Source: Rhina ancylostomus (lineage: Eukaryota). From it: 64,000 nt of DNA. The notes under the pieces were generated by a model. It saw only the letters and a program-made list of their open reading frames with translations, was not told the DNA's origin and ran no database searches. The stretch's first letter is position 1, and each line of letters begins with the position of its first letter. Location of the stretch: assembly GCA_030265395.1 (NCBI GenBank), contig JARFYF010000001.1:52794480-52858479 (forward strand), given 5' to 3'. Shown piece by piece: positions 1-64,000 of this stretch. The translations under genes were made by a program, and so were the position numbers.

Positions 1-1420
1 CCGGCACCTCACCCATGGCTAAGGACATTCTAAATATCTCTGCCAGGGCCCCTGCAGTTTCTGAACTAGCTTCCCACAAGGTCCGAGGAGACACCTCCTC
101 AGGCCCTGGGAATTTATCTATCCTAATTTGCCTCAAAACAGCAAGCACCTCCTCCTGCATAATCTGGATACAATCCATGACCTTGCACTCTTTCTCTTCA
201 GTTCTATGGACTCTGTGACTGTCTCTCGAGTAAATACAGACACAAAAAATTCATTTAAGATCTCCCGCATCTCTTTCAGCTCCACGCATGGACGTCCACA
301 CTGATCTTCAACTGGACCAATTTTGTCCCTTGCTAGCTTTTTCTTCTTAATATAGCTATAGAGACCTTTGGGATTCTCTTTCACCTTGTCTGCCAGAACA
401 ACCTCATGTCTTCTTTTAGCTCTCCTGATTTTTAAATGTTCTCTTGCATTTGTTATAGTCCTCAAGTGCCTCATTTGATCCTAACTGCCTATGCATGATA
501 TGCGCCGCCTCCTTTTTCTTTACAGGACCTCAATATCCCTCGACAACCAAGGTTCCCTAAACATGTTAGCCTTGCCTTTTATTCTAACAGGAACATACAA
601 ATTCTGTACTCTCAATATTTCACNNNNNNNNNNNNNNNNNNNNNNNNNNNNNNNNNNNNNNNNNNNNNNNNNNNNNNNNNNNNNNNNNNNNNNNNNNNNN
701 NNNNNNNNNNNNNNNNNNNNNNNNNNNNNNNNNNNNNNNNNNNNNNNNNNNNNNNNNNNNNNNNNNNNNNNNNNNNNNNNNNNNNNNNNNNNNNNNNNNN
801 NNNNNNNNNNNNNNNNNNNNNNNNNNNNNNNNNNNNNNNNNNNNNNNNNNNNNNNNNNNNNNNNNNNNNNNNNNNNNNNNNNNNNNNNNNNNNNNNNNNN
901 NNNNNNNNNNNNNNNNNNNNNNNNNNNNNNNNNNNNNNNNNNNNNNNNNNNNNNNNNNNNNNNNNNNNNNNNNNNNNNNNNNNNNNNNNNNNNNNNNNNN
1001 NNNNNNNNNNNNNNNNNNNNNNNNNNNNNNNNNNNNNNNNNNNNNNNNNNNNNNNNNNNNNNNNNNNNNNNNNNNNNNNNNNNNNNNNNNNNNNNNNNNN
1101 NNNNNNNNNNNNNNNNNNNNNNNNNNNNNNNNNNNNNNNNNNNNNNNNNNNNNNNNNNNNNNNNNNNNNNNNNNNNNNNNNNNNNNNNNNNNNNNNNNNN
1201 NNNNNNNNNNNNNNNNNNNNNNNNNNNNNNNNNNNNNNNNNNNNNNNNNNNNNNNNNNNNNNNNNNNNNNNNNNNNNNNNNNNNNNNGCCAGTTCTGCCC
1301 CTTCTGCAACCAAGTCTCACTAATGGCTACAACATCATAATTCCACGTACAGATCCATGCTCTAAGTTCATCTGCCTTACCTACAATATTCCTTGCATTG
1401 AACTAGATACAACTCAGAAC
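1..1420 (-). mobile_element. CR1-clade LINE ORF2 fragment (endonuclease-RT linker), spanning an N gap
   Basis: Minus-strand translation KIRRAKRRHEVVLADKVKENPKGLYSYIKKK...EMREILNEFFVSVFT. Sequence at 1288-1400 matches the start of the endonuclease region seen in the copy at 19.1 kb. Confidence 0.85.
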
Positions 1421-3291
1421 ATTAGTCCCCACCAAGCTCAAACTTTCAGTTTCCATCTCTGCTTGAACTAGAAAAATAAACAGATGAGGATGATATGGCA
1501 ATCTCTCATATTGATGGACGCTCAAATAGAGTCCTCGTAGCGACTTCAGCCACATAAATCCAACGATGGAACCAAAAGACAACCCCCTCCAATTTTTTCC
1601 ATGGGACAAGGCTGACATACATATAGAAACACCAGATGCCATGATCTGACTCTAAATCCAAGATATCAATATATAAGTTGTTATTATAGAAGGGCTTTAA
1701 ATAAATCTTGAAAATCTATATTTTACAAATTAATGAGATGTAATCTGTGGCTCATTGAAACCTTAATTCACAACATTGCTCAGCTGCTGTGTGCATCTTC
1801 TGTAGCACTGTGGCTTGCATTTTTTTTAACTTTTATCATTTGACCTGTTTATTGTCCTCTATTCTAAAATAGAGGACATTCTAAAATAGAGCCTAAAATA
1901 GAGCCTATTCTAAGAAATGCTACATAAATTGTAAAGATTAAGCAATCTTGATAAAAGCAGTTTACTGTTCATTTACTCCACTGAACAAAAGACCCTCACT
2001 AAACCTTAGCAAACCTTCTCATTAACATAATCAAATTATGTAGAGGTAATGAGCATAAATTTGAATCTTCTAATTGTTTTACTTTATTTATTAACTTCCT
2101 CCTAATCATGTAAGCTGCAGTTTAAAGTTAGAGTATTGAAATTTAGAATATATTGGAAGCATTAGATATAAAGACGTATTTTTCTGAGGGCAATGTTCTT
2201 AAACTTATAATGCTGCTTCAAATCCTATTTCACAGGGATTTGAAAAAGATGCTTTCTTACAATTAATTAAACTAATTTCACAATAAACATATGAATGGAA
2301 AGGGCATGCTTTATATGTTTAATATATTTCAGGGAGACTGCTTGGATTTAACATTAGCATTTATAATCAGTGAAATGTTAAGGTAGTTTTTTTTTAAGTA
2401 CTCTGGAGATTTTAGACCCCTAAGGCACTTTACAAACCATGGCAGTTCATAAACTAAAGCAAAGCTTTTTAATGTTATATGACTGTGTCTGCTTCAATCT
2501 GCATTCTCAATAAGTTCAGGATTTACCACTCAGAGCAGACCTCTCTGCGTGCATATAATCACACATCCACAGAGCTTTCTCTTGGCACCAGGACGAGAAT
2601 TTGCAGCCAAGTCCAGCACCAAATATAACATGGATCTTGCCAGTTATGAAATATATTCTACACTTATTAGTCTTTGAATCTTCGTACAATGTAACTACAG
2701 GCTATTGATTGTAGATCAAGCAAAATGTAAAACTTGCCACACTTCTGTTGGCTTTGCTCTTGCAGTGAAACTTTAACGTTGTTCACAGTGATTTTGCACT
2801 TACAAAGTCTACAGTGCAACTTCAAAGTCAGGATTCTCACAATCATATTCTTTTTTGTGGTGCAAACCAGTGCACTCTCATACCCATCTTGTGAGCTGTG
2901 GTCCATTTGGTCCTGCTGGGTATTTTATAATCTGGTTCAACCTTGTTTTAAATACTTAAACAGAGTGAATGCTCTCCCCCCACTTTTTCAACCATTTAAA
3001 CCTGTAACTAGTGGGAGGATAGAATTCTAACTAGTCTAACTAGTTACACGCAAGCAACTCTCCTTTGGACAAAGTAATTATGGTCCCAACCTCCAAATAT
3101 AAAACAATAAAGAACAAATAAGTTTCTGCCTGGTTGAAACTCAACCATAACTGCTGAGCTTGGAACAAGTAGTGAAGATCCCACTTGGAAAGTTTAACAC
3201 TGATTCTAAAATTAGTGTCATGGTATTTTATAACTATTCCATATATAATGTACTTTCTAAATTTCCACAAACCTTGGCTTTAAGTACTTTT

Positions 3292-4013
3292 CTTTTTCAA
3301 TCTTTTTTATTAGTTTTCAAATCAATACAGATTAGTATATAGCATTAATATTCATACATGTATTACAAAGAGATCTGGATATCACTCATGTCTTAGATAA
3401 TCATACAATAAAATATAAAAAAACAATTTTGTAGGTCCAACGATCTCTTAGTTAATGAATAGAGTATAAAAGATAGGAAAGAAAAAGATTCATTATATAA
3501 GTTTAAAAAAAAGAAAAAGAAACCCCAAATCAATAAAATAAATTATAAACAATGTAAACTAAACTAAGCAAACAAAAATTTTAAAAAATTGGGCCAAAAT
3601 TTCTCAATAAAAACAGAGCAATATTATGTCGTCAACTCCATTCCTCTAAATTAAAAAGTTATTGAAGGGGGATCTACATCATATGAAAATGTTGGATAAA
3701 TGGACTCCAAATGTCTTCAACTTTAAGCGAAGGATCAACAGTACCACTCCTAATTTTTTCCAAGTTTAAACATGACATAGTTTGAGAAAACCATTGAANN
3801 NNNNNNNNNNNNNNNNNNNNNNNNNNNNNNNNNNNNNNNNNNNNNNNNNNNNNNNNNNNNNNNNNNNNNNNNNNNNNNNNNNNNNNNNNNNNNNNNNNAA
3901 TGGACTCCAAATGTCTTCAAATTTAAGCGAAGGATCAACAGTACCACTCCTAATTTTTTCCAAGTTTAAACATGAGATAGTTTGAGAGAACCATTGAAAG
4001 GTAGTAGGGGGTA
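3292..4013 (-). mobile_element. 5'-truncated L1/Tx1-clade LINE (ORF2 C-terminus plus 3' UTR) with 16-bp TSD
   Basis: QWFSQTMSCLNLEKIRSGTVDPSLKVEDIWSPFIQHF* resembles fish-type L1 ORF2 C-termini. A-rich tail on the minus strand. Direct repeat GGCTTTAAGTACTTTT at 3276-3291 and 4014-4029. Confidence 0.8.
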
Positions 4014-5339
4014 GGCTTTAAGTACTTTTAATAGCATGTAATACCACAGCTCCCTTCCCCATACAACACAGTACTTAAATCTGAACAAATAATCATGTGG
4101 GAAAATGTTACACTCAATGCATTTTAACAGTTAATTAAGTACGCTGAAGGGATTAGACATACATATTTAGTAACGTGGTAATAAAACCATCTGTTGGAAA
4201 ATGCCACAATAATATCCTAATGGTTTGTAACTTCATATTAAAATTTATTATTAAATTCTGTGTTAATAAGCACTTTTCTCACTGAAAATATTCCAAAAAG
4301 AAAACTATGAAATGCAAATATGTATTGGCCAAATATTTTGTATCAGCATAAATTCTTCTATTGCATTATAATAATTTTTTAGGAAAACCTAGCTTTGCAT
4401 TCTCTTTTCCAGATGCTTTCTGTACTTTTATTAAACCGGATATCCAGTTTAAACAAAAACAAATTGTTTGGTAGTTTTCATAGCAGCTGCAAGAGTGTAA
4501 TGTTACTGTTTCGAATTGGAAACCCTGCCTAATCTCATGAAGTGACTTACAGCAAATCTGAACTATGTACAGTGTGAACTATGGCTTTAGTATCATGGAC
4601 AATATTTACAAACTTAGCTCTGCATGCATATGTGTATTTCTCTTTATAGTATTTATTAAAGCCACCAAATATATTTGTTCCATTATTCAGCAGTATTTGG
4701 GAGAAATCTCATTAATGGAAACAGTGGATAGCTATGTAGAATTGTATTCTCGATTAGGGGAAATAATATTATGTCAGAGAATTAGCACAATAAGTACTGC
4801 TATTACAGCAGTAAGGTAGGACAATGGTGTGTCAAATCCTTTTTTGTGAAGTGGTTTTGTTTTATAAATAATGGATTTCAAATCACTGGTGAGAAATCAA
4901 AATCATTAGCATCTGTCTTTTGGATGACATGAGTGCCTTTAGAGCTCAACAACGGCATCCATGGGTCACGTGTACATATGTGTTGAATATCTGGCTATAT
5001 TCCTTTGCATGCCTGCATGTCAGTGAACACTGCCTAAAGTATGCAGAGCAGGCAGATCATGATTTCCATCACCATGCAATGCTGATTTGATGCCAGCACT
5101 CCCATTTTGCAGCTCATTCTTGTACAACTGAGCATGTATCTTCAGCGGGAAGGACCTTCCACCAGTGCCATTCAAAGGCATCACCCACCTCTGACTGGCT
5201 GTTCCAGTAATAATGCAAGTATTTCTATGGTTGTTTCATGCTGCACATGTCTGTAGACAGTGGAATCCACAAGTTCTAGACTACTTTTTGCTTACATTAA
5301 GAATTTTACACATATCATGTTATTGTACATTCTCCTTAA

Positions 5340-6450
5340 AATACGAAATGTATGGAGAGTACAAGCAGAAGGAGTGCAGAGCACTGTCAGATGCTGGAAG
5401 ATGAAGGTGCAAAAGGCCTTCAATAGGAGGCCATATCCCCCCTCCAGGTGAGAAGCAATTCTCCATCTGAGCCTCAGCAGGAAACTACGTGTGAGACATG
5501 CATTTCAAAGGACATCCTCACTGGAATCTGCTCATAGCTACGTTGGGACAACCAATCACTAGTTGCTGTGAATGTCATAATAGTAATCAATGTCCATGTG
5601 CTGAGGACCTTTCAAGCTGGAGCTGGAAATATTTGCAGTGACCTGTCTTTTGCTGTCCTCTGCTGGGTAAGGATTCGAGACCTTCAGTGTCCAACTGTTT
5701 GTAGCTTTAGGCAGTAAATTGTACAGATCCGATAGCAACAGCAATCGCTTCATCTCAACAAGGCACAGATTCTTTAAACAGCACCTTCCAAACCCATGAT
5801 GTTTACCAGCTAGAAGGACAAGGGCAGCAAAAGCATAAGAACACCACCAACTGGAAGTTGTCCTCCAATCTGCACACCATCCTGACTTGGAAATATGTTC
5901 CTTTACTGTTGCTGGGTCAAAATCCTGGAACTTTGTCCCTCACAGCACTGTGGGTTTACCCATATCTCAAGGACTGCAGTGGTTCAAGAAGGCAGCTCAC
6001 CACCACCTTCTCAAGAGCAATTGGGGATGGGCAATTAAATGTTGGCTCAGCCTGCAAAGCCCACATGCCTTGAATGAATGAAACAAAACTCTGCAACTGT
6101 TCACAATTATGGCTGCCCGCAAATCACCACAGCAAACCAAAGGATGGCTACTAGGTGGCAAGGGCAACCAGCTGATGCCAAAAGGTAAAACATGTAGCAT
6201 TCACAGAATGAACGCCACGCTGCTACACAAAATCTGATAGGGCAGACCACTGTTGTGCTGAAGCAATGCTTCTGTTCCTTGGACTACACTGGAGGATCTC
6301 TGCAATACTCAGCGGACCGGGTGTCTGGATTTGTGAGGGAAAGGAACAAGAAAAACTATTCCATATTGCATGTAAATATAAACCAATCATTTGTCCATTC
6401 CCTTAGTGTGCCTTTACTTGCCTTTATGCAAAGCTGGTGCCTGCAACATG
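5340..6450 (+). mobile_element. Degraded PIF/Harbinger DNA transposon transposase remnant
   Basis: N-terminal RRPYPP-like motif near 5425, GWLLG near 6140, and HAATQNLIGQTTVVLKQCFCSLDYTGGSLQYSADRVSGFV matching the Harbinger/HARBI1 C-terminal motif (H..TR..IE.T...LK.RFRCLD..GG.LQYSP). Frameshifted and interrupted by a LINE tail. Confidence 0.7.
5765..6085 (+). mobile_element. Old CR1/L2-group LINE 3' end inserted in the Harbinger remnant
   Basis: Tail GGACTGCAGTGGTTCAAGAAGGCAGCTCACCACCACCTTCTCAAG...GGGCAATTAAATG, also seen at 36.8, 37.0 (inverted) and 40.2 kb. Confidence 0.7.
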
Positions 6451-7659
6451 GTCGCTGAAGACTACTGACTATCAGTGAGAGTTGTAGATATCCTTGAGCA
6501 GCTCAGGGTCTCTGAGGAATGGCTGAAGTGCGGGGTGGCTGACTGATAGGCGATAACAAAAGACACAAGAGTAGGGATGTGAGCGTGGATGCAGTCATCT
6601 TGAGATCACTGTTTATGGCATTGTTGCCATTTCTCTATGAACTCAGCGATCCTAGTAATTGTTGGCCTGTGATGACACCAATATTGTCCAACGTAGGCTG
6701 CAATCTATAGCCACAGAGGCAGCAATCTTAATTTGCACAGCTGTAAGCTGCTGTTTGTGGTAATGTTTAATGTGCAGAATTGTCCATCAGATGCTGTCTC
6801 TTGTCAGATTCGCCAGTGGGCCAAAGGAGTTGATGGCCACTTCCATGCTGGCAGAGGTCTGGCTGCAGGATCGTATGCAGCACAGTTCTAATTTGGGATC
6901 AGACTTCTTTATGCTCCTTAACAACGAACACTCTGTCTGATAGGCCTCACAATGCACTATACTGTATATGTGAGGTCAATGAACTTTTTGTACCACAGCT
7001 ACACCAGGCTTTATTCTGGCCGTTTAATTCAATTGTTTCTGTTCCCACTGTGCATTCAGTTAGAGGGGCTTCTACCTTCCATCAGATGTAACCAGCTAAC
7101 AAACTGGTGGCACTGCCTTGATCTAAAAATCACTGAAATGAGTACAAAACATGAAGATATCTTACTGGATTCCCACATCCATTGGGTGGGCTATTCAATT
7201 TAGTCCTTCACCCATATCTCACACCATTGTTCCCTTAATCTTATCACTCTTCTATGCTAGAAGGTCCTGCATGAAATGAATTTGATCCGTCTTAACTCAG
7301 TTCTTATTCAGCTTAAACTTGGAAATAGGTCACTGCTCCTTCATAGTTGCCAATAATTCACTGCCACCTGCATCTTATCCTGAAACTATTGTCAGGATGT
7401 GTTGCAGGGACCCTTTCAAGAAAAAGGCTAAATAGTGTTCTTCGACAATACATATATAAAGTATTATCTTCCTTCCATCCCTTGATGAACACAACCTGTG
7501 AGCTTGATGCTGAAACTAGTTGCAAAATGTGCTCCATTCTCCAAATCAATGTTTAAATCTCGAGTTCAAGACAGTTCAACAAAATATAACACTAAATCAA
7601 ACAACTCCAGTTTCAATAGCGATATTCATTCTCAAGATAAATTTTCTAAAAAAAACTTA

Positions 7660-8800
7660 TATGCTTTCTTGATGGTATGGGAGGGGCTGTTGGAGTAACC
7701 TTAGAGAGTAACTGAAGTGCATTGTGCAGGTGGTACACTCTGCAGCCATTGTCTACTGGTGGTGGAGGGAATGAATGCTTAGGGTGGTAGATAGGGTGCC
7801 AATCAAGCAGACTATTTCATCCTGGATAATGTTGAGTTTCTTCAGAGATATTCATTCAGGCAAGTGGGAGTATTTCATCATATTCCTGACTTGAGTCTTT
7901 CAGCTGGTAGGAAAGTATTGGGGTGTCAGGAGGTGAATCACTTCCCACAGAATATTACCTGCCCTTGAAACCACAGTATTTACGTGGATAGTCTGGTTAA
8001 ATGTGTGATCAAACATGATCCCTTAATGTTGTTGGTGGAGCATGGAAAAGTATTGCCATAGAGTTTCAAGTGTAGGTGATATGATTCTCTCCTGTTGCAA
8101 ATGTTCCTTGTATGGGCACTTGCATGATACTAATGCTGCTTGCTACTTATCATCCCAGGCCTGCATGTAGACCAGATCTTGTGCATGGAGGTACGGACGG
8201 GTTCATTTCCTGAAGACTTCTGAATGAATTGAACATCTTGCAATCAACAGTGAACAAGCCCATTTTGACTTTACAATGGAAGGTCATTGATGAAACAGTT
8301 AAAACTGGGCCCAAGACCATGTCATAAAGAACTCTAGCAGCATTGTCCAAGAACTGAGATGACTGGCCTCCCACAAGCATGGGTATTCTTCATGTGTGTG
8401 AGACATGACTCCAGCTACTGGAGTGTTTCCTCTTTGATGCCCATTGAGATCACACATGTTTAAATGCATTCAAATGTCAAGGGCATTCACTGTGATCTGT
8501 GCACTGGAATTCAGTGATATCCAAGGCTGCAATCAAATCTAGAGCTGAATGGTCTTGATGAAATTCAAACTGGGCATCAATTAGCAAGCCTTTGATGAGA
8601 AAATGCTGCATGAATCCAGTGTTCATGACATATTCCATCATTTTGTTGATGGCTGATGGGGTGGTTATCAGCCAAATTGGATCAGCCTACTTTTTGTTGA
8701 CAGCAAGTACCTGAGCAAATTTCCACACTGGCGGGCAAAAGTCAGTGTCGTAACTATACTGGAACAGTTTGGCTGAAGGCACGGCTAGATCTAGAGTTGA
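7660..8800 (-). mobile_element. Old CR1/L2-group LINE RT-region fragment
   Basis: Reverse complement resembles the RT segment at 35870-36500 (degraded VPQGSVLGP...F..D motifs). Confidence 0.65.
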
Positions 8801-10554
8801 TAAAATCTTTGCAAAACCAACTAACATAACTCAGCTTACAAATTTTCCTGTACTTGTGTGAGGAAGAGTAAATCAGGTAACAAATGATGGATGTCAGGAA
8901 GCAGTCACAAGGTGGTAAATTATTAAAGGTTATATATTCTTTAAACCCAAAAGAGATGTTAAAAAATCAAAATAAATCCTTGACTTGCATGTGTTTCTAA
9001 TATATGAATGTATTGTTTGATTTACATTTTGAATTTTTCTTCCATTTGTTGAGTCATGTATCTTACCTAACTGACAGTATTACGACATTCATATGTGACA
9101 TTCCCACAAAGTTTCATTCAGTAACCTTTATTGTGGTTTAAGAATAAAACTAATTTTGTTTTTTACTTTGAAAAGAATTTTGGTTGAAGATTTTAAATAG
9201 CTTTGAAATCTGTTACTACTGGTAATCATTATCAGTTTTCACATTCTCCTAATAATAATTTTGCCTGTGATGCTGACAAAAAAAAGATATTTGTCCAGAA
9301 ATTGAAAGCCATCTGTTGAGCAGGTGGCTTTCAGGCCCAGTGTAGGTTTGGTTCACATGTCTGGCCACAATTAAAGGCTTTTCCTCTGCACAATATGGCA
9401 TTGTAGAGCATGGGAAGGAAAAGCCAATGCTAGGGCCAGGGATGATAAATAAGAGAGGACATGAGAGGAAGAGGGTACCAAGGTTGACTGTGGAAGTTGA
9501 TGCAAAAGCATTGGTATCCAGGATCTCCAGGTGGTGACGGATCGATATCCAGAGTGGGGGGAGGATTCCATCAGATAAGCAGAGTCATGTGGGGGCAGAT
9601 CAATGGCTCCAGGAGTGGGATTCACTTGTGGAGGGGAGGCCTGAGAGAGAGTTGGGCAAGTACATAACTTAAGATAGGTTTCCAGTGCCACACTGGAACC
9701 TGCTGGGGTATCAGTGGTCTGTGACATAGCTATATACAAAATTCCTGGACATGTATCCTGGACATGTTGTATCCTGGACCTCACTCTGCACATCCAGAAT
9801 TCTCTGTGCATTTGTTATCATTTGCAAAAGGGTTCTGGAAGGAAATGAGTGGACTTTCTGCAACTTGAAATAAATCCCCAAATATTCTATAGCATTTTAT
9901 TTTCCATTGAAACTGACCACACAACATAGAAAATATTGGTAGCACCCAATCTAATTTCTAGGTACAGTAATTAGACTGTGTTTATACATCATCACTGTTA
10001 TGAAATGCTGGGCATCAACAATAAAAATGTACCAATTAAGCATTTGGGCTGGGTGAGTTTTTTTAAACAAAATGTGAAATGGGCAAATCATCCTTTTTGC
10101 CAAATGCAGAAAAAGCTGAGCAAGCACTGAATTTTTTTTTTGCAGACAGATACAAATTGAATTAGAATTTTTTTCAGCAATTTTTTTCTGGAACTCTAGT
10201 GTCCAGCTGTACTATTAATGTGCTTACTAATAGGTAGCTAATAATGAAGAAAGGTTTGAGCACAATAATCCATTGTTTTTACTTTATTAGCTTGAGAAAT
10301 GGATCCAGCTGTGATGTTCATTTTTCTATTGAGCTTAATCTCCAAATCAGAAACAACTAGTTGTGACTATTTTGCTTTAGAATATTTAACAAAGCATTAA
10401 ATTATAGGTTGCACATCTTAAAATATGCCTGAAAGCCTTTGCAAAAATATTATTCCAAGGGACCAGAAATATTAATCAAGTAAAATGTAGTGGGTCCTAG
10501 AAATTTGAGATAAAAGCAGACAATGCAATGAATGGTGGAGCAGGCTCGAAGGGC

Positions 10555-10765
10555 TATAAAGCCTACACCTGCTCCTGTTTCTTAGTTAGATACATACTGG
10601 ATTTTTTGCAACCACAGAGACAAAAAAAACATGGTTGCTACAAATCCAATATGTCTTTAACTAAGAAACAGGAGCAGGTGTAAGCTTTATACCTCATGCC
10701 TTTCATTTTATAAGACTTGTTTTTTGTGCCCAAAAAAAAGTCTGATAAAATGGAAGGCATGAGGT
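10555..10765. repeat. Two abutting long inverted repeats (hairpins)
   Basis: Arms 10555-10614 and 10632-10691 match at 54/60. Arms 10691-10726 and 10731-10765 match at about 33/36 with a 4-nt loop. Confidence 0.9.
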
Positions 10766-10779
10766 TAAATGCCATAAGG

Positions 10780-11060
10780 GATGATGGAACAAACCAAAAA
10801 TGGGTGCTAATGAGATGAGCAAAGAAATGAACATTGGATCTGAGGAGGTGTAAAAGTGAATAGCAGTGCCATTATTAATAATTGCTTTCCAAAAGAAAGA
10901 GGAGTACTATTTATGATCTGGAATTACTGAACTAAATGTTTTGCCCAGAAGGCTGTAAAATGTCTAATCAGAAGGCAAGGTACAGTGCCCTTGAGCTACC
11001 ATTCAACCAGTGTAGAAAGTCAGGAATGGTTGGAGTTTTAAAATGACAGGCCACCAGAAA
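10780..11060 (-). mobile_element. Highly degraded Penelope-like fragment
   Basis: Similar to the Penelope remnants at 29.9-30.1 and 41.6-41.8 kb (CCAGAAGGCTGTAAAATG...TGGAGTTTTAAAATGACAGGCCACCAGAAATTC). Confidence 0.45.
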
Positions 11061-11330
11061 TTCAAAATTCAGGAAGATTGTTCAATCATAAGTATATTTT
11101 CTTCAACCATACAACAAACAAATATTATTAGGGCCACCACTTTAATGTTTACATAGAGGTGAATAAATATTTAATACAATCATGACCTAAGCTCCTATTA
11201 ACATNNNNNNNNNNNNNNNNNNNNNNNNNNNNNNNNNNNNNNNNNNNNNNNNNNNNNNNNNNNNNNNNNNNNNNNNNNNNNNNNNNNNNNNNNNNNNNNN
11301 NNNNCTATTATGCATAGTGATTTTTTAAAA

Positions 11331-11570
11331 ATTTTATTTACAGCGTGGTAACAGGCCCTTCCGGCCCAAGGAGTCCGCACCGCCCATTTTAAACCCCAAA
11401 TTAGCCTACCCGTACGTCTTTTAGAATGTGGGAGGAAACCGGAGCACCCGGAGGAAACCCACGCAGACATGGAAGAACGTACAAACTCCTTACAAGCAGC
11501 GATGGGAATCAAACCCCAATCGCTGGTGCTGTAATAACGTCATGCTAACTGCTACACTACCGTGCTGCCC
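11331..11570 (-). mobile_element. tRNA-derived V-SINE (HE1-like, elasmobranch)
   Basis: Minus-strand head GGGCAGCACGGTAGTGTAGCAG with B-box GGTTTGATTCC, V-domain GTCTGCGTGGGTTTCCTCCGGGTGCTCCGGTTTCCTCCCACA, and LINE-derived tail GGGCCGGAAGGGCCTGTTACCACGCTGTA. Confidence 0.9.
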
Positions 11571-12499
11571 AATGATTTCTGCATAAGAAATTTAATAATG
11601 AACAGCAAATGCTGATTGGTGACTGGAGCAAGCTGGACAACTTTATGTTGTGATGGAGAGCCAGCAGGATTGATCAAAACAAAGCCTTCCATTTCAAAAG
11701 GGCCTTCCATGGTATAATGGGACATGTATTGGAGGCGGGAAGGAGGGAAGGGTGAAACAAACCTCACCCTTTCCCACCCCTACCCCACTGCCACCCAAAA
11801 GGTAGAAAGACAACTGATTGCCACCAACCCTTGTACAGGCTTAGCAGGAATAATCAAAAGAGTAAAACAGTCTGAATATCTCAGATAATTGAAAAAAAGT
11901 TTAAAACTATTAAAACTTATTGAAGACTAGAAAAATAATATCAAAAGTACTTAGAAATATCCAAACAGTTAAAAAAAAGTCTTAAATTAACTAACATTTA
12001 ACTTAAGACTCTCACAGCTGTTCCCTCCAATGAAATTAATGGTGCACCACTCCCTGGACTAGTTCCAACCTGGCTTGGATGCTTATGTGGATTCCTCACC
12101 ATAAGTGGTGGGGAATTACTGAAAATTCAGACTCCCTTGTTGGTTTCCACTGACAGTGAGAAGAATAATAGCAAACTGCTCACCACAACTTTGGGATTTT
12201 GCACTCACGTTGAAATCTTCCTGTTGCCCACAGTAATGAGGGGAACTATCAGCATGGGAAAATGCCAATATTTCCCATGAAATTTAGTTCATCGTGTATC
12301 AGCAAACTTATGATAGGCATCTGATGCTTTAGAAGCTACTGGGGCCATATAAATTCCCCTCCAGCAAGTGGAAGTTGTAAAATTACTAATTCACTGCACA
12401 CCTGGTTTTCCAAGAAACACAAAATAACGTTTCCCATGCCATAGCTACTTGAGAGACTGTGAGATAAGCAAGGGCTCTGCAACTGTTGGGTGCCGCTCC

Positions 12500-13250
12500 A
12501 CACAACTACCAAAGTCTCCAAACATATCACCATCTTCCAAGTGCCACAACATTTACAAAGCAAGATTACCAGGGAACTGGAAGATGAAGAGGCATTAACA
12601 GCATTCAGGCATTGACATTAGCCTGAAATAATAGGAAACCACTTAAATCAACCTGCCCTCTTTCCTCTTAATGCTGTTTGTCACATTGAAGATGTTTCAA
12701 AAGTGTAACATTTCCTTTTCTCACATTGATCTGGTGGGTCATTTACCATTCCCTGTGATTATGATTTATGATTCTCCCCACCATTCCTCCTGTACCAACC
12801 TCTGTTAGCATTGCAGCACAAAAGGGGAAAACAAAATTTTGATTTATTTACACCTATTCTTCCCCTTGGTCACTAGGAAATACGGTAGGTTTACTTCATA
12901 ATCTTAAACTGAGGAAGCGCTTTCTGAGTGGAAGGAGCAACTGTGGTAGCATTAAGTGTTGCGAGGCCCTTGGGAATCTCATGTCATGATGATCCTCTGG
13001 GAGCAGGGACTCCAGATGTTACTGGAACAGCTGAAGCCTTGTGTGAAATGCTGCCAGCACATGCCCATTCTCAGGCACTCATTCAAACTTTGATTGGATC
13101 TGAATAGCAAGTGTGAATGTGCAGCCACTTTGAGGGGAAGCCACCTTATTGGATCTCCATGGAGCCACATGACTTCTTTTGGACATTGCAGCTGGGGTCT
13201 TGGTGCTCCGGATGTGAAAAGACCATAGGGTCAGTAACGTGGGTAAAAGC
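12500..13250 (-). mobile_element. Possible very degraded Harbinger transposase N-terminal remnant
   Basis: HLLFRSNQSLNECLRMG...HFTQ loosely resembles Harbinger N-termini (VFR.R.S....CL.R.RF.K). Weak. Confidence 0.3.
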
Positions 13251-16200
13251 CACTATTTTTGTTCTTTCCAAATCATCCATAATTCTTTTCAATCTGACAG
13301 AGACAGATTGGTATAAGTACATGCCAAAGATCTTGATGACAGCAGTCACAGCTGTTGTGGGGGAATGCTGTGCTACACTTAACCCCTGATTACTTTGGGG
13401 ACTTTCCTGCAGATGGCAGTGAAAGTGCTCCTTGCTCAACACAACTCTGTATTTAAACAAAGAGTTCCCACAAAACTAGCATTCTCCTCTCTGCTCCCAC
13501 GATTTGTCTTTTCCCGCCAATCAATAGCTTATCAATAGCTTTTTCTGCTTCCCATTAGTCAAACCCACTAAACACCTGCTCTGGTGTTGAAGCAACCAGT
13601 CTGGTGTGTTGCAGTGCTTCACACAAGTTATTGATGCAATTTTGGCAACGGGCCAGTGCTTGGGAGAGAGTCAATCATTTACAAAGTATTCCCAAGGTAA
13701 TGAACTGAAAAAGAGGTAAAAATGGAGGAAATTCTAATCATTGCAGCAGAGTTCCATCTTCCATGTACCCATGTCTATACACTTCCATCCATCTTTCCAG
13801 ATTGGGATAGCTATGCATACACAGTGAGAACTCTCCCATCAATATTAAGCCAGTTAGCACAAATGTAGAGAATCCTGGTGGGAACAACACATCAATACGA
13901 GAATAATCAGTAACATCCTTTAAGGTGTTTATGTAATCCCTCAAACCAAACAGGTTTTGACTGAAACTTAAGCAAACAAGTGCTGAAGCAGAATGGATGA
14001 AGAAGAGACAGCCACAAAGTCCCCTCTTCCTTTATCTGGCAATCATAGTTTCAGGAGAAATGGGGGTTGGGAGAGGGGAACTGAATGAGATTCACTGTCT
14101 TGAATGGAGCAAAGCCCTTTGATGTTACAGAGCTTCACAACCCTCTCTCAATAGCTTTACACAGGCTGATTCCACAAAAAAATTTCAAGAGTATTACATC
14201 ACAGAGGCAGCATTTGAGGTCAGAGATCAAACCCAGGTCCCTGGAGCTGTGAGGCATCACTATGCAGTTAGAGCTTTTACTGGAGATCTCTCATTAGAGA
14301 TTTTGAAACAATTCTGGTTTAGATTACAACATCATACAAGAACACAAGCAAATAGGAGCAGGAGTAGGCCACCTGGCCCCTCAAGCCTGCCCTGCCATTC
14401 AATATGGTCATTGCTGATCCACTCTACATCTCAACTCTTCTTCTGTGCTAGTTCCACATAGCACTGAATTCCCTAATTTTTCAAAAATGATTCTGATTCA
14501 TTATTCTGAGAATCCAGATGGAAAAAGAATACATAAGTGGTGTAGAGAAAGATATCGCTTGCCAAAACTGTAATCCTGACTACATTTCATAAACTAGATA
14601 TGATAACAGAGTGGCCATCTAATTTTTTTTGCATCTATTGGAGAAACGGAAAACTTGAAGTTGTATCTTAAAAGTCAAAGCTATTAGCTTGATTCAAACA
14701 GTGTAATTGGCACCACTTTTATCTTGCCAGTAACAATTTGAAAGTTTCACACATTCTTTCCAATTCATTAAAGTACCCTGATAAAATCTGGATTTAAAAA
14801 GTGCCATGAAACAACTGAGGATTCCATGTGGTGATCATCATTTTACATGCATTATTTTTACAAAGTAATGATTACTATGGTGTTAATGAATAAGGTGCAA
14901 AAAACAAAAGAACTTTAAAATCACTTATAAATTTTTTTCCATCAGCCTTTAGAACATTCTGGTGAGCTCCTTATTAGCTGTTCTTATAACATCAAGGCCG
15001 CACTTCATTGCTTTCTAGATCAAATATAAAGATGGTGACCTCTCAACAGTGATCGCTGACCCACAAAATCACATTCAGTGGGGCTATAAATTTTTGGCTA
15101 TTTCAGAAAAAAATCACCACCTGCAGCTTTCGCCACCAATTCATAGTTCAAATCTGTAAAGTAAATAAGAATGAAATCAAGTGCCTTATTAGCAAGAACC
15201 ACACCAAGGATCTCCTAATTACCAGATACAAATGAAAACCAGATGTTCTTGGAAATAAAATATTCCATCTTAAATGCCTGCAGGGACATATGGTGAGTAA
15301 TGAAAATGTTTTATAATGTCCATCTGCAGAAGTACTCAAACATGTTNNNNNNNNNNAAATCACCAGAGGACAACTGTGTACCAATATAGCTTTCCTGCTT
15401 CTGCTTAAAAACTTAATTCAGCTAGATTAAAGCTTTTCTGGAATATTCCAAAGGGAAAGCAAAGTCAGGAACAACCTCCATTGCCTTAAAAGATTGCATT
15501 TAAGAGGTTCAGATTTGCTCGGTGCAGCCTTTCTTATACCATATGTACCTGCCTTCTTTGCTCAAATGGTTAAGGATACAATAGTGATTGACTGAGGGAA
15601 AGCTACAGTTTTCAATAATAAAATCATTGAATTGTTTTTCACTTAACCTGCATTTTACTAAAAAGGAAGATATTTGTAATGTTTGCTGATTATCATGGAT
15701 TAGGCAAATTATTTTTCTGTTAATTGTTTACAAACCAGTGCACTTAATAAAGCAAAGGATAACATCCTGTAAGTTGGACATGTCCTATGAACTAATCATT
15801 ATATACTGTAGATAAAGAATCGAATTGAGCTGATTCTGCTGGTATGTGGATGCAAGCTAATGACCTACCCATGTAAATGGAAGGTTAGAGGCAAAAAGAA
15901 TGCTGTCAAAGATACATTGAACATTCACCTGTAGTTCCATTGGGAAATTATTAGACCATTTTCTTCAAAAATCAATAGCATTAGTGTCTCAGGGAATTCT
16001 AGAAACCTGATTGATTGATGTCAAAGATTACATCTCCAAGCCAATACGGTGTAAGGGAAACTTCAGCAAATCTCCCAGTGTTAACTTGCTGTCAAGTTTT
16101 ATCCCAATCCCCAGTGTGAAGGCAATGTACAATGGTAGAGCTTTCTAGTAAACACCATCACATGATGTAAATACCGTCAGATGGGGGTGGGATCTGAGGC

Positions 16201-18789
16201 ATGGCAAACTCCACCCACAAAATAGATTTAAAAAATTGACAGCCAGCTATTTCATGGCGCTTGCCTCAGCCAGCTGTCAATTTTGTCAAACGTTTTGAAT
16301 GGTGGTCGAATATTTTTGAACATTTATGACATTCAAATATTTTTTAAATGATTACAAATAAAACAGACTCTTATAAATAAGACACAAGAATAAGTTCACT
16401 CAAAATAATATCAAAAACATTTAACTAAAACAAGAAAGTAAAAAAGTATTTACTTTGCTTCTCACCACCATTATTTGCCATTCAAACAAATGGAATCACT
16501 GTTTCCAAGTCAGGTCTAATCNNNNNNNNNNNNNNNNNNNNNNNNNNNNNGGGCATTGCCATGACCTTGTGCTCTGTCACTGGACTCCACAAGAAGGCCA
16601 ATGTTGAAGCACAGCTGGGAAAATACAGCCAGCAGGCTGGGGCTTCCATGCTTGCTTTCAAATTCCAAACTTAGAGGCATTTACATGCAGAAATGCCAAT
16701 AGTTTTGTACAGACTTGTCCACAAAATCCAGCAGGGAGTTGGAAGTGGACAGTAGAGAGAGAGAGGAGGACAGGCAGTAAAAGGGAAGAAGAGATGGAAG
16801 AGAACATTAATTTGAGAAACCAAGTGGGAATCTGTAAGCAATCAAGAATCATTTCTAGTTCTTAATAAACATACAACTCCAAAAAGATGTTCAGTACTCA
16901 AAAAGGTTAATTGGCAGCAAGTTATTTCAGGGATTGTGTATGAATGGCAAAAAAACTGCTTCTTTCATACTCCCTTTCATAATATCCATATCTGCCTTAC
17001 CTTAAGTTTCACTTACCCAAGACGGAGTTGAGAATGATCCTTTGGGATATGCTAAAAGGAGACTACCAGAATTAACCAATGGGAAATGGGCAAGGAGTAC
17101 TAAATGCCCTTGTACATAAGGGAGGAGACAGTAGACTTGAATAGGCTGAGAGGCAATATAGTAACAGATTACATGGGTTTCAGAGTGCCAGGCAGAAATT
17201 GAGAGGACAAGAATTCCAGTGCAGACTAAATCGATCAAAGATGAAAATGGCAAAAATAAACTGGGAAGAATGTTCCTTTGAATTGAGTCAGGAGGGTCTG
17301 AAGAGGGTGCAATGTCTTTGTGAACTGGGGTCATTAGAAGGGGAAATGAGTTTAATGCAAGTGGTTAGAAGTTTACTGTAATTTATTACTCAATTGTTTT
17401 TCTTTGATTTAAAGTGCAACAATATTGTTTCTCCCACTTGACTGCAATATAAATTTAATTTATAAATGGTATGATAATATAATTAAGTCTATGGGGTAAT
17501 ATAAATAAGTCTAAGGTTATTAATATTTCCTGACTCAGCTCTGACAATGGGCCATAAACAAGCCTGCCCTGTCATCTTCAAAGCTTTGCCTCCCAACAGT
17601 TTAAAAAAAATCAGAGAAAATTGGGACACCTCATTACTATTTTATGCATCAGGAGCTTCTTGAAATAATCATCCACAGCCCACTCTGCAAACCCAAATCC
17701 AAGCACACCCTCTCTACCAGAGCAAAACTAATCCCAAATTAAGGAAAAAGTGCTGATCTCACAAAATTAATGATGCCTACCCAAGAACAGCCATTCACTA
17801 TACACTACATGTGAAGCTAAATCACTCAAGTTTACGATACCCCATAATTGCTAGTAGCAAATGTATGTGAGCAGCAGAAGATTATGCATGCAAAGCAATA
17901 GGAACGCTGAGTAAAATAAAAAATGGCATATTTTTTTCCTATATTTGTACATCCAAACAATAATAGATTGAAACTTCAAAATGAAGAAGGAAAGAGAAAC
18001 TAGATTATGAGGGAAAATGACAAAGGACATTAAAAAAAATATTTATAATATCTCCAGTAATCACTGCCTGATGGAATGAAATTCTATTATAATAGTTCAT
18101 TTTCACATCACACAGGTGAATAATTAATACACCACATGGCTATATGGATACGTAGGTTGGAGTCTAAAAGACTTAACTTTCTGGTAAGTATATACTTACT
18201 GCAGTGAAAAAACAGATTTATGCTGTCCAATATGCACCAGAGAGATGTTTGATTTCTCAGTCCAGACTGAAACGTTAGCTCTTTTTTTCTTCACAGATGC
18301 TTCCTGACCTGCTCAGTATTTCCAGCATTTGTTTTTATTTCAGATTTCCAGCATCTGTAGCTATTCTTTGATTTTCAAATATAATCTAGCTATCAGTACA
18401 TGCATCCTTTCTCCATATTTCTTGGATCTAGTCAACGGTTATTTCTATCTTCCTCAGGTGACGAATCCAATCATCTGATAATAATTTGATCTCTATTGCT
18501 TCAAGTTTTACACAAGTCTTAATGTATATTGCCAAGTTTATCCCGGACTCTCTGTTCTCGTGAAATACTTAATTTGCTTCATTAGAAGCATGTTAAAAAG
18601 TTCTAAATAAAGCCATTCTTTTCTTGTTAATTGGACTTTGTTGGCACAATTTCAGCATTTTATTCTGAATCTGTATGCAAGTGTAAAGTGAACTTCTGCC
18701 AAAAATACCATCCCTCGTCTTCAAAACACAGATTCTACAATGATTATAAAATGTAGTTTCAGGGGCTAAATTAAGAAATTAAACAGGAG

Positions 18790-21700
18790 CAGCGCAGGAA
18801 TAGAAAGATAGAATAGATGAATGTGTGGCTGAGGAACTGATGCAGGGTTTCATGTTCCTGGATCATTACAACATTTTCTGGGGCAGCAGTGAACTATGCA
18901 AGAGGGACGGGTTGCACCTTAACTGGAGGGGAACCAATATCGTGGCTGGAAGGTTCACTAGTGCTACTCAGGAGAGTTTAAAATAGTTTGGCAGGGGGAT
19001 GGGAATCAGAGCACTAGGTCAGAATGTAGAGGGATTGAGAGGAACGTGGATGTCATGACCAGCAAGAACAGGCAGGAGCAAGGTAACAGACACAATGGGA
19101 CACATGGGTTGGAGTGTGTGTTACTAATGCTAGGAATATTATGGGTAAGGGTGATGAACTTACAGCATGGATCAGTACATGGAACTATGATATTGTGGCC
19201 ATAACAGATCTTTAGTTGAAAGAGGGACAGGAATGGATGCTTAATGTCCCAGGGTTTCAATGTTTTAGAAGAGATAGAGGAGGTAGAAAGGGATGGGGGA
19301 CGGGGGAAAGAGTTGCGCTATTAATCAGGGCAACACAGCTACATTCAGAGGGGACATAATGCAAGGCTTATCCACTGAATCTATATAGGTAGAACTCAAA
19401 AATAAGAAAGGTCCAATCACTCTGAAGGGATTATACTACAGAGCGCCCAATACCCACTGAGATATTGAGGAACAGATATGCAGAGAGATAGGGAAAGGTG
19501 TATGAACAACAGAGTTGTTGTAGTGGGTGATTTCAACTTCCTTAATATAGACTGGGACCTCCTTGGTGCAAGAGGCTTAGATGGGGCAGAATTTATTAGG
19601 TGCATCCAGGAGAGCTTCTTAAATCAATATGTAGATAGTCCAGAAAGGAGGGGCTTGGTGTCGGGTAACAAACCTGGCCAGGTGACTGACCTATCAGTGG
19701 GAGAACAGTTAGGGAATAGTGACCACAATTCCTTAAGTTTTAAGACAGCTATAGATAAGGATAAGTATGGACCTTGCGGGAGATTATTAAATTGGAGCAG
19801 GGTAAATTATGGGAGTATTAGGCAGAAACTAGGGAGAGTTAATTGAGAACAGCTGTCTTTGGGCCAGTCCACATCTGACATATGGAGGGTATTTAAAGAC
19901 CAAGTGCACAGAATACAGGAAAAATATGTTCCATTAAGGAAGGACAAGGATGTCAATTAAGGGAACCTTAGGTGACAAGAAAGGTGGTGAATTTAGTCNN
20001 NNNNNNNNNNNNNNNNNNNNNNNNNNNNNNNNNNNNNNNNNNNNNNNNNNNNNNNNNNNNNNNNNNNNNNNNNNNNNNNNNNNNNNNNNNNNNNNNNNNN
20101 NNNNNNNNNNNNNNNNNNNNNNNNNNNNNNNNNNNNNNNNNNNNNNNNNNNNNNNNNNNNNNNNNNNNNNNNNNNNNNNNNNNNNNNNNNNNNNNNNNNN
20201 NNNNNNNNNNNNNNNNNNNNNNNNNNNNNNNNNNNNNNNNNNNNNNNNNNNNNNNNNNNNNNNNNNNNNNNNNNNNNNNNNNNNNNNNNNNNNNNNNNNN
20301 NNNNNNNNNNNNNNNNNNNNNNNNNNNNNNNATGTGAGGGCATTTTGACATAAAGGAGGAAGTGGTGTTGGTTCTCTTAAGGAATATTAAGGTGGATAAG
20401 TCCTCAGGGTCTGATGGGATATACCCCAGGTTACTGAGAGAGGAAGAGATGAGATTTGCTGGGGCCTTGATGAATATATTCATGTCCTCTCTAGCCACAA
20501 GCGAGGTCACAGAGGACTGGCAAGTAGCTAATATTGTTCCATTATTCAAGAAGGAAACCAGAGATAATCCTGGAAATTTATAGACTGGTGAGTCTCACGT
20601 CAGCAGTAGGCAAGTTACTGGAGAGAATTCTTAGGGATAGGTTTTACAAGCATTTGGAAAACCATGGCCTAATTAGGGAGAGTCAGCATGGCTTTGTGTA
20701 GGGCAAATAGTGTCTTACTAACTTGACTGAGTTTTTCAAGGAGGTGACAAAGGTGATTGATAAAGGTAGAGCTGTGGATGTTGTCTACATGGATTTTAGT
20801 AAGGTATTTGACAAGGTTCCACTTGGGAGGCTCATTCAGAAGATTAAGATGCATGGGATCCATGATGAATTGGCCGTTTGGATTCAGAATTGGCTTGCCC
20901 ATGGAAAACAGAGGGTAGTAGTTGATGGGACTTATTCTGGTTGGATGTCTGTGACTAGTGGTGTTCCACATGGATCCATACTGGGACCTCTGCTGTTTGT
21001 AATATATATAAATGACCTGGACGAAAACATAGATGGGTGGGTTACCATGTTTGAAGGTGATACGAAGATTGGTGGTGTTGTGGATAGCATAGAAGACTGC
21101 CAAAGGATACTGTGGGATATAGATCAGTTGCAGATATGGGCAGAGAAATGACAAATGGAGTTTCCCCCGGCCAAATGGTAGGCACAACATTGTGGGATGA
21201 AGGGCCTGTATTGTGCTGTACTGTTCTATGCTCTAAATGTGAAGCATTGGACTTTGAGAGATCAAATGTAANNNNNNNNNNNNAAGTCCATAACTCCCTG
21301 GAAGTGGCTACACAGATTGATAGGGTAGTAAAGAAGGCATCTGGCAGGCTTGCCTTTATTAATCGAGGCACTGAGTTCAAGAGCTGGGAAGTTATGTTGC
21401 AGCATTATAAGACTCTAGTTAGGTCGCATCTGGAGTATTGCATTCAATTCTGGTAGCTCCATTACAGGAAGGATGTGGACGCTTGGGAGAGGGTGCAGAA
21501 GAGGTTTACCAGGTTGCTGCCTGGATTAGAGGGCAGTGCTATGAGGATAGGTTGGATAAATTTGGATTGTTTTCCCTGAAGCAGTGGAGGCTGAGGGGAG
21601 ATCTGAAAGAGGTTTATAAGATTACGAGAGGCATAGATAGACAGCTGGTATCTTTTTCCCCAGAGTTGAAATGTCTAATACCAGAGGGCATGCATTTAAG

Positions 21701-22580
21701 TTGACAGGGGGTAAATTCAAAGAAGATGTGTGGGGCAAGCTTTTCTTTTACACAGAGTGGTGGGTGCCTGGAATGCACTGCCAGGGGTGATGGCGAATGC
21801 AAATATGATGGAGGTGTTCAAGAGGCTCTCAGACAGGCACATGAATGTGTATGAAATTGGAACTGGAATTGGCTTATTATTGTCACTTGTATCGAGGTAC
21901 AGTGAAAAACTTGTCTTGCATATTGTTCATACAGACCAATTCATTACACAGTGCCTTGAGATAGTACAAGGTAAAACAATACAGAATGCAGAATAAAGGT
22001 CACAGCTACAGAAAAAGTGCAGTGCAGGTAGACAATAAGGTGCAAGGTCATAACGAGGTAGATTTTGAGGTGAAGAGTCCATCTTATCATACTAGGAAGC
22101 CGATCAATGGTCTTATAACAGTGGATAGAAGCTGTCCTTGAGCATGGTGGTACGTGCTTTCAGGCTTTTGTATCTTCTGCCCGATGGGAGAAGAGAGAAT
22201 ATCCAGGGTGGGTGGAGTCTTTGATTATGCTGACTGCTTAGACAGAGGCCAGGGTGTTGGGGGGGTGGTGGTGGTTGCTGAGACTGCTTTCCATAATGTG
22301 CTAAGCTGTGTCCAAAACTCTATGCAGTTTCTTGCAGTCCCGGGCAGAGCAGTTGCCATATCTGGCCGTGTTGCCTCCAGAGAGGATGCTTTCTATGGTG
22401 CATCGATAAAAATTGGTGAGTATCAACAGGGACTTGTCAAATTTCTTAAGCCTCCTGAGGAAGTACACGGATATTGTGCAGGCAGAAGGGATTGGTTTAG
22501 TTGGGCATTTGATTACTAATTTAATTTGCTTGGTACAGCATCGTGGGCCATAGAGCCTGTTCCTGTGCTATGCTGTTCTG
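18790..22580 (+). mobile_element. Long decayed CR1 LINE: end of esterase-type ORF1, ORF2 endonuclease and RT, 3' tail; two nested inserts
   Basis: ORF1 end FLDH...RDGLHLNWRGTNI (about 18850-18990). Endonuclease WISTWNYDIVAIT, VVVVGDFNFLNIDW, LGNSDHN. RT AVDVVYMDFSKVFDKVP, SGVPHGSILGPLLFVIYINDLD, with the catalytic FADD degraded to FEGD. C-terminal YKTLVRSHLEYCIQFW and RVVGAWNALP. Many stops and frameshifts; tail resumes at about 22465-22580. Confidence 0.93.
21856..22465 (-). mobile_element. Rex1/Babar-clade LINE 3' fragment nested in the CR1 tail
   Basis: Minus strand reads YFLRRLKKF...LPSGRRYKSLKARTTMLKDSFYP, the typical Rex/Babar C-terminus, followed by a 3' UTR and a short repeat tail. 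Confidence 0.8.
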
Positions 22581-24684
22581 CGATCTATCCCATAAGTCTG
22601 CTCTGCCATTCAGTGGGTTCATCCCTGATCTCTGATCCCATGTCCACTTTCTCACCAGATCCCTTAATTCCCTCGGCAGTCCAAAAATTCACTGATCTCA
22701 GCCTTCTATGTACTCACCTGCAGCATAAATACACTGTTCCAAGTATATACAATGCTGAGAGTAAAGATATCAGTACTAAACAGCCAATCTCTATTCTGAG
22801 TTGATATGCACTTAGCTACAAATACTCAGCCATGGGAACCAGCTTGTCACCATCTTTCTTTCTCAGAATCTTATATTTCTTCTAAACATTTTCAGTATCA
22901 AATAAAAGAATGTAAAGGACAATCCTTCAAGAATTTGACATATGCCTCTGTAATTAGTATTACTTAAGCCAGTTTAGTTATTAAATCCATAGAATCTGAT
23001 GATTTGTGATTGATGCAAAATTGAAATCTTCATGGCCTTTCTTGTTTTACTGAGCAGGTGTATAAAACAATCGTAATAATCTGTACTAATTAGTCAAAAG
23101 TCCATTGCAGGAGAGGGCTTGTCTCATATCTAAGTGTTTTTCTGTCTGAATTTTTTAAATAAAACGGAGTCAAGTATAATTTAAAAAAAATATTTGAAGC
23201 AATTTTTAAAGGAGCAGGATTTTTAGGTTAATATTTCAAACTCCAGCAACTGTACAAGCTTTTCTGAATAATCTTGCAGCTTGAGAAACTATGTGTACTC
23301 TAGCTCATTCCTTCACGTACGTGCTGTGACATGCAGTCTAACTGGCCCCAGAGATCTCCCAGTGATTTAACCTTTTCATTGGCTAGTGATAATATTATTT
23401 TGACTACACTATTTGCATATTACCAAGGAGTTTATTGCATGAGGAAAATATTCAAAGTAATGTGCTTAAAGTAAATGTAAAATGTAATGAATGGGCTTTT
23501 CCTGTATCACAAACAGAGAGGTCGGCCATAGACTCAGGCGCAGACAGTGAGGTATTAGAGGTTAAAGAAAACTACGATGCAAGGTGAACACACGACCTAA
23601 AGCAGGTCAAACATAGTCACAATGTTTTGGGGTGTTTTTCAATGTTAAAAAAGTTTAAAAATGCACATTGTTTGCAAGTGGATGAAGTCACACTTAGGGA
23701 AGCTTGGATAATGGAAGATACCAGGCAGAAAGGCATTGAAATAGCTGAGGCTGGAGAAACAGAAGCATGGATTAGGGTTCGCTAGCAGAAACTGCTGAGA
23801 CAAGACTGAAATGGCCAATTTCACAGAGGTAGGAATAGGCGGCATATGCGTTGGTGAGGGATACAGTTTCAATCTCAGTTCTGAAGCAAGTATCATGTGG
23901 TTGTTTTCTATCATTTTCTGCTTCGTCTGGTTCATCCTGAGACAGCGGCCAGGAAGAGAGTTAAAGTCAATGNNNNGGGGAAAAAAAAATTGTGGTGGGG
24001 CCAAAGATTACATCTTCAGTGTTTCTCATAGTCAACACATTGGAAAAGTAGAAAGAAGATGTAATCTTTTTTCTGCAAATCATAAATTCTCTTTTTCTTG
24101 TGTGTGATTGCACCAAGAAACCTTCTAGGCATTGATCATTTAATAAAGAGAATGCATAATTTGCATTGGATCACAACAAATTACATTATCTACATTGCCT
24201 CCTACTAACTTGTTTTCTCCATACTCTTCTTCAGGCATCTGTATGTGATGTACTTTTCCTTAAGTAGGAGGACAACGAAGTAGCATTGTTTCAGAATTCT
24301 GCCACCAGAGCTATTGCAATTTTTCCAATAGGAAGTGTAGAAGATGACTTAAACTTTGTTTGCACCAAGCTCAGTTCAAAACAGGAATCCAAATTTTCCA
24401 AATCATGATACAGTGTAAACCTCAGTACATCCTTCCTTGTAGCATGTTAGTTCTGAAACAAAATTAACTTTGCAAACAATTTCAAATTAAAGAATGTGGT
24501 TGCTGTGTATCTAAAAAAAATAGTGAACGCACATTGCTGAAAATTAATTGTAATTAAAATGAAACAACTTCAGCCATGAAATTAATTTCATGGCTGATTC
24601 ATGTCATGCATAATCTCTATTTCAATAAAAACCAATAACTAATTTAAAACTGTTTAAATCGTACTAGATAAACAGTACATAAAA

Positions 24685-25010
24685 ACATACGAGTTAAGAG
24701 TGGAAGGCAGCCAGCTGGCCCTTCAAGCCTGTTCTATCATTCAGCAAGCAGTTAGAAGGGCAAATATTGGTTTTATTGCAAGAGGATTTGAGCACAAGAT
24801 AGAGGTCATACTGCATTTATGTATAGTTTGGCGAGACAGTACTTGGAGTATTCTGTATAGTGTTAATCTCCTTACCTAAAAAAGATATATTACTACTGAG
24901 AGAGGTCAGAAAAAAACATTGTTAGACTGGTTCCTGGGAAGGCTGGTTTGCCATTTGAGGAGAGATTGAGAAGACTAATGATGTATTCTCAAAAGTTAAG
25001 AATGAGATAG
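24685..25010. mobile_element. Degraded CR1 fragments (inverted 3' tail next to forward C-terminal coding piece)
   Basis: GGCCCTTCAAGCCTGTTCT tail in reverse, then GFIARGFEHK...LEYSV-like CR1 segment. Confidence 0.55.
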
Positions 25011-25249
25011 AGAGGGCAGAAGGACTTTCACCAGTAAAGCATATGGGTAATGTGTCTTAACAGAGCAATTGCCCTTAGTTATCCTAGGTGAAAAGCAATA
25101 CCTATGAACAAAGCTGAAAAAAAAGTGTTATTAAGCTGGTGCGAGTGAAGTCAATAACACATAATATTTTGCAATGTATAGATGGAGGGAAAGGGGGCTC
25201 TCAATTTAAGGAGAGAAACTCATCTGCTTTTTCTTGGCAAGAAAGGTGC

Positions 25250-25450
25250 ACATAGATGACGTTTGCCAAATATGGTGCAGAATGCATCCGATGGCACCCG
25301 CAAGTTCTCATGCCAAGAAGCATTCTGACATTCGCAATGCAATTGAGCAGACAATTAGTCTGCTGAAGCAACAGTTCTGTTGGCTGGATTCTTTGAATAC
25401 ACACTTCAACACACTCCAGTAAGGGTTGCCCTGCTTTACCTTCCTCAATC
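25250..25450 (+). mobile_element. PIF/Harbinger transposase C-terminal remnant
   Basis: KKHSDIRNAIEQTISLLKQQFCWLD followed after a frameshift by LQHTPVRV. Confidence 0.7.
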
Positions 25451-26139
25451 TATATATGGGCTTAGTATTTTTCCACCAGCTGCAGAACAGAAAGAGGAGA
25501 GAGGATGTGATGTCAAGTGGATCTTTCTAGCTGTATATTCAAAGAGATTTATGCCTTCCAACTTCAGTGAAGAGAACTTATAGCAAATCACTACAGCTCA
25601 GGGACTGTATCAGTCAGTGGTCATACACCACAAGATCTGGACAACATCTTGGCTTATGTAACATTGAGGCAGATTGTACATAGTATGGAAACCATTAGAG
25701 TTGATAGAAAACAAAGTGATTTCAAAGTTGAATAGATTAATAATCAAGACATCAACATGAGTATTGACACAGCAGCTGACTGCTCCATTATGAGAAGGAA
25801 TATGCAAGGCCAATACCTAGTGAGGTGCTATTTGGAAGAAGCACATTACTTGGAGACTATATTCCGGCAAGACCCTGAGAATACCACAACAAATGGAATG
25901 TGCGTTGCTCTGCAATAAGTAAAAGGCAAGGCTACTGATTATAGAAGCTGATTATGTGAATGAGCAATGTCTGTTAGGAAGATGAGGATGGATTAGGAAA
26001 ACTTATTTAGTGTTAATGTTGTAATTGTGTTTAAAGAACAGTATGAAGATATGCTTAAGTTAACACACAAGAACTAAAAATGCACAAGATCACATTGGTA
26101 TAAACCAAATACCAAACAACATTGACCAGGATTTCCTTA

Positions 26140-27235
26140 GTGCAAGGAGCTTGGATGAGATGGAACTTGTTAAATGCACCCAAGAAGGGATTTTTTGAAG
26201 CAGTATGTAGAGAGTCCTGTGAGGGAGGCTCTGTACTTGACCTTATCTAAGAGAATGGAGATGGGCAGGTGACACAAGTGTCTGCAGGAACCCTTGGAAA
26301 ATAGTGAACATAGTTCAGTCGGCTTCAAGGTAGTTATGGAAAAAGATAACATTGTTCTTTGATTCTAAACTGGATGATGGTGGATTTCAGTTGTGCAAGT
26401 CAGGACCTGGGAGAAGTAGATTGGGAACAGCTGCTCAAAGGGAAAACCACATCTGATAAAGGGGGAGGCATCTAAAAGCAAAATGGTAAGAGTTCAGAGT
26501 CAACATGATCCTGAAAGGGTATGAGGGAAAAATAGTGTCTTTAGGAAACCTTGGTTGACGAAGGATATTGAAGGCTTGATCAGGAAAAAGGAAGTGTATA
26601 TCAGCTATAGGAAATTGGTATTGAACGAGACTTTTGAGGTTTATAGGGGATCTAGGGAAGAAACTTACAAAAGTGGACCCTGAAATGACCTTGGCAAATC
26701 GGATTAAGGAGAATCCTAAAACCTTTTATGTATATTAAAAGCAAGAGGGTAGCTAAGGAAAGAGTAGATTCCCTGAGGGACCAAAGGATAATCTATGTTT
26801 GGAGCCAGGGGATATGAGCAAGGACCTAAATGAACACTTTTCATCAATATTCCCCAAGGTGAAGGATGTGAAGGCTGGAGAGTTAAGGGAGGGGCATGTT
26901 GATATTCTGGAGCATGTCTGTATCAGGAAGGAGGAAATGTTAGAAATAGTTTTGCACATTGGGATGGATAAATCCCTCGGACCTGATGTGATCTATCCCA
27001 GATGCTAAGGGAAGGAAGAGAGGAGATTGCTGAGGCTCTGATGGAGATTTTTTGCATCTTCATTAGCCATGGTGAGATGCCAGAAGACAGGAGGATAGCT
27101 AACATTGTCCCATAATTCAAAAAGGACCATAGGGATAAGCCTGGAAAATGCAGTGGTAGGGAAGTTGTTGGAGAAGATTGGGGAAGATGGAGAATTTATG
27201 ATTATTTGAAAAGAAAGAGACAGATTAAGAGTCAG
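26140..27235 (+). mobile_element. Degraded CR1 ORF2 fragment
   Basis: LANRIKENPKTF, DLNEHFSSIFP, DKSLGPDVIYPR, IANIVPIF-like motifs. Confidence 0.85.
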
Positions 27236-27489
27236 CTCAGGCTAAAAGAGGTGAGCAAACTGGAGTGGCATAAGGTACTGTGGAGAGTATCACAGGGAAT
27301 GAGTGAAACACATCATAGCAATATACAGTATATGGCAAATAGCACCCCCTGGCTCGGCGAAAATTATAAAGTCACCCTTTTGCCATGTCTCATGATTTGA
27401 ATGCCAAATTGGCAACAGGGGAAAGATCACTAAAAGAGGTACAATCTGTGTAAGAAAGGCATTAGCAATGTCCTTTTCAGTGTGTAATA

Positions 27490-28380
27490 TCACCAACCAA
27501 ATGCTAAATCCTGGTCATGATGCTTCCAACAAAGGAGCTGGGATAGTGATCAGTGGCATTAGAAAGGGTGGCCACGAGAAGCCTCTTGTTTGTGTACCAT
27601 GTGTGCTAGTCACTGTGCTCAGTTAGTGAAGAAGGCATTGGCAATTATACTTGAAGGTCCAATATTTCATCAACTCTTCTTTGAAAGAACATTCACACTT
27701 GTTACTGACCACAAATTTTTCTTGGCCATTCTGGGACTGACGTCAGCTTTTCCTATGATAGTGACATCAACAATGCAGAGACGGGCTATCTTTCCAACTC
27801 AAAAAAGCATGACATTGAGTACAAAACATCCAAGCAGAATGCTACAATGGATGCCTTGTTGAGGCTACCTGATATTCTACAGGTGTTAGAAGATGATTTC
27901 AGGTCAGTGCTCAAAGAAATTGCAAAGAAAGATCGTAAAGGAATTCCATGCAGAACACTTAGGTGCAGTGAATATGAAGACAGTGGTTAAAAGACTTGTC
28001 AAGTGACCAGGCACAGACATAAAAGACCAAGTTAATTAACATACAGATTGCAGAACACAACCTTTTCTAATTCCACTTTAGGCGTGGAAGTGGCCTACAG
28101 GAGCATTTCAGCAAGTGCACATAGATTATTGTGAAAAAGTTGGGAAAAGTCTTTTTTGCATCAATCAACAGCCATTTAAAGTGGCTACAATTAAAACAAG
28201 TAGGGACATACTCCACAGCACAATGCACAACACAGTGTTCCAGAATAATTGTAAACAATAATGGTGCACAGTTTAGATTGCTTTGTTATGAATGGCAAAG
28301 AAGAACCGTGTCACTTCTCCTTACCACCGAGCTTCAAAAGAGGTGGCTATGGAGAGTGTGCATGCATTGGTTGTTATCTT
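27490..28380 (+). mobile_element. Ty3/Gypsy LTR retrotransposon pol remnant (RNase H plus integrase)
   Basis: AQLVKKALAII...FHQLFFERTFTLVTDHKFFLAILG (RNase H), MDALLRLP, HLGAVNMK (zinc-binding region), WPTGAFQQVHIDY, IVNNNGAQF and TSPYHRAS (integrase core). Possible protease remnant CLLGR near 25970. Confidence 0.85.
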
Positions 28381-28959
28381 NNNNNNNNNNNNNNNNNNNN
28401 NNNNNNNNNNNNNNNNNNNNNNNNNNNNNNNNNNNNNNNNNNNNNNNNNNNNNNNNNNNNNNNNNNNNNNNNNNNNNNNNNNNNNNNNNNNNNNNNNNNN
28501 NNNNNNNNNNNNNNNNNNNNNNNNNNNNNNNNNNNNNNNNNNNNNNNNNNNNNNNNNNNNNNNNNNNNNNNNNNNNNNNNNNNNNNNNNNNNNNNNNNNN
28601 NNNNNNNNNNNNNNNNNNNNNNNNNNNNNNNNNNNNNNNNNNNNNNNNNNNNNNNNNNNNNNNNNNNNNNNNNNNNNNNNNNNNNNNNNNNNNNNNTTTT
28701 GGGGGTAATACACTGGCATGGATTGACAACTAGGTAAAGGACAGAAAAGTGAAAGGTTGAATCAACAGGTCATTTTCTGAATGGGAGGCTCCAAGCAGCT
28801 GAGTGGGGAGGGGGGTGGGAAGGGTGGGGGGAGAGAAGAAGGTGGGAGGGGAAGACAAGAGGGTGGGGGGGGAAGAGCTCAATTGTAGAAGAGGAACCCA
28901 CAGACATTCTTGCAGGATGATCTCAAACAGCACTGGGGCTAAAAGTTCCAGCCCCAGAC

Positions 28960-29130
28960 GGTATTGTCTTGCAATGTTCAACAGCAGTTTGAGATAGTTT
29001 GCTAACACACAACAGCAAACAAGTGGATGGAATGCCATTGTTGAGATCCTAAATGCTGCCATCCTGCGAGAGGATAACCAAATCAATGCTGCAAAGAGAA
29101 ACAGACAGTTCCCCAGGATACTGCCTCAGA
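28960..29130 (+). mobile_element. Possible Myb/SANT-like (Harbinger second gene) remnant
   Basis: GWNAIVEILNAAILR then, after a frameshift, QCCKEK; resembles W..IA..VN......RT..QCKKK. Confidence 0.4.
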
Positions 29131-29559
29131 ATTCTTGGTAAGCTGTTGGAATGCTTGTACATTGATAATGGTAGCAGCCTTTGTTTACATGGTAGCAAGC
29201 TCAAATATTCTATCTGATGTTTCAGCTTCCATTGCAGAATGCAGACGCTGGTACGCTAATAGGTGCTGCAGTAGTAGCTGAGATACAACATTATCATTGG
29301 GTCTGTGACAATGATTGGATCTGACAACCACTTTCTTGTTAGAACAAAAGGTTCAGGCTCTGGGCAAAGCCACAGGCAGGGTTGGAATTGGCCTTCTCCA
29401 TGCTACTTGAGATTTGATGCATGGTTTTCACCAGGCTTTTCACTGTGAATATCCATCATCCTTTACCTGGATGATGCCTCATCCGAGTCCCCTGGAGCTT
29501 AACTCATATGATCATGCCCTCTGGGGACTGAGCACCTAGGCTACTTTGTTTTCCTGAAA

Positions 29560-30450
29560 TGAAAACAGAAAATGCTACAAACATTCAGCAGATCAGACAG
29601 CACACCAAGAGAGAGAAAAAGAGTTAAGGTTTTAGGTCATTTACCTTCTTCCAGAACTAGGAAAAGTTAGAAATAAAGTTGCAGAGAAATGAGTGAGGGA
29701 AGGAGAAAAAGAGGAGGAAGATCCGGTACAAGGTGAAGACAAGGAAAGACTGAATGACAGAAGCAGTGGTGGTGCCAGAAGAGGGTAGTAGGGGCTAGTG
29801 ATTAACATAAACTATGCTTGGACAAAGCATAAACAGGAGAAGACAAATGAAACTCAAAGTACCACATAAGCAGAGAAGGGGAAAAAAATCAGAACAATGC
29901 TAGAAAAATGAGATGTATAATTGGATTGACTGACTATGTGAAAGAGCTGAACTCAGCATTGCACCCTGAAGGCTGTAATGTAATAAATCAAAAGCTGAGG
30001 TTCTGTTCCTCGAACTTGCATTGGATTCCTCTGAAACAGTGTAAGAAGTGGGAGTGGGATGGAGAATTAAAGTGATGGCAACTGGAATTGCAGAACCACT
30101 CTTGTGGATTGAAGAGAGATGCTTTGAAAAGTAGTTAGCCTGTGTGAATTTGGCTTCCCCATTATTAAGAAGACCACATCATGAGCTAAGGATGCAGGAC
30201 ATTAAATTGAAAGAAGTTCAAGAGGAATGCTGCCTCACCTGGAAGGAATGTTTGGATCACTAGATGACAGAATGAGATGAGATAAAATAGCAAGTGTTGC
30301 ATCTTCTGTGGTTGCATGAGAGAGTGCCATGCAATTCAAGGACCTGGAGTATTGATGGAAATGGAAGAATGAGGCAGAGTATTATGAAATAAACATTCAT
30401 TTCAGATTGCTGAAAAGAGTGGAGGAGAAGATGTGTTGGTGGCAGCACTG
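29560..30450 (-). mobile_element. Degraded Penelope-like element
   Basis: Terminal ACAGAAAATGCTACAAACATTCAGCAGATCAGACAGC and TGCTGCCTCACCTGGAAGGA, the latter shared with the 41.9 kb copy. Confidence 0.65.
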
Positions 30451-31144
30451 TTTCTTCAGCCCTGTTAGCAGCTCATGTGCTTGGTGACTCTAAGATCCTG
30501 CCTCTCACTATCCTCTGCAGTATGTGAGATGCCAATAACCAAGATGATGGCTGCAATCAGACCAAGCAATGGGTTACCTTAACTTTTCTTTTCTTGCTGC
30601 TCAACTGCTGCCTGGACAGGTAGAGATCTTAGCCAACCAAAATAATAAAGTAGGGTTATTTATTGTTAACCTTAATAATATAGCTTCACCATCTACAGAT
30701 TGGAACTCAGAAGATATTGTGGATTGGGTGTGAGGTGTGGTGGAAATGGCATGTCAAGAGTAGAATCAGGCAAGGGTATAAAAACATCTTCAATGATCTC
30801 TGTGGCACTGTTGGTCACAGAGACTTTGGTGTCTACTCCAATGATTGTTGACACAGTCCCCTCCAGGTTGGTAAGCTATGCACACAGACTGGTCTTCTGG
30901 CAGCTTGATGTTACTAGTGCTGCTTATGTACCACCTTGATTGCCAAGGATTGCCAAGTGTCTTGCAGCATGTCCGGCTGGCATGCCTGCCATGAATGAAT
31001 AACTGGCATGGCTGGAAAGCTGTGAGAAGTGAGTGTGGGGCTTGGACTAACGGCATGCATGCAAAGATACGATGGCATAGAAGGACTTTAGGTAAGAGTT
31101 CAAAATTAATAGAGTTAACTGATCTTGTGTGTAAAACATAGAGC

Positions 31145-31425
31145 ACCACACACAAAATGCTGGAGGAACTCAGCAGGCCAGGCAGGATCTATGGAGAGAA
31201 ATAAACAGTTGATGTTTTGGGCCAAGACCCTTCATCAGGACTGGAAAGAAAGAGGTCAGAAGNNNNNNNNNNNNNNNNNNNNNNNNNNNNNNNNNNNNNN
31301 NNNNNNNNNNNNNNNNNNNNNNNNNNNNNNNNNNNNNNNNNNNNNNNNNCCCGCCCCGCCCCCCCCCCCCCCCCACCCGGGACCGACCTGGACATAGAGC
31401 ATGGTGTTGTAAGATAGAATTGACA
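31145..31425 (-). mobile_element. Penelope-like terminal fragment spanning an N gap
   Basis: ACACACAAAATGCTGGAGGAACTCAGCAGGCCAGGCAG...GACCCTTCATCAGGACTGG, homologous to 41165-41260. Confidence 0.75.
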
Positions 31426-33799
31426 GTATCTTCTTCATTCATCCGAACTCTGCCTGTAAGATCATTGTATTTCTTGTGTCATGGTATCCATGTCCTTAGG
31501 TCTACATCCTGTCACTGACCTCACTGGCAACCTCCTCCCACTACTACTGGACTAAATATCTGTGCAGTTGGTCATAAGAGGACCACTCTCTTCCTCACAA
31601 GCCAAGAATCTACAGCCATATTGGAAAACTGAGGTATCACTCTTTGTCCTCCTCAGCCAGAGTTTACTCCACTTTTAAAATCTGTAGGGTGCCTTACCAT
31701 ATAAATTCAGCTTTACACACTGGAGCCATGGTTAATTGGCTGCTTAGGATATTGGATTCAGTGGATGTGTGTTAAAGAGAAATGTGCCCACTTTGTGCTG
31801 CGTGGACACTAAAATCATGACAGCAAGGTAGAAGCACAAATTTCACGTACATCACCAAGAACTAATCACCCATCAGAATCCCTGGGCATGGTTTCCAGCA
31901 ATATTCAGTTTCTCCCCCAATGAATTTCACAAAACATCAACATTTTGTTCATTGGGTATTTGTTGGAAAGTGATTTAATACCAATATTAGACTAATTGAT
32001 CTTTATGTGAACAATCACAAATGATAAATGTAACCTAAAAGTGCTGGCTCTAAATATGCCCACATTTAATCCTAAAAACTAAAAATCAATGAAAAGTGCT
32101 TAAATTTAAATAAAGTTAGGCTTGTACACATCTTTCCTTATGCTATAATTTTACAATTAAATGGATTTGATTAGATGACCTTAGTGCTTTCTTTGTACTA
32201 AATATACTAGTTCTTTTTAAAGCAGTGAATTGCTAGTTGAAAAGTCAGGTGAAGTCCAAAATTCCGAGAAGACCTAAAGGCTTTGTAAAATTTTGTTTCC
32301 CTGAACCTTGTTAAAAGTTCCTCCAGCCATCTGCAAGTATCTGTCAATGCTCCTAATTTAATGAAGGCATAGAGCGCTAGCAGTAATTGTAAACTTAGGA
32401 ATGTGGGACCAGCTAACAGCTAGCTGAGTAGGCACTGACTATTTCCAGGTGTTAAGTAAATGTGCCCCTTCGCCCCCACCCCCTCCCCTCGCTCCCCCAG
32501 GTTTCTCTTTTCTCTTTATTTGCTCATTTTCTTAAGTCACTGACATCACCGCACAAGTTACGTTTGGAAGATATCACAAGCAAGTAATAACAGATGTAAA
32601 CATGTTTCTTTCTTCCATGGTATCATGACTGAGGGTTGGTGTTAGGCAGTCTCTTGAAACTCTTGCAACATTTGTTATAGCCTAGATAATGGTGCAGGCC
32701 TAGTAACCATTTAGACAAAAGTGGTTGCTTTTTGTTTTTTAAAGAACATGGTAACTCTTTCTTGCAGATGTTTGCATTAACAGGTGAGCTGCTCAATGTC
32801 TTAGCAGAAGCATTCCAAGCTGCCCTGCTGGCATGGCCTCTGCATGGGTGTTTAAATTTCGCTGTGCAGGCTCCTGTTTCAGCTTGTTAAGGCGAGTAGC
32901 AGCTGCTCAGCTTCCGCTACTGTGTCTCCCTGATGCACATCACTGACCACAGTCTCATAATAGCACTCTGTTTGCTTTTCTCTGCCCTGCCATTGTCACC
33001 CTTCCATGCAGCTTATTGAAACCAGAACCCCTGCTGCTCCAGCTCATAATTATGGGCTGTCAGCTTGTCCCATTTCCTTAACTATTGGTCCTTCATTCTA
33101 TGACTAATATAAAACCAGAAAAAAAACTAATGCTTGTGTTTGCTCAATTTCCCATGCTAGGTAATGATTACATAATTGTCAAATCTGTTGGAAAGTGCCC
33201 CCAATACAAGGGAAACTAATACTGATGTGCCATTTTTAGACACCAGAAGCTCCTCAGAAAATTGAGTTTTCTAATTGCCACTGGTGTTCTTTGAATACTA
33301 GGAACTAAGAAATGATTATGAATTTATTTTCAGAACACAATTTTCTTATGGTTCCAAGTAAGAAGCTGAGGCAGAACTTTAAAAAAAATTGTAAAGTTAC
33401 TTAAAATTATTTATCCAATGTATAAACTTTAACCCTTAAAGTGAGTGAAATCATTCTACAACATTTAATACAAGCATTTTTCTTTTGATGTAGTATGTCT
33501 ATCAATATTATACATAAAACTACATATTTTATTCATAGTATTGCCTTTTTAAGTCCAGTTTACAATACCTAGCAGGCCCTAAAAACAACAAGATAGCCAA
33601 GGATTATTCGTCACAACTCCAGCAAAGAGAAAACTGACTTTCCAAAGATTGGAGATAATTGTAACTGGCAAAATTGCAGGATGCACTTTATAAGTAATGT
33701 CAGCATTATCAATCTTTCTTAACATCTGTAAATGTTCAATAGCCTTTTTACTGGCAAAGCTGGACAATTTAATTCAGGAAAACACCGTTACACTTGCAA

Positions 33800-35860
33800 A
33801 ACAACAAGGTGTATTTATATTACAACTTTAAAGTAGTAAAACACCCCAGGTAGTTCACAGGGCAATTTTTAAATAATATTTTACATTATGCCACAACAAG
33901 GTATTACAGCAGACGATCAACAAAGATGTAGTTTTAAAGAAAGAAAGTGAAGTGGAGAAGTTTCAGAGAGAAATCCAGAGCTCAGACTCTCAGCAGCTAA
34001 AGACATGATTAATATCAGGATGCTTAAGGAAGAAGTAGAGGAGCTCAGATGTTTGTAGGGCTGGAGGAGAAAACAGAAGCAGAGAAGGGTAAAGCTATGG
34101 ATGACAAGTTAAAAATGAAAGTGGTGTTAGCTGGCAGCAAATACAGTTCAACAAGCTTGGATGATGGATAGTGTGCAAGTGTGTTGGGTGAACTGGACAG
34201 TGTAGGGTGTTGTAGAGTGATAGAGATCAGCTGAAATATGCAGCAATAGTCAATATGAAGATATGGATAAAGATTTCACCAGATGAGATTTTTTTAAATG
34301 TTATTTACAGCGTGGTAACAGGGCCTTTTGACCCAATGAGTCCGCACCACCCAATTTAAACCTATATTAACGTACCAGTACGTCTTTGGAATGTGGGAGG
34401 AAACTGGAGCACCAGGAGGAAACCCACGCAGACACGGGGAGAACATATAAACTCNNNNNNNNNNNNNNNNNNNNNNNNNNNNNNNNNNNNNNNNNNNNNN
34501 NNNNNNNNNNNNNNNNNNNNNNNNNNNNNNNNNNNNNNNNNNNNNNNNNNNNNNNNNNNNNNNNNNNNNNNNNNNNNNNNNNNNNNNNNNNNNNNNNNNN
34601 NNNNNNNTCACGCTAACTGCTATGCTACTGTGCCGCCCATGTAGATGAGAAATACCAGAGGCAAAGGCGAGATCTTTTGGGGAACCTAGAAGTACCTATA
34701 TAGAAGTAAACAGAAAAGTCATTGCAAGTACTTCTTTGGTTAGATAAGAATGGAAGGTGGTGACTGGAATCCCACCCAGCTTGAGATGTTGGAGAAGTGT
34801 TGGAGGAGCCTAGAATGGTCAAATCCGACAAAGGCTGCAGACAAGTTGTGTAGAATGAGGAGAATTAGGTTACCTTTGTCATGGTCACATGGGATGGCAT
34901 TTATGACTATACAAAGAACAATATTCATACCGTGGCAGAGGCAGAAACTTGATTGAATGGATTCATACATGTGAGTTCCAGAAAGATGTGCATATAATTA
35001 TCAGATAGCACCTTGTCAAAGGATGCTGAACGGGAAAATTGAATATAGTTTGGTAGTTTGAAAAGATGGAGGTGTCATGGGTGATAGCAGGTTTGATGGA
35101 GAGGGATCAGTACCTGAGGAGGAAGAAGCAGTAATAATAACAGCTTGTATGGGATCCAACTTGCATAGGGAGGCAACTCCAATGGTCAGCAGTTTCAAAG
35201 GAAAAGAATCAACGGAGCAAGAAATGGGTCTCATGAAGATGTTTAGAGAAGGGTAGAGAGGAGATAGAAGGGAAGTGGCAGAGGCATCAGACTGAATTGC
35301 CTCAATTTATTCCAAAAACAAAAATCCACAGGGTTTTGTACCTTGTGCCACAACATTTGTCGCTGGGCATGAAGTAGCAGGGAAGTGAAGATTACAAAAT
35401 AGTTTGCAGTGGGGAAGAGAAGCCAGGAATTATCTTTAAATTTTAAAATGATCCTAGAAGAGTGAACAGATAACAGATAGTGCTTTATGTGATCCAATCA
35501 GATCTAGTTGCCCTGTAACCTGACATCTGTTCAAGTCTGCATTCCTTGAATTTAAGGGAGTGGAGAAGAGATTATACTAGGAATTGATCAGGACGAGAAG
35601 AAATAATGGTTTAATGAGGCTTTAGGTGGAGGTTAAGGCGTGCATGAACAGATCAGTAAATACATAATGTTGTGATGAATGAAGGGCCAAAGACCAGGGA
35701 GCTGGTATTTTGAAAGTAAGGTTGCAAGTAAATTGAGAGACTGTTCACAAAGCAGACCCAGAGAAAGTGGGATTGGAGAGGAAAGTGAGATTGCAGACCT
35801 TGCACGTAATAAGATGGTTGCAGTTTTTGGAAGGGACAATTATTCTAGTCCTAGGACATC
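33800..35860 (-). mobile_element. Ancient L2-like LINE remnant
   Basis: Reverse of an L2-type tail near 33810-33860 followed by long purine-rich degraded sequence; interrupted by a V-SINE. Confidence 0.5.
34289..34638 (-). mobile_element. V-SINE (HE1-like) copy, partly in an N gap
   Basis: Closely similar to 11331-11570; possible TSD AGATGAGA at 34281-34288 and 34643-34650. Confidence 0.88.
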
Positions 35861-35864
35861 ATTG

Positions 35865-36900
35865 CAAAAGTTCCTCAGGTTGGTGTCCTAGGCCCAACCA
35901 TCTTCAGGAACTTCATCAATAACATTCATCAATTCTAACCTTTTGATGAAGGAATCCATACTGATAATTGCATGATGTTTAATTTCCCTTGCAATCCCTC
36001 AACAAATAAAACAGTCCATGCCTCCATGCAGCAAGATCTAAACAGCATTCAGGCATAGACTGATCAGTCACAAACAAAATACATGCCACAAAAGTGTCAG
36101 GCAACGTCTATCTCCAACAAAAGAATGTCTAATCACCTACTCTTACATTCAATGGCATTATTATTGCCAAAGTGCTCCACCATCAACATTCTGTGGATCA
36201 CCATTAATGGAAACTCAACTGGATCGGTCACATAAATACTTTGGTTACAAGAACAAGTCAAACGCTGGGTAACCTACAGTGAACAACTCGGCCTCCTAAC
36301 ACCCCAAAGTTTTTCCATCATCTGTAAGGGAAAAGTCAGGGGTGTGGTAGAATATTTTCCACTTGCCTAGATCAAACAATTCTCAAGCTGCTCATTATTA
36401 TCCAGGACAAATTAACCCACTTAAATGGCATTCCATTATCTATAAGCATTCAACTCCTGTAACACCAGTCTGCAGTATGTATCATCTCCAAAATTCACTT
36501 TAGTGGATTCATTACCCACCAAGATATCTACATTGCTTTCCCATCATTCCCTCTTACTGAACGACCTTTCATTCACAGCGATATCAACCTTTCACATAAT
36601 CCCTTCTCTACATTTTGGCTTTATACCTTACTGATTTCACTACCAACCCTATTCACCTATAATATTTCTCACATTATAAGCTAGCGATCACTTCAAGGCC
36701 ACCTTTTTCTGAGATTTGCTAGTCTCATCATCTCAACCTAATCACTGAAACTCCCTACCCGAAAGCACCATGGGAATTCCTTCACTACAAGGACTACTGC
36801 TGTTAGAGAAGATGGTTCACCACTACCTTCCCAAGGGCAATTAAGAATGAACAACAAATGCCATTGTTGCTATTAGCAGCCATTTTCCCTAAATCGATGT
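35865..36900 (+). mobile_element. Old CR1/L2-group LINE RT-to-tail fragment, internally disrupted by one arm of an inverted repeat
   Basis: VPQVGVLGPTIF..FIN RT motif at about 35870, YKGKVRGVVEYFPLA-like segment near 36320, tail at about 36745-36890. Confidence 0.75.
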
Positions 36901-37436
36901 AAAATAAATAATCTTGCAGAAAGGTCTATCTCAGATCACTTCCTTGCATCTATCTTCACCTTTCACCTTTCAGTTATTCATTTTTCAGGACCTGGCTGTC
37001 ACAAGCAAGGCCAGCATTAATTGCTCATCTGTAATTGCCCTTGAGAAGGGCAATTCCTTCCTGAACTATTGCAGTCCTTCTGGTGAAAGTACTTCCACAG
37101 TGCTGGAAGGTAGCGAGTTCCAGGAGTTAGTTGATGAAAGAATGGTGATATGTTTCCAAATTAGCATGGCATGTGACTTGGAGGGGAACCTGCAGATGGT
37201 GTGTTCCCATGTGTTGTCCTTCTTGGTATAGGTCATGGTGCTGTCAGTGTATCCTAAATAAACCCACCTTATAATGTGAGAAATATTACAGGTGAATAGG
37301 GTTGGTAGTGAAATCAATAAGGTATGAAGCCAAAATGTAGAGAAGGGATTATGTGAAAGGTTGATATCGCTGTGAGTGAAAAGTCATTCAGTAAGAGGGA
37401 AAGATGGGAAAGCACTGTAGATATCTTGGTGGGTAA
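36512..37436. repeat. 169-bp inverted repeat (36512-36680 and 37268-37436) with 587-bp spacer
   Basis: Manual alignment gives 161/169 identity with no indels. Confidence 0.92.
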
Positions 37437-38429
37437 ACTTTTATTGGATTTGTACTACCAAGTATAGGGGTTTTAAATGAGAAACAAGAAAGGTGAAGCA
37501 AGGTAGATGCTCAAAAGTAGAGAAAATGGCAGATGAAAGCAAAGCTCCACCTATCCCAAGATTGGGCAATACCCCCTCACTATAAGTGCTGTTTTGAGTG
37601 ATGACAGATGCACCCATTAAACCTTTCAGATACTCCATTCTGCTTAAGGTAGTATTGTTTTCCCTTAGCTGAATCAACATGTTTTTCTGACATCTGTTTC
37701 ACAAAGTGGACAGTTGTGCAGTTATTTTGCCTTTAAGTGAAGAAGACTCAATTATGTGACAGTGGACTATATATGGAGCTGGACAGGGTGGAGCAAAAGA
37801 GGAAATGCACAGAGAATTACAGAAACAGACCTTGCTTTAATTTTCCCTAATTCTCTAATCAGCTGCATTGGCACATGAGATTGCTGGTGAGAATATTAAC
37901 ATTGTATGACAGTGTAAAATAGGTAATATCCAGTGAGCCACCCTTGGTCAATTAGTCATTCTGTTGAAATCTACAGAAGGGAAAATTTAATGTGTAGCAT
38001 AGAACCGGAGAACAGTATAGGAGAAGGCTATTTGGTGCATTAGATAATGGGCTGTTAATTCAATATCACGCACCCTTTCCCTCCCTTGTGTCAATTTCTG
38101 GTCTTGGTATCATCAACCCCTCAGATTTCATTCAAAATTATTTAAATCATCATTGAAGACAATCCTGCAAAATTTACCCTGGGCCCCCATGTGTTGCTTG
38201 GTGTGTTAATTCACAGTGTGGCATTCTAGAAAGTGATACAAGCAAATATGGGGTTAAAGTGAATGTTTACTCAGACTTGTTAGCACATTTTTATTGTACA
38301 TTATTTCATATTTGACATTTAAACAGATCTTAAATATTTACAAGCCAATGAACGTTCTATTTTATATGCAGTCTACCGTAGTAATGAAAGGGCCAGGGAT
38401 AGGGTATCCAACCATATCAACAGGCCCAT

Positions 38430-38930
38430 TTTTGCTATTTTTTTCTTTAAACTTTCTACGACTGAAATCGTTTTTAAAGAATGGGATAGATTGGGTATTA
38501 ATCATTTTCAGGATCTGTCTGTTGGAGGAAATTTCTTAACATTTGAACAATTGTCAACTAAATATAATTTGTCAAAAACTCACTTTTTTCGATATTTGCA
38601 AATTAGAGAATTTCTCTGATCTCAAGTACATACATTCCCCATGTCCTGATAAGAACTTATTAGATGTAATTTTTAATTTGAAGCCTTTCTATGATGTTTC
38701 AATATCTAATATTTATGGTAGATTATCAGGAACGAATAAGGTCCCTTTAGACAAAATTAAATACACTTGGGAACGTGATCTGCAGATTTCAATTTCTGAG
38801 GAAACTTGGAATCAAATTTTTAAACTGTTTAATACTTTATTACTATGTGTGCGTCACTCCCTCCTTCAATTTAAAGTGGTCCATAGAGTCCACTTGTCCA
38901 AAGACAAGTTATCACGTTTCTATTCAGATA
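38430..38930 (+). mobile_element. L1/Tx1-clade LINE ORF2 C-terminal fragment
   Basis: ISNIYGRL...KIKYTWERDLQISISEETWNQIF...RHSLLQFKVVHRVHLSKDKLSRFY, typical of the post-RT region of fish-type L1. Confidence 0.85.
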
Positions 38931-39259
38931 NNNNNNNNNNNNNNNNNNNNNNNNNNNNNNNNNNNNNNNNNNNNNNNNNNNNNNNNNNNNNNNNNNNNNN
39001 NNNNNNNNNNNNNNNNNNNNNNNNNNNNNNNNNNNNNNNNNNNNNNNNNNNNNNNNNNNNNNNNNNNNNNNNNNNNNNNNNNNNNNNNNNNNNNNNNNNN
39101 NNNNNNNNNNNNNNNNNNNNNGGATTCCTCTTCTGATCTCCAAGGCAAGATTCCTTCCAGTTATTGCCTGTGTTTGTCCTGAGGAAGTATCCTAACTCCA
39201 GTCGTGTATTGGTGTGCCACATTTGGGTTCTCTGTGAGTTTGATCTGGATCAACATTGT

Positions 39260-39355
39260 GACAGGAAGAACGTACAAACTCCTTACAGACAGTGGTGGGA
39301 ACTGAACCCGGGTCTCTAGCACTGTAATAGTGTTATGCTAACCACTACACTACTG
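39260..39355 (-). mobile_element. V-SINE tRNA-head fragment
   Basis: GAAGAACGTACAAACTCCTTACAGACAG...GAACCCGGGTC...GCTAACCACTACACTAC matches 11470-11560. Confidence 0.8.
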
Positions 39356-39539
39356 GTTTTGTGCAAATTTTCTCCTTCATTTCCACTATCCACTGCAACT
39401 TTGCCAGCTATTACTAATGCCAATAAACATTATTGCCCATTTCTAATTGCTGTTAATTTAAGTCATACCCAAATATAAATTCTGTGCTAGTATTTTGAGT
39501 AGGTATTTTCCATAACTTTCAGTTTTATTCACAATCCTC

Positions 39540-40250
39540 CAATAATGAAACAACCTATGTCAGCCTACAGCAGGATCTAAATAACATCTAGATTAGGACT
39601 AACAAGCAATTGATCACTTTCACACCATCAACGTATCAAGCATTGGCCAGTTCTAACAAGCAAAATCACAGCCATTTTGCAATGACATTCAATTGCACCA
39701 CTACCACTGAGACACCCATGAATAGAATTCAAAATAAATGAAAAAGCTATATTAAATTAGTTACATTCATACTACAACTACAAAAGCAGAGCAAAACTCT
39801 ACAATCAGTAGCTTCCCTCAAGGCCAACTCACCTTATTAAAGATATAGTGAAACATTGAGCACTCATGTAGTTATGCAAAAATTACCATATTTGAGAAGT
39901 TTGACATGACCCAAGTCAGAACAGTTCACTTAATCAGTAGACTGATACCAAAGTCAATATGCACCTCCTCCATCAATAATACCATAACTTACAAGTTGTG
40001 CAAAAAAAATTACTCAGCTGGTGTATTTACATATATAGCATCTCTCCTGCAATCTCTTGCAGAAACATCATTACTGATATGATTCCCACCGAGTTATGAA
40101 CTATCCTGATCAGGACATGCAATTCTGTTCCTTCATCATTGCTGGGTCAATATCCTAGAATTTCTTACCTTTTGTGGGGTACCCATCATCAGAGGACTGT
40201 GGCAGTTCAGAAGGATCACCCCCACCATCTTAGGGGATGTAAATGGGGGA
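39540..40250 (+). mobile_element. Highly degraded CR1/L2-group LINE 3' portion
   Basis: Colinear with 36020-36890 and with the 5765-6085 tail (GCTGGGTCAATATCCTAGAA...GGACTGTGGCAGTTCAG). Confidence 0.6.
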
Positions 40251-40337
40251 AAATAAAACAACCTGTTTCACTGAGATTCCAAGAGATAAATAGCAAAAAT
40301 ATTGTATTTAGCAACTGAAAATCAAAAAAAAATCCTT

Positions 40338-40560
40338 CAGAAGCTAGAAATCTGAAATAAAAACATAGAAGGATGGGGATGTTCAGCAGGTCAAGCAGCT
40401 CTGTGGAGAAAGAAGCAGAGTTAATATATCAGAATGAAGACTCTACCACACTTCATTTTCATCCAGAAAGTTCATGCACCTGGAACATTAACTCTGTTTT
40501 TCTCTCCACGGATGCTGCTTGGCCTTTTGTGTGTCCCCAGCATTGTCTGGTTTTAGTTAT
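40338..40560. mobile_element. Palindromic short element built from head-to-head Penelope-like termini
   Basis: CAGCAGGTCAAGCAGCTCTGTGGAGAAAGAAGCAGAGTTAAT...ATTAACTCTGTTTTTCTCTCCACGGATGCTGCTTGGCC inverted arms. Related copies at 56700-56920, 18265-18375 and 49500-49620. Confidence 0.7.
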
Positions 40561-41159
40561 TCCTAGGTTATGAAATCCCTTGAAGATTCTGAGATGTAAA
40601 CCTGTATTCATCCTTTCCTAACAAAAATCCATGCATGTTTTGTTAGTAATACATGTCCTGACCACCAAAACAAAATTTACAATGCTGCATTATAGTTGTT
40701 ATTCACAATCTGGTTTGAAAATCTCTGTCCATCCACTTTGCAATATACCACATAACTAATACTTCCTGCTGCATTAATGTGCTTCTAATCTTACGTCATT
40801 AATATGACTTTCTCGCTGTTTGAAAAACATTCAAGAATCATATTGCAATTACATCATGATGACTAGATTTTTTTCTAATTCTTGTGTCTAAAGTATATAC
40901 TGAAGAATTACTTATTTCAAGACTGCATTTCAAATATCATTTCATATAATAACCACATAAATCAAATTATTCAGCATGAAAGTTGGAAAATACAGAGCTA
41001 ACTTTAGCTTTCAATGTCTTANNNNNNNNNNNNNNNNNNNNNNNNNNNNNNNNNNNNNNNNNNNNNNNNNNNCCATTCAACAACATACAGCAATATTTTG
41101 GCCTGAATCTGAAGTTTTCCTAAAATAAAAGAGAAAGACAAAAGTGATTTTGGAGCAAC

Positions 41160-42145
41160 TACCACAAAATACTGGAGGAACTCAGCAGGTCAGGTAGCAT
41201 CCATGGAGGAAAATGAACAGTAAACATTTTGGGCCAAGACCATTCCAGAGGACTGGTAAGGAAGAGGGCAGTGGCCAGAATAAAAGGGTAAGGGAGAGGA
41301 GGAGCACAAGCTGGCAGGTGATGGGCAAGTCCAGGTGAGAGAGGGAAGATTGGTAGGTGGGGGAAGGGGGTTGAAAGGGAATGATAAGAGAAGCTGGGAG
41401 ATGGTTGGTGGAAGAGGCAAAGAGCTCAAGAAGGAATCCGATAGGAAAGGACAGTAGGCCATGGAATAAAGGGGAGGAGGTAGGCAGGTCATGATGGTGA
41501 GGGAGGGGAAAGAGAAGGGGCCACAGGAATGAGGGAAATCAAGGGGGGGGGAAATCGGGGGGAAGGAAATCTAACAGGAGGAAGGAAATCAAAAGGAAGG
41601 GAAGGAAATCAAAGGGGGGCGGGGGAGGAAAACAGAGGGGAGTGGTTACCAGTAGTTAGAGAAATCAATGTTGATGCTGTCAGGTTAGAGATTACCAAGA
41701 TGCTCCTCCAATGCCCATCTGGCCTCATTGTGGCAGTAGAGGAGGCCGTGGACAGACATGTCAGTATGGGAATGAGAAGTAGAATTAAAATGGCTGGCCA
41801 CCGGGAGATTCTGGCTGTTGTGTCGGATGGAGTGAAGGTGCTTGACGGAGCAGTCCCCCAATCTGCATCAGGTTTCACCGACGTAGAGGAGGCTGCACCG
41901 GATGGATTCACGTATGAAGTGCTGCCTCACCTGGAAGGACTGTTAAGGCTCCTGAATGGCAGTGAGGGAGGAGGTGTAGGGGCAGGTGTGACACTTTGCA
42001 TGGCTGCAGGGTTAAGTGCCAGGAGGATGATCAGTGGGGAGGGACGAGCAGACAAGGGATTTATGGAGAGAGCAATCCCTGTGCAAAACAGAGAGGGGAA
42101 GGGGAGGGGGAGGGGGAGGGGGAAGATGTGCCTGGTGCCCGGATG
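41160..42145 (-). mobile_element. Penelope-like retroelement 3' part with GIY-YIG endonuclease remnant
   Basis: Minus strand FQVRQHF...LLYVGET*CRLG..., the YIG half of the GIY-YIG motif; pyrimidine-rich 3' region and the terminal sequence shared with 31145. Confidence 0.8.
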
Positions 42146-45100
42146 TCATTGGATCTCCAAAGTGTCTCCAAGGTGATTTTGGAGTAAACTGCACAAAACA
42201 GTCATTGAAAGGACATAGTTATATCTCAGAGACAATTATTACCATGCCAAAATTTCATTATAAATTGACGACATACTTTTGTCTATCTGATAGGTTATTT
42301 CTTCAAGGTAAAAAGTTCCAATTTAATCTTCAGCCAAGTTTCAAACCCCTATATTTAGTCTATCACAAAGGATGACTGTGTCCTTTATAAACATTGTCCA
42401 TTTCTGTCTCTACTCACATCAATTTCTATTGACAATTTCATGCTTGCTTTTGTTACATCCAGGATCAAATTTGTCTCTCAAAGCTGCCCTACACAAACTT
42501 GAATTCATCTCTTGTTTTGTTATTCACATCCATTCCATACTGATTCCTGATCATACATCTTCCTGATTGGATCATCATTCTGCATGCGTTTTGTAATAAT
42601 TTAACAGGTATCATCACGGCCTTACTTTATACTCTCTCAGGAACCTACTCTAGGCCTACATCCTAATGCAAACCACCATTCTTCCAGGTTGGGTTCTCTC
42701 TCATCCTTTTGCTCCACTATCAGAGGTTGGGACATCAGTGATTATGCCCTGCACATGGGGATTTCCCTCTGAGGCCCTTTGCCACTTTTACCTTCAAGAG
42801 CCTGGAGAAAACTTTATTCCTGCACCTCAATCAATTCTTCAAACACTCCTGTCTCCATCAGCTCAACATCAGATTCCCCCAATTTTTGACTGAATTAATA
42901 GTCACGGTGCAAACTCTACCATGAGATCGATTGTATTCAATACTCTAACCGCAAAATTATCCAAAAATATTATAGTTCCTTGTTTAATTGGTACACGAAC
43001 TAGTCTACACGAAATATTTCAGCAAAAGGAAACTTGATGGGAAACAAATTAATCTTAATGCTTTTAAAAAAAATACAGGCACCTTCAGATTGTTCAATAT
43101 TTTGACATTTGTATCCACATTTAAACGCATTGTTGCTCAGAACATTGTGAATTTCTATCCTGTCATACAGGTTTCAACATTCAGTTTACTTATTAAACTG
43201 AAGCATGCCTAACTGCAAAGAAAAACTGCAATGCACTATTTGATTAACGTAAATTTCTTCTAAAGTCTTGACCAAAATCCTCCATTATTCTCCATCACCA
43301 AAATAATTACGCAACCATTTATCTGATTTCTTTTTCGGGGACTTTGATATATGCTCATGCATTTACCTTTAAAACAACAGTGATTGCTTTTTGGAAGGTC
43401 ATTCCTCACCCGTAAATAACTCGGAAATGTTTTGAGAACATGAAGAGTTGGACTTAACCAAAATGACATGTAATTCACAATAAATTAATGCTACCCGAGT
43501 ACAGCACTTGGGTATTCTGAAACCAATGGGTCAGTCGTGTTTCCAATGCAGTACAAAATATTTGTTGGAATCTAAATACTTCTTGAAATCTCCATTTTGA
43601 AAAAAGGCGGGGTGCCCAGTCTCCGTTCAGTTGTTGTGACTGCGGTGGTACCCTTTAATTACCGTGAGGTGTCCTTGAGCGTTACTTTAAAAACTATCTA
43701 AATATTTAGGTGTTACACCTTTTTTTTCATAATTCGCAACATTTAGGAAGACATTTTGAAATTAAGTGTACAAATTCTAGTTTTCAAATATACTAGATTG
43801 ACTGACCATTAAATGCCGGACGCAGTTTATTTCTTTAAAAAGCAGCACTGCAATACACATATAAAATTAATTAAAACACTTAATTTTAATTTTTCACATC
43901 GCAAATTAATATTTAAAGAAAAACCAATATTGTTGCGATAGGACTAACTTAGCCTAAGACCTCAATTACACTGCCTGATCGGAACACGAGATTCATCCGC
44001 CTTGGGCAGGTGCCTTCCGATTATGTTTAAAACTCTTCTCCCTGGAGTTAATTGTTGAGAAGGTGAGCAGTAGCGGCCCTGTACATAAATACTTAAACAA
44101 TTACTGTTTTTTTCTGCCGTGTTGCCACGCTCAGCCATGGACTAATGCAATGTACCATGAAGTGTTGGATGCAATAAATAATCCAGCGTTTGGGGAAACC
44201 TAACGCGTAATCAAATTAACTGACAAGTAGATCTTTAAATTGAGCATTAGTTAGACTATGCCATAAGATAGAGGACTCATCGCTGCATAACTGCATTGTG
44301 TTTCTCTCCATCTTGTTCCAAATTCTAAATAACAAATGTGATGCAACCTGCAGTAATACACTGCAAACCGCTTGCTTTTCATTTGCACTGTCCCTTGAGG
44401 ACAGTTAAGCAAATATTTTAATGTGATCTTATAACCCACTTAATTACTGTAGAAAATAATTATTAGGATATGTTACTTTATTATGCTAATAATTCAGCCC
44501 TGAAACCTAATTTGTTCCTTATTTATGCCAAAAAGCCTATAAAAACACTTTGATTGTATTTCCAGACTATCATCTCGATCAAAAAATATAGCAGGTGGAA
44601 AATTACAATCACAATTAACTGTATTTTATTGCACAAAATACATGCAGGATAAAACACAAGTGGTTTATAGATAATATGGAGAACATAAAATAGCACATGA
44701 TGTGAATTTTGAGGCTGTTTTTCAAAATGTGAAACTAATAACTGTCGTGCCAAACGGATTCAACAGATTGTCGAACGGAAGTTGAACGGAAACAATCAGT
44801 TTTGTAGTGAGTTGATGTGGAAATCTGTGGAAAGAAATCGCTGCCTCTGAATGAAACCGCAAGCCGTGGACCTTTGAATGTATACTAAGAATTTCCCTAT
44901 TACACAGAAGCAGGATATTGGAATGATCAACGACCGGTTGTCCAAACAGGACACAGAAAATCCTTTATTCTCAGAGGAACATCTATCTGTTTGCTATGTC
45001 AAACGTAACAGCCCCATAGGTACACATATGGTTTACTGCCTTAGACAATCTGAAGGCTGTTTTTAAAAGAAAAAAGTTCATCAATATAAAATAGCCTAGA

Positions 45101-47327
45101 TATGTTAAAGACAATGTCAAAAACTAATGGAACAGTTCAGTATTAGGAAACGTTTATTTGGCTCATTATCCAATGAAACAATATTATACATTGGCAAAAA
45201 CAAAACAGCGTGGATAATAACCATAACTCTCTGTAAGCAAAAAAAGTTCAGTACAGAAACACTGCTAAAAAGTACGAACATTGATGCAATCTCTGCAGTT
45301 AATGTAGAATCGCACAGGTCACAGTTAAACATCCAATTATCAATGGACCTGTGATCTCTGCGATTAGATTTCGGTATAGGCAGCATGGACAATAAAAAAA
45401 TGTGCGATAATCGCACAGTGATACAAGTGCTTTAGCAGTAAAACCCTTCCCATTCTAACATTCTACTTCTTTAAATAGGTAAATTGTGAAATAAATATTG
45501 CAGTAGATATCTGTCATGTTCCACTTTTATTGTTTATACTCCCATCTGGTTAAAATGAACTTCATTTCAAGCACAACTCTATTGCACCACGAGCAAAATG
45601 ATTGCATTAATCTAGTGCTGTGGTGAAGTGAATGAGACAGACAGAGCCTCCAGTTTCATTTTTTAAAAAAATCTAACTGTAATTCATTTCTATCTACCCC
45701 GCTTACCGTCTTCTCGTATTTTCTGTACAGGCCAACCCGAGAAGCGCCTTGAGGGATCCTGGGGCAGTAAAGGCACTATGTAAATACAAGGCCTTTCTTC
45801 ATTCTTTCATATTTGGTCGTTTATGCAGAAACTAATTCTGTAGGGTAATTGCAATTAGCATTTTGCACAAAATGGGATAGGCATTTATATTTTCTTTTAC
45901 TATTGTGCACTTATACCAAACTATTTCCAAAAGGGTGTTACTGAATACATCAGTATAACTGAATCTTTCTCATTAGGCAGAAAAGCCTGCGATATTACTG
46001 GTAACGTTGCAACAGCAATCACAAGTTTGCCAGTTTACCACCTTATCAGATAAGCGTCAATGATATCCTGGTGACGTGAACGATCTGAACTTCTAGATAT
46101 CAATCGACAATTTAATGAATTTAAGCGGCCTGCAGCTATCTGCACTGGTGCATTGACTCTCATGCTGAGATGTTTTTGACATATTTGGAAACTTTTAAAA
46201 TGACTAGTCATTGATGAACGTAATTAATGCACTCAGAAAATCATACTGATTTATTTTCAATAACAAAAAATGTCTAACTAAATGTTATATTTAAACATGA
46301 CAACCCAAAAGTGATGTTCACAGCACGTTAATCTCGGCCATAAAATGACACAAACTCCCTCAACGTCGGTTTCCTGATTTATGGGTTTAACTTTGCTTCA
46401 TATTATCTAAATCTAACTAGCAATCTCTCAGGTGTTTGATTTACATTTGATAATTGATAGACAAATTGATTACAATTCACTTATTCTAACAGTAAAAAAC
46501 AATAATTAAATGACGTTTTGCATATTGGTTCAGCCAAAAAAAATTAGGTCGGTTGTTGTCGGCAATTTCACATACGTTGTTCCGTATTAATTAAAATCAT
46601 CAGAACTATATGTATGACATAAAACAGCTGTAGATCCCCATAGGTATTTTAAACCCATTTGTCTCATCATTCTCCACTTCAAAACAAATTGCTTCGCTAA
46701 GGTACCTAAATATGATTTAACCCTCTTAACTTTTGTGTACAATTTAAAATTTCAAATTATGCATGCATTTTATTTTGCAAACAGCTTCTTCAGTATTGAA
46801 CGTCGAAGGCAGAAAGAAAAAATATAATAGTTCACCCGGGAAACACTGAATATACTGTTTTGAGATGAAATGAAATTAACCACGACTAATATTTGGCTAA
46901 AATTGTAAAATAGCTTTTTTTAAAAAAAAGATTTCAGATATGCATTCCTATCCTGGTCTTAATATGCACTTATAAGTACAAACTGAAATTTCTGTTCCTG
47001 AAAATGTTTTATCCATGGTCAAAGCATGCATGAAATGAAACCCAAACTCTTCTACTAATTGCAGAAAGACATATTGTTCCTGTACTATCACTGTACTTTT
47101 GTTAAGCTTCTTATTACACCTTGATGATGTAGATATGTTTGAGCAATATGTCAAAAAAATGAGGCCAGTATATCAGGAAGTTAACAATACTGACTGACCA
47201 CCTGTTTAGTTAGAAACTATCTCAATGAAATACATTTCCTCAATAATTGTGTAGGTAGGGTCATTAACTGGTAATAGATTTTTTATATTCCACTCAATGC
47301 ATTAGGTAATCTTTAATAACTGTAAAT

Positions 47328-47427
47328 TAATTCCGGATGACTGTGAAACCCATGGAAACAAATCATACTCATTGATATAATTCCGGATGACTGTGAAACC
47401 CATGGAAACAAATCATACTCATTAATA
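47328..47427. repeat. Tandem duplication, 2 x 50 bp
   Basis: TAATTCCGGATGACTGTGAAACCCATGGAAACAAATCATACTCATT(G/A)ATA repeated with one mismatch. Confidence 0.95.
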
Positions 47428-50400
47428 TGCTTGATTCATAGTCAAAGAGAATTAAATGAAATCTAAACTATATCACTGATTGCAAAATGACAGATTATTC
47501 CTCCATTATCTTTGTACTTGTTCCGCTTCAGGTAACACCTTGATTTAATTAGGTCTGTTAGTAAATAGTAAACTAATAACCATATTGTAGATATTTTAAC
47601 AACATTTAAAACTGAAACATTTTGCTCAATCTTGATGTAAGTATTGATATTGAAAAACAGGATGAGTATATTCAGAAGACAGCAATACTGACTATTTCGT
47701 TTAGTTAGGGATTGTTCAAAATGAGATATTTTTGTTTGAAGAAAGAACATAAAAAATTGGCTAAGAAGTGGTACTGTATTACTTGGCATTCCAGACAATA
47801 CACTTGGTATGCTTTGATAAATGAAAATAAGAGTGAGTGAGTGTGTTGAGTGAATGGGGTGGGGGGGGGGAGATCAGTAGAAACAACTTGAACAATAAAA
47901 GAACCATTTAAATCGATATATTATTTATGTATGGCAAATACAAATTTATCATTCATTCAATCCAGGGCAATATTTTATCATCCCCTAAAACTGGGTCAAC
48001 AGTTTTGTACTCAAATGTACTCTTTGTACTCTTCTGTACCTCAATGTACTCTTTCTTTTTCACCACATAAACAGTTTATTGTTAGCACATTGCTGAAAAA
48101 AACTGTCCAAAAAGTTTATGGTCTAATAAAGATGTGTGATAATAATTCAAAACTGCAATCTCTGTATCGTCACCTCGTATGCTGTCTGTGAATATTTTAA
48201 CAAATGCTGTTCTTAGAAGGAAATAATTAATATATACTGGGAAGGTATGTGTGGGGTTCTGGAGATGTTTGCTGAGACAAATGGTTATCATCCTTTTCAT
48301 TGTGGGGTTCTTGAGCTGGAATTCCAGTCTCAGAGATGGTACGTCTCCAAGTGACAATATGAAAACGTGCCCTAATTCTTATGGGTGTATGTCCATATCA
48401 CACAAGTGCACATAATTCAACTGATAGTCCTTCGACACATGGAAATGAATTGTGTGAGAGAGAAATTAATAGAAGCAAATCGACGTTACACCAATCATTT
48501 TCATTGATCTGATTGATCCAAAGTTATATGGGGAATGAAATAAGACTTGAACTCTTGTACTGATTGCAATAAAGATGCACTGTTAGTAACTAAAGACGCC
48601 CGGTGTAAGAAACAGGAGGAGATCACAACTGCGCAGAAAAGGCTGCTCTTCTCATTTAAGTTCGAGGCACATTGTAGAAGGAGCTTTCCTCTGCGAAATA
48701 GTGGTGCTATGGTGCTGCTCTGACTGAGCGATTGATCAAAACAATGACAAAAGTGAGTAAAATATCCATTCTGGGCATTTCTCATTCCAAACCAAAATAA
48801 AAACCTGCTGATAGGAAGTTTTTTTTTGTCGGAGGCGGGGCGGTGGGGGGGGGTGGGGGTGGAGTGGATTTTCATTCAACAAATCACTGAAGACGTTATT
48901 AGCAGATTCGCCACTTACATTATTCTAACCTGTGTCCTGATTCAAAATGTAGATTCTCCCCGCCCCCACCCCAAGACGAGGTAGCCTGCCACTTGAAAAC
49001 AGTCAAATTAAACAAAGCACCTTTCTAAACTCTTAATCTAAATGCGCCAACTTTCTAGTGTTGCATTGTCTTGTGTTTCTTGCTATTTGATTCTTATATG
49101 ATTTAAAAAAATAAATTACAAACGATACATTTAAACGCTTTTCATTGTTTGCTGTACTGACCCACTGACCCTATAATTCTACGGATTATGATATCAATAT
49201 TAAACTATACCACAATGGATAGAAATATTGCAAATGGAAAACTGAAAGTGAATCCTATGCTGTAAATCACTTGAACTGATATTGTTATCAGTAAATCGGA
49301 ATCAATAATTTAGGAAGATTATCAAGCATATTGATAATCTGTTTATTCTAGAAATAACTGAATATTTCTTTTGAAAAACAAGCAACGCAAAAGACAGGGT
49401 TAAATGAAGCAAATAACACCTTTTTTAGAATAGATGAAGGAAATGTACAGTCTACCACTTGCATATGAACCATACCAAAGGAATATGAGGTTGGTCAAGC
49501 TGGTTCTATTTCTAAATTTTCCCAGTTCTAGTGAAAAGTCATCGATCTGAAACATGAACTCATATTTTCTCCACGGTTACGGCCCGATCTGCTGCTTATT
49601 TCCAGTTTTTTTTTACTTTAAAAGAATAGGATCAGAAAACGTAAATTATTCATTGTATCTATAAGGTAGCATTATATATCTATTAATATCAAAGTATTGA
49701 TTTATTATGTTTTTACCACCGATCAAATTTCCCTTTCTCTTTCTAACATACTATAGGTTGACAAGCTCATTTGTTATTTCTGAACATTTGAAGACTTTCA
49801 GAAAGGGAACTTCTATTAAATGGAATTGCCCAGTTTACGTACACCGTAAATAACGGCATTTGTTGCAACTCATTGGTAATCTGCATGCTGTATTGGACAA
49901 ACTCTTATCATAATTCAAATAAAGTATATTTTTAGCCCCAAGGCAAAATGCCGCCATCTCCATAATTTAACTACGTATGGCACGTAAGAATACCTTTAAT
50001 CACAGGTGTTGCAAGAGTAATTTGCTAGCTCTTTAATTTAAGGGGCTTATATGTCATTCGGGCCATTTAGCCACACGCTGTGACAGAATATGGTTTCAAG
50101 AGCTATCCTTTATATTTGTAGTCATTTCCCAGCTGGTAAATCCCAGCAACTTAATATCAGTGCTTGATTTAGTTAAATAGCAATGAAAAGCCAGAGCTTT
50201 TTTTTTCTATAGCTTGACCCAATGAAGTCGGCATCATTACAAGGAAGGATAGAACAAAGAGTCAGATATAGAATATCAAGATAAGATTAATACCCAAACT
50301 CCAACACAGCTACTAAGCTAATCATGGTCCCACTAAAATCAAATCAAATAGTTATATACCATTGTAAATATGCTGGTATCATTGAATAAATATAACCATT

Positions 50401-53400
50401 CACATATAAAAGTCTATAGAGCTATTTATCATACATGTAACTACTTTACTACCGCTTTTCAGAAAATGGTTTTGTTGATTTTGAATATTTCCCGGAAGCT
50501 CTGCATAAATTATTTTCGCATTTCGCACATAGGTTCGGGATTTTTTCTCCTTTTTTGTTAAAAGAATATATACTTTGCAATCTGTTATTTTCAAGAAACC
50601 TATTTTATTGTCTTACGTTTAAAAGTCTGATTGTGTTGCAGGCAACCTTCATCAGGTCTGTGCAGAAATGTTCCACGCTGGATATCTTTGCAAAATAGAA
50701 ATGCAATGACATTCACTCCAACAAATTCATTTTAGATCAAATTATAATGTTTATAATATCAAAAGTTGAAATTCAGGCAGACAATAATGAATGGCACATA
50801 ATTAGCCTTTCACCAACAGTGGATAAAATGGCAGTACATTTGGCCGGTCACCAACAAGAAATAAATATAATTCAGGAAACGCCACCATATAGACTCTGAC
50901 TTCCCTAAAGTAGCGATGAAATCGCGGTAGCCTCCACTCACGCATGATTCACTGTTGCAATTGCAAATATGTGTTCACAGTAACGAATTGGTTAATGAAA
51001 CATTGAAATTAAAATACTCGGAACTTCAAATCTCTGGTGTTAGAAAAATGTAGAATGTATAAACTCTAGCTATTCCACAAAATGATTTTCTTGCTTCATG
51101 TTGAAATATCACTTTAATCATAAATGATTTCCCTTAAAAACGGAATGTCGAAATCAGCATTTGTTTGGATTACGATTCACTGGGTGTTTGTGTATAAAGG
51201 ATGGTGTTCTCATTCCTTGTCAAGCTGTCAAAAGTGTTACAATACAGCTTCCTCTGGTTGTGTTCTATTTTAATTTCGGGGTCAAGTCAGGATAGCGTTA
51301 TCAGTTACTCTTTAACTACGAATCTTTGCGATCTAAGTGCATCCAAAGCATACTCCGGAGAAAGTAGCGATGATAGTGAAGCAATTTTTTAAAGGCTTTG
51401 TTTAGTAGAGTTGGTAATAGCTGGAGTTTCACGTATCATTTCTATGTGCATAATAAATAGGATGCATTCAAAAGAAGATAAAGCGTAGAATTATCGCTCT
51501 TCACTGCGCTGGCAACAATTCTTCCGACATGGTATTTTTGACAAGAAAACAAAAGCGCGTGGGATGTGCTGTGATGAACTAAGAGCCCAACTTATACAGG
51601 GAAATTATTATGTTGTATTTTGGAAGCCACTTACCAAAATGTCCAGTTTCTCACAATGTCGCCGAATTCAGCGGCATGGCTGATGAGTACCAGTATCTTC
51701 ACACACGCAGCTACTAGATGCTCCACAGCAGTAAGCACCAAGTCAGCTCCGTAGCTGGGGGAGCCAATGTGAGATTCCTGTTTCTTTTTGCATTAACTCA
51801 ACACATGCGGAAATGTGTTTACTGCAATAGATTTAGTCTAATTTCCAGCAATGCTATTTTCAAGAAAATAAATCACTATTGGACTCGTGGTCAGCTGAAG
51901 TTTTCGCTTTATGTTGCGTTGGGGGGGGGGGGGTCCGTGGGAGAGAGTTTCAACTGTAAACATCTCAGCTCACCGTTGTGCTTTTGTGATGTGGGTTGGC
52001 AAATTATTGTGCAGGAACTTCTCAAGTCCGGAATTCGTTGAAGACTTATATCGTGGCCTGATTTGATTGCTACATTAGTCAGCTCAGAAATGCAACAATG
52101 AACATCCTTTGCCAGCAATTTTATGATTGCTCCTTCACACGGCATTTCACGATTTAGTAATTTTTATCATCTCACTAGAAACAAATAGAAACAAGAAGGT
52201 GCGGCAAGTCTTGTTCGGACTTTTCAATAACTTCAGGAAAGCATCTTATTACATATATTCCCCAACATCTGAATATTTCAGTAAAACATAATTGTGCAAA
52301 TAGGATAAATAGATTTGGGGAAAATGTTTGCTTCCAAATTGTTACGGTTGGCAATTATCAATCGGTTATATGAGATTTTCAACGTATAGTTGGCCATTCG
52401 TTCAAACTGGTTGTTTTGAAGTCAGTTATTAGTCTTTCTATGGGATTGGGATAACCGTCCTTTAAATAATATTAGGCTGNNNNNNNNNNNNNNNNNNNNN
52501 NNNNNNNNNNNNNNNNNNNNNNNNNNNNNNNNNNNNNNNNNNNNNNNNNNNNNNNNNNNNNNNNNNNNNNNNNNNNNNNCTGATAAAAAGAAATCCTCAC
52601 GAGTAGTTCCAGATCAACGGGGAAAATAGATAATTCATTGGACTTCTTCTAACAGCACGATTTATTATCGAGCTAATGCTGATAATGTACGATTTGGGGG
52701 AAGTGCTGCTCCTAATGTTAACGTGCTTCCAGAGTCCATTGAAGCCAATACATGTGGAGTTGTGTTTAATATTTCCTAATTTATCCCTTCACCGGGTTAA
52801 TAAAAAAATCCTCATTGGTCAAAGAACAGAGATATGTAGATGTGGAGGTCGTCGGAATTTGAAAATGTTCTAAGTAGACATAACAGCATCTCTCCAGAAA
52901 ATTATAACGAGTGGGCTTCAATCTGGGTTGCTAAATGAAAGTAATGAAAAATGTCTCCTCCGTTCCAACCTAGCGCCTTATAAACAACGATTTGGAAGAT
53001 ACGCTTCAGAAGCATAAATAAAATTAACGGTGTTCTCGGTCCGGAAAGAAAATGCGCTGCCGCTCGCCCCTCCACACATTTGCGATAGGACCGCATGTTA
53101 AAATTGGACAAAGGCAATGGTTTTACCATCTGCATTTCGCGTATTTCATGTTAAGCAATCATCGCTAATGAACACTAGAAATGTGGAAATTGTTGCTCTT
53201 TATATAAATCGCACCTACTAGATATTAACCATGGATGCAGAAAAGTAAGAAAAAAACTGAAAGTAGTTGGTCTCAGATGGTCCGTAAATAGATGGTGACA
53301 AACATTGCTCAGTACTAAAGAGCCACGATAGCCCAGGCAGTTTGCGGAAGGCATAATCACTTTTTCTCCAATCAGGTTTTAGCCTTGCCAGGGAGCCAAG

Positions 53401-53479
53401 AGAGCCCGTCGCCAAGCCACAATGACATTCTCTGTGACGGTGACCTCTTCTATTATCCATCAATGTGGGAATGTCCTTT

Positions 53480-55050
53480 CATTCTACTGTGTGCTGAGGT
53501 AATTTCAGCAACTCATGCTCTCAGGCCACTTCTATAGCATCCGTCGGATCTATCCTTGGCCTCCTCTTCTACATCTACATATTGCACCTTGNNNNNNNNN
53601 NNNNNNNNNNNNNNNNNNNNNNNNNNNNNNNNNNNNNNNNNNNNNNNNNNNNNNNNNNNNNNNNNNNNNNNNNNNNNNNNNNNNNNNNNNNCTCTTCTAC
53701 ATCTACATATTGCACCTTGGTGACTATCCACAGACATTGGGACGGCCTCTCAATGACATTCAAACTTTGCCTCTTCGCCATCACTCTCTATTGCTCCGCT
53801 GCCTTTATATTGTCAGACAACTCATTTGATATTCTGTCACGGATTAGCTGAGATTTCCTCCAGTTAAACACTGCAAAGACAAGAACCAGCATCTGGCCCC
53901 ACAGCAAGCACTGTACTCTTGCCACCTATTTAAAATTAACCCCCCTTCACACCCCCTCAGTCTGACTGTTGCCTAAGGTAGAAACTGACTCACATCTTAT
54001 TTTACCCCGAACTGCTGATCCACAAAGATCTCCGATCACTACTTTTGTAACATTATCCACCTTCACCCCGGTAGTGGCGCAGCTGTCACTGAACCCTATG
54101 CCAGTATGTAAAATTCCAGACTCCTATCCTTTATCCTTTAAAATAAATCGATTAATCAACCACCAGTGCCTGTCTTAAATTCTGCACCAGATCCTGTTCT
54201 CTTGTCATCCTAACTTCGCCAAATAAGTCCTGGTGCCCAGTGACTTAATTCAAAGTTAGCTATTTAGTACTTAATTGGGGATAAAAGGCTTCTTCTCTAC
54301 AAAATTTATAACCTGATTCCGGATTCTTTGCCACACAATAGACTACAGGGGCCTCCAGACCCTCACTATCCTGAATCCTCTTTCTTTCTTGGCGTTATAG
54401 AGGCATAGTCATACGGCATGGAAACTGGCCCTTTAGCCCAACTGGTCCATGCCAACCAAGATTCTAAGCTTGTCCCATTTGTCTGCACTTGGCCCATATC
54501 CTTCCAAACCTCTCCTATCCATGTACCTGTCCAAGTACCTTTGCAATGTTGTTAATGCACTTGCCTCAACCACTTGCTCTGGCAGCTCATTCCATGTACT
54601 GACCACTCTCTGGGTGAAAAAGCTGCCCCTCAGGTTCCTATTAAATCTCTCCCCTCTCACCTTAAACCTATGCCCTCCGGTTCTTGATTCCCCAACCCTG
54701 GGAAAAGGACTGTGCATGTTCACCCTATCTATGTCCCCCATAATTTATACACCTCATTAAGACCACCCTTATTCTCCTACACTCCAATGAAAAAGACTTC
54801 CAACCTACTTAACCTCTCTCCATAACTCAGTCCCACAAGTCCTGGCAACATCCTTGTAAATCTCTGCACTCTTTCCGGCTTAATGGCATCTTTCCTGTAG
54901 CATTTTCTTCAGATATCGTCCATAAAAACTTGCCCCTTTCACCTCTTTCCTAACATCCTTTATTGATTCAGCACTAATTTTGATTCAATTATATCACTGT
55001 GAACAGCATTTGAGCACTTCTCTATTGCTAAAGGTAAAATATAAATGCAA
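53480..55050 (+). mobile_element. Ancient L2-like LINE remnant interrupted by a CR1
   Basis: RT-like LRPLL....YP..., FLQLNTAKT segment near 53855, L2-type tail TAAAGGTAAAATATAAATGCAA near 55030. Confidence 0.55.
54400..54900 (-). mobile_element. Relatively young CR1 (HER1-like) 3' fragment
   Basis: Open frame GGHRFKVRGERFNRNLRGSFFTQRVVSTWNELPEQVVEA...YLDRYMD plus tail GGACCAGTTGGGCTAAAGGGCCAGTTTCCATGCCGTATGAC. Confidence 0.9.
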
Positions 55051-56699
55051 CCAGCTCTTAAAGTATTCATTTTATTCCTCACTGACTATTTTTTCTCTCA
55101 ATCACACAATATTTTAGGCCTGATCTAATGATGCATTGAAACTATGGTCAACATGATGATGGACTGAGCCCCAGAGCACAGCGTAATATTAATTATATCA
55201 GAATTTGCAACTTCTCTCTCCCAAACTATCAGTAAAGAGCACCATGCAATAAACCAATTGGTTCCTTGTAGAATATTCAATGATTACAACAATAAAACAA
55301 GAACTTTTAAAAAAAATTATTCAGCTACTTTATCTCCTTTTGCATCCATTTATAATCTCATTGCACAATAAATTTTAAAAGTACATCAAACACAAATATT
55401 TGAAATCATGTTCACCATATTGCACTTTCTGGGATATTTAATAATTTAAAATAAAATATCCTAAAAATAATTGCTAGAATTTCTTAAAGATGTAATGGTC
55501 TGCGAGAAGTCATTTCTGAATCCCAAGAGCACCTTAGCATCGATTCCTAGGTAACTGCAGGCAATAATTGTTTTATTGCAACCTCCAGCTATCATCAATT
55601 CCTGTGGAAACCTGAGATGGTCAAAGAGAAAAGAACTGTTGTGGTCAATGTGCTTTTTAGACTGAGCTTTCTTATATTTTCAATTAAAGTGTTGATTGGA
55701 TTCTTTAAGACTTACAATGATTTGTTTGCATTGTCATTTCCAATAAATTGTAATGTGGAATTTTATTAGTTTTAACTGTCCTGTTTCAATTTAAGAATGA
55801 GAAATAATTCTTCTAATGTTTGGATGATAGTTTTCCATGCAGATAAATATTTTATATCGATGGCTTATCAAATTCTCTGTTATTGTGTATTTCTGTACAT
55901 TTTCAGTAGATTTAAAATCTATAGATGTATTTCATGAATGACTTTCTCGTGATCAAGTATTGAAACAGTCCTGAATAACACCTTTCAAGGAAATTACAAA
56001 TTTACTTCCACAGATATAAAACACTCACTTGATTTTGACAAATATCTAACCTTTTCTTGGAATGGTGTGCTGAGAAAACCAGCAATGTACATTGCAAAAC
56101 ATACCCTAACACCACAGGACTCTTGACTTCTCAGTGCACTATTACTACTGTCTCTTTTTGGGATGACTAGCTATAAGTTTTGTTTGTGGATGGTTAACAC
56201 TGTTTTGTCAGGTGTAATGACCTTAAGTCCAGTTTGTTTCTTTTTATTGTGGGAACCAAGTTAGCTGCTGAATATTGTAAAAAAAATCAACAGTAGATTG
56301 AACTCAGAGGTTTCTTACAAAGAAGGAACAAGCTGGATGATGTGCATTAGGCCAGGTACAAAAATAAGAAATTGGAAGTAGAATAATGGCTAATATGTTC
56401 TTTCAAAAATGATGTGATGTATCATGTTGTTGATGTTATCACATGTGAGGAGTCAATACTAAAACCTAAAGCTATTAACAATGATACTTAGGCAACTACA
56501 GGCAATAATTGCTTTATTGTACCCTCCAGCAAGTATCAGTTATTGTGCTGTTCCTGATCTAAGGAACTAGTACTACAGAACATCAATGCAAATTTCAATA
56601 CCAAATTCGTGGTATGCCTTAACCATGACACTTATGCACACACCAGAGGTGCATGTCTCCCTACTATCTGATGTATCAACCAGTGCATGAAAATCAAAA

Positions 56700-56920
56700 T
56701 AAAACTGCAGTTGCTGGAAACCTGAAATAAAAACAGAAAATGTTGGAAACACTCAGAAGTTCAGTCAGCACCAGTGGAAAGAGAAGTAGATTTAATGTTT
56801 CAGTAGAAGACCCTTTGTCAGTAATAGTAGAGGGATTTCAATCTAAAATGTTAAATCTGCTTTTCTTTCCACTGATGTTGACTCACTGCTGAGCATTCAC
56901 AGCATCTTTTGTTTTTATTA
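56700..56920. mobile_element. Palindromic Penelope-terminus-derived short element
   Basis: AATAAAAACAGAAAATGTTGG...CAGTGGAAAGAGAAGTAGATTTAATGTTT pairs with AAATGTTAAATCTGCTTTTCTTTCCACTG...CAGCATCTTTTTGTTTTTATT. Confidence 0.7.
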
Positions 56921-57059
56921 TCTATCAGTGCACATTGAAACTGAATAGAACTTAAGTAAAATTAATGTAAATATTGAATGCTCTGATTTCATCATAACTA
57001 TAGGTGCTTTGGAGCATATACCCATGTTATACAATCTTATATGTATGAGAACACATTAA

Positions 57060-57520
57060 GAATTCCAGGATGTGCACCTTTCTACATCCAGGTTCCCTGA
57101 CCTGCATTGACTCAGTAAAGCAAGTTTCAATTTTAAAATTCTTATCCTTGATCCCTAAGGCCTCTTCCTGTATTATCTCTTAAAACTCTTTCCACTATAA
57201 CCTCCAAGATATTTTCCCTCCTTCAATTTTGACCATTTGATTATTGCCAGTTTTATTTGTTCATTTATTTTAATTTATTTACTCCCAACACCTTCAAATG
57301 TTCAGACTGTAAACTTTAGAGTATTGTCAGTACATCCCGTCATACTCCACCTCTCCTCCCTTCTTTAAAATGCTCCTTTAAGCATAGCTCTCTCACCAAG
57401 CATAATCACATTTTCTAGTATTTCCTTCTGTGGTTCACTGTCAAATTATAATCAATAACATTACTATGAAGCACCTTGGGCCATATTACTACATTAAAGA
57501 TGCTACACAAATCATCCAGT
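57060..57520 (+). mobile_element. L2-like LINE 3' remnant
   Basis: TTTTAAAATTCTTATCCTTG segment and tail GAAGCACCTTGGGCCATATTACTACATTAAAGATGCTACACAAAT. Confidence 0.6.
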
Positions 57521-57699
57521 TATGGATGGCTGTAACCATGCATTGTTCAATGTAACTTATAACAGCACCAACAAGGTCTCATGTACTTGCAGTAAAGAAT
57601 AATGATCCAATGTGTTAGATTATGGCTATTTAATTCTGGGACTTCATACAGCTGTACTGAAAACAAATGAATGATATTCCACTGGTCAACCCAAATACT

Positions 57700-57960
57700 A
57701 ATATTCAGGAGTCCAAAGTGTAAAACCACCCACTTAACCTGACACTCAGCTCCTCAATCCTGGCTGATCTGCTCCAGGTATCAACTCCTCTTCTGTGCCA
57801 ATTCCACATAGCCCTCAAGACCCCTTTACCTCCAGTAATCCAGTGTCTGTCACCCTCTTGGGCACAGAATTCTAGATATTCATCATCCTTTGTGAGAAGA
57901 AGTTCCAGTGCATCTCAGTTTTAAAAGATTGCCCTTCTAACTATGTCCCCTTGTTCAAGA
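57700..57960 (-). mobile_element. Degraded CR1 3' fragment
   Basis: GGCACAGAATTCTAGATATTCATCATCCTTTGTGAGAAGAAGTTCC is the reverse of the FFSQR...WNS segment. Confidence 0.55.
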
Positions 57961-58989
57961 CTAAGGTATTTTTTCAGAGGTTGAAACAATATTGGGGGTT
58001 GTGCAAGTTTTATCCAGCATCTAGGCTGTGCTGTGTTATTTGATGCTACCACAAGGTTCCAAAGCTAGAAATAAAATTGCAATTTTTGACCATACAAAGC
58101 TGAAGAAAAAAAGTGTGACTTTGAAAGGACAAAGCCTCAGCTATTCTGTTTCCTTCTCTTTACTGAGAAAAACTACAATGCACACTAGATTATTGACATG
58201 TGCAGATTTTGGCAGTGCATACATAGATGGATACATAGTTTTATGAAAGGATAAAGTTCTGTCTATTAATATGATTAAAACTAATTTTGTAAAATCCACT
58301 GCAGCTGAGATAACAGACAGATAACCTGTTTCCAGACAGTGCCAATGTTTCCCTGTAAATAGCTGCCAAAAGTTATCTGAGAATGCTGAAGGTTAGTTTG
58401 GTCTCCAATTTTATGTGTCCCTTAGGAGAAATGTGCTTTCCACCAGTTGGCACCTCACCAAACTAGCCAGCTGAGATTACAAACTCAATATAGAGAAGTG
58501 AGATGGAAGTTTTAAGGTGGTCAGTAAATGATTTCCAAAAGAACCGATACTCTATGTTACCTGTGTTACATGTTTACGACCCAAGTAGAAAACAATTATG
58601 TCTATAATTAAAATGTTTTCTCAACACATTTTCTCCTGGGAATTCTAAGTTATGAATTTTAAGTTTAAGTGATTGGAAATGTTTCATTCTCTTAACCTGA
58701 AACTGGAAATAACAGATGTGAACAAACAGGTTTAGTAAGTTGTATTACTAAGAGTAAATATGAGTATTGATTTGAACACCCAAGCAAACCGAAATAAAAT
58801 TACAGAGCAAACATTTCCTCTAAAACCCAATCTACATCTCAAATTTTAACGGGCATGCTCTTAAGAAGGTATTTACAATATTTTTATATCAATAGATTCA
58901 CTTACAGAGAAATGTAACTTTCATTATTAGCTTCCTAACAGGTTCAACATAACTTCATCTCATAACACACATTGCTAACTGCCCTTTTT

Positions 58990-59485
58990 ATTGAATCATG
59001 CAGTAACACAACACAGAAGGGAGCCATTTGGCCCATCAAGTCCATGCACCTTTTGCAAAGAACAATCCAATTATTCCCACTCTTCCATTCTTTAACACAT
59101 ACCCACAATATTTTCACCTTCAGTGTGTCTCCACTTCCCCCTCAAGTGCTACCATTGAAAACCTATATCCAAAACGTTAACAGGCAATATATTCAAATTT
59201 TAACCATCCATGCAAAGAATGTTTATCCTCATATTGCCTCTGGTCTTTTTCCCAATCCTTTCAATTTGTGTCCTCTTGTTATCAGCCCCTAGGTCACTGG
59301 AAATGGTTTATTTTTACTTGTCTATTTAAAACCATCACGGTTTTAAATACCTCCATCACATCTGGCCATCCCTGCTCCAAGAATAACCCCAGTTGTCCAC
59401 TCCATCTATGTAATTTTAACCTCTCATCCCTAGAACCATTTGACTAACTCCCTTCTGTACACCCTCCAAAACCTTCACATCCTAC
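58990..59485 (-). mobile_element. Degraded CR1 3' fragment
   Basis: Reverse tail GGAGCCATTTGGCCCATCAAGTCCATGC, colinear with 54400-54900. Confidence 0.65.
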
Positions 59486-59779
59486 TTCAGTTACCAGAAG
59501 ATTTTATTCACAACTCCCACATGGATACATAACTTGTATTAAAGTACATTAGTGTAGCACTCTTGGAAGCAGAAATAAAAGATTCACGATTACTTTATAT
59601 GTGTTAATAGCAACTATCCCCTCTAAGGTCTAATAAAAGAACAGAAATGCATTTAACAACCTCGCAACATGTCTAAATTTAGCAACCGTTTTCACTTACC
59701 TTCTTCAATTATGCCAGTAATGCACTTAGCAATGCTAAGCACCAAACCTGATAGTCCTCAGATGCCTTTCCTTTTTCAG

Positions 59780-60410
59780 GGCACCACGTGAGGGCAGTCG
59801 ATGGGCAGCAACGCACGCAACAGATAGGACGCCACCACCTACACTGGACGCCACCCACTGGGAGCACGTGGCCCCAGTGAGTGGCCTGGGAGTCGGCGCG
59901 CGCTGATGCCGAGCTGGCAATGGCCGGCGGGCGCTGGCGACCCCCGGACTGGGGGGGGGGGTCGCTCTCACCTCCCGCCCCTCCACACACACACACACAC
60001 ATCACCCACCCACCCAATCAATCACGGGCGCGCACCAGCGGGGTGTGCGCGCCAGGCCTGTCACCCGGCCAGGTGGCGGGCTGCCGCCTGCAGGCGCCTG
60101 TGCTTGGGGCGAGGGAGGGGGGGTTGGGGGGAGAAGGGGCCGGCGGCTGCCTTTGCCCCGACCGGGGGAGCAGTCGCTTTGATGACCAGAATGGTATCGC
60201 GCAGGGCGTTGTGCGCTTTTGGGCACCAACACCCTCGTGCCGCGCTGCCTGCAACACGACGGCAATAGCGAGGGATGATCATTCTGCTGGCCGAGTGTGA
60301 GTACGTTTCTTCAAAGTTTTATTTTTAGGTCACGGAATCATTGCTGCCAGGGTCGTGCGCGGCGCGCTCCCTGTTTGCGCAGGCGGGGATCACGTCCGAA
60401 AGGGACACGT
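59780..60410. promoter_or_regulatory. CpG island / candidate bidirectional promoter
   Basis: Sharp GC and CpG peak in AT-rich surroundings. CACGTG E-boxes at 59785-59790 and 59865-59870, GC box CCCGCCCC at 59974-59981, CCAAT at 60014-60018, NRF1-like TGCGCAGGCG near 60376. Outward-facing splice donors at 59699 (minus) and 60297 (plus). Confidence 0.7.
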
Positions 60411-61749
60411 TATTTTTAAGGAAGGAAAAGTGGCGACTGTTTGATGTAACGTTGATACACATTCAGAAGGATAGTAGCTGATAGCATTGGAAAGTAGTAA
60501 CATTTACGCAAAAGAAGGCGAACAATATATTCTGAGAGTTCGATTTTTTTTTGTGTGAAAGATATAGAAATACACGGGGACTACTTGAATAGGACTGAAC
60601 TGTCAAGTACCTTATGAAGTTGTGGTGACAGGGGCGATGAATGCTTCCAAATCTGAAAAGCGTTTAATAGTTGTTTGTCATTAGACAACTGAAGATCTGG
60701 CGTCTTCGTATTGGTTTCCTTCAGTGTAATCAACGCAATCTATGGATGCATATGAAATGCTATTTTTTCAAACGTTTAATGATGAAACCATTGCAGTTTG
60801 TTCATGACATTTTGCCACATGTTTGTTGTTTCTGAAACGTTCCGTGAACATCTTGAAACCTTACATTCACTTGGGCTAATAGAACTGGTGGTAAATGTTG
60901 GGATTTAAGTTAGCCCAATAGGAGTAGATAATTGCTGATAACCCTTTGACCCATTGCCCCTTTCAGTGATGGCAGTGGGTCAGTGGGTTATCAATGTTGT
61001 CAAATCTTCTGTTACATGGAGGAAGGGTTGATGGCGTTGATATATTTTGCTTCAGTGTGAGTTGCTATTATGACTCTTCCTTATATTTGGGGATCACTAA
61101 CTGCATACAGAAAGCTATCGAATTGCTTAATCTTTTCAATGCGCATACCAGTTTAGCAGTTAATCTCAGTAGGGTTGCCAGTTCTGGTCGAATAAATTCC
61201 TGGAGTTTTATCACCGGACCATCCCCTTCCGTCACCAGGTCCAAACGACCTTTTCCCCCACCTCCAATATTTTTAAAACTAATAAGAGAAAGTGATTAAT
61301 GAAATTAGGGGAGGGGGGTAAACATGATGTTTTATTTGCTTCCCTCTGGTTTGCTGATAGCAATAGCCAGAGGAGTTATTCTTCGAGACCAAGACAATTC
61401 TGGAGGTTGGCAACCCTCTCTACGAGCGCACTTTGTAAGCAATGTAAACATTACAGAACGGGTATTTTTGAATCTCTTTATGCTGTCTACTGGTTTAAAT
61501 TGCCAATTCTGAAGCCTATGATCGCCATTGAATGCTTCTCCGTAATTACTGTAATCGTTTATTGCCTGACTAACAGCATGAAGTGGGACACTAATTAAAA
61601 CGAACATCAACTTTATCACTTGATAACCTCTGGTGTAAATTAATACTTTTGTCATTAATGTAGCACAACATTATCATAAATCTAGGATGTGGTTACCATC
61701 TTATTGTACTCGTACCCTAGAAATATGCTTAGATTCGAATCCCTTTTCT

Positions 61750-63297
61750 GTCTTCCAAAAATGTACATAAAATTAGTTTGTATATTGGGCGAATTATGTG
61801 GTTGTTGGTTTACTTTGCGTATGTTAATGCAAATTTACTGTCGATAGTTATGTTGGTGGATATGTGACAGTAGATTGAGCGGTGCCCAGGCAATTTAATC
61901 AGAGTTTCTACTGAGAATGAGTGAAGAGAAAGAGGTGGAACTGTTGTGAGCAATTATTGAACAACACCCTCGTTATTCATACAATTGATCTTCCATACAG
62001 TATTTGGAAGTATATTTTCAAATAAAATCAAAATATCTCGCAAAATAATAAGTTTTAAAGTTGTATATTTAATAAAATAATTGCTTTTAATGTGAATGAT
62101 ATAATGACCCGAGCCGAATAATGTACAAAGTTGATTCTGTACAATATCTTATTCTTCATGAGTCTCTATTCTGCCATCAACCACTGCTTCTTGGACTTCA
62201 AGAAATGAGATCGCCGCGCCAGTGCGCCCATTGCAATTCCGTTATGTTCATAATCCGCACAATTTATCAGCTCCTTTCCTTTATACTGTTTTCTCTAGTG
62301 TATCTTCTCTCGTGTATTTTATTTGAGATACAGCAAAAGCAAGCACCTTTATTCACTGAGCACGTAACGTAAGTTGTATCAAATTTTGCTCTTCATAGAC
62401 ATGTTATATCATATCAACCGTGGAAAAAAATGAAAAGAAAAAGAACATTTACAAAATGAATGTCATGAACACATTATTCAACGAACAAAGCAGTCATATC
62501 AAATTCAGTTTTTACAACTTCGTAGCAACCAATTCAGTTCTCTCTATTGGCTTGCCATAGTGCAAACTGTAGCGTTGCCAAGGCAGAATTCAAACAGGGT
62601 CTTAACTCTTAACAGACTTGTGGTTGTCCTGTGTCTTTTTCCTTAAACATTGTCCACAGACAAAGTGCTTCTGTTAGCTTCGAAAGACAGTCCATCTTTC
62701 CCGTAATGCCAATGCATAAAATTCAAGTTTAGAGTAATTCAGACGACTTGATAATGTAAATGCTCTGTTTATCTGAACCAAGAGTTAAATATTGAAGTCG
62801 AACGTTATTATCTGTTGCAAATACACGAATACAGTTTATATATTGGTTGATGATCAGGTAACACTCTGCAGAGTGAAGTGTCAAGTCTATATCAGAAAAC
62901 TTCTGAACTCGTTTTAAACACATGCAATGACATTTTTTTCTATACACTGGAAACGCCTTATACCTTTAATTAATTCGTCAAATTTGGAATTGAAAATTGT
63001 TCGCGCATATTCAGATTTGGATGGTTTTATATGGGATGTTGTGGCCTTGCTAGCAATGTATACTCGCTCCTCTATTTTGAAATGGAATAGTAGACTGGAC
63101 CGTTGAATTCATTGGGTGTTTCGGAATCTCGCTGTTCTTGTTCGGCCCATGTTATTCATTTCTTTTGGGGGAGCATACACAAATACAATCTCTTCTTTGC
63201 CTATTGCACAGTACTGGGTGATGCAGAAAATCGTTGGCACGACCGTATTTCGCACGTCCANNNNNNNNNNNNNNNNNNNNNNNNNNNNNNNNNNNNN
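61750..63297 (-). other. Putative 3' UTR (about 1.5 kb) of the MSTN-like gene
   Basis: Unique, repeat-free, AT-rich sequence after the inferred stop. Blocks such as CTGCCTTGGCAACGCTACAGTTT (about 62586-62564), ATGAAGAATAA (about 62159-62149) and ACATTTTTGGAAGAC (about 61764-61750) resemble my recollection of the mammalian MSTN 3' UTR; not verified by alignment. Alternative AATAAA sites on the minus strand at 62318-62323 and 62348-62353. Confidence 0.5.
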
Positions 63298-63705
<408 letters not shown>

Positions 63706-64000
63706 TTAAAGGAAACTGCAATATTTGAACGCTTTAGGAACCGTAAAAAGAAAATGCAGAGTTGCATTTGATTTTTTTCCTTGTAGCGTTTCTCCCTGAG
63801 AGATGCTTTGGTTTTCATTAAAGCATAAAATCTAGCATGTAAACTGATAGAATCCATAAAAGCCGGCTGAGGAATTAGAAAATATATACCAGAAGTTAAA
63901 CGCAGTAGCAAGAGATCCCATGGAATGTTCCAGCTGTTGAGTAGTAGCACAGCAAACGTTTCCTCGCACGCTGACAATATTGTAATGCCTGTTAAGACGT

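Follow-up and report, generated by a model that had tools for sequence, protein, structure and literature searches.

A single-copy CpG island past the 3′ end of MSTN in Rhina ancylostomus as a candidate orphan promoter with mainly leftward non-coding output

Myostatin is a major brake on muscle growth, and DNA methylation valleys or canyons occur around developmental genes. Several described systems resemble the element reported here. Among human orphan CpG islands, 42% carry promoter evidence and 60% do so when H3K4me3 is counted, according to the available text of Illingworth et al. (2010, PMC2944787); as human orphan islands show that share, a similar prior applies to any such island being a promoter. 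Orphan islands are also described, in the accessible part of Pachano et al. (bioRxiv 10.1101/2020.08.05.237768), as boosting poised enhancers of developmental genes. Further, smAKAP (C2orf88/AKAP19) is presented as a lipid-anchored PKA-RI anchor in the available portion of PMC13025221, and the human C2orf88 model (chr2:190,744,335-191,068,210) encloses MSTN (190,920,423-190,927,455) in that of PMC13187156.

In this study, a CpG island was analysed in a window of 64,000 nucleotides, the whole stretch of R. ancylostomus DNA to which the positions below refer.

59,671-60,460, no strand: CpG island of 790 bp, GC 0.61, 61 CpG, O/E 0.83
63,261-63,678, minus strand: coding part of MSTN exon 3 (TGF-beta domain), its stop codon inside the N run 63,261-63,334

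The island is real, essentially single-copy, and lies ~3 kb past the MSTN coding end. The CpG O/E of the whole 64-kb window is 0.31, vs. 0.83 for the island. When 434 kb of contiguous genome was filtered for islands (500 bp, GC ≥0.55, CpG O/E ≥0.65), five passed, the MSTN-proximal one included, and three of the other four sit at gene starts (ORMDL1/PMS1, HIBCH/INPP1, and MFSD6). The MSTN-proximal island holds the two highest 500-bp CpG counts in the 434 kb (42 and 41), above those of the ORMDL1/PMS1 island (38 and 37), and its CpG density is 7.7 per 100 bp vs. 4.7–6.2 at local gene promoters. In length, GC, and O/E, and in not being a multicopy repeat, it agrees with the sequence definition of a CpG island; the strong island that the original prediction had placed past the MSTN 3′ end was confirmed at 59,671-60,460 as the densest in the 434 kb.

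A search of the genome with the island returned the island itself, four 30–51-bp matches at its (CA)n repeat, and one 33-bp copy elsewhere; this DNA search skips very common words, which the pattern search does not. The 33-bp copy is exact, corresponds to 60,294-60,326 (the plus donor and the following bases), and lies on another contig (L002:1501-1533, G000:C112), where it is flanked by unread sequence and terminates in a run of T; it is probably an assembly artefact or a tiny duplication. With up to two mismatches allowed, the 23-mer at the plus donor occurs at two places in 2.2 Gb, and the right flank (60,400-63,250) is single copy. Because the genome matches amount to simple repeats plus this one 33-bp copy, and the right flank is single copy, the multicopy GC-rich repeat that the original prediction had named as a possible refutation was not found.

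The gene order around the island is ORMDL1-PMS1-island-MSTN-smAKAP-HIBCH. By family search, ORMDL1, which has its own CpG island, is located on the minus strand at 52.67 Mb, and a MutL-family exon of PMS1 on the plus strand at 52.71 Mb, the last PMS1 exon ending near 52.743 Mb. The island follows at 52.854 Mb, the sole SmAKAP match in the genome at 52.888 Mb on the plus strand, and HIBCH-type exons at 52.90–52.98 Mb on the minus strand, while further right are what we take to be INPP1 and MFSD6, identified by the known gene order and the appearance of the ORFs and not by a family search. No gene was found in the 110.8 kb between the PMS1 end and the island, where Pfam was run on 83 ORFs in 42–63.3 kb and the remainder was screened for long ORFs alone. 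The minus transcript had been thought a possible 5′ exon of a distant gene; this is unlikely for the known genes, because PMS1 is on the plus strand 110.8 kb away and ORMDL1 has an island of its own.

MSTN exons 2 and 1 are beyond the window end, with the ATG at window-equivalent 69,076, which places the island ~9 kb from the MSTN start, and the exon 2-exon 3 junction was seen in run X3. Since N runs cover the stop codon (63,261-63,334) and part of exon 1 (L008 ~4,590-4,690, with a short duplicated flank), the MSTN coding sequence is incomplete in the assembly. Between MSTN and smAKAP, a further CpG island was observed (G000:C1:52,879,420-52,879,919, window-equivalent 84.9–85.4 kb). It contains a short tandem duplication and several strong donors on either strand, its surroundings are partly rich in repeats, and it may represent an additional promoter or a young element.

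Splice donors and promoter-type motifs in the island were then scored.

59,694-59,702 (GT 59,699-59,698), minus strand: putative splice donor AAG/GTAAGT, score 8.0
59,966-59,974 (GT 59,971), minus strand: second putative donor GAG/GTGAGA, score 6.1
60,294-60,302 (GT 60,297), plus strand: weak donor-like site AGT/GTGAGT, score 2.05
59,874-59,882 (GT 59,877), plus strand: second donor-like site CCA/GTGAGT, score 3.45
59,785-60,052, no strand: motif cluster with E-boxes, GCGCGC runs, a GC box, and CCAATCA

The donor matrix is approximate, and the donor P values are optimistic because the donors were chosen after inspection. The minus donor at 59,699 is present as originally described and belongs to the top 0.06% of GT sites in the 434 kb; on each strand, sites of its score level number 0.03 per kb, which gives P ~0.01 for a 300-bp stretch. 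Its motif is found once in the island vs. 0.01 times in shuffles. A second minus donor at 59,971 (P ~0.06 in 300 bp), absent from the original prediction, was also observed, and no donor in 59.4–60.8 kb outscores these two minus-strand sites (8.0 and 6.1). The predicted plus donor at 60,297-60,302 exists as well, but its score is at chance level on the matrix (2.3 sites per kb, or one every 430 bp; P ~0.5). A low score is compatible with use: the matrix gives the real MSTN exon 1 donor just 1.58. The island also has two plus-strand GTRAGT, compared with 0.11 over 2000 shuffles (P 0.004) and with ~0.3 expected from the regional density (0.40 per kb). Given minus scores of 8.0 and 6.1 and a plus score of 2.05, the bracket of outward donors is strong at its left edge, whereas its right edge is uncertain: both sites exist, but the two directions are not of equal strength.

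In the motif cluster, E-boxes are located at 59,785 and 59,865, GCGCGC runs at 59,896, 60,028, and 60,047, the GC box at 59,975, and CCAATCA at 60,014, with a G run and the (CA)n repeat at ~59,950-60,000. Tested against 2000 dinucleotide shuffles, GCGCGC was clearly enriched (5 vs. 0.57, P printed as 0.000) and the E-box marginally so (2 vs. 0.33, P 0.048), CCAATCA was not clearly enriched (1 vs. 0.10, P 0.096), and the GC box showed no enrichment (1 vs. 1.48). No match to the full NRF1 consensus was found in the island, so that the E-box, GC box, and CCAAT motifs of the original list are present and NRF1 drops out.

The island was proposed to hold no credible coding ORF, and the protein searches agree. 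Of five island ORFs and 83 ORFs (≥58 aa) in 42–63.3 kb, none reached the Pfam cut-off, and a homologue of the 139-aa plus frame was found in none of 93 candidates. An open frame of 126 codons runs from ATG 59,920 to the plus donor and crosses the G run and the CA repeat. Rfam gave no match in the island, and four sub-threshold matches elsewhere in 42–64 kb. A fold-back sequence at 56,767-56,879, with sub-threshold mir-3202 matches on both strands (38 bits vs. a cut-off of 90), is probably a small inverted-repeat element.

Strand asymmetry was evaluated around the island centre.

60,000-60,200, no strand: GC-skew flip in a 100-bp profile, negative on the left to positive on the right, a predicted divergent-start zone

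GC skew changes sign at ~60,100, with a jump of 0.48 over 1-kb flanks; the two islands between head-to-head genes reach 0.28 and 0.22, and the MFSD6 island 0.01. A jump of at least 0.45 occurs at 1.0% of 1395 overlapping positions, the island centre having been picked by eye. Combined TA+GC skew follows gene direction locally (3-kb bins of locally unique sequence, sd 0.09), with a mean of +0.053 in plus-gene bins (72% of 47 positive) and −0.094 in minus-gene bins (11% of 35 positive). Left of the island, five of six bins are negative, and all three bins in 60–69 kb are positive (~+0.09), i.e., plus-like despite the minus-strand MSTN, while beyond 69 kb the plus-like skew fades (2/6 bins ≥0). 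Single bins are within ~1 sd of zero, and residual repeats add noise because the masking took repeats seen twice within the 434 kb alone. A skew flip also marks replication origins, and the pattern fits divergent germ-line transcription, for which a replication origin would look alike. The rest of the PMS1 gap is skew-neutral (mean +0.009, 26 bins), and a long leftward germ-line transcript is therefore not evident.

Within 3 kb of the island centre, strong donors occur in the minus direction at +88 and +360, and no plus donor scoring at least 4.5 was found within 3 kb to the right. A strict filter for strong minus-strand internal exons in 42–59.7 kb returned no candidate, and no strong plus acceptor was found between 60,300 and 63,787 under the filter used. 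Poly(A) signals lie on both sides of the island.

58,987-59,508, minus strand: three AATAAA (59,503, 59,307, and 58,987), all ≤0.75 kb beyond the minus donor
61,191-62,076, plus strand: three AATAAA sequence matches (61,191, 62,021, and 62,071)
61,331-62,353, minus strand: candidate MSTN poly(A) signals, AATAAA (62,348, 62,318, 61,558, and 61,331)

In total, six AATAAA on the minus strand and three on the plus strand fall within 3 kb of the island centre. The minus trio could end an unspliced leftward RNA early. The plus signals originally listed at 62022 and 62071 exist (at 62,021 and 62,071), but the earlier one at 61,191 had been missed; MSTN ends at 62,348 or 62,318 would fall before the plus AATAAA at 62,071 in the MSTN direction. 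No RNA run was found on record as containing the stretch. When contigs from presumed RNA runs of other species (X1, X3, X4, and X6, four of nine such runs; contigs only, filtered records, 59,971-60,030 skipped as repeat) were compared with 58,800-64,000 at 80% likeness, the island was not covered, and only a short repeat near 59,000 and MSTN pieces, namely bits of exon 3 and intron 2, were matched; this outcome speaks neither for nor against transcription of the island.

These data are best explained by an orphan CpG-island promoter whose output is non-coding and runs mainly to the left, a reading to which we would give about an even chance. For it speak the densest island in 434 kb, the skew jump of 0.48, and the two best donors on the minus strand; against it, three minus AATAAA follow less than 0.75 kb beyond the minus donor and no exon candidate passed the strict filter leftward. 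Early AATAAA of this kind are the pattern of unstable antisense RNA (the U1-PAS idea). The bidirectional promoter of the original prediction fits in its island, skew flip, and minus donor, but not in its two equal directions, the plus donor being weak. On the promoter reading, the island CpGs would be preserved by lack of methylation in the germ line, with open chromatin, and Pol II would start at ~60,000-60,150 in both directions. The leftward RNA would use the donor at 59,699 (or 59,971) and run, non-coding, away from MSTN into the 110-kb PMS1 gap, with U1 binding at the minus donor presumably carrying it past the AATAAA at 59,503-58,987. The rightward RNA, antisense to MSTN, would be weaker and mostly end at 61,191 or at 62,021/62,071. 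The island probably also forms a 3′ anchor of the MSTN regulatory domain, and the roles proposed for it are not fully exclusive. As an orphan CpG-island promoter it would be one of thousands, a known and common kind of element of little weight; the interest comes from its position, as it is denser than three gene promoters and sits at the 3′ edge of a CpG-retaining zone over myostatin.

That zone comprises ~52 kb of CpG-retaining, repeat-poor, AT-rich single-copy blocks around MSTN, of which the island is the GC-rich peak.

60,461-64,000, on to window-equivalent ~73 kb, no strand: AT-rich, CpG-retaining, repeat-free flank, O/E 0.73–0.95
42,900-53,500, no strand: second CpG-retaining block, GC 0.36, O/E 0.59, nearly repeat-free

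The domain extends from 42.9 kb of the window to ~30 kb past the window end (G000:C1 ~52.89 Mb) and includes the smAKAP start. Its CpG O/E is 0.59 at 42–54 kb and highest, at 0.95, upstream of MSTN; it is 0.73 both in the stretch from the island through MSTN and at smAKAP. The neighbouring genes and the gap have 0.14–0.24. A CpG O/E of at least 0.45 was found in 18 of 27 2-kb bins in 42–96 kb (window-equivalent) vs. 6 of 176 outside, with boundaries drawn after the profile had been seen, and local repeats make up 0–1% of the core blocks vs. 6–20% of the neighbouring genes. The 43–53.5 kb block contains a single listed repeat of ~110 bp, no coding exon was found in 42,900-53,500, and this block may harbour MSTN enhancers or conserved elements. 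An exact tandem duplication of ~50 bp at 47,330-47,424 was spotted by eye inside it. Judged by its CpG content, the domain looks like a germ-line low-methylation region, which supports the island as a regulatory anchor over a source of stable RNA.

The strongest rival builds on this domain: the island may be an enhancer- or Polycomb-type orphan island, i.e., a chromatin or tethering element for the MSTN domain that makes unstable RNA alone, with the donors incidental. We consider this possible but rather unlikely. The bin contrast, the near absence of repeats in the core, the position as GC-rich peak, and the boosting role reported for orphan islands at poised enhancers all agree with it, and 4 of 13 window matches to a CTCF consensus (two mismatches allowed) are within the island, where GC content alone might explain them. 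However, such a model has no need of the perfect donor that faces outward from the island edge (P ~0.01), and the CpG density of the island exceeds that of the local gene promoters.

The plus transcript was originally proposed to run head-on into the MSTN 3′ UTR. The convergent geometry holds, while smAKAP, 33 kb downstream, gives a more specific candidate for that transcript.

L007:527-934 and 1272-1770 (G000:C1 52,887,2xx-52,888,456), plus strand: smAKAP exons, junction in X8 and X3

The smAKAP gene consists of a proximal non-coding exon, a 337-bp GT-AG intron, and a single 89-aa coding exon starting Met-Gly-Cys; the coding exon lies 33.2 kb past the plus donor at 60,297, with MSTN in between, and has an ATG-less noncoding lead. 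In two of four relatives' runs it was joined to the exon 337 bp upstream: X8, flagged as probably DNA, has a GT..AG joint to the proximal exon with 28 letters on the short side, and X3 has a loose end matching the same joint. Both smAKAP exons are covered in X4 and neither in X2. At the proximal exon, the donor is strong (6.2) and there is a separate CpG cluster (O/E 0.92), and the X3 contig is unspliced across the sole candidate acceptor before this exon (judged by eye). No match to the island was seen by eye among the best 20 of 34 loose ends of smAKAP contigs. A role of the island as main smAKAP promoter was demoted once the proximal exon junction had been seen in the relatives' contigs.

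As a separate observation, X4 joins the proximal exon (L007:932) to a different exon of >255 letters, a join that may create an ATG, with a contig depth of 70 at the alternative exon vs. 13 for the coding exon. This alternative exon was not found in the genome at ≤3 mismatches, and its best match in the 434 kb has eight.

A distal alternative smAKAP promoter, in which a plus exon ending at 60,296 would splice over MSTN and leave MSTN nested antisense in intron 1, is weakened rather than dismissed, because contigs show neither starts nor rare forms; we judge it unlikely. The only genomic SmAKAP match, on the plus strand and 33.2 kb past the plus donor, the enclosing human C2orf88 model, and the plus-like skew over 60–69 kb despite minus-strand MSTN would agree with it, as would great tit, where a CpG within 10 kb upstream of MSTN is also in the C7H2orf88 gene body (PMC11211926, in its available part). 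It has to contend with the proximal exon joined in two of four runs, whose donor is strong and which has a CpG cluster, with the lack of island matches among the best 20 of 34 loose ends, and with the fading of plus-like skew past 69 kb. Moreover, the long model in human begins ~176 kb away from MSTN rather than 3 kb, and for this reason the human C2orf88 start and the island are not equivalent positions.

A wider conjecture, which we hold to be quite improbable, would have MSTN of cartilaginous fish lie in a ~52-kb unmethylated domain overlaid by an island-to-smAKAP antisense host, with smAKAP promoter choice tuning myostatin by transcriptional interference and the human C2orf88 model being a remnant of an ancestral jawed-vertebrate arrangement. 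A literature search that covered few subscription papers returned nothing on an element of this kind, nor on C2orf88 hosting MSTN in antisense.

The original prediction had gone further in another direction, namely that a stable spliced plus RNA overlaps the MSTN 3′ UTR and, acting as a natural antisense transcript, might control myostatin; this now appears very improbable. The convergent geometry, the plus-strand GTRAGT excess (2 vs. 0.11 in shuffles), and the plus-like skew right of the island would suit it, and sense and antisense RNA are reported at the mouse Mstn promoter, i.e., at the 5′ end (PMC3390243, in the portion available). However, the idea rests on the plus donor, and the weakness of that site (2.05) undercuts it; should MSTN end at 62,318/62,348, the plus AATAAA at 61,191 would come before any overlap, and 60,300-63,787 lacks a strong plus acceptor under the filter used. 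Were a plus RNA to cross MSTN, it would suggest a way of controlling myostatin in cis that can be tested, and would make the human C2orf88 model enclosing MSTN worth examining.

That the island is repeat-derived, an unrecognised coding exon, or an assembly artefact is hardly credible any longer and already largely refuted: the 33-bp exact copy beside unread sequence and the 126-codon open frame would speak for it, but a repeat origin was ruled out by the near-unique genome matches (the remaining four, of 30–51 bp, at the (CA)n repeat; the donor 23-mer twice in 2.2 Gb) and the single-copy right flank, and a coding exon by the lack of any Pfam match over the cut-off or homologue, the open frame spanning the G run and the CA repeat; nor did the island match Rfam.

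Compared with known systems, the candidate promoter is closest to the orphan CpG-island promoters of Illingworth et al. (2010, PMC2944787), being an island away from an annotated gene start with promoter-like features; in the available text, the mammalian ones are defined by unmethylated DNA, H3K4me3, Pol II, and CAGE, whereas the island here is read from sequence alone. Similar to the head-to-head islands of ORMDL1/PMS1 and HIBCH/INPP1, it has a comparable size and CpG O/E and a negative-to-positive skew flip, but those islands drive protein-coding genes, and no coding exon was found either way at the MSTN-proximal one. Like the poised-enhancer orphan islands in the accessible part of Pachano et al. 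(bioRxiv 10.1101/2020.08.05.237768), it is near a developmental signalling gene in CpG-retaining DNA; in contrast to them, it lies ~9 kb from the MSTN start and carries a consensus splice donor, and the likeness is a sequence-only reading. The human long C2orf88 model, as given in the available portion of its source, shares the gene order and strands and starts 3′ of MSTN, so that its RNA would pass antisense through MSTN, but that start is ~176 kb from MSTN, whereas the island is 3 kb from the stop codon, and the relatives' contigs show a proximal smAKAP exon. The surrounding domain resembles DNA methylation valleys or canyons in that sequence which retains CpGs and is poor in repeats extends over tens of kb around a signalling gene, and differs from them in being recognised by CpG content and in being broken by repeat-rich, CpG-poor blocks.
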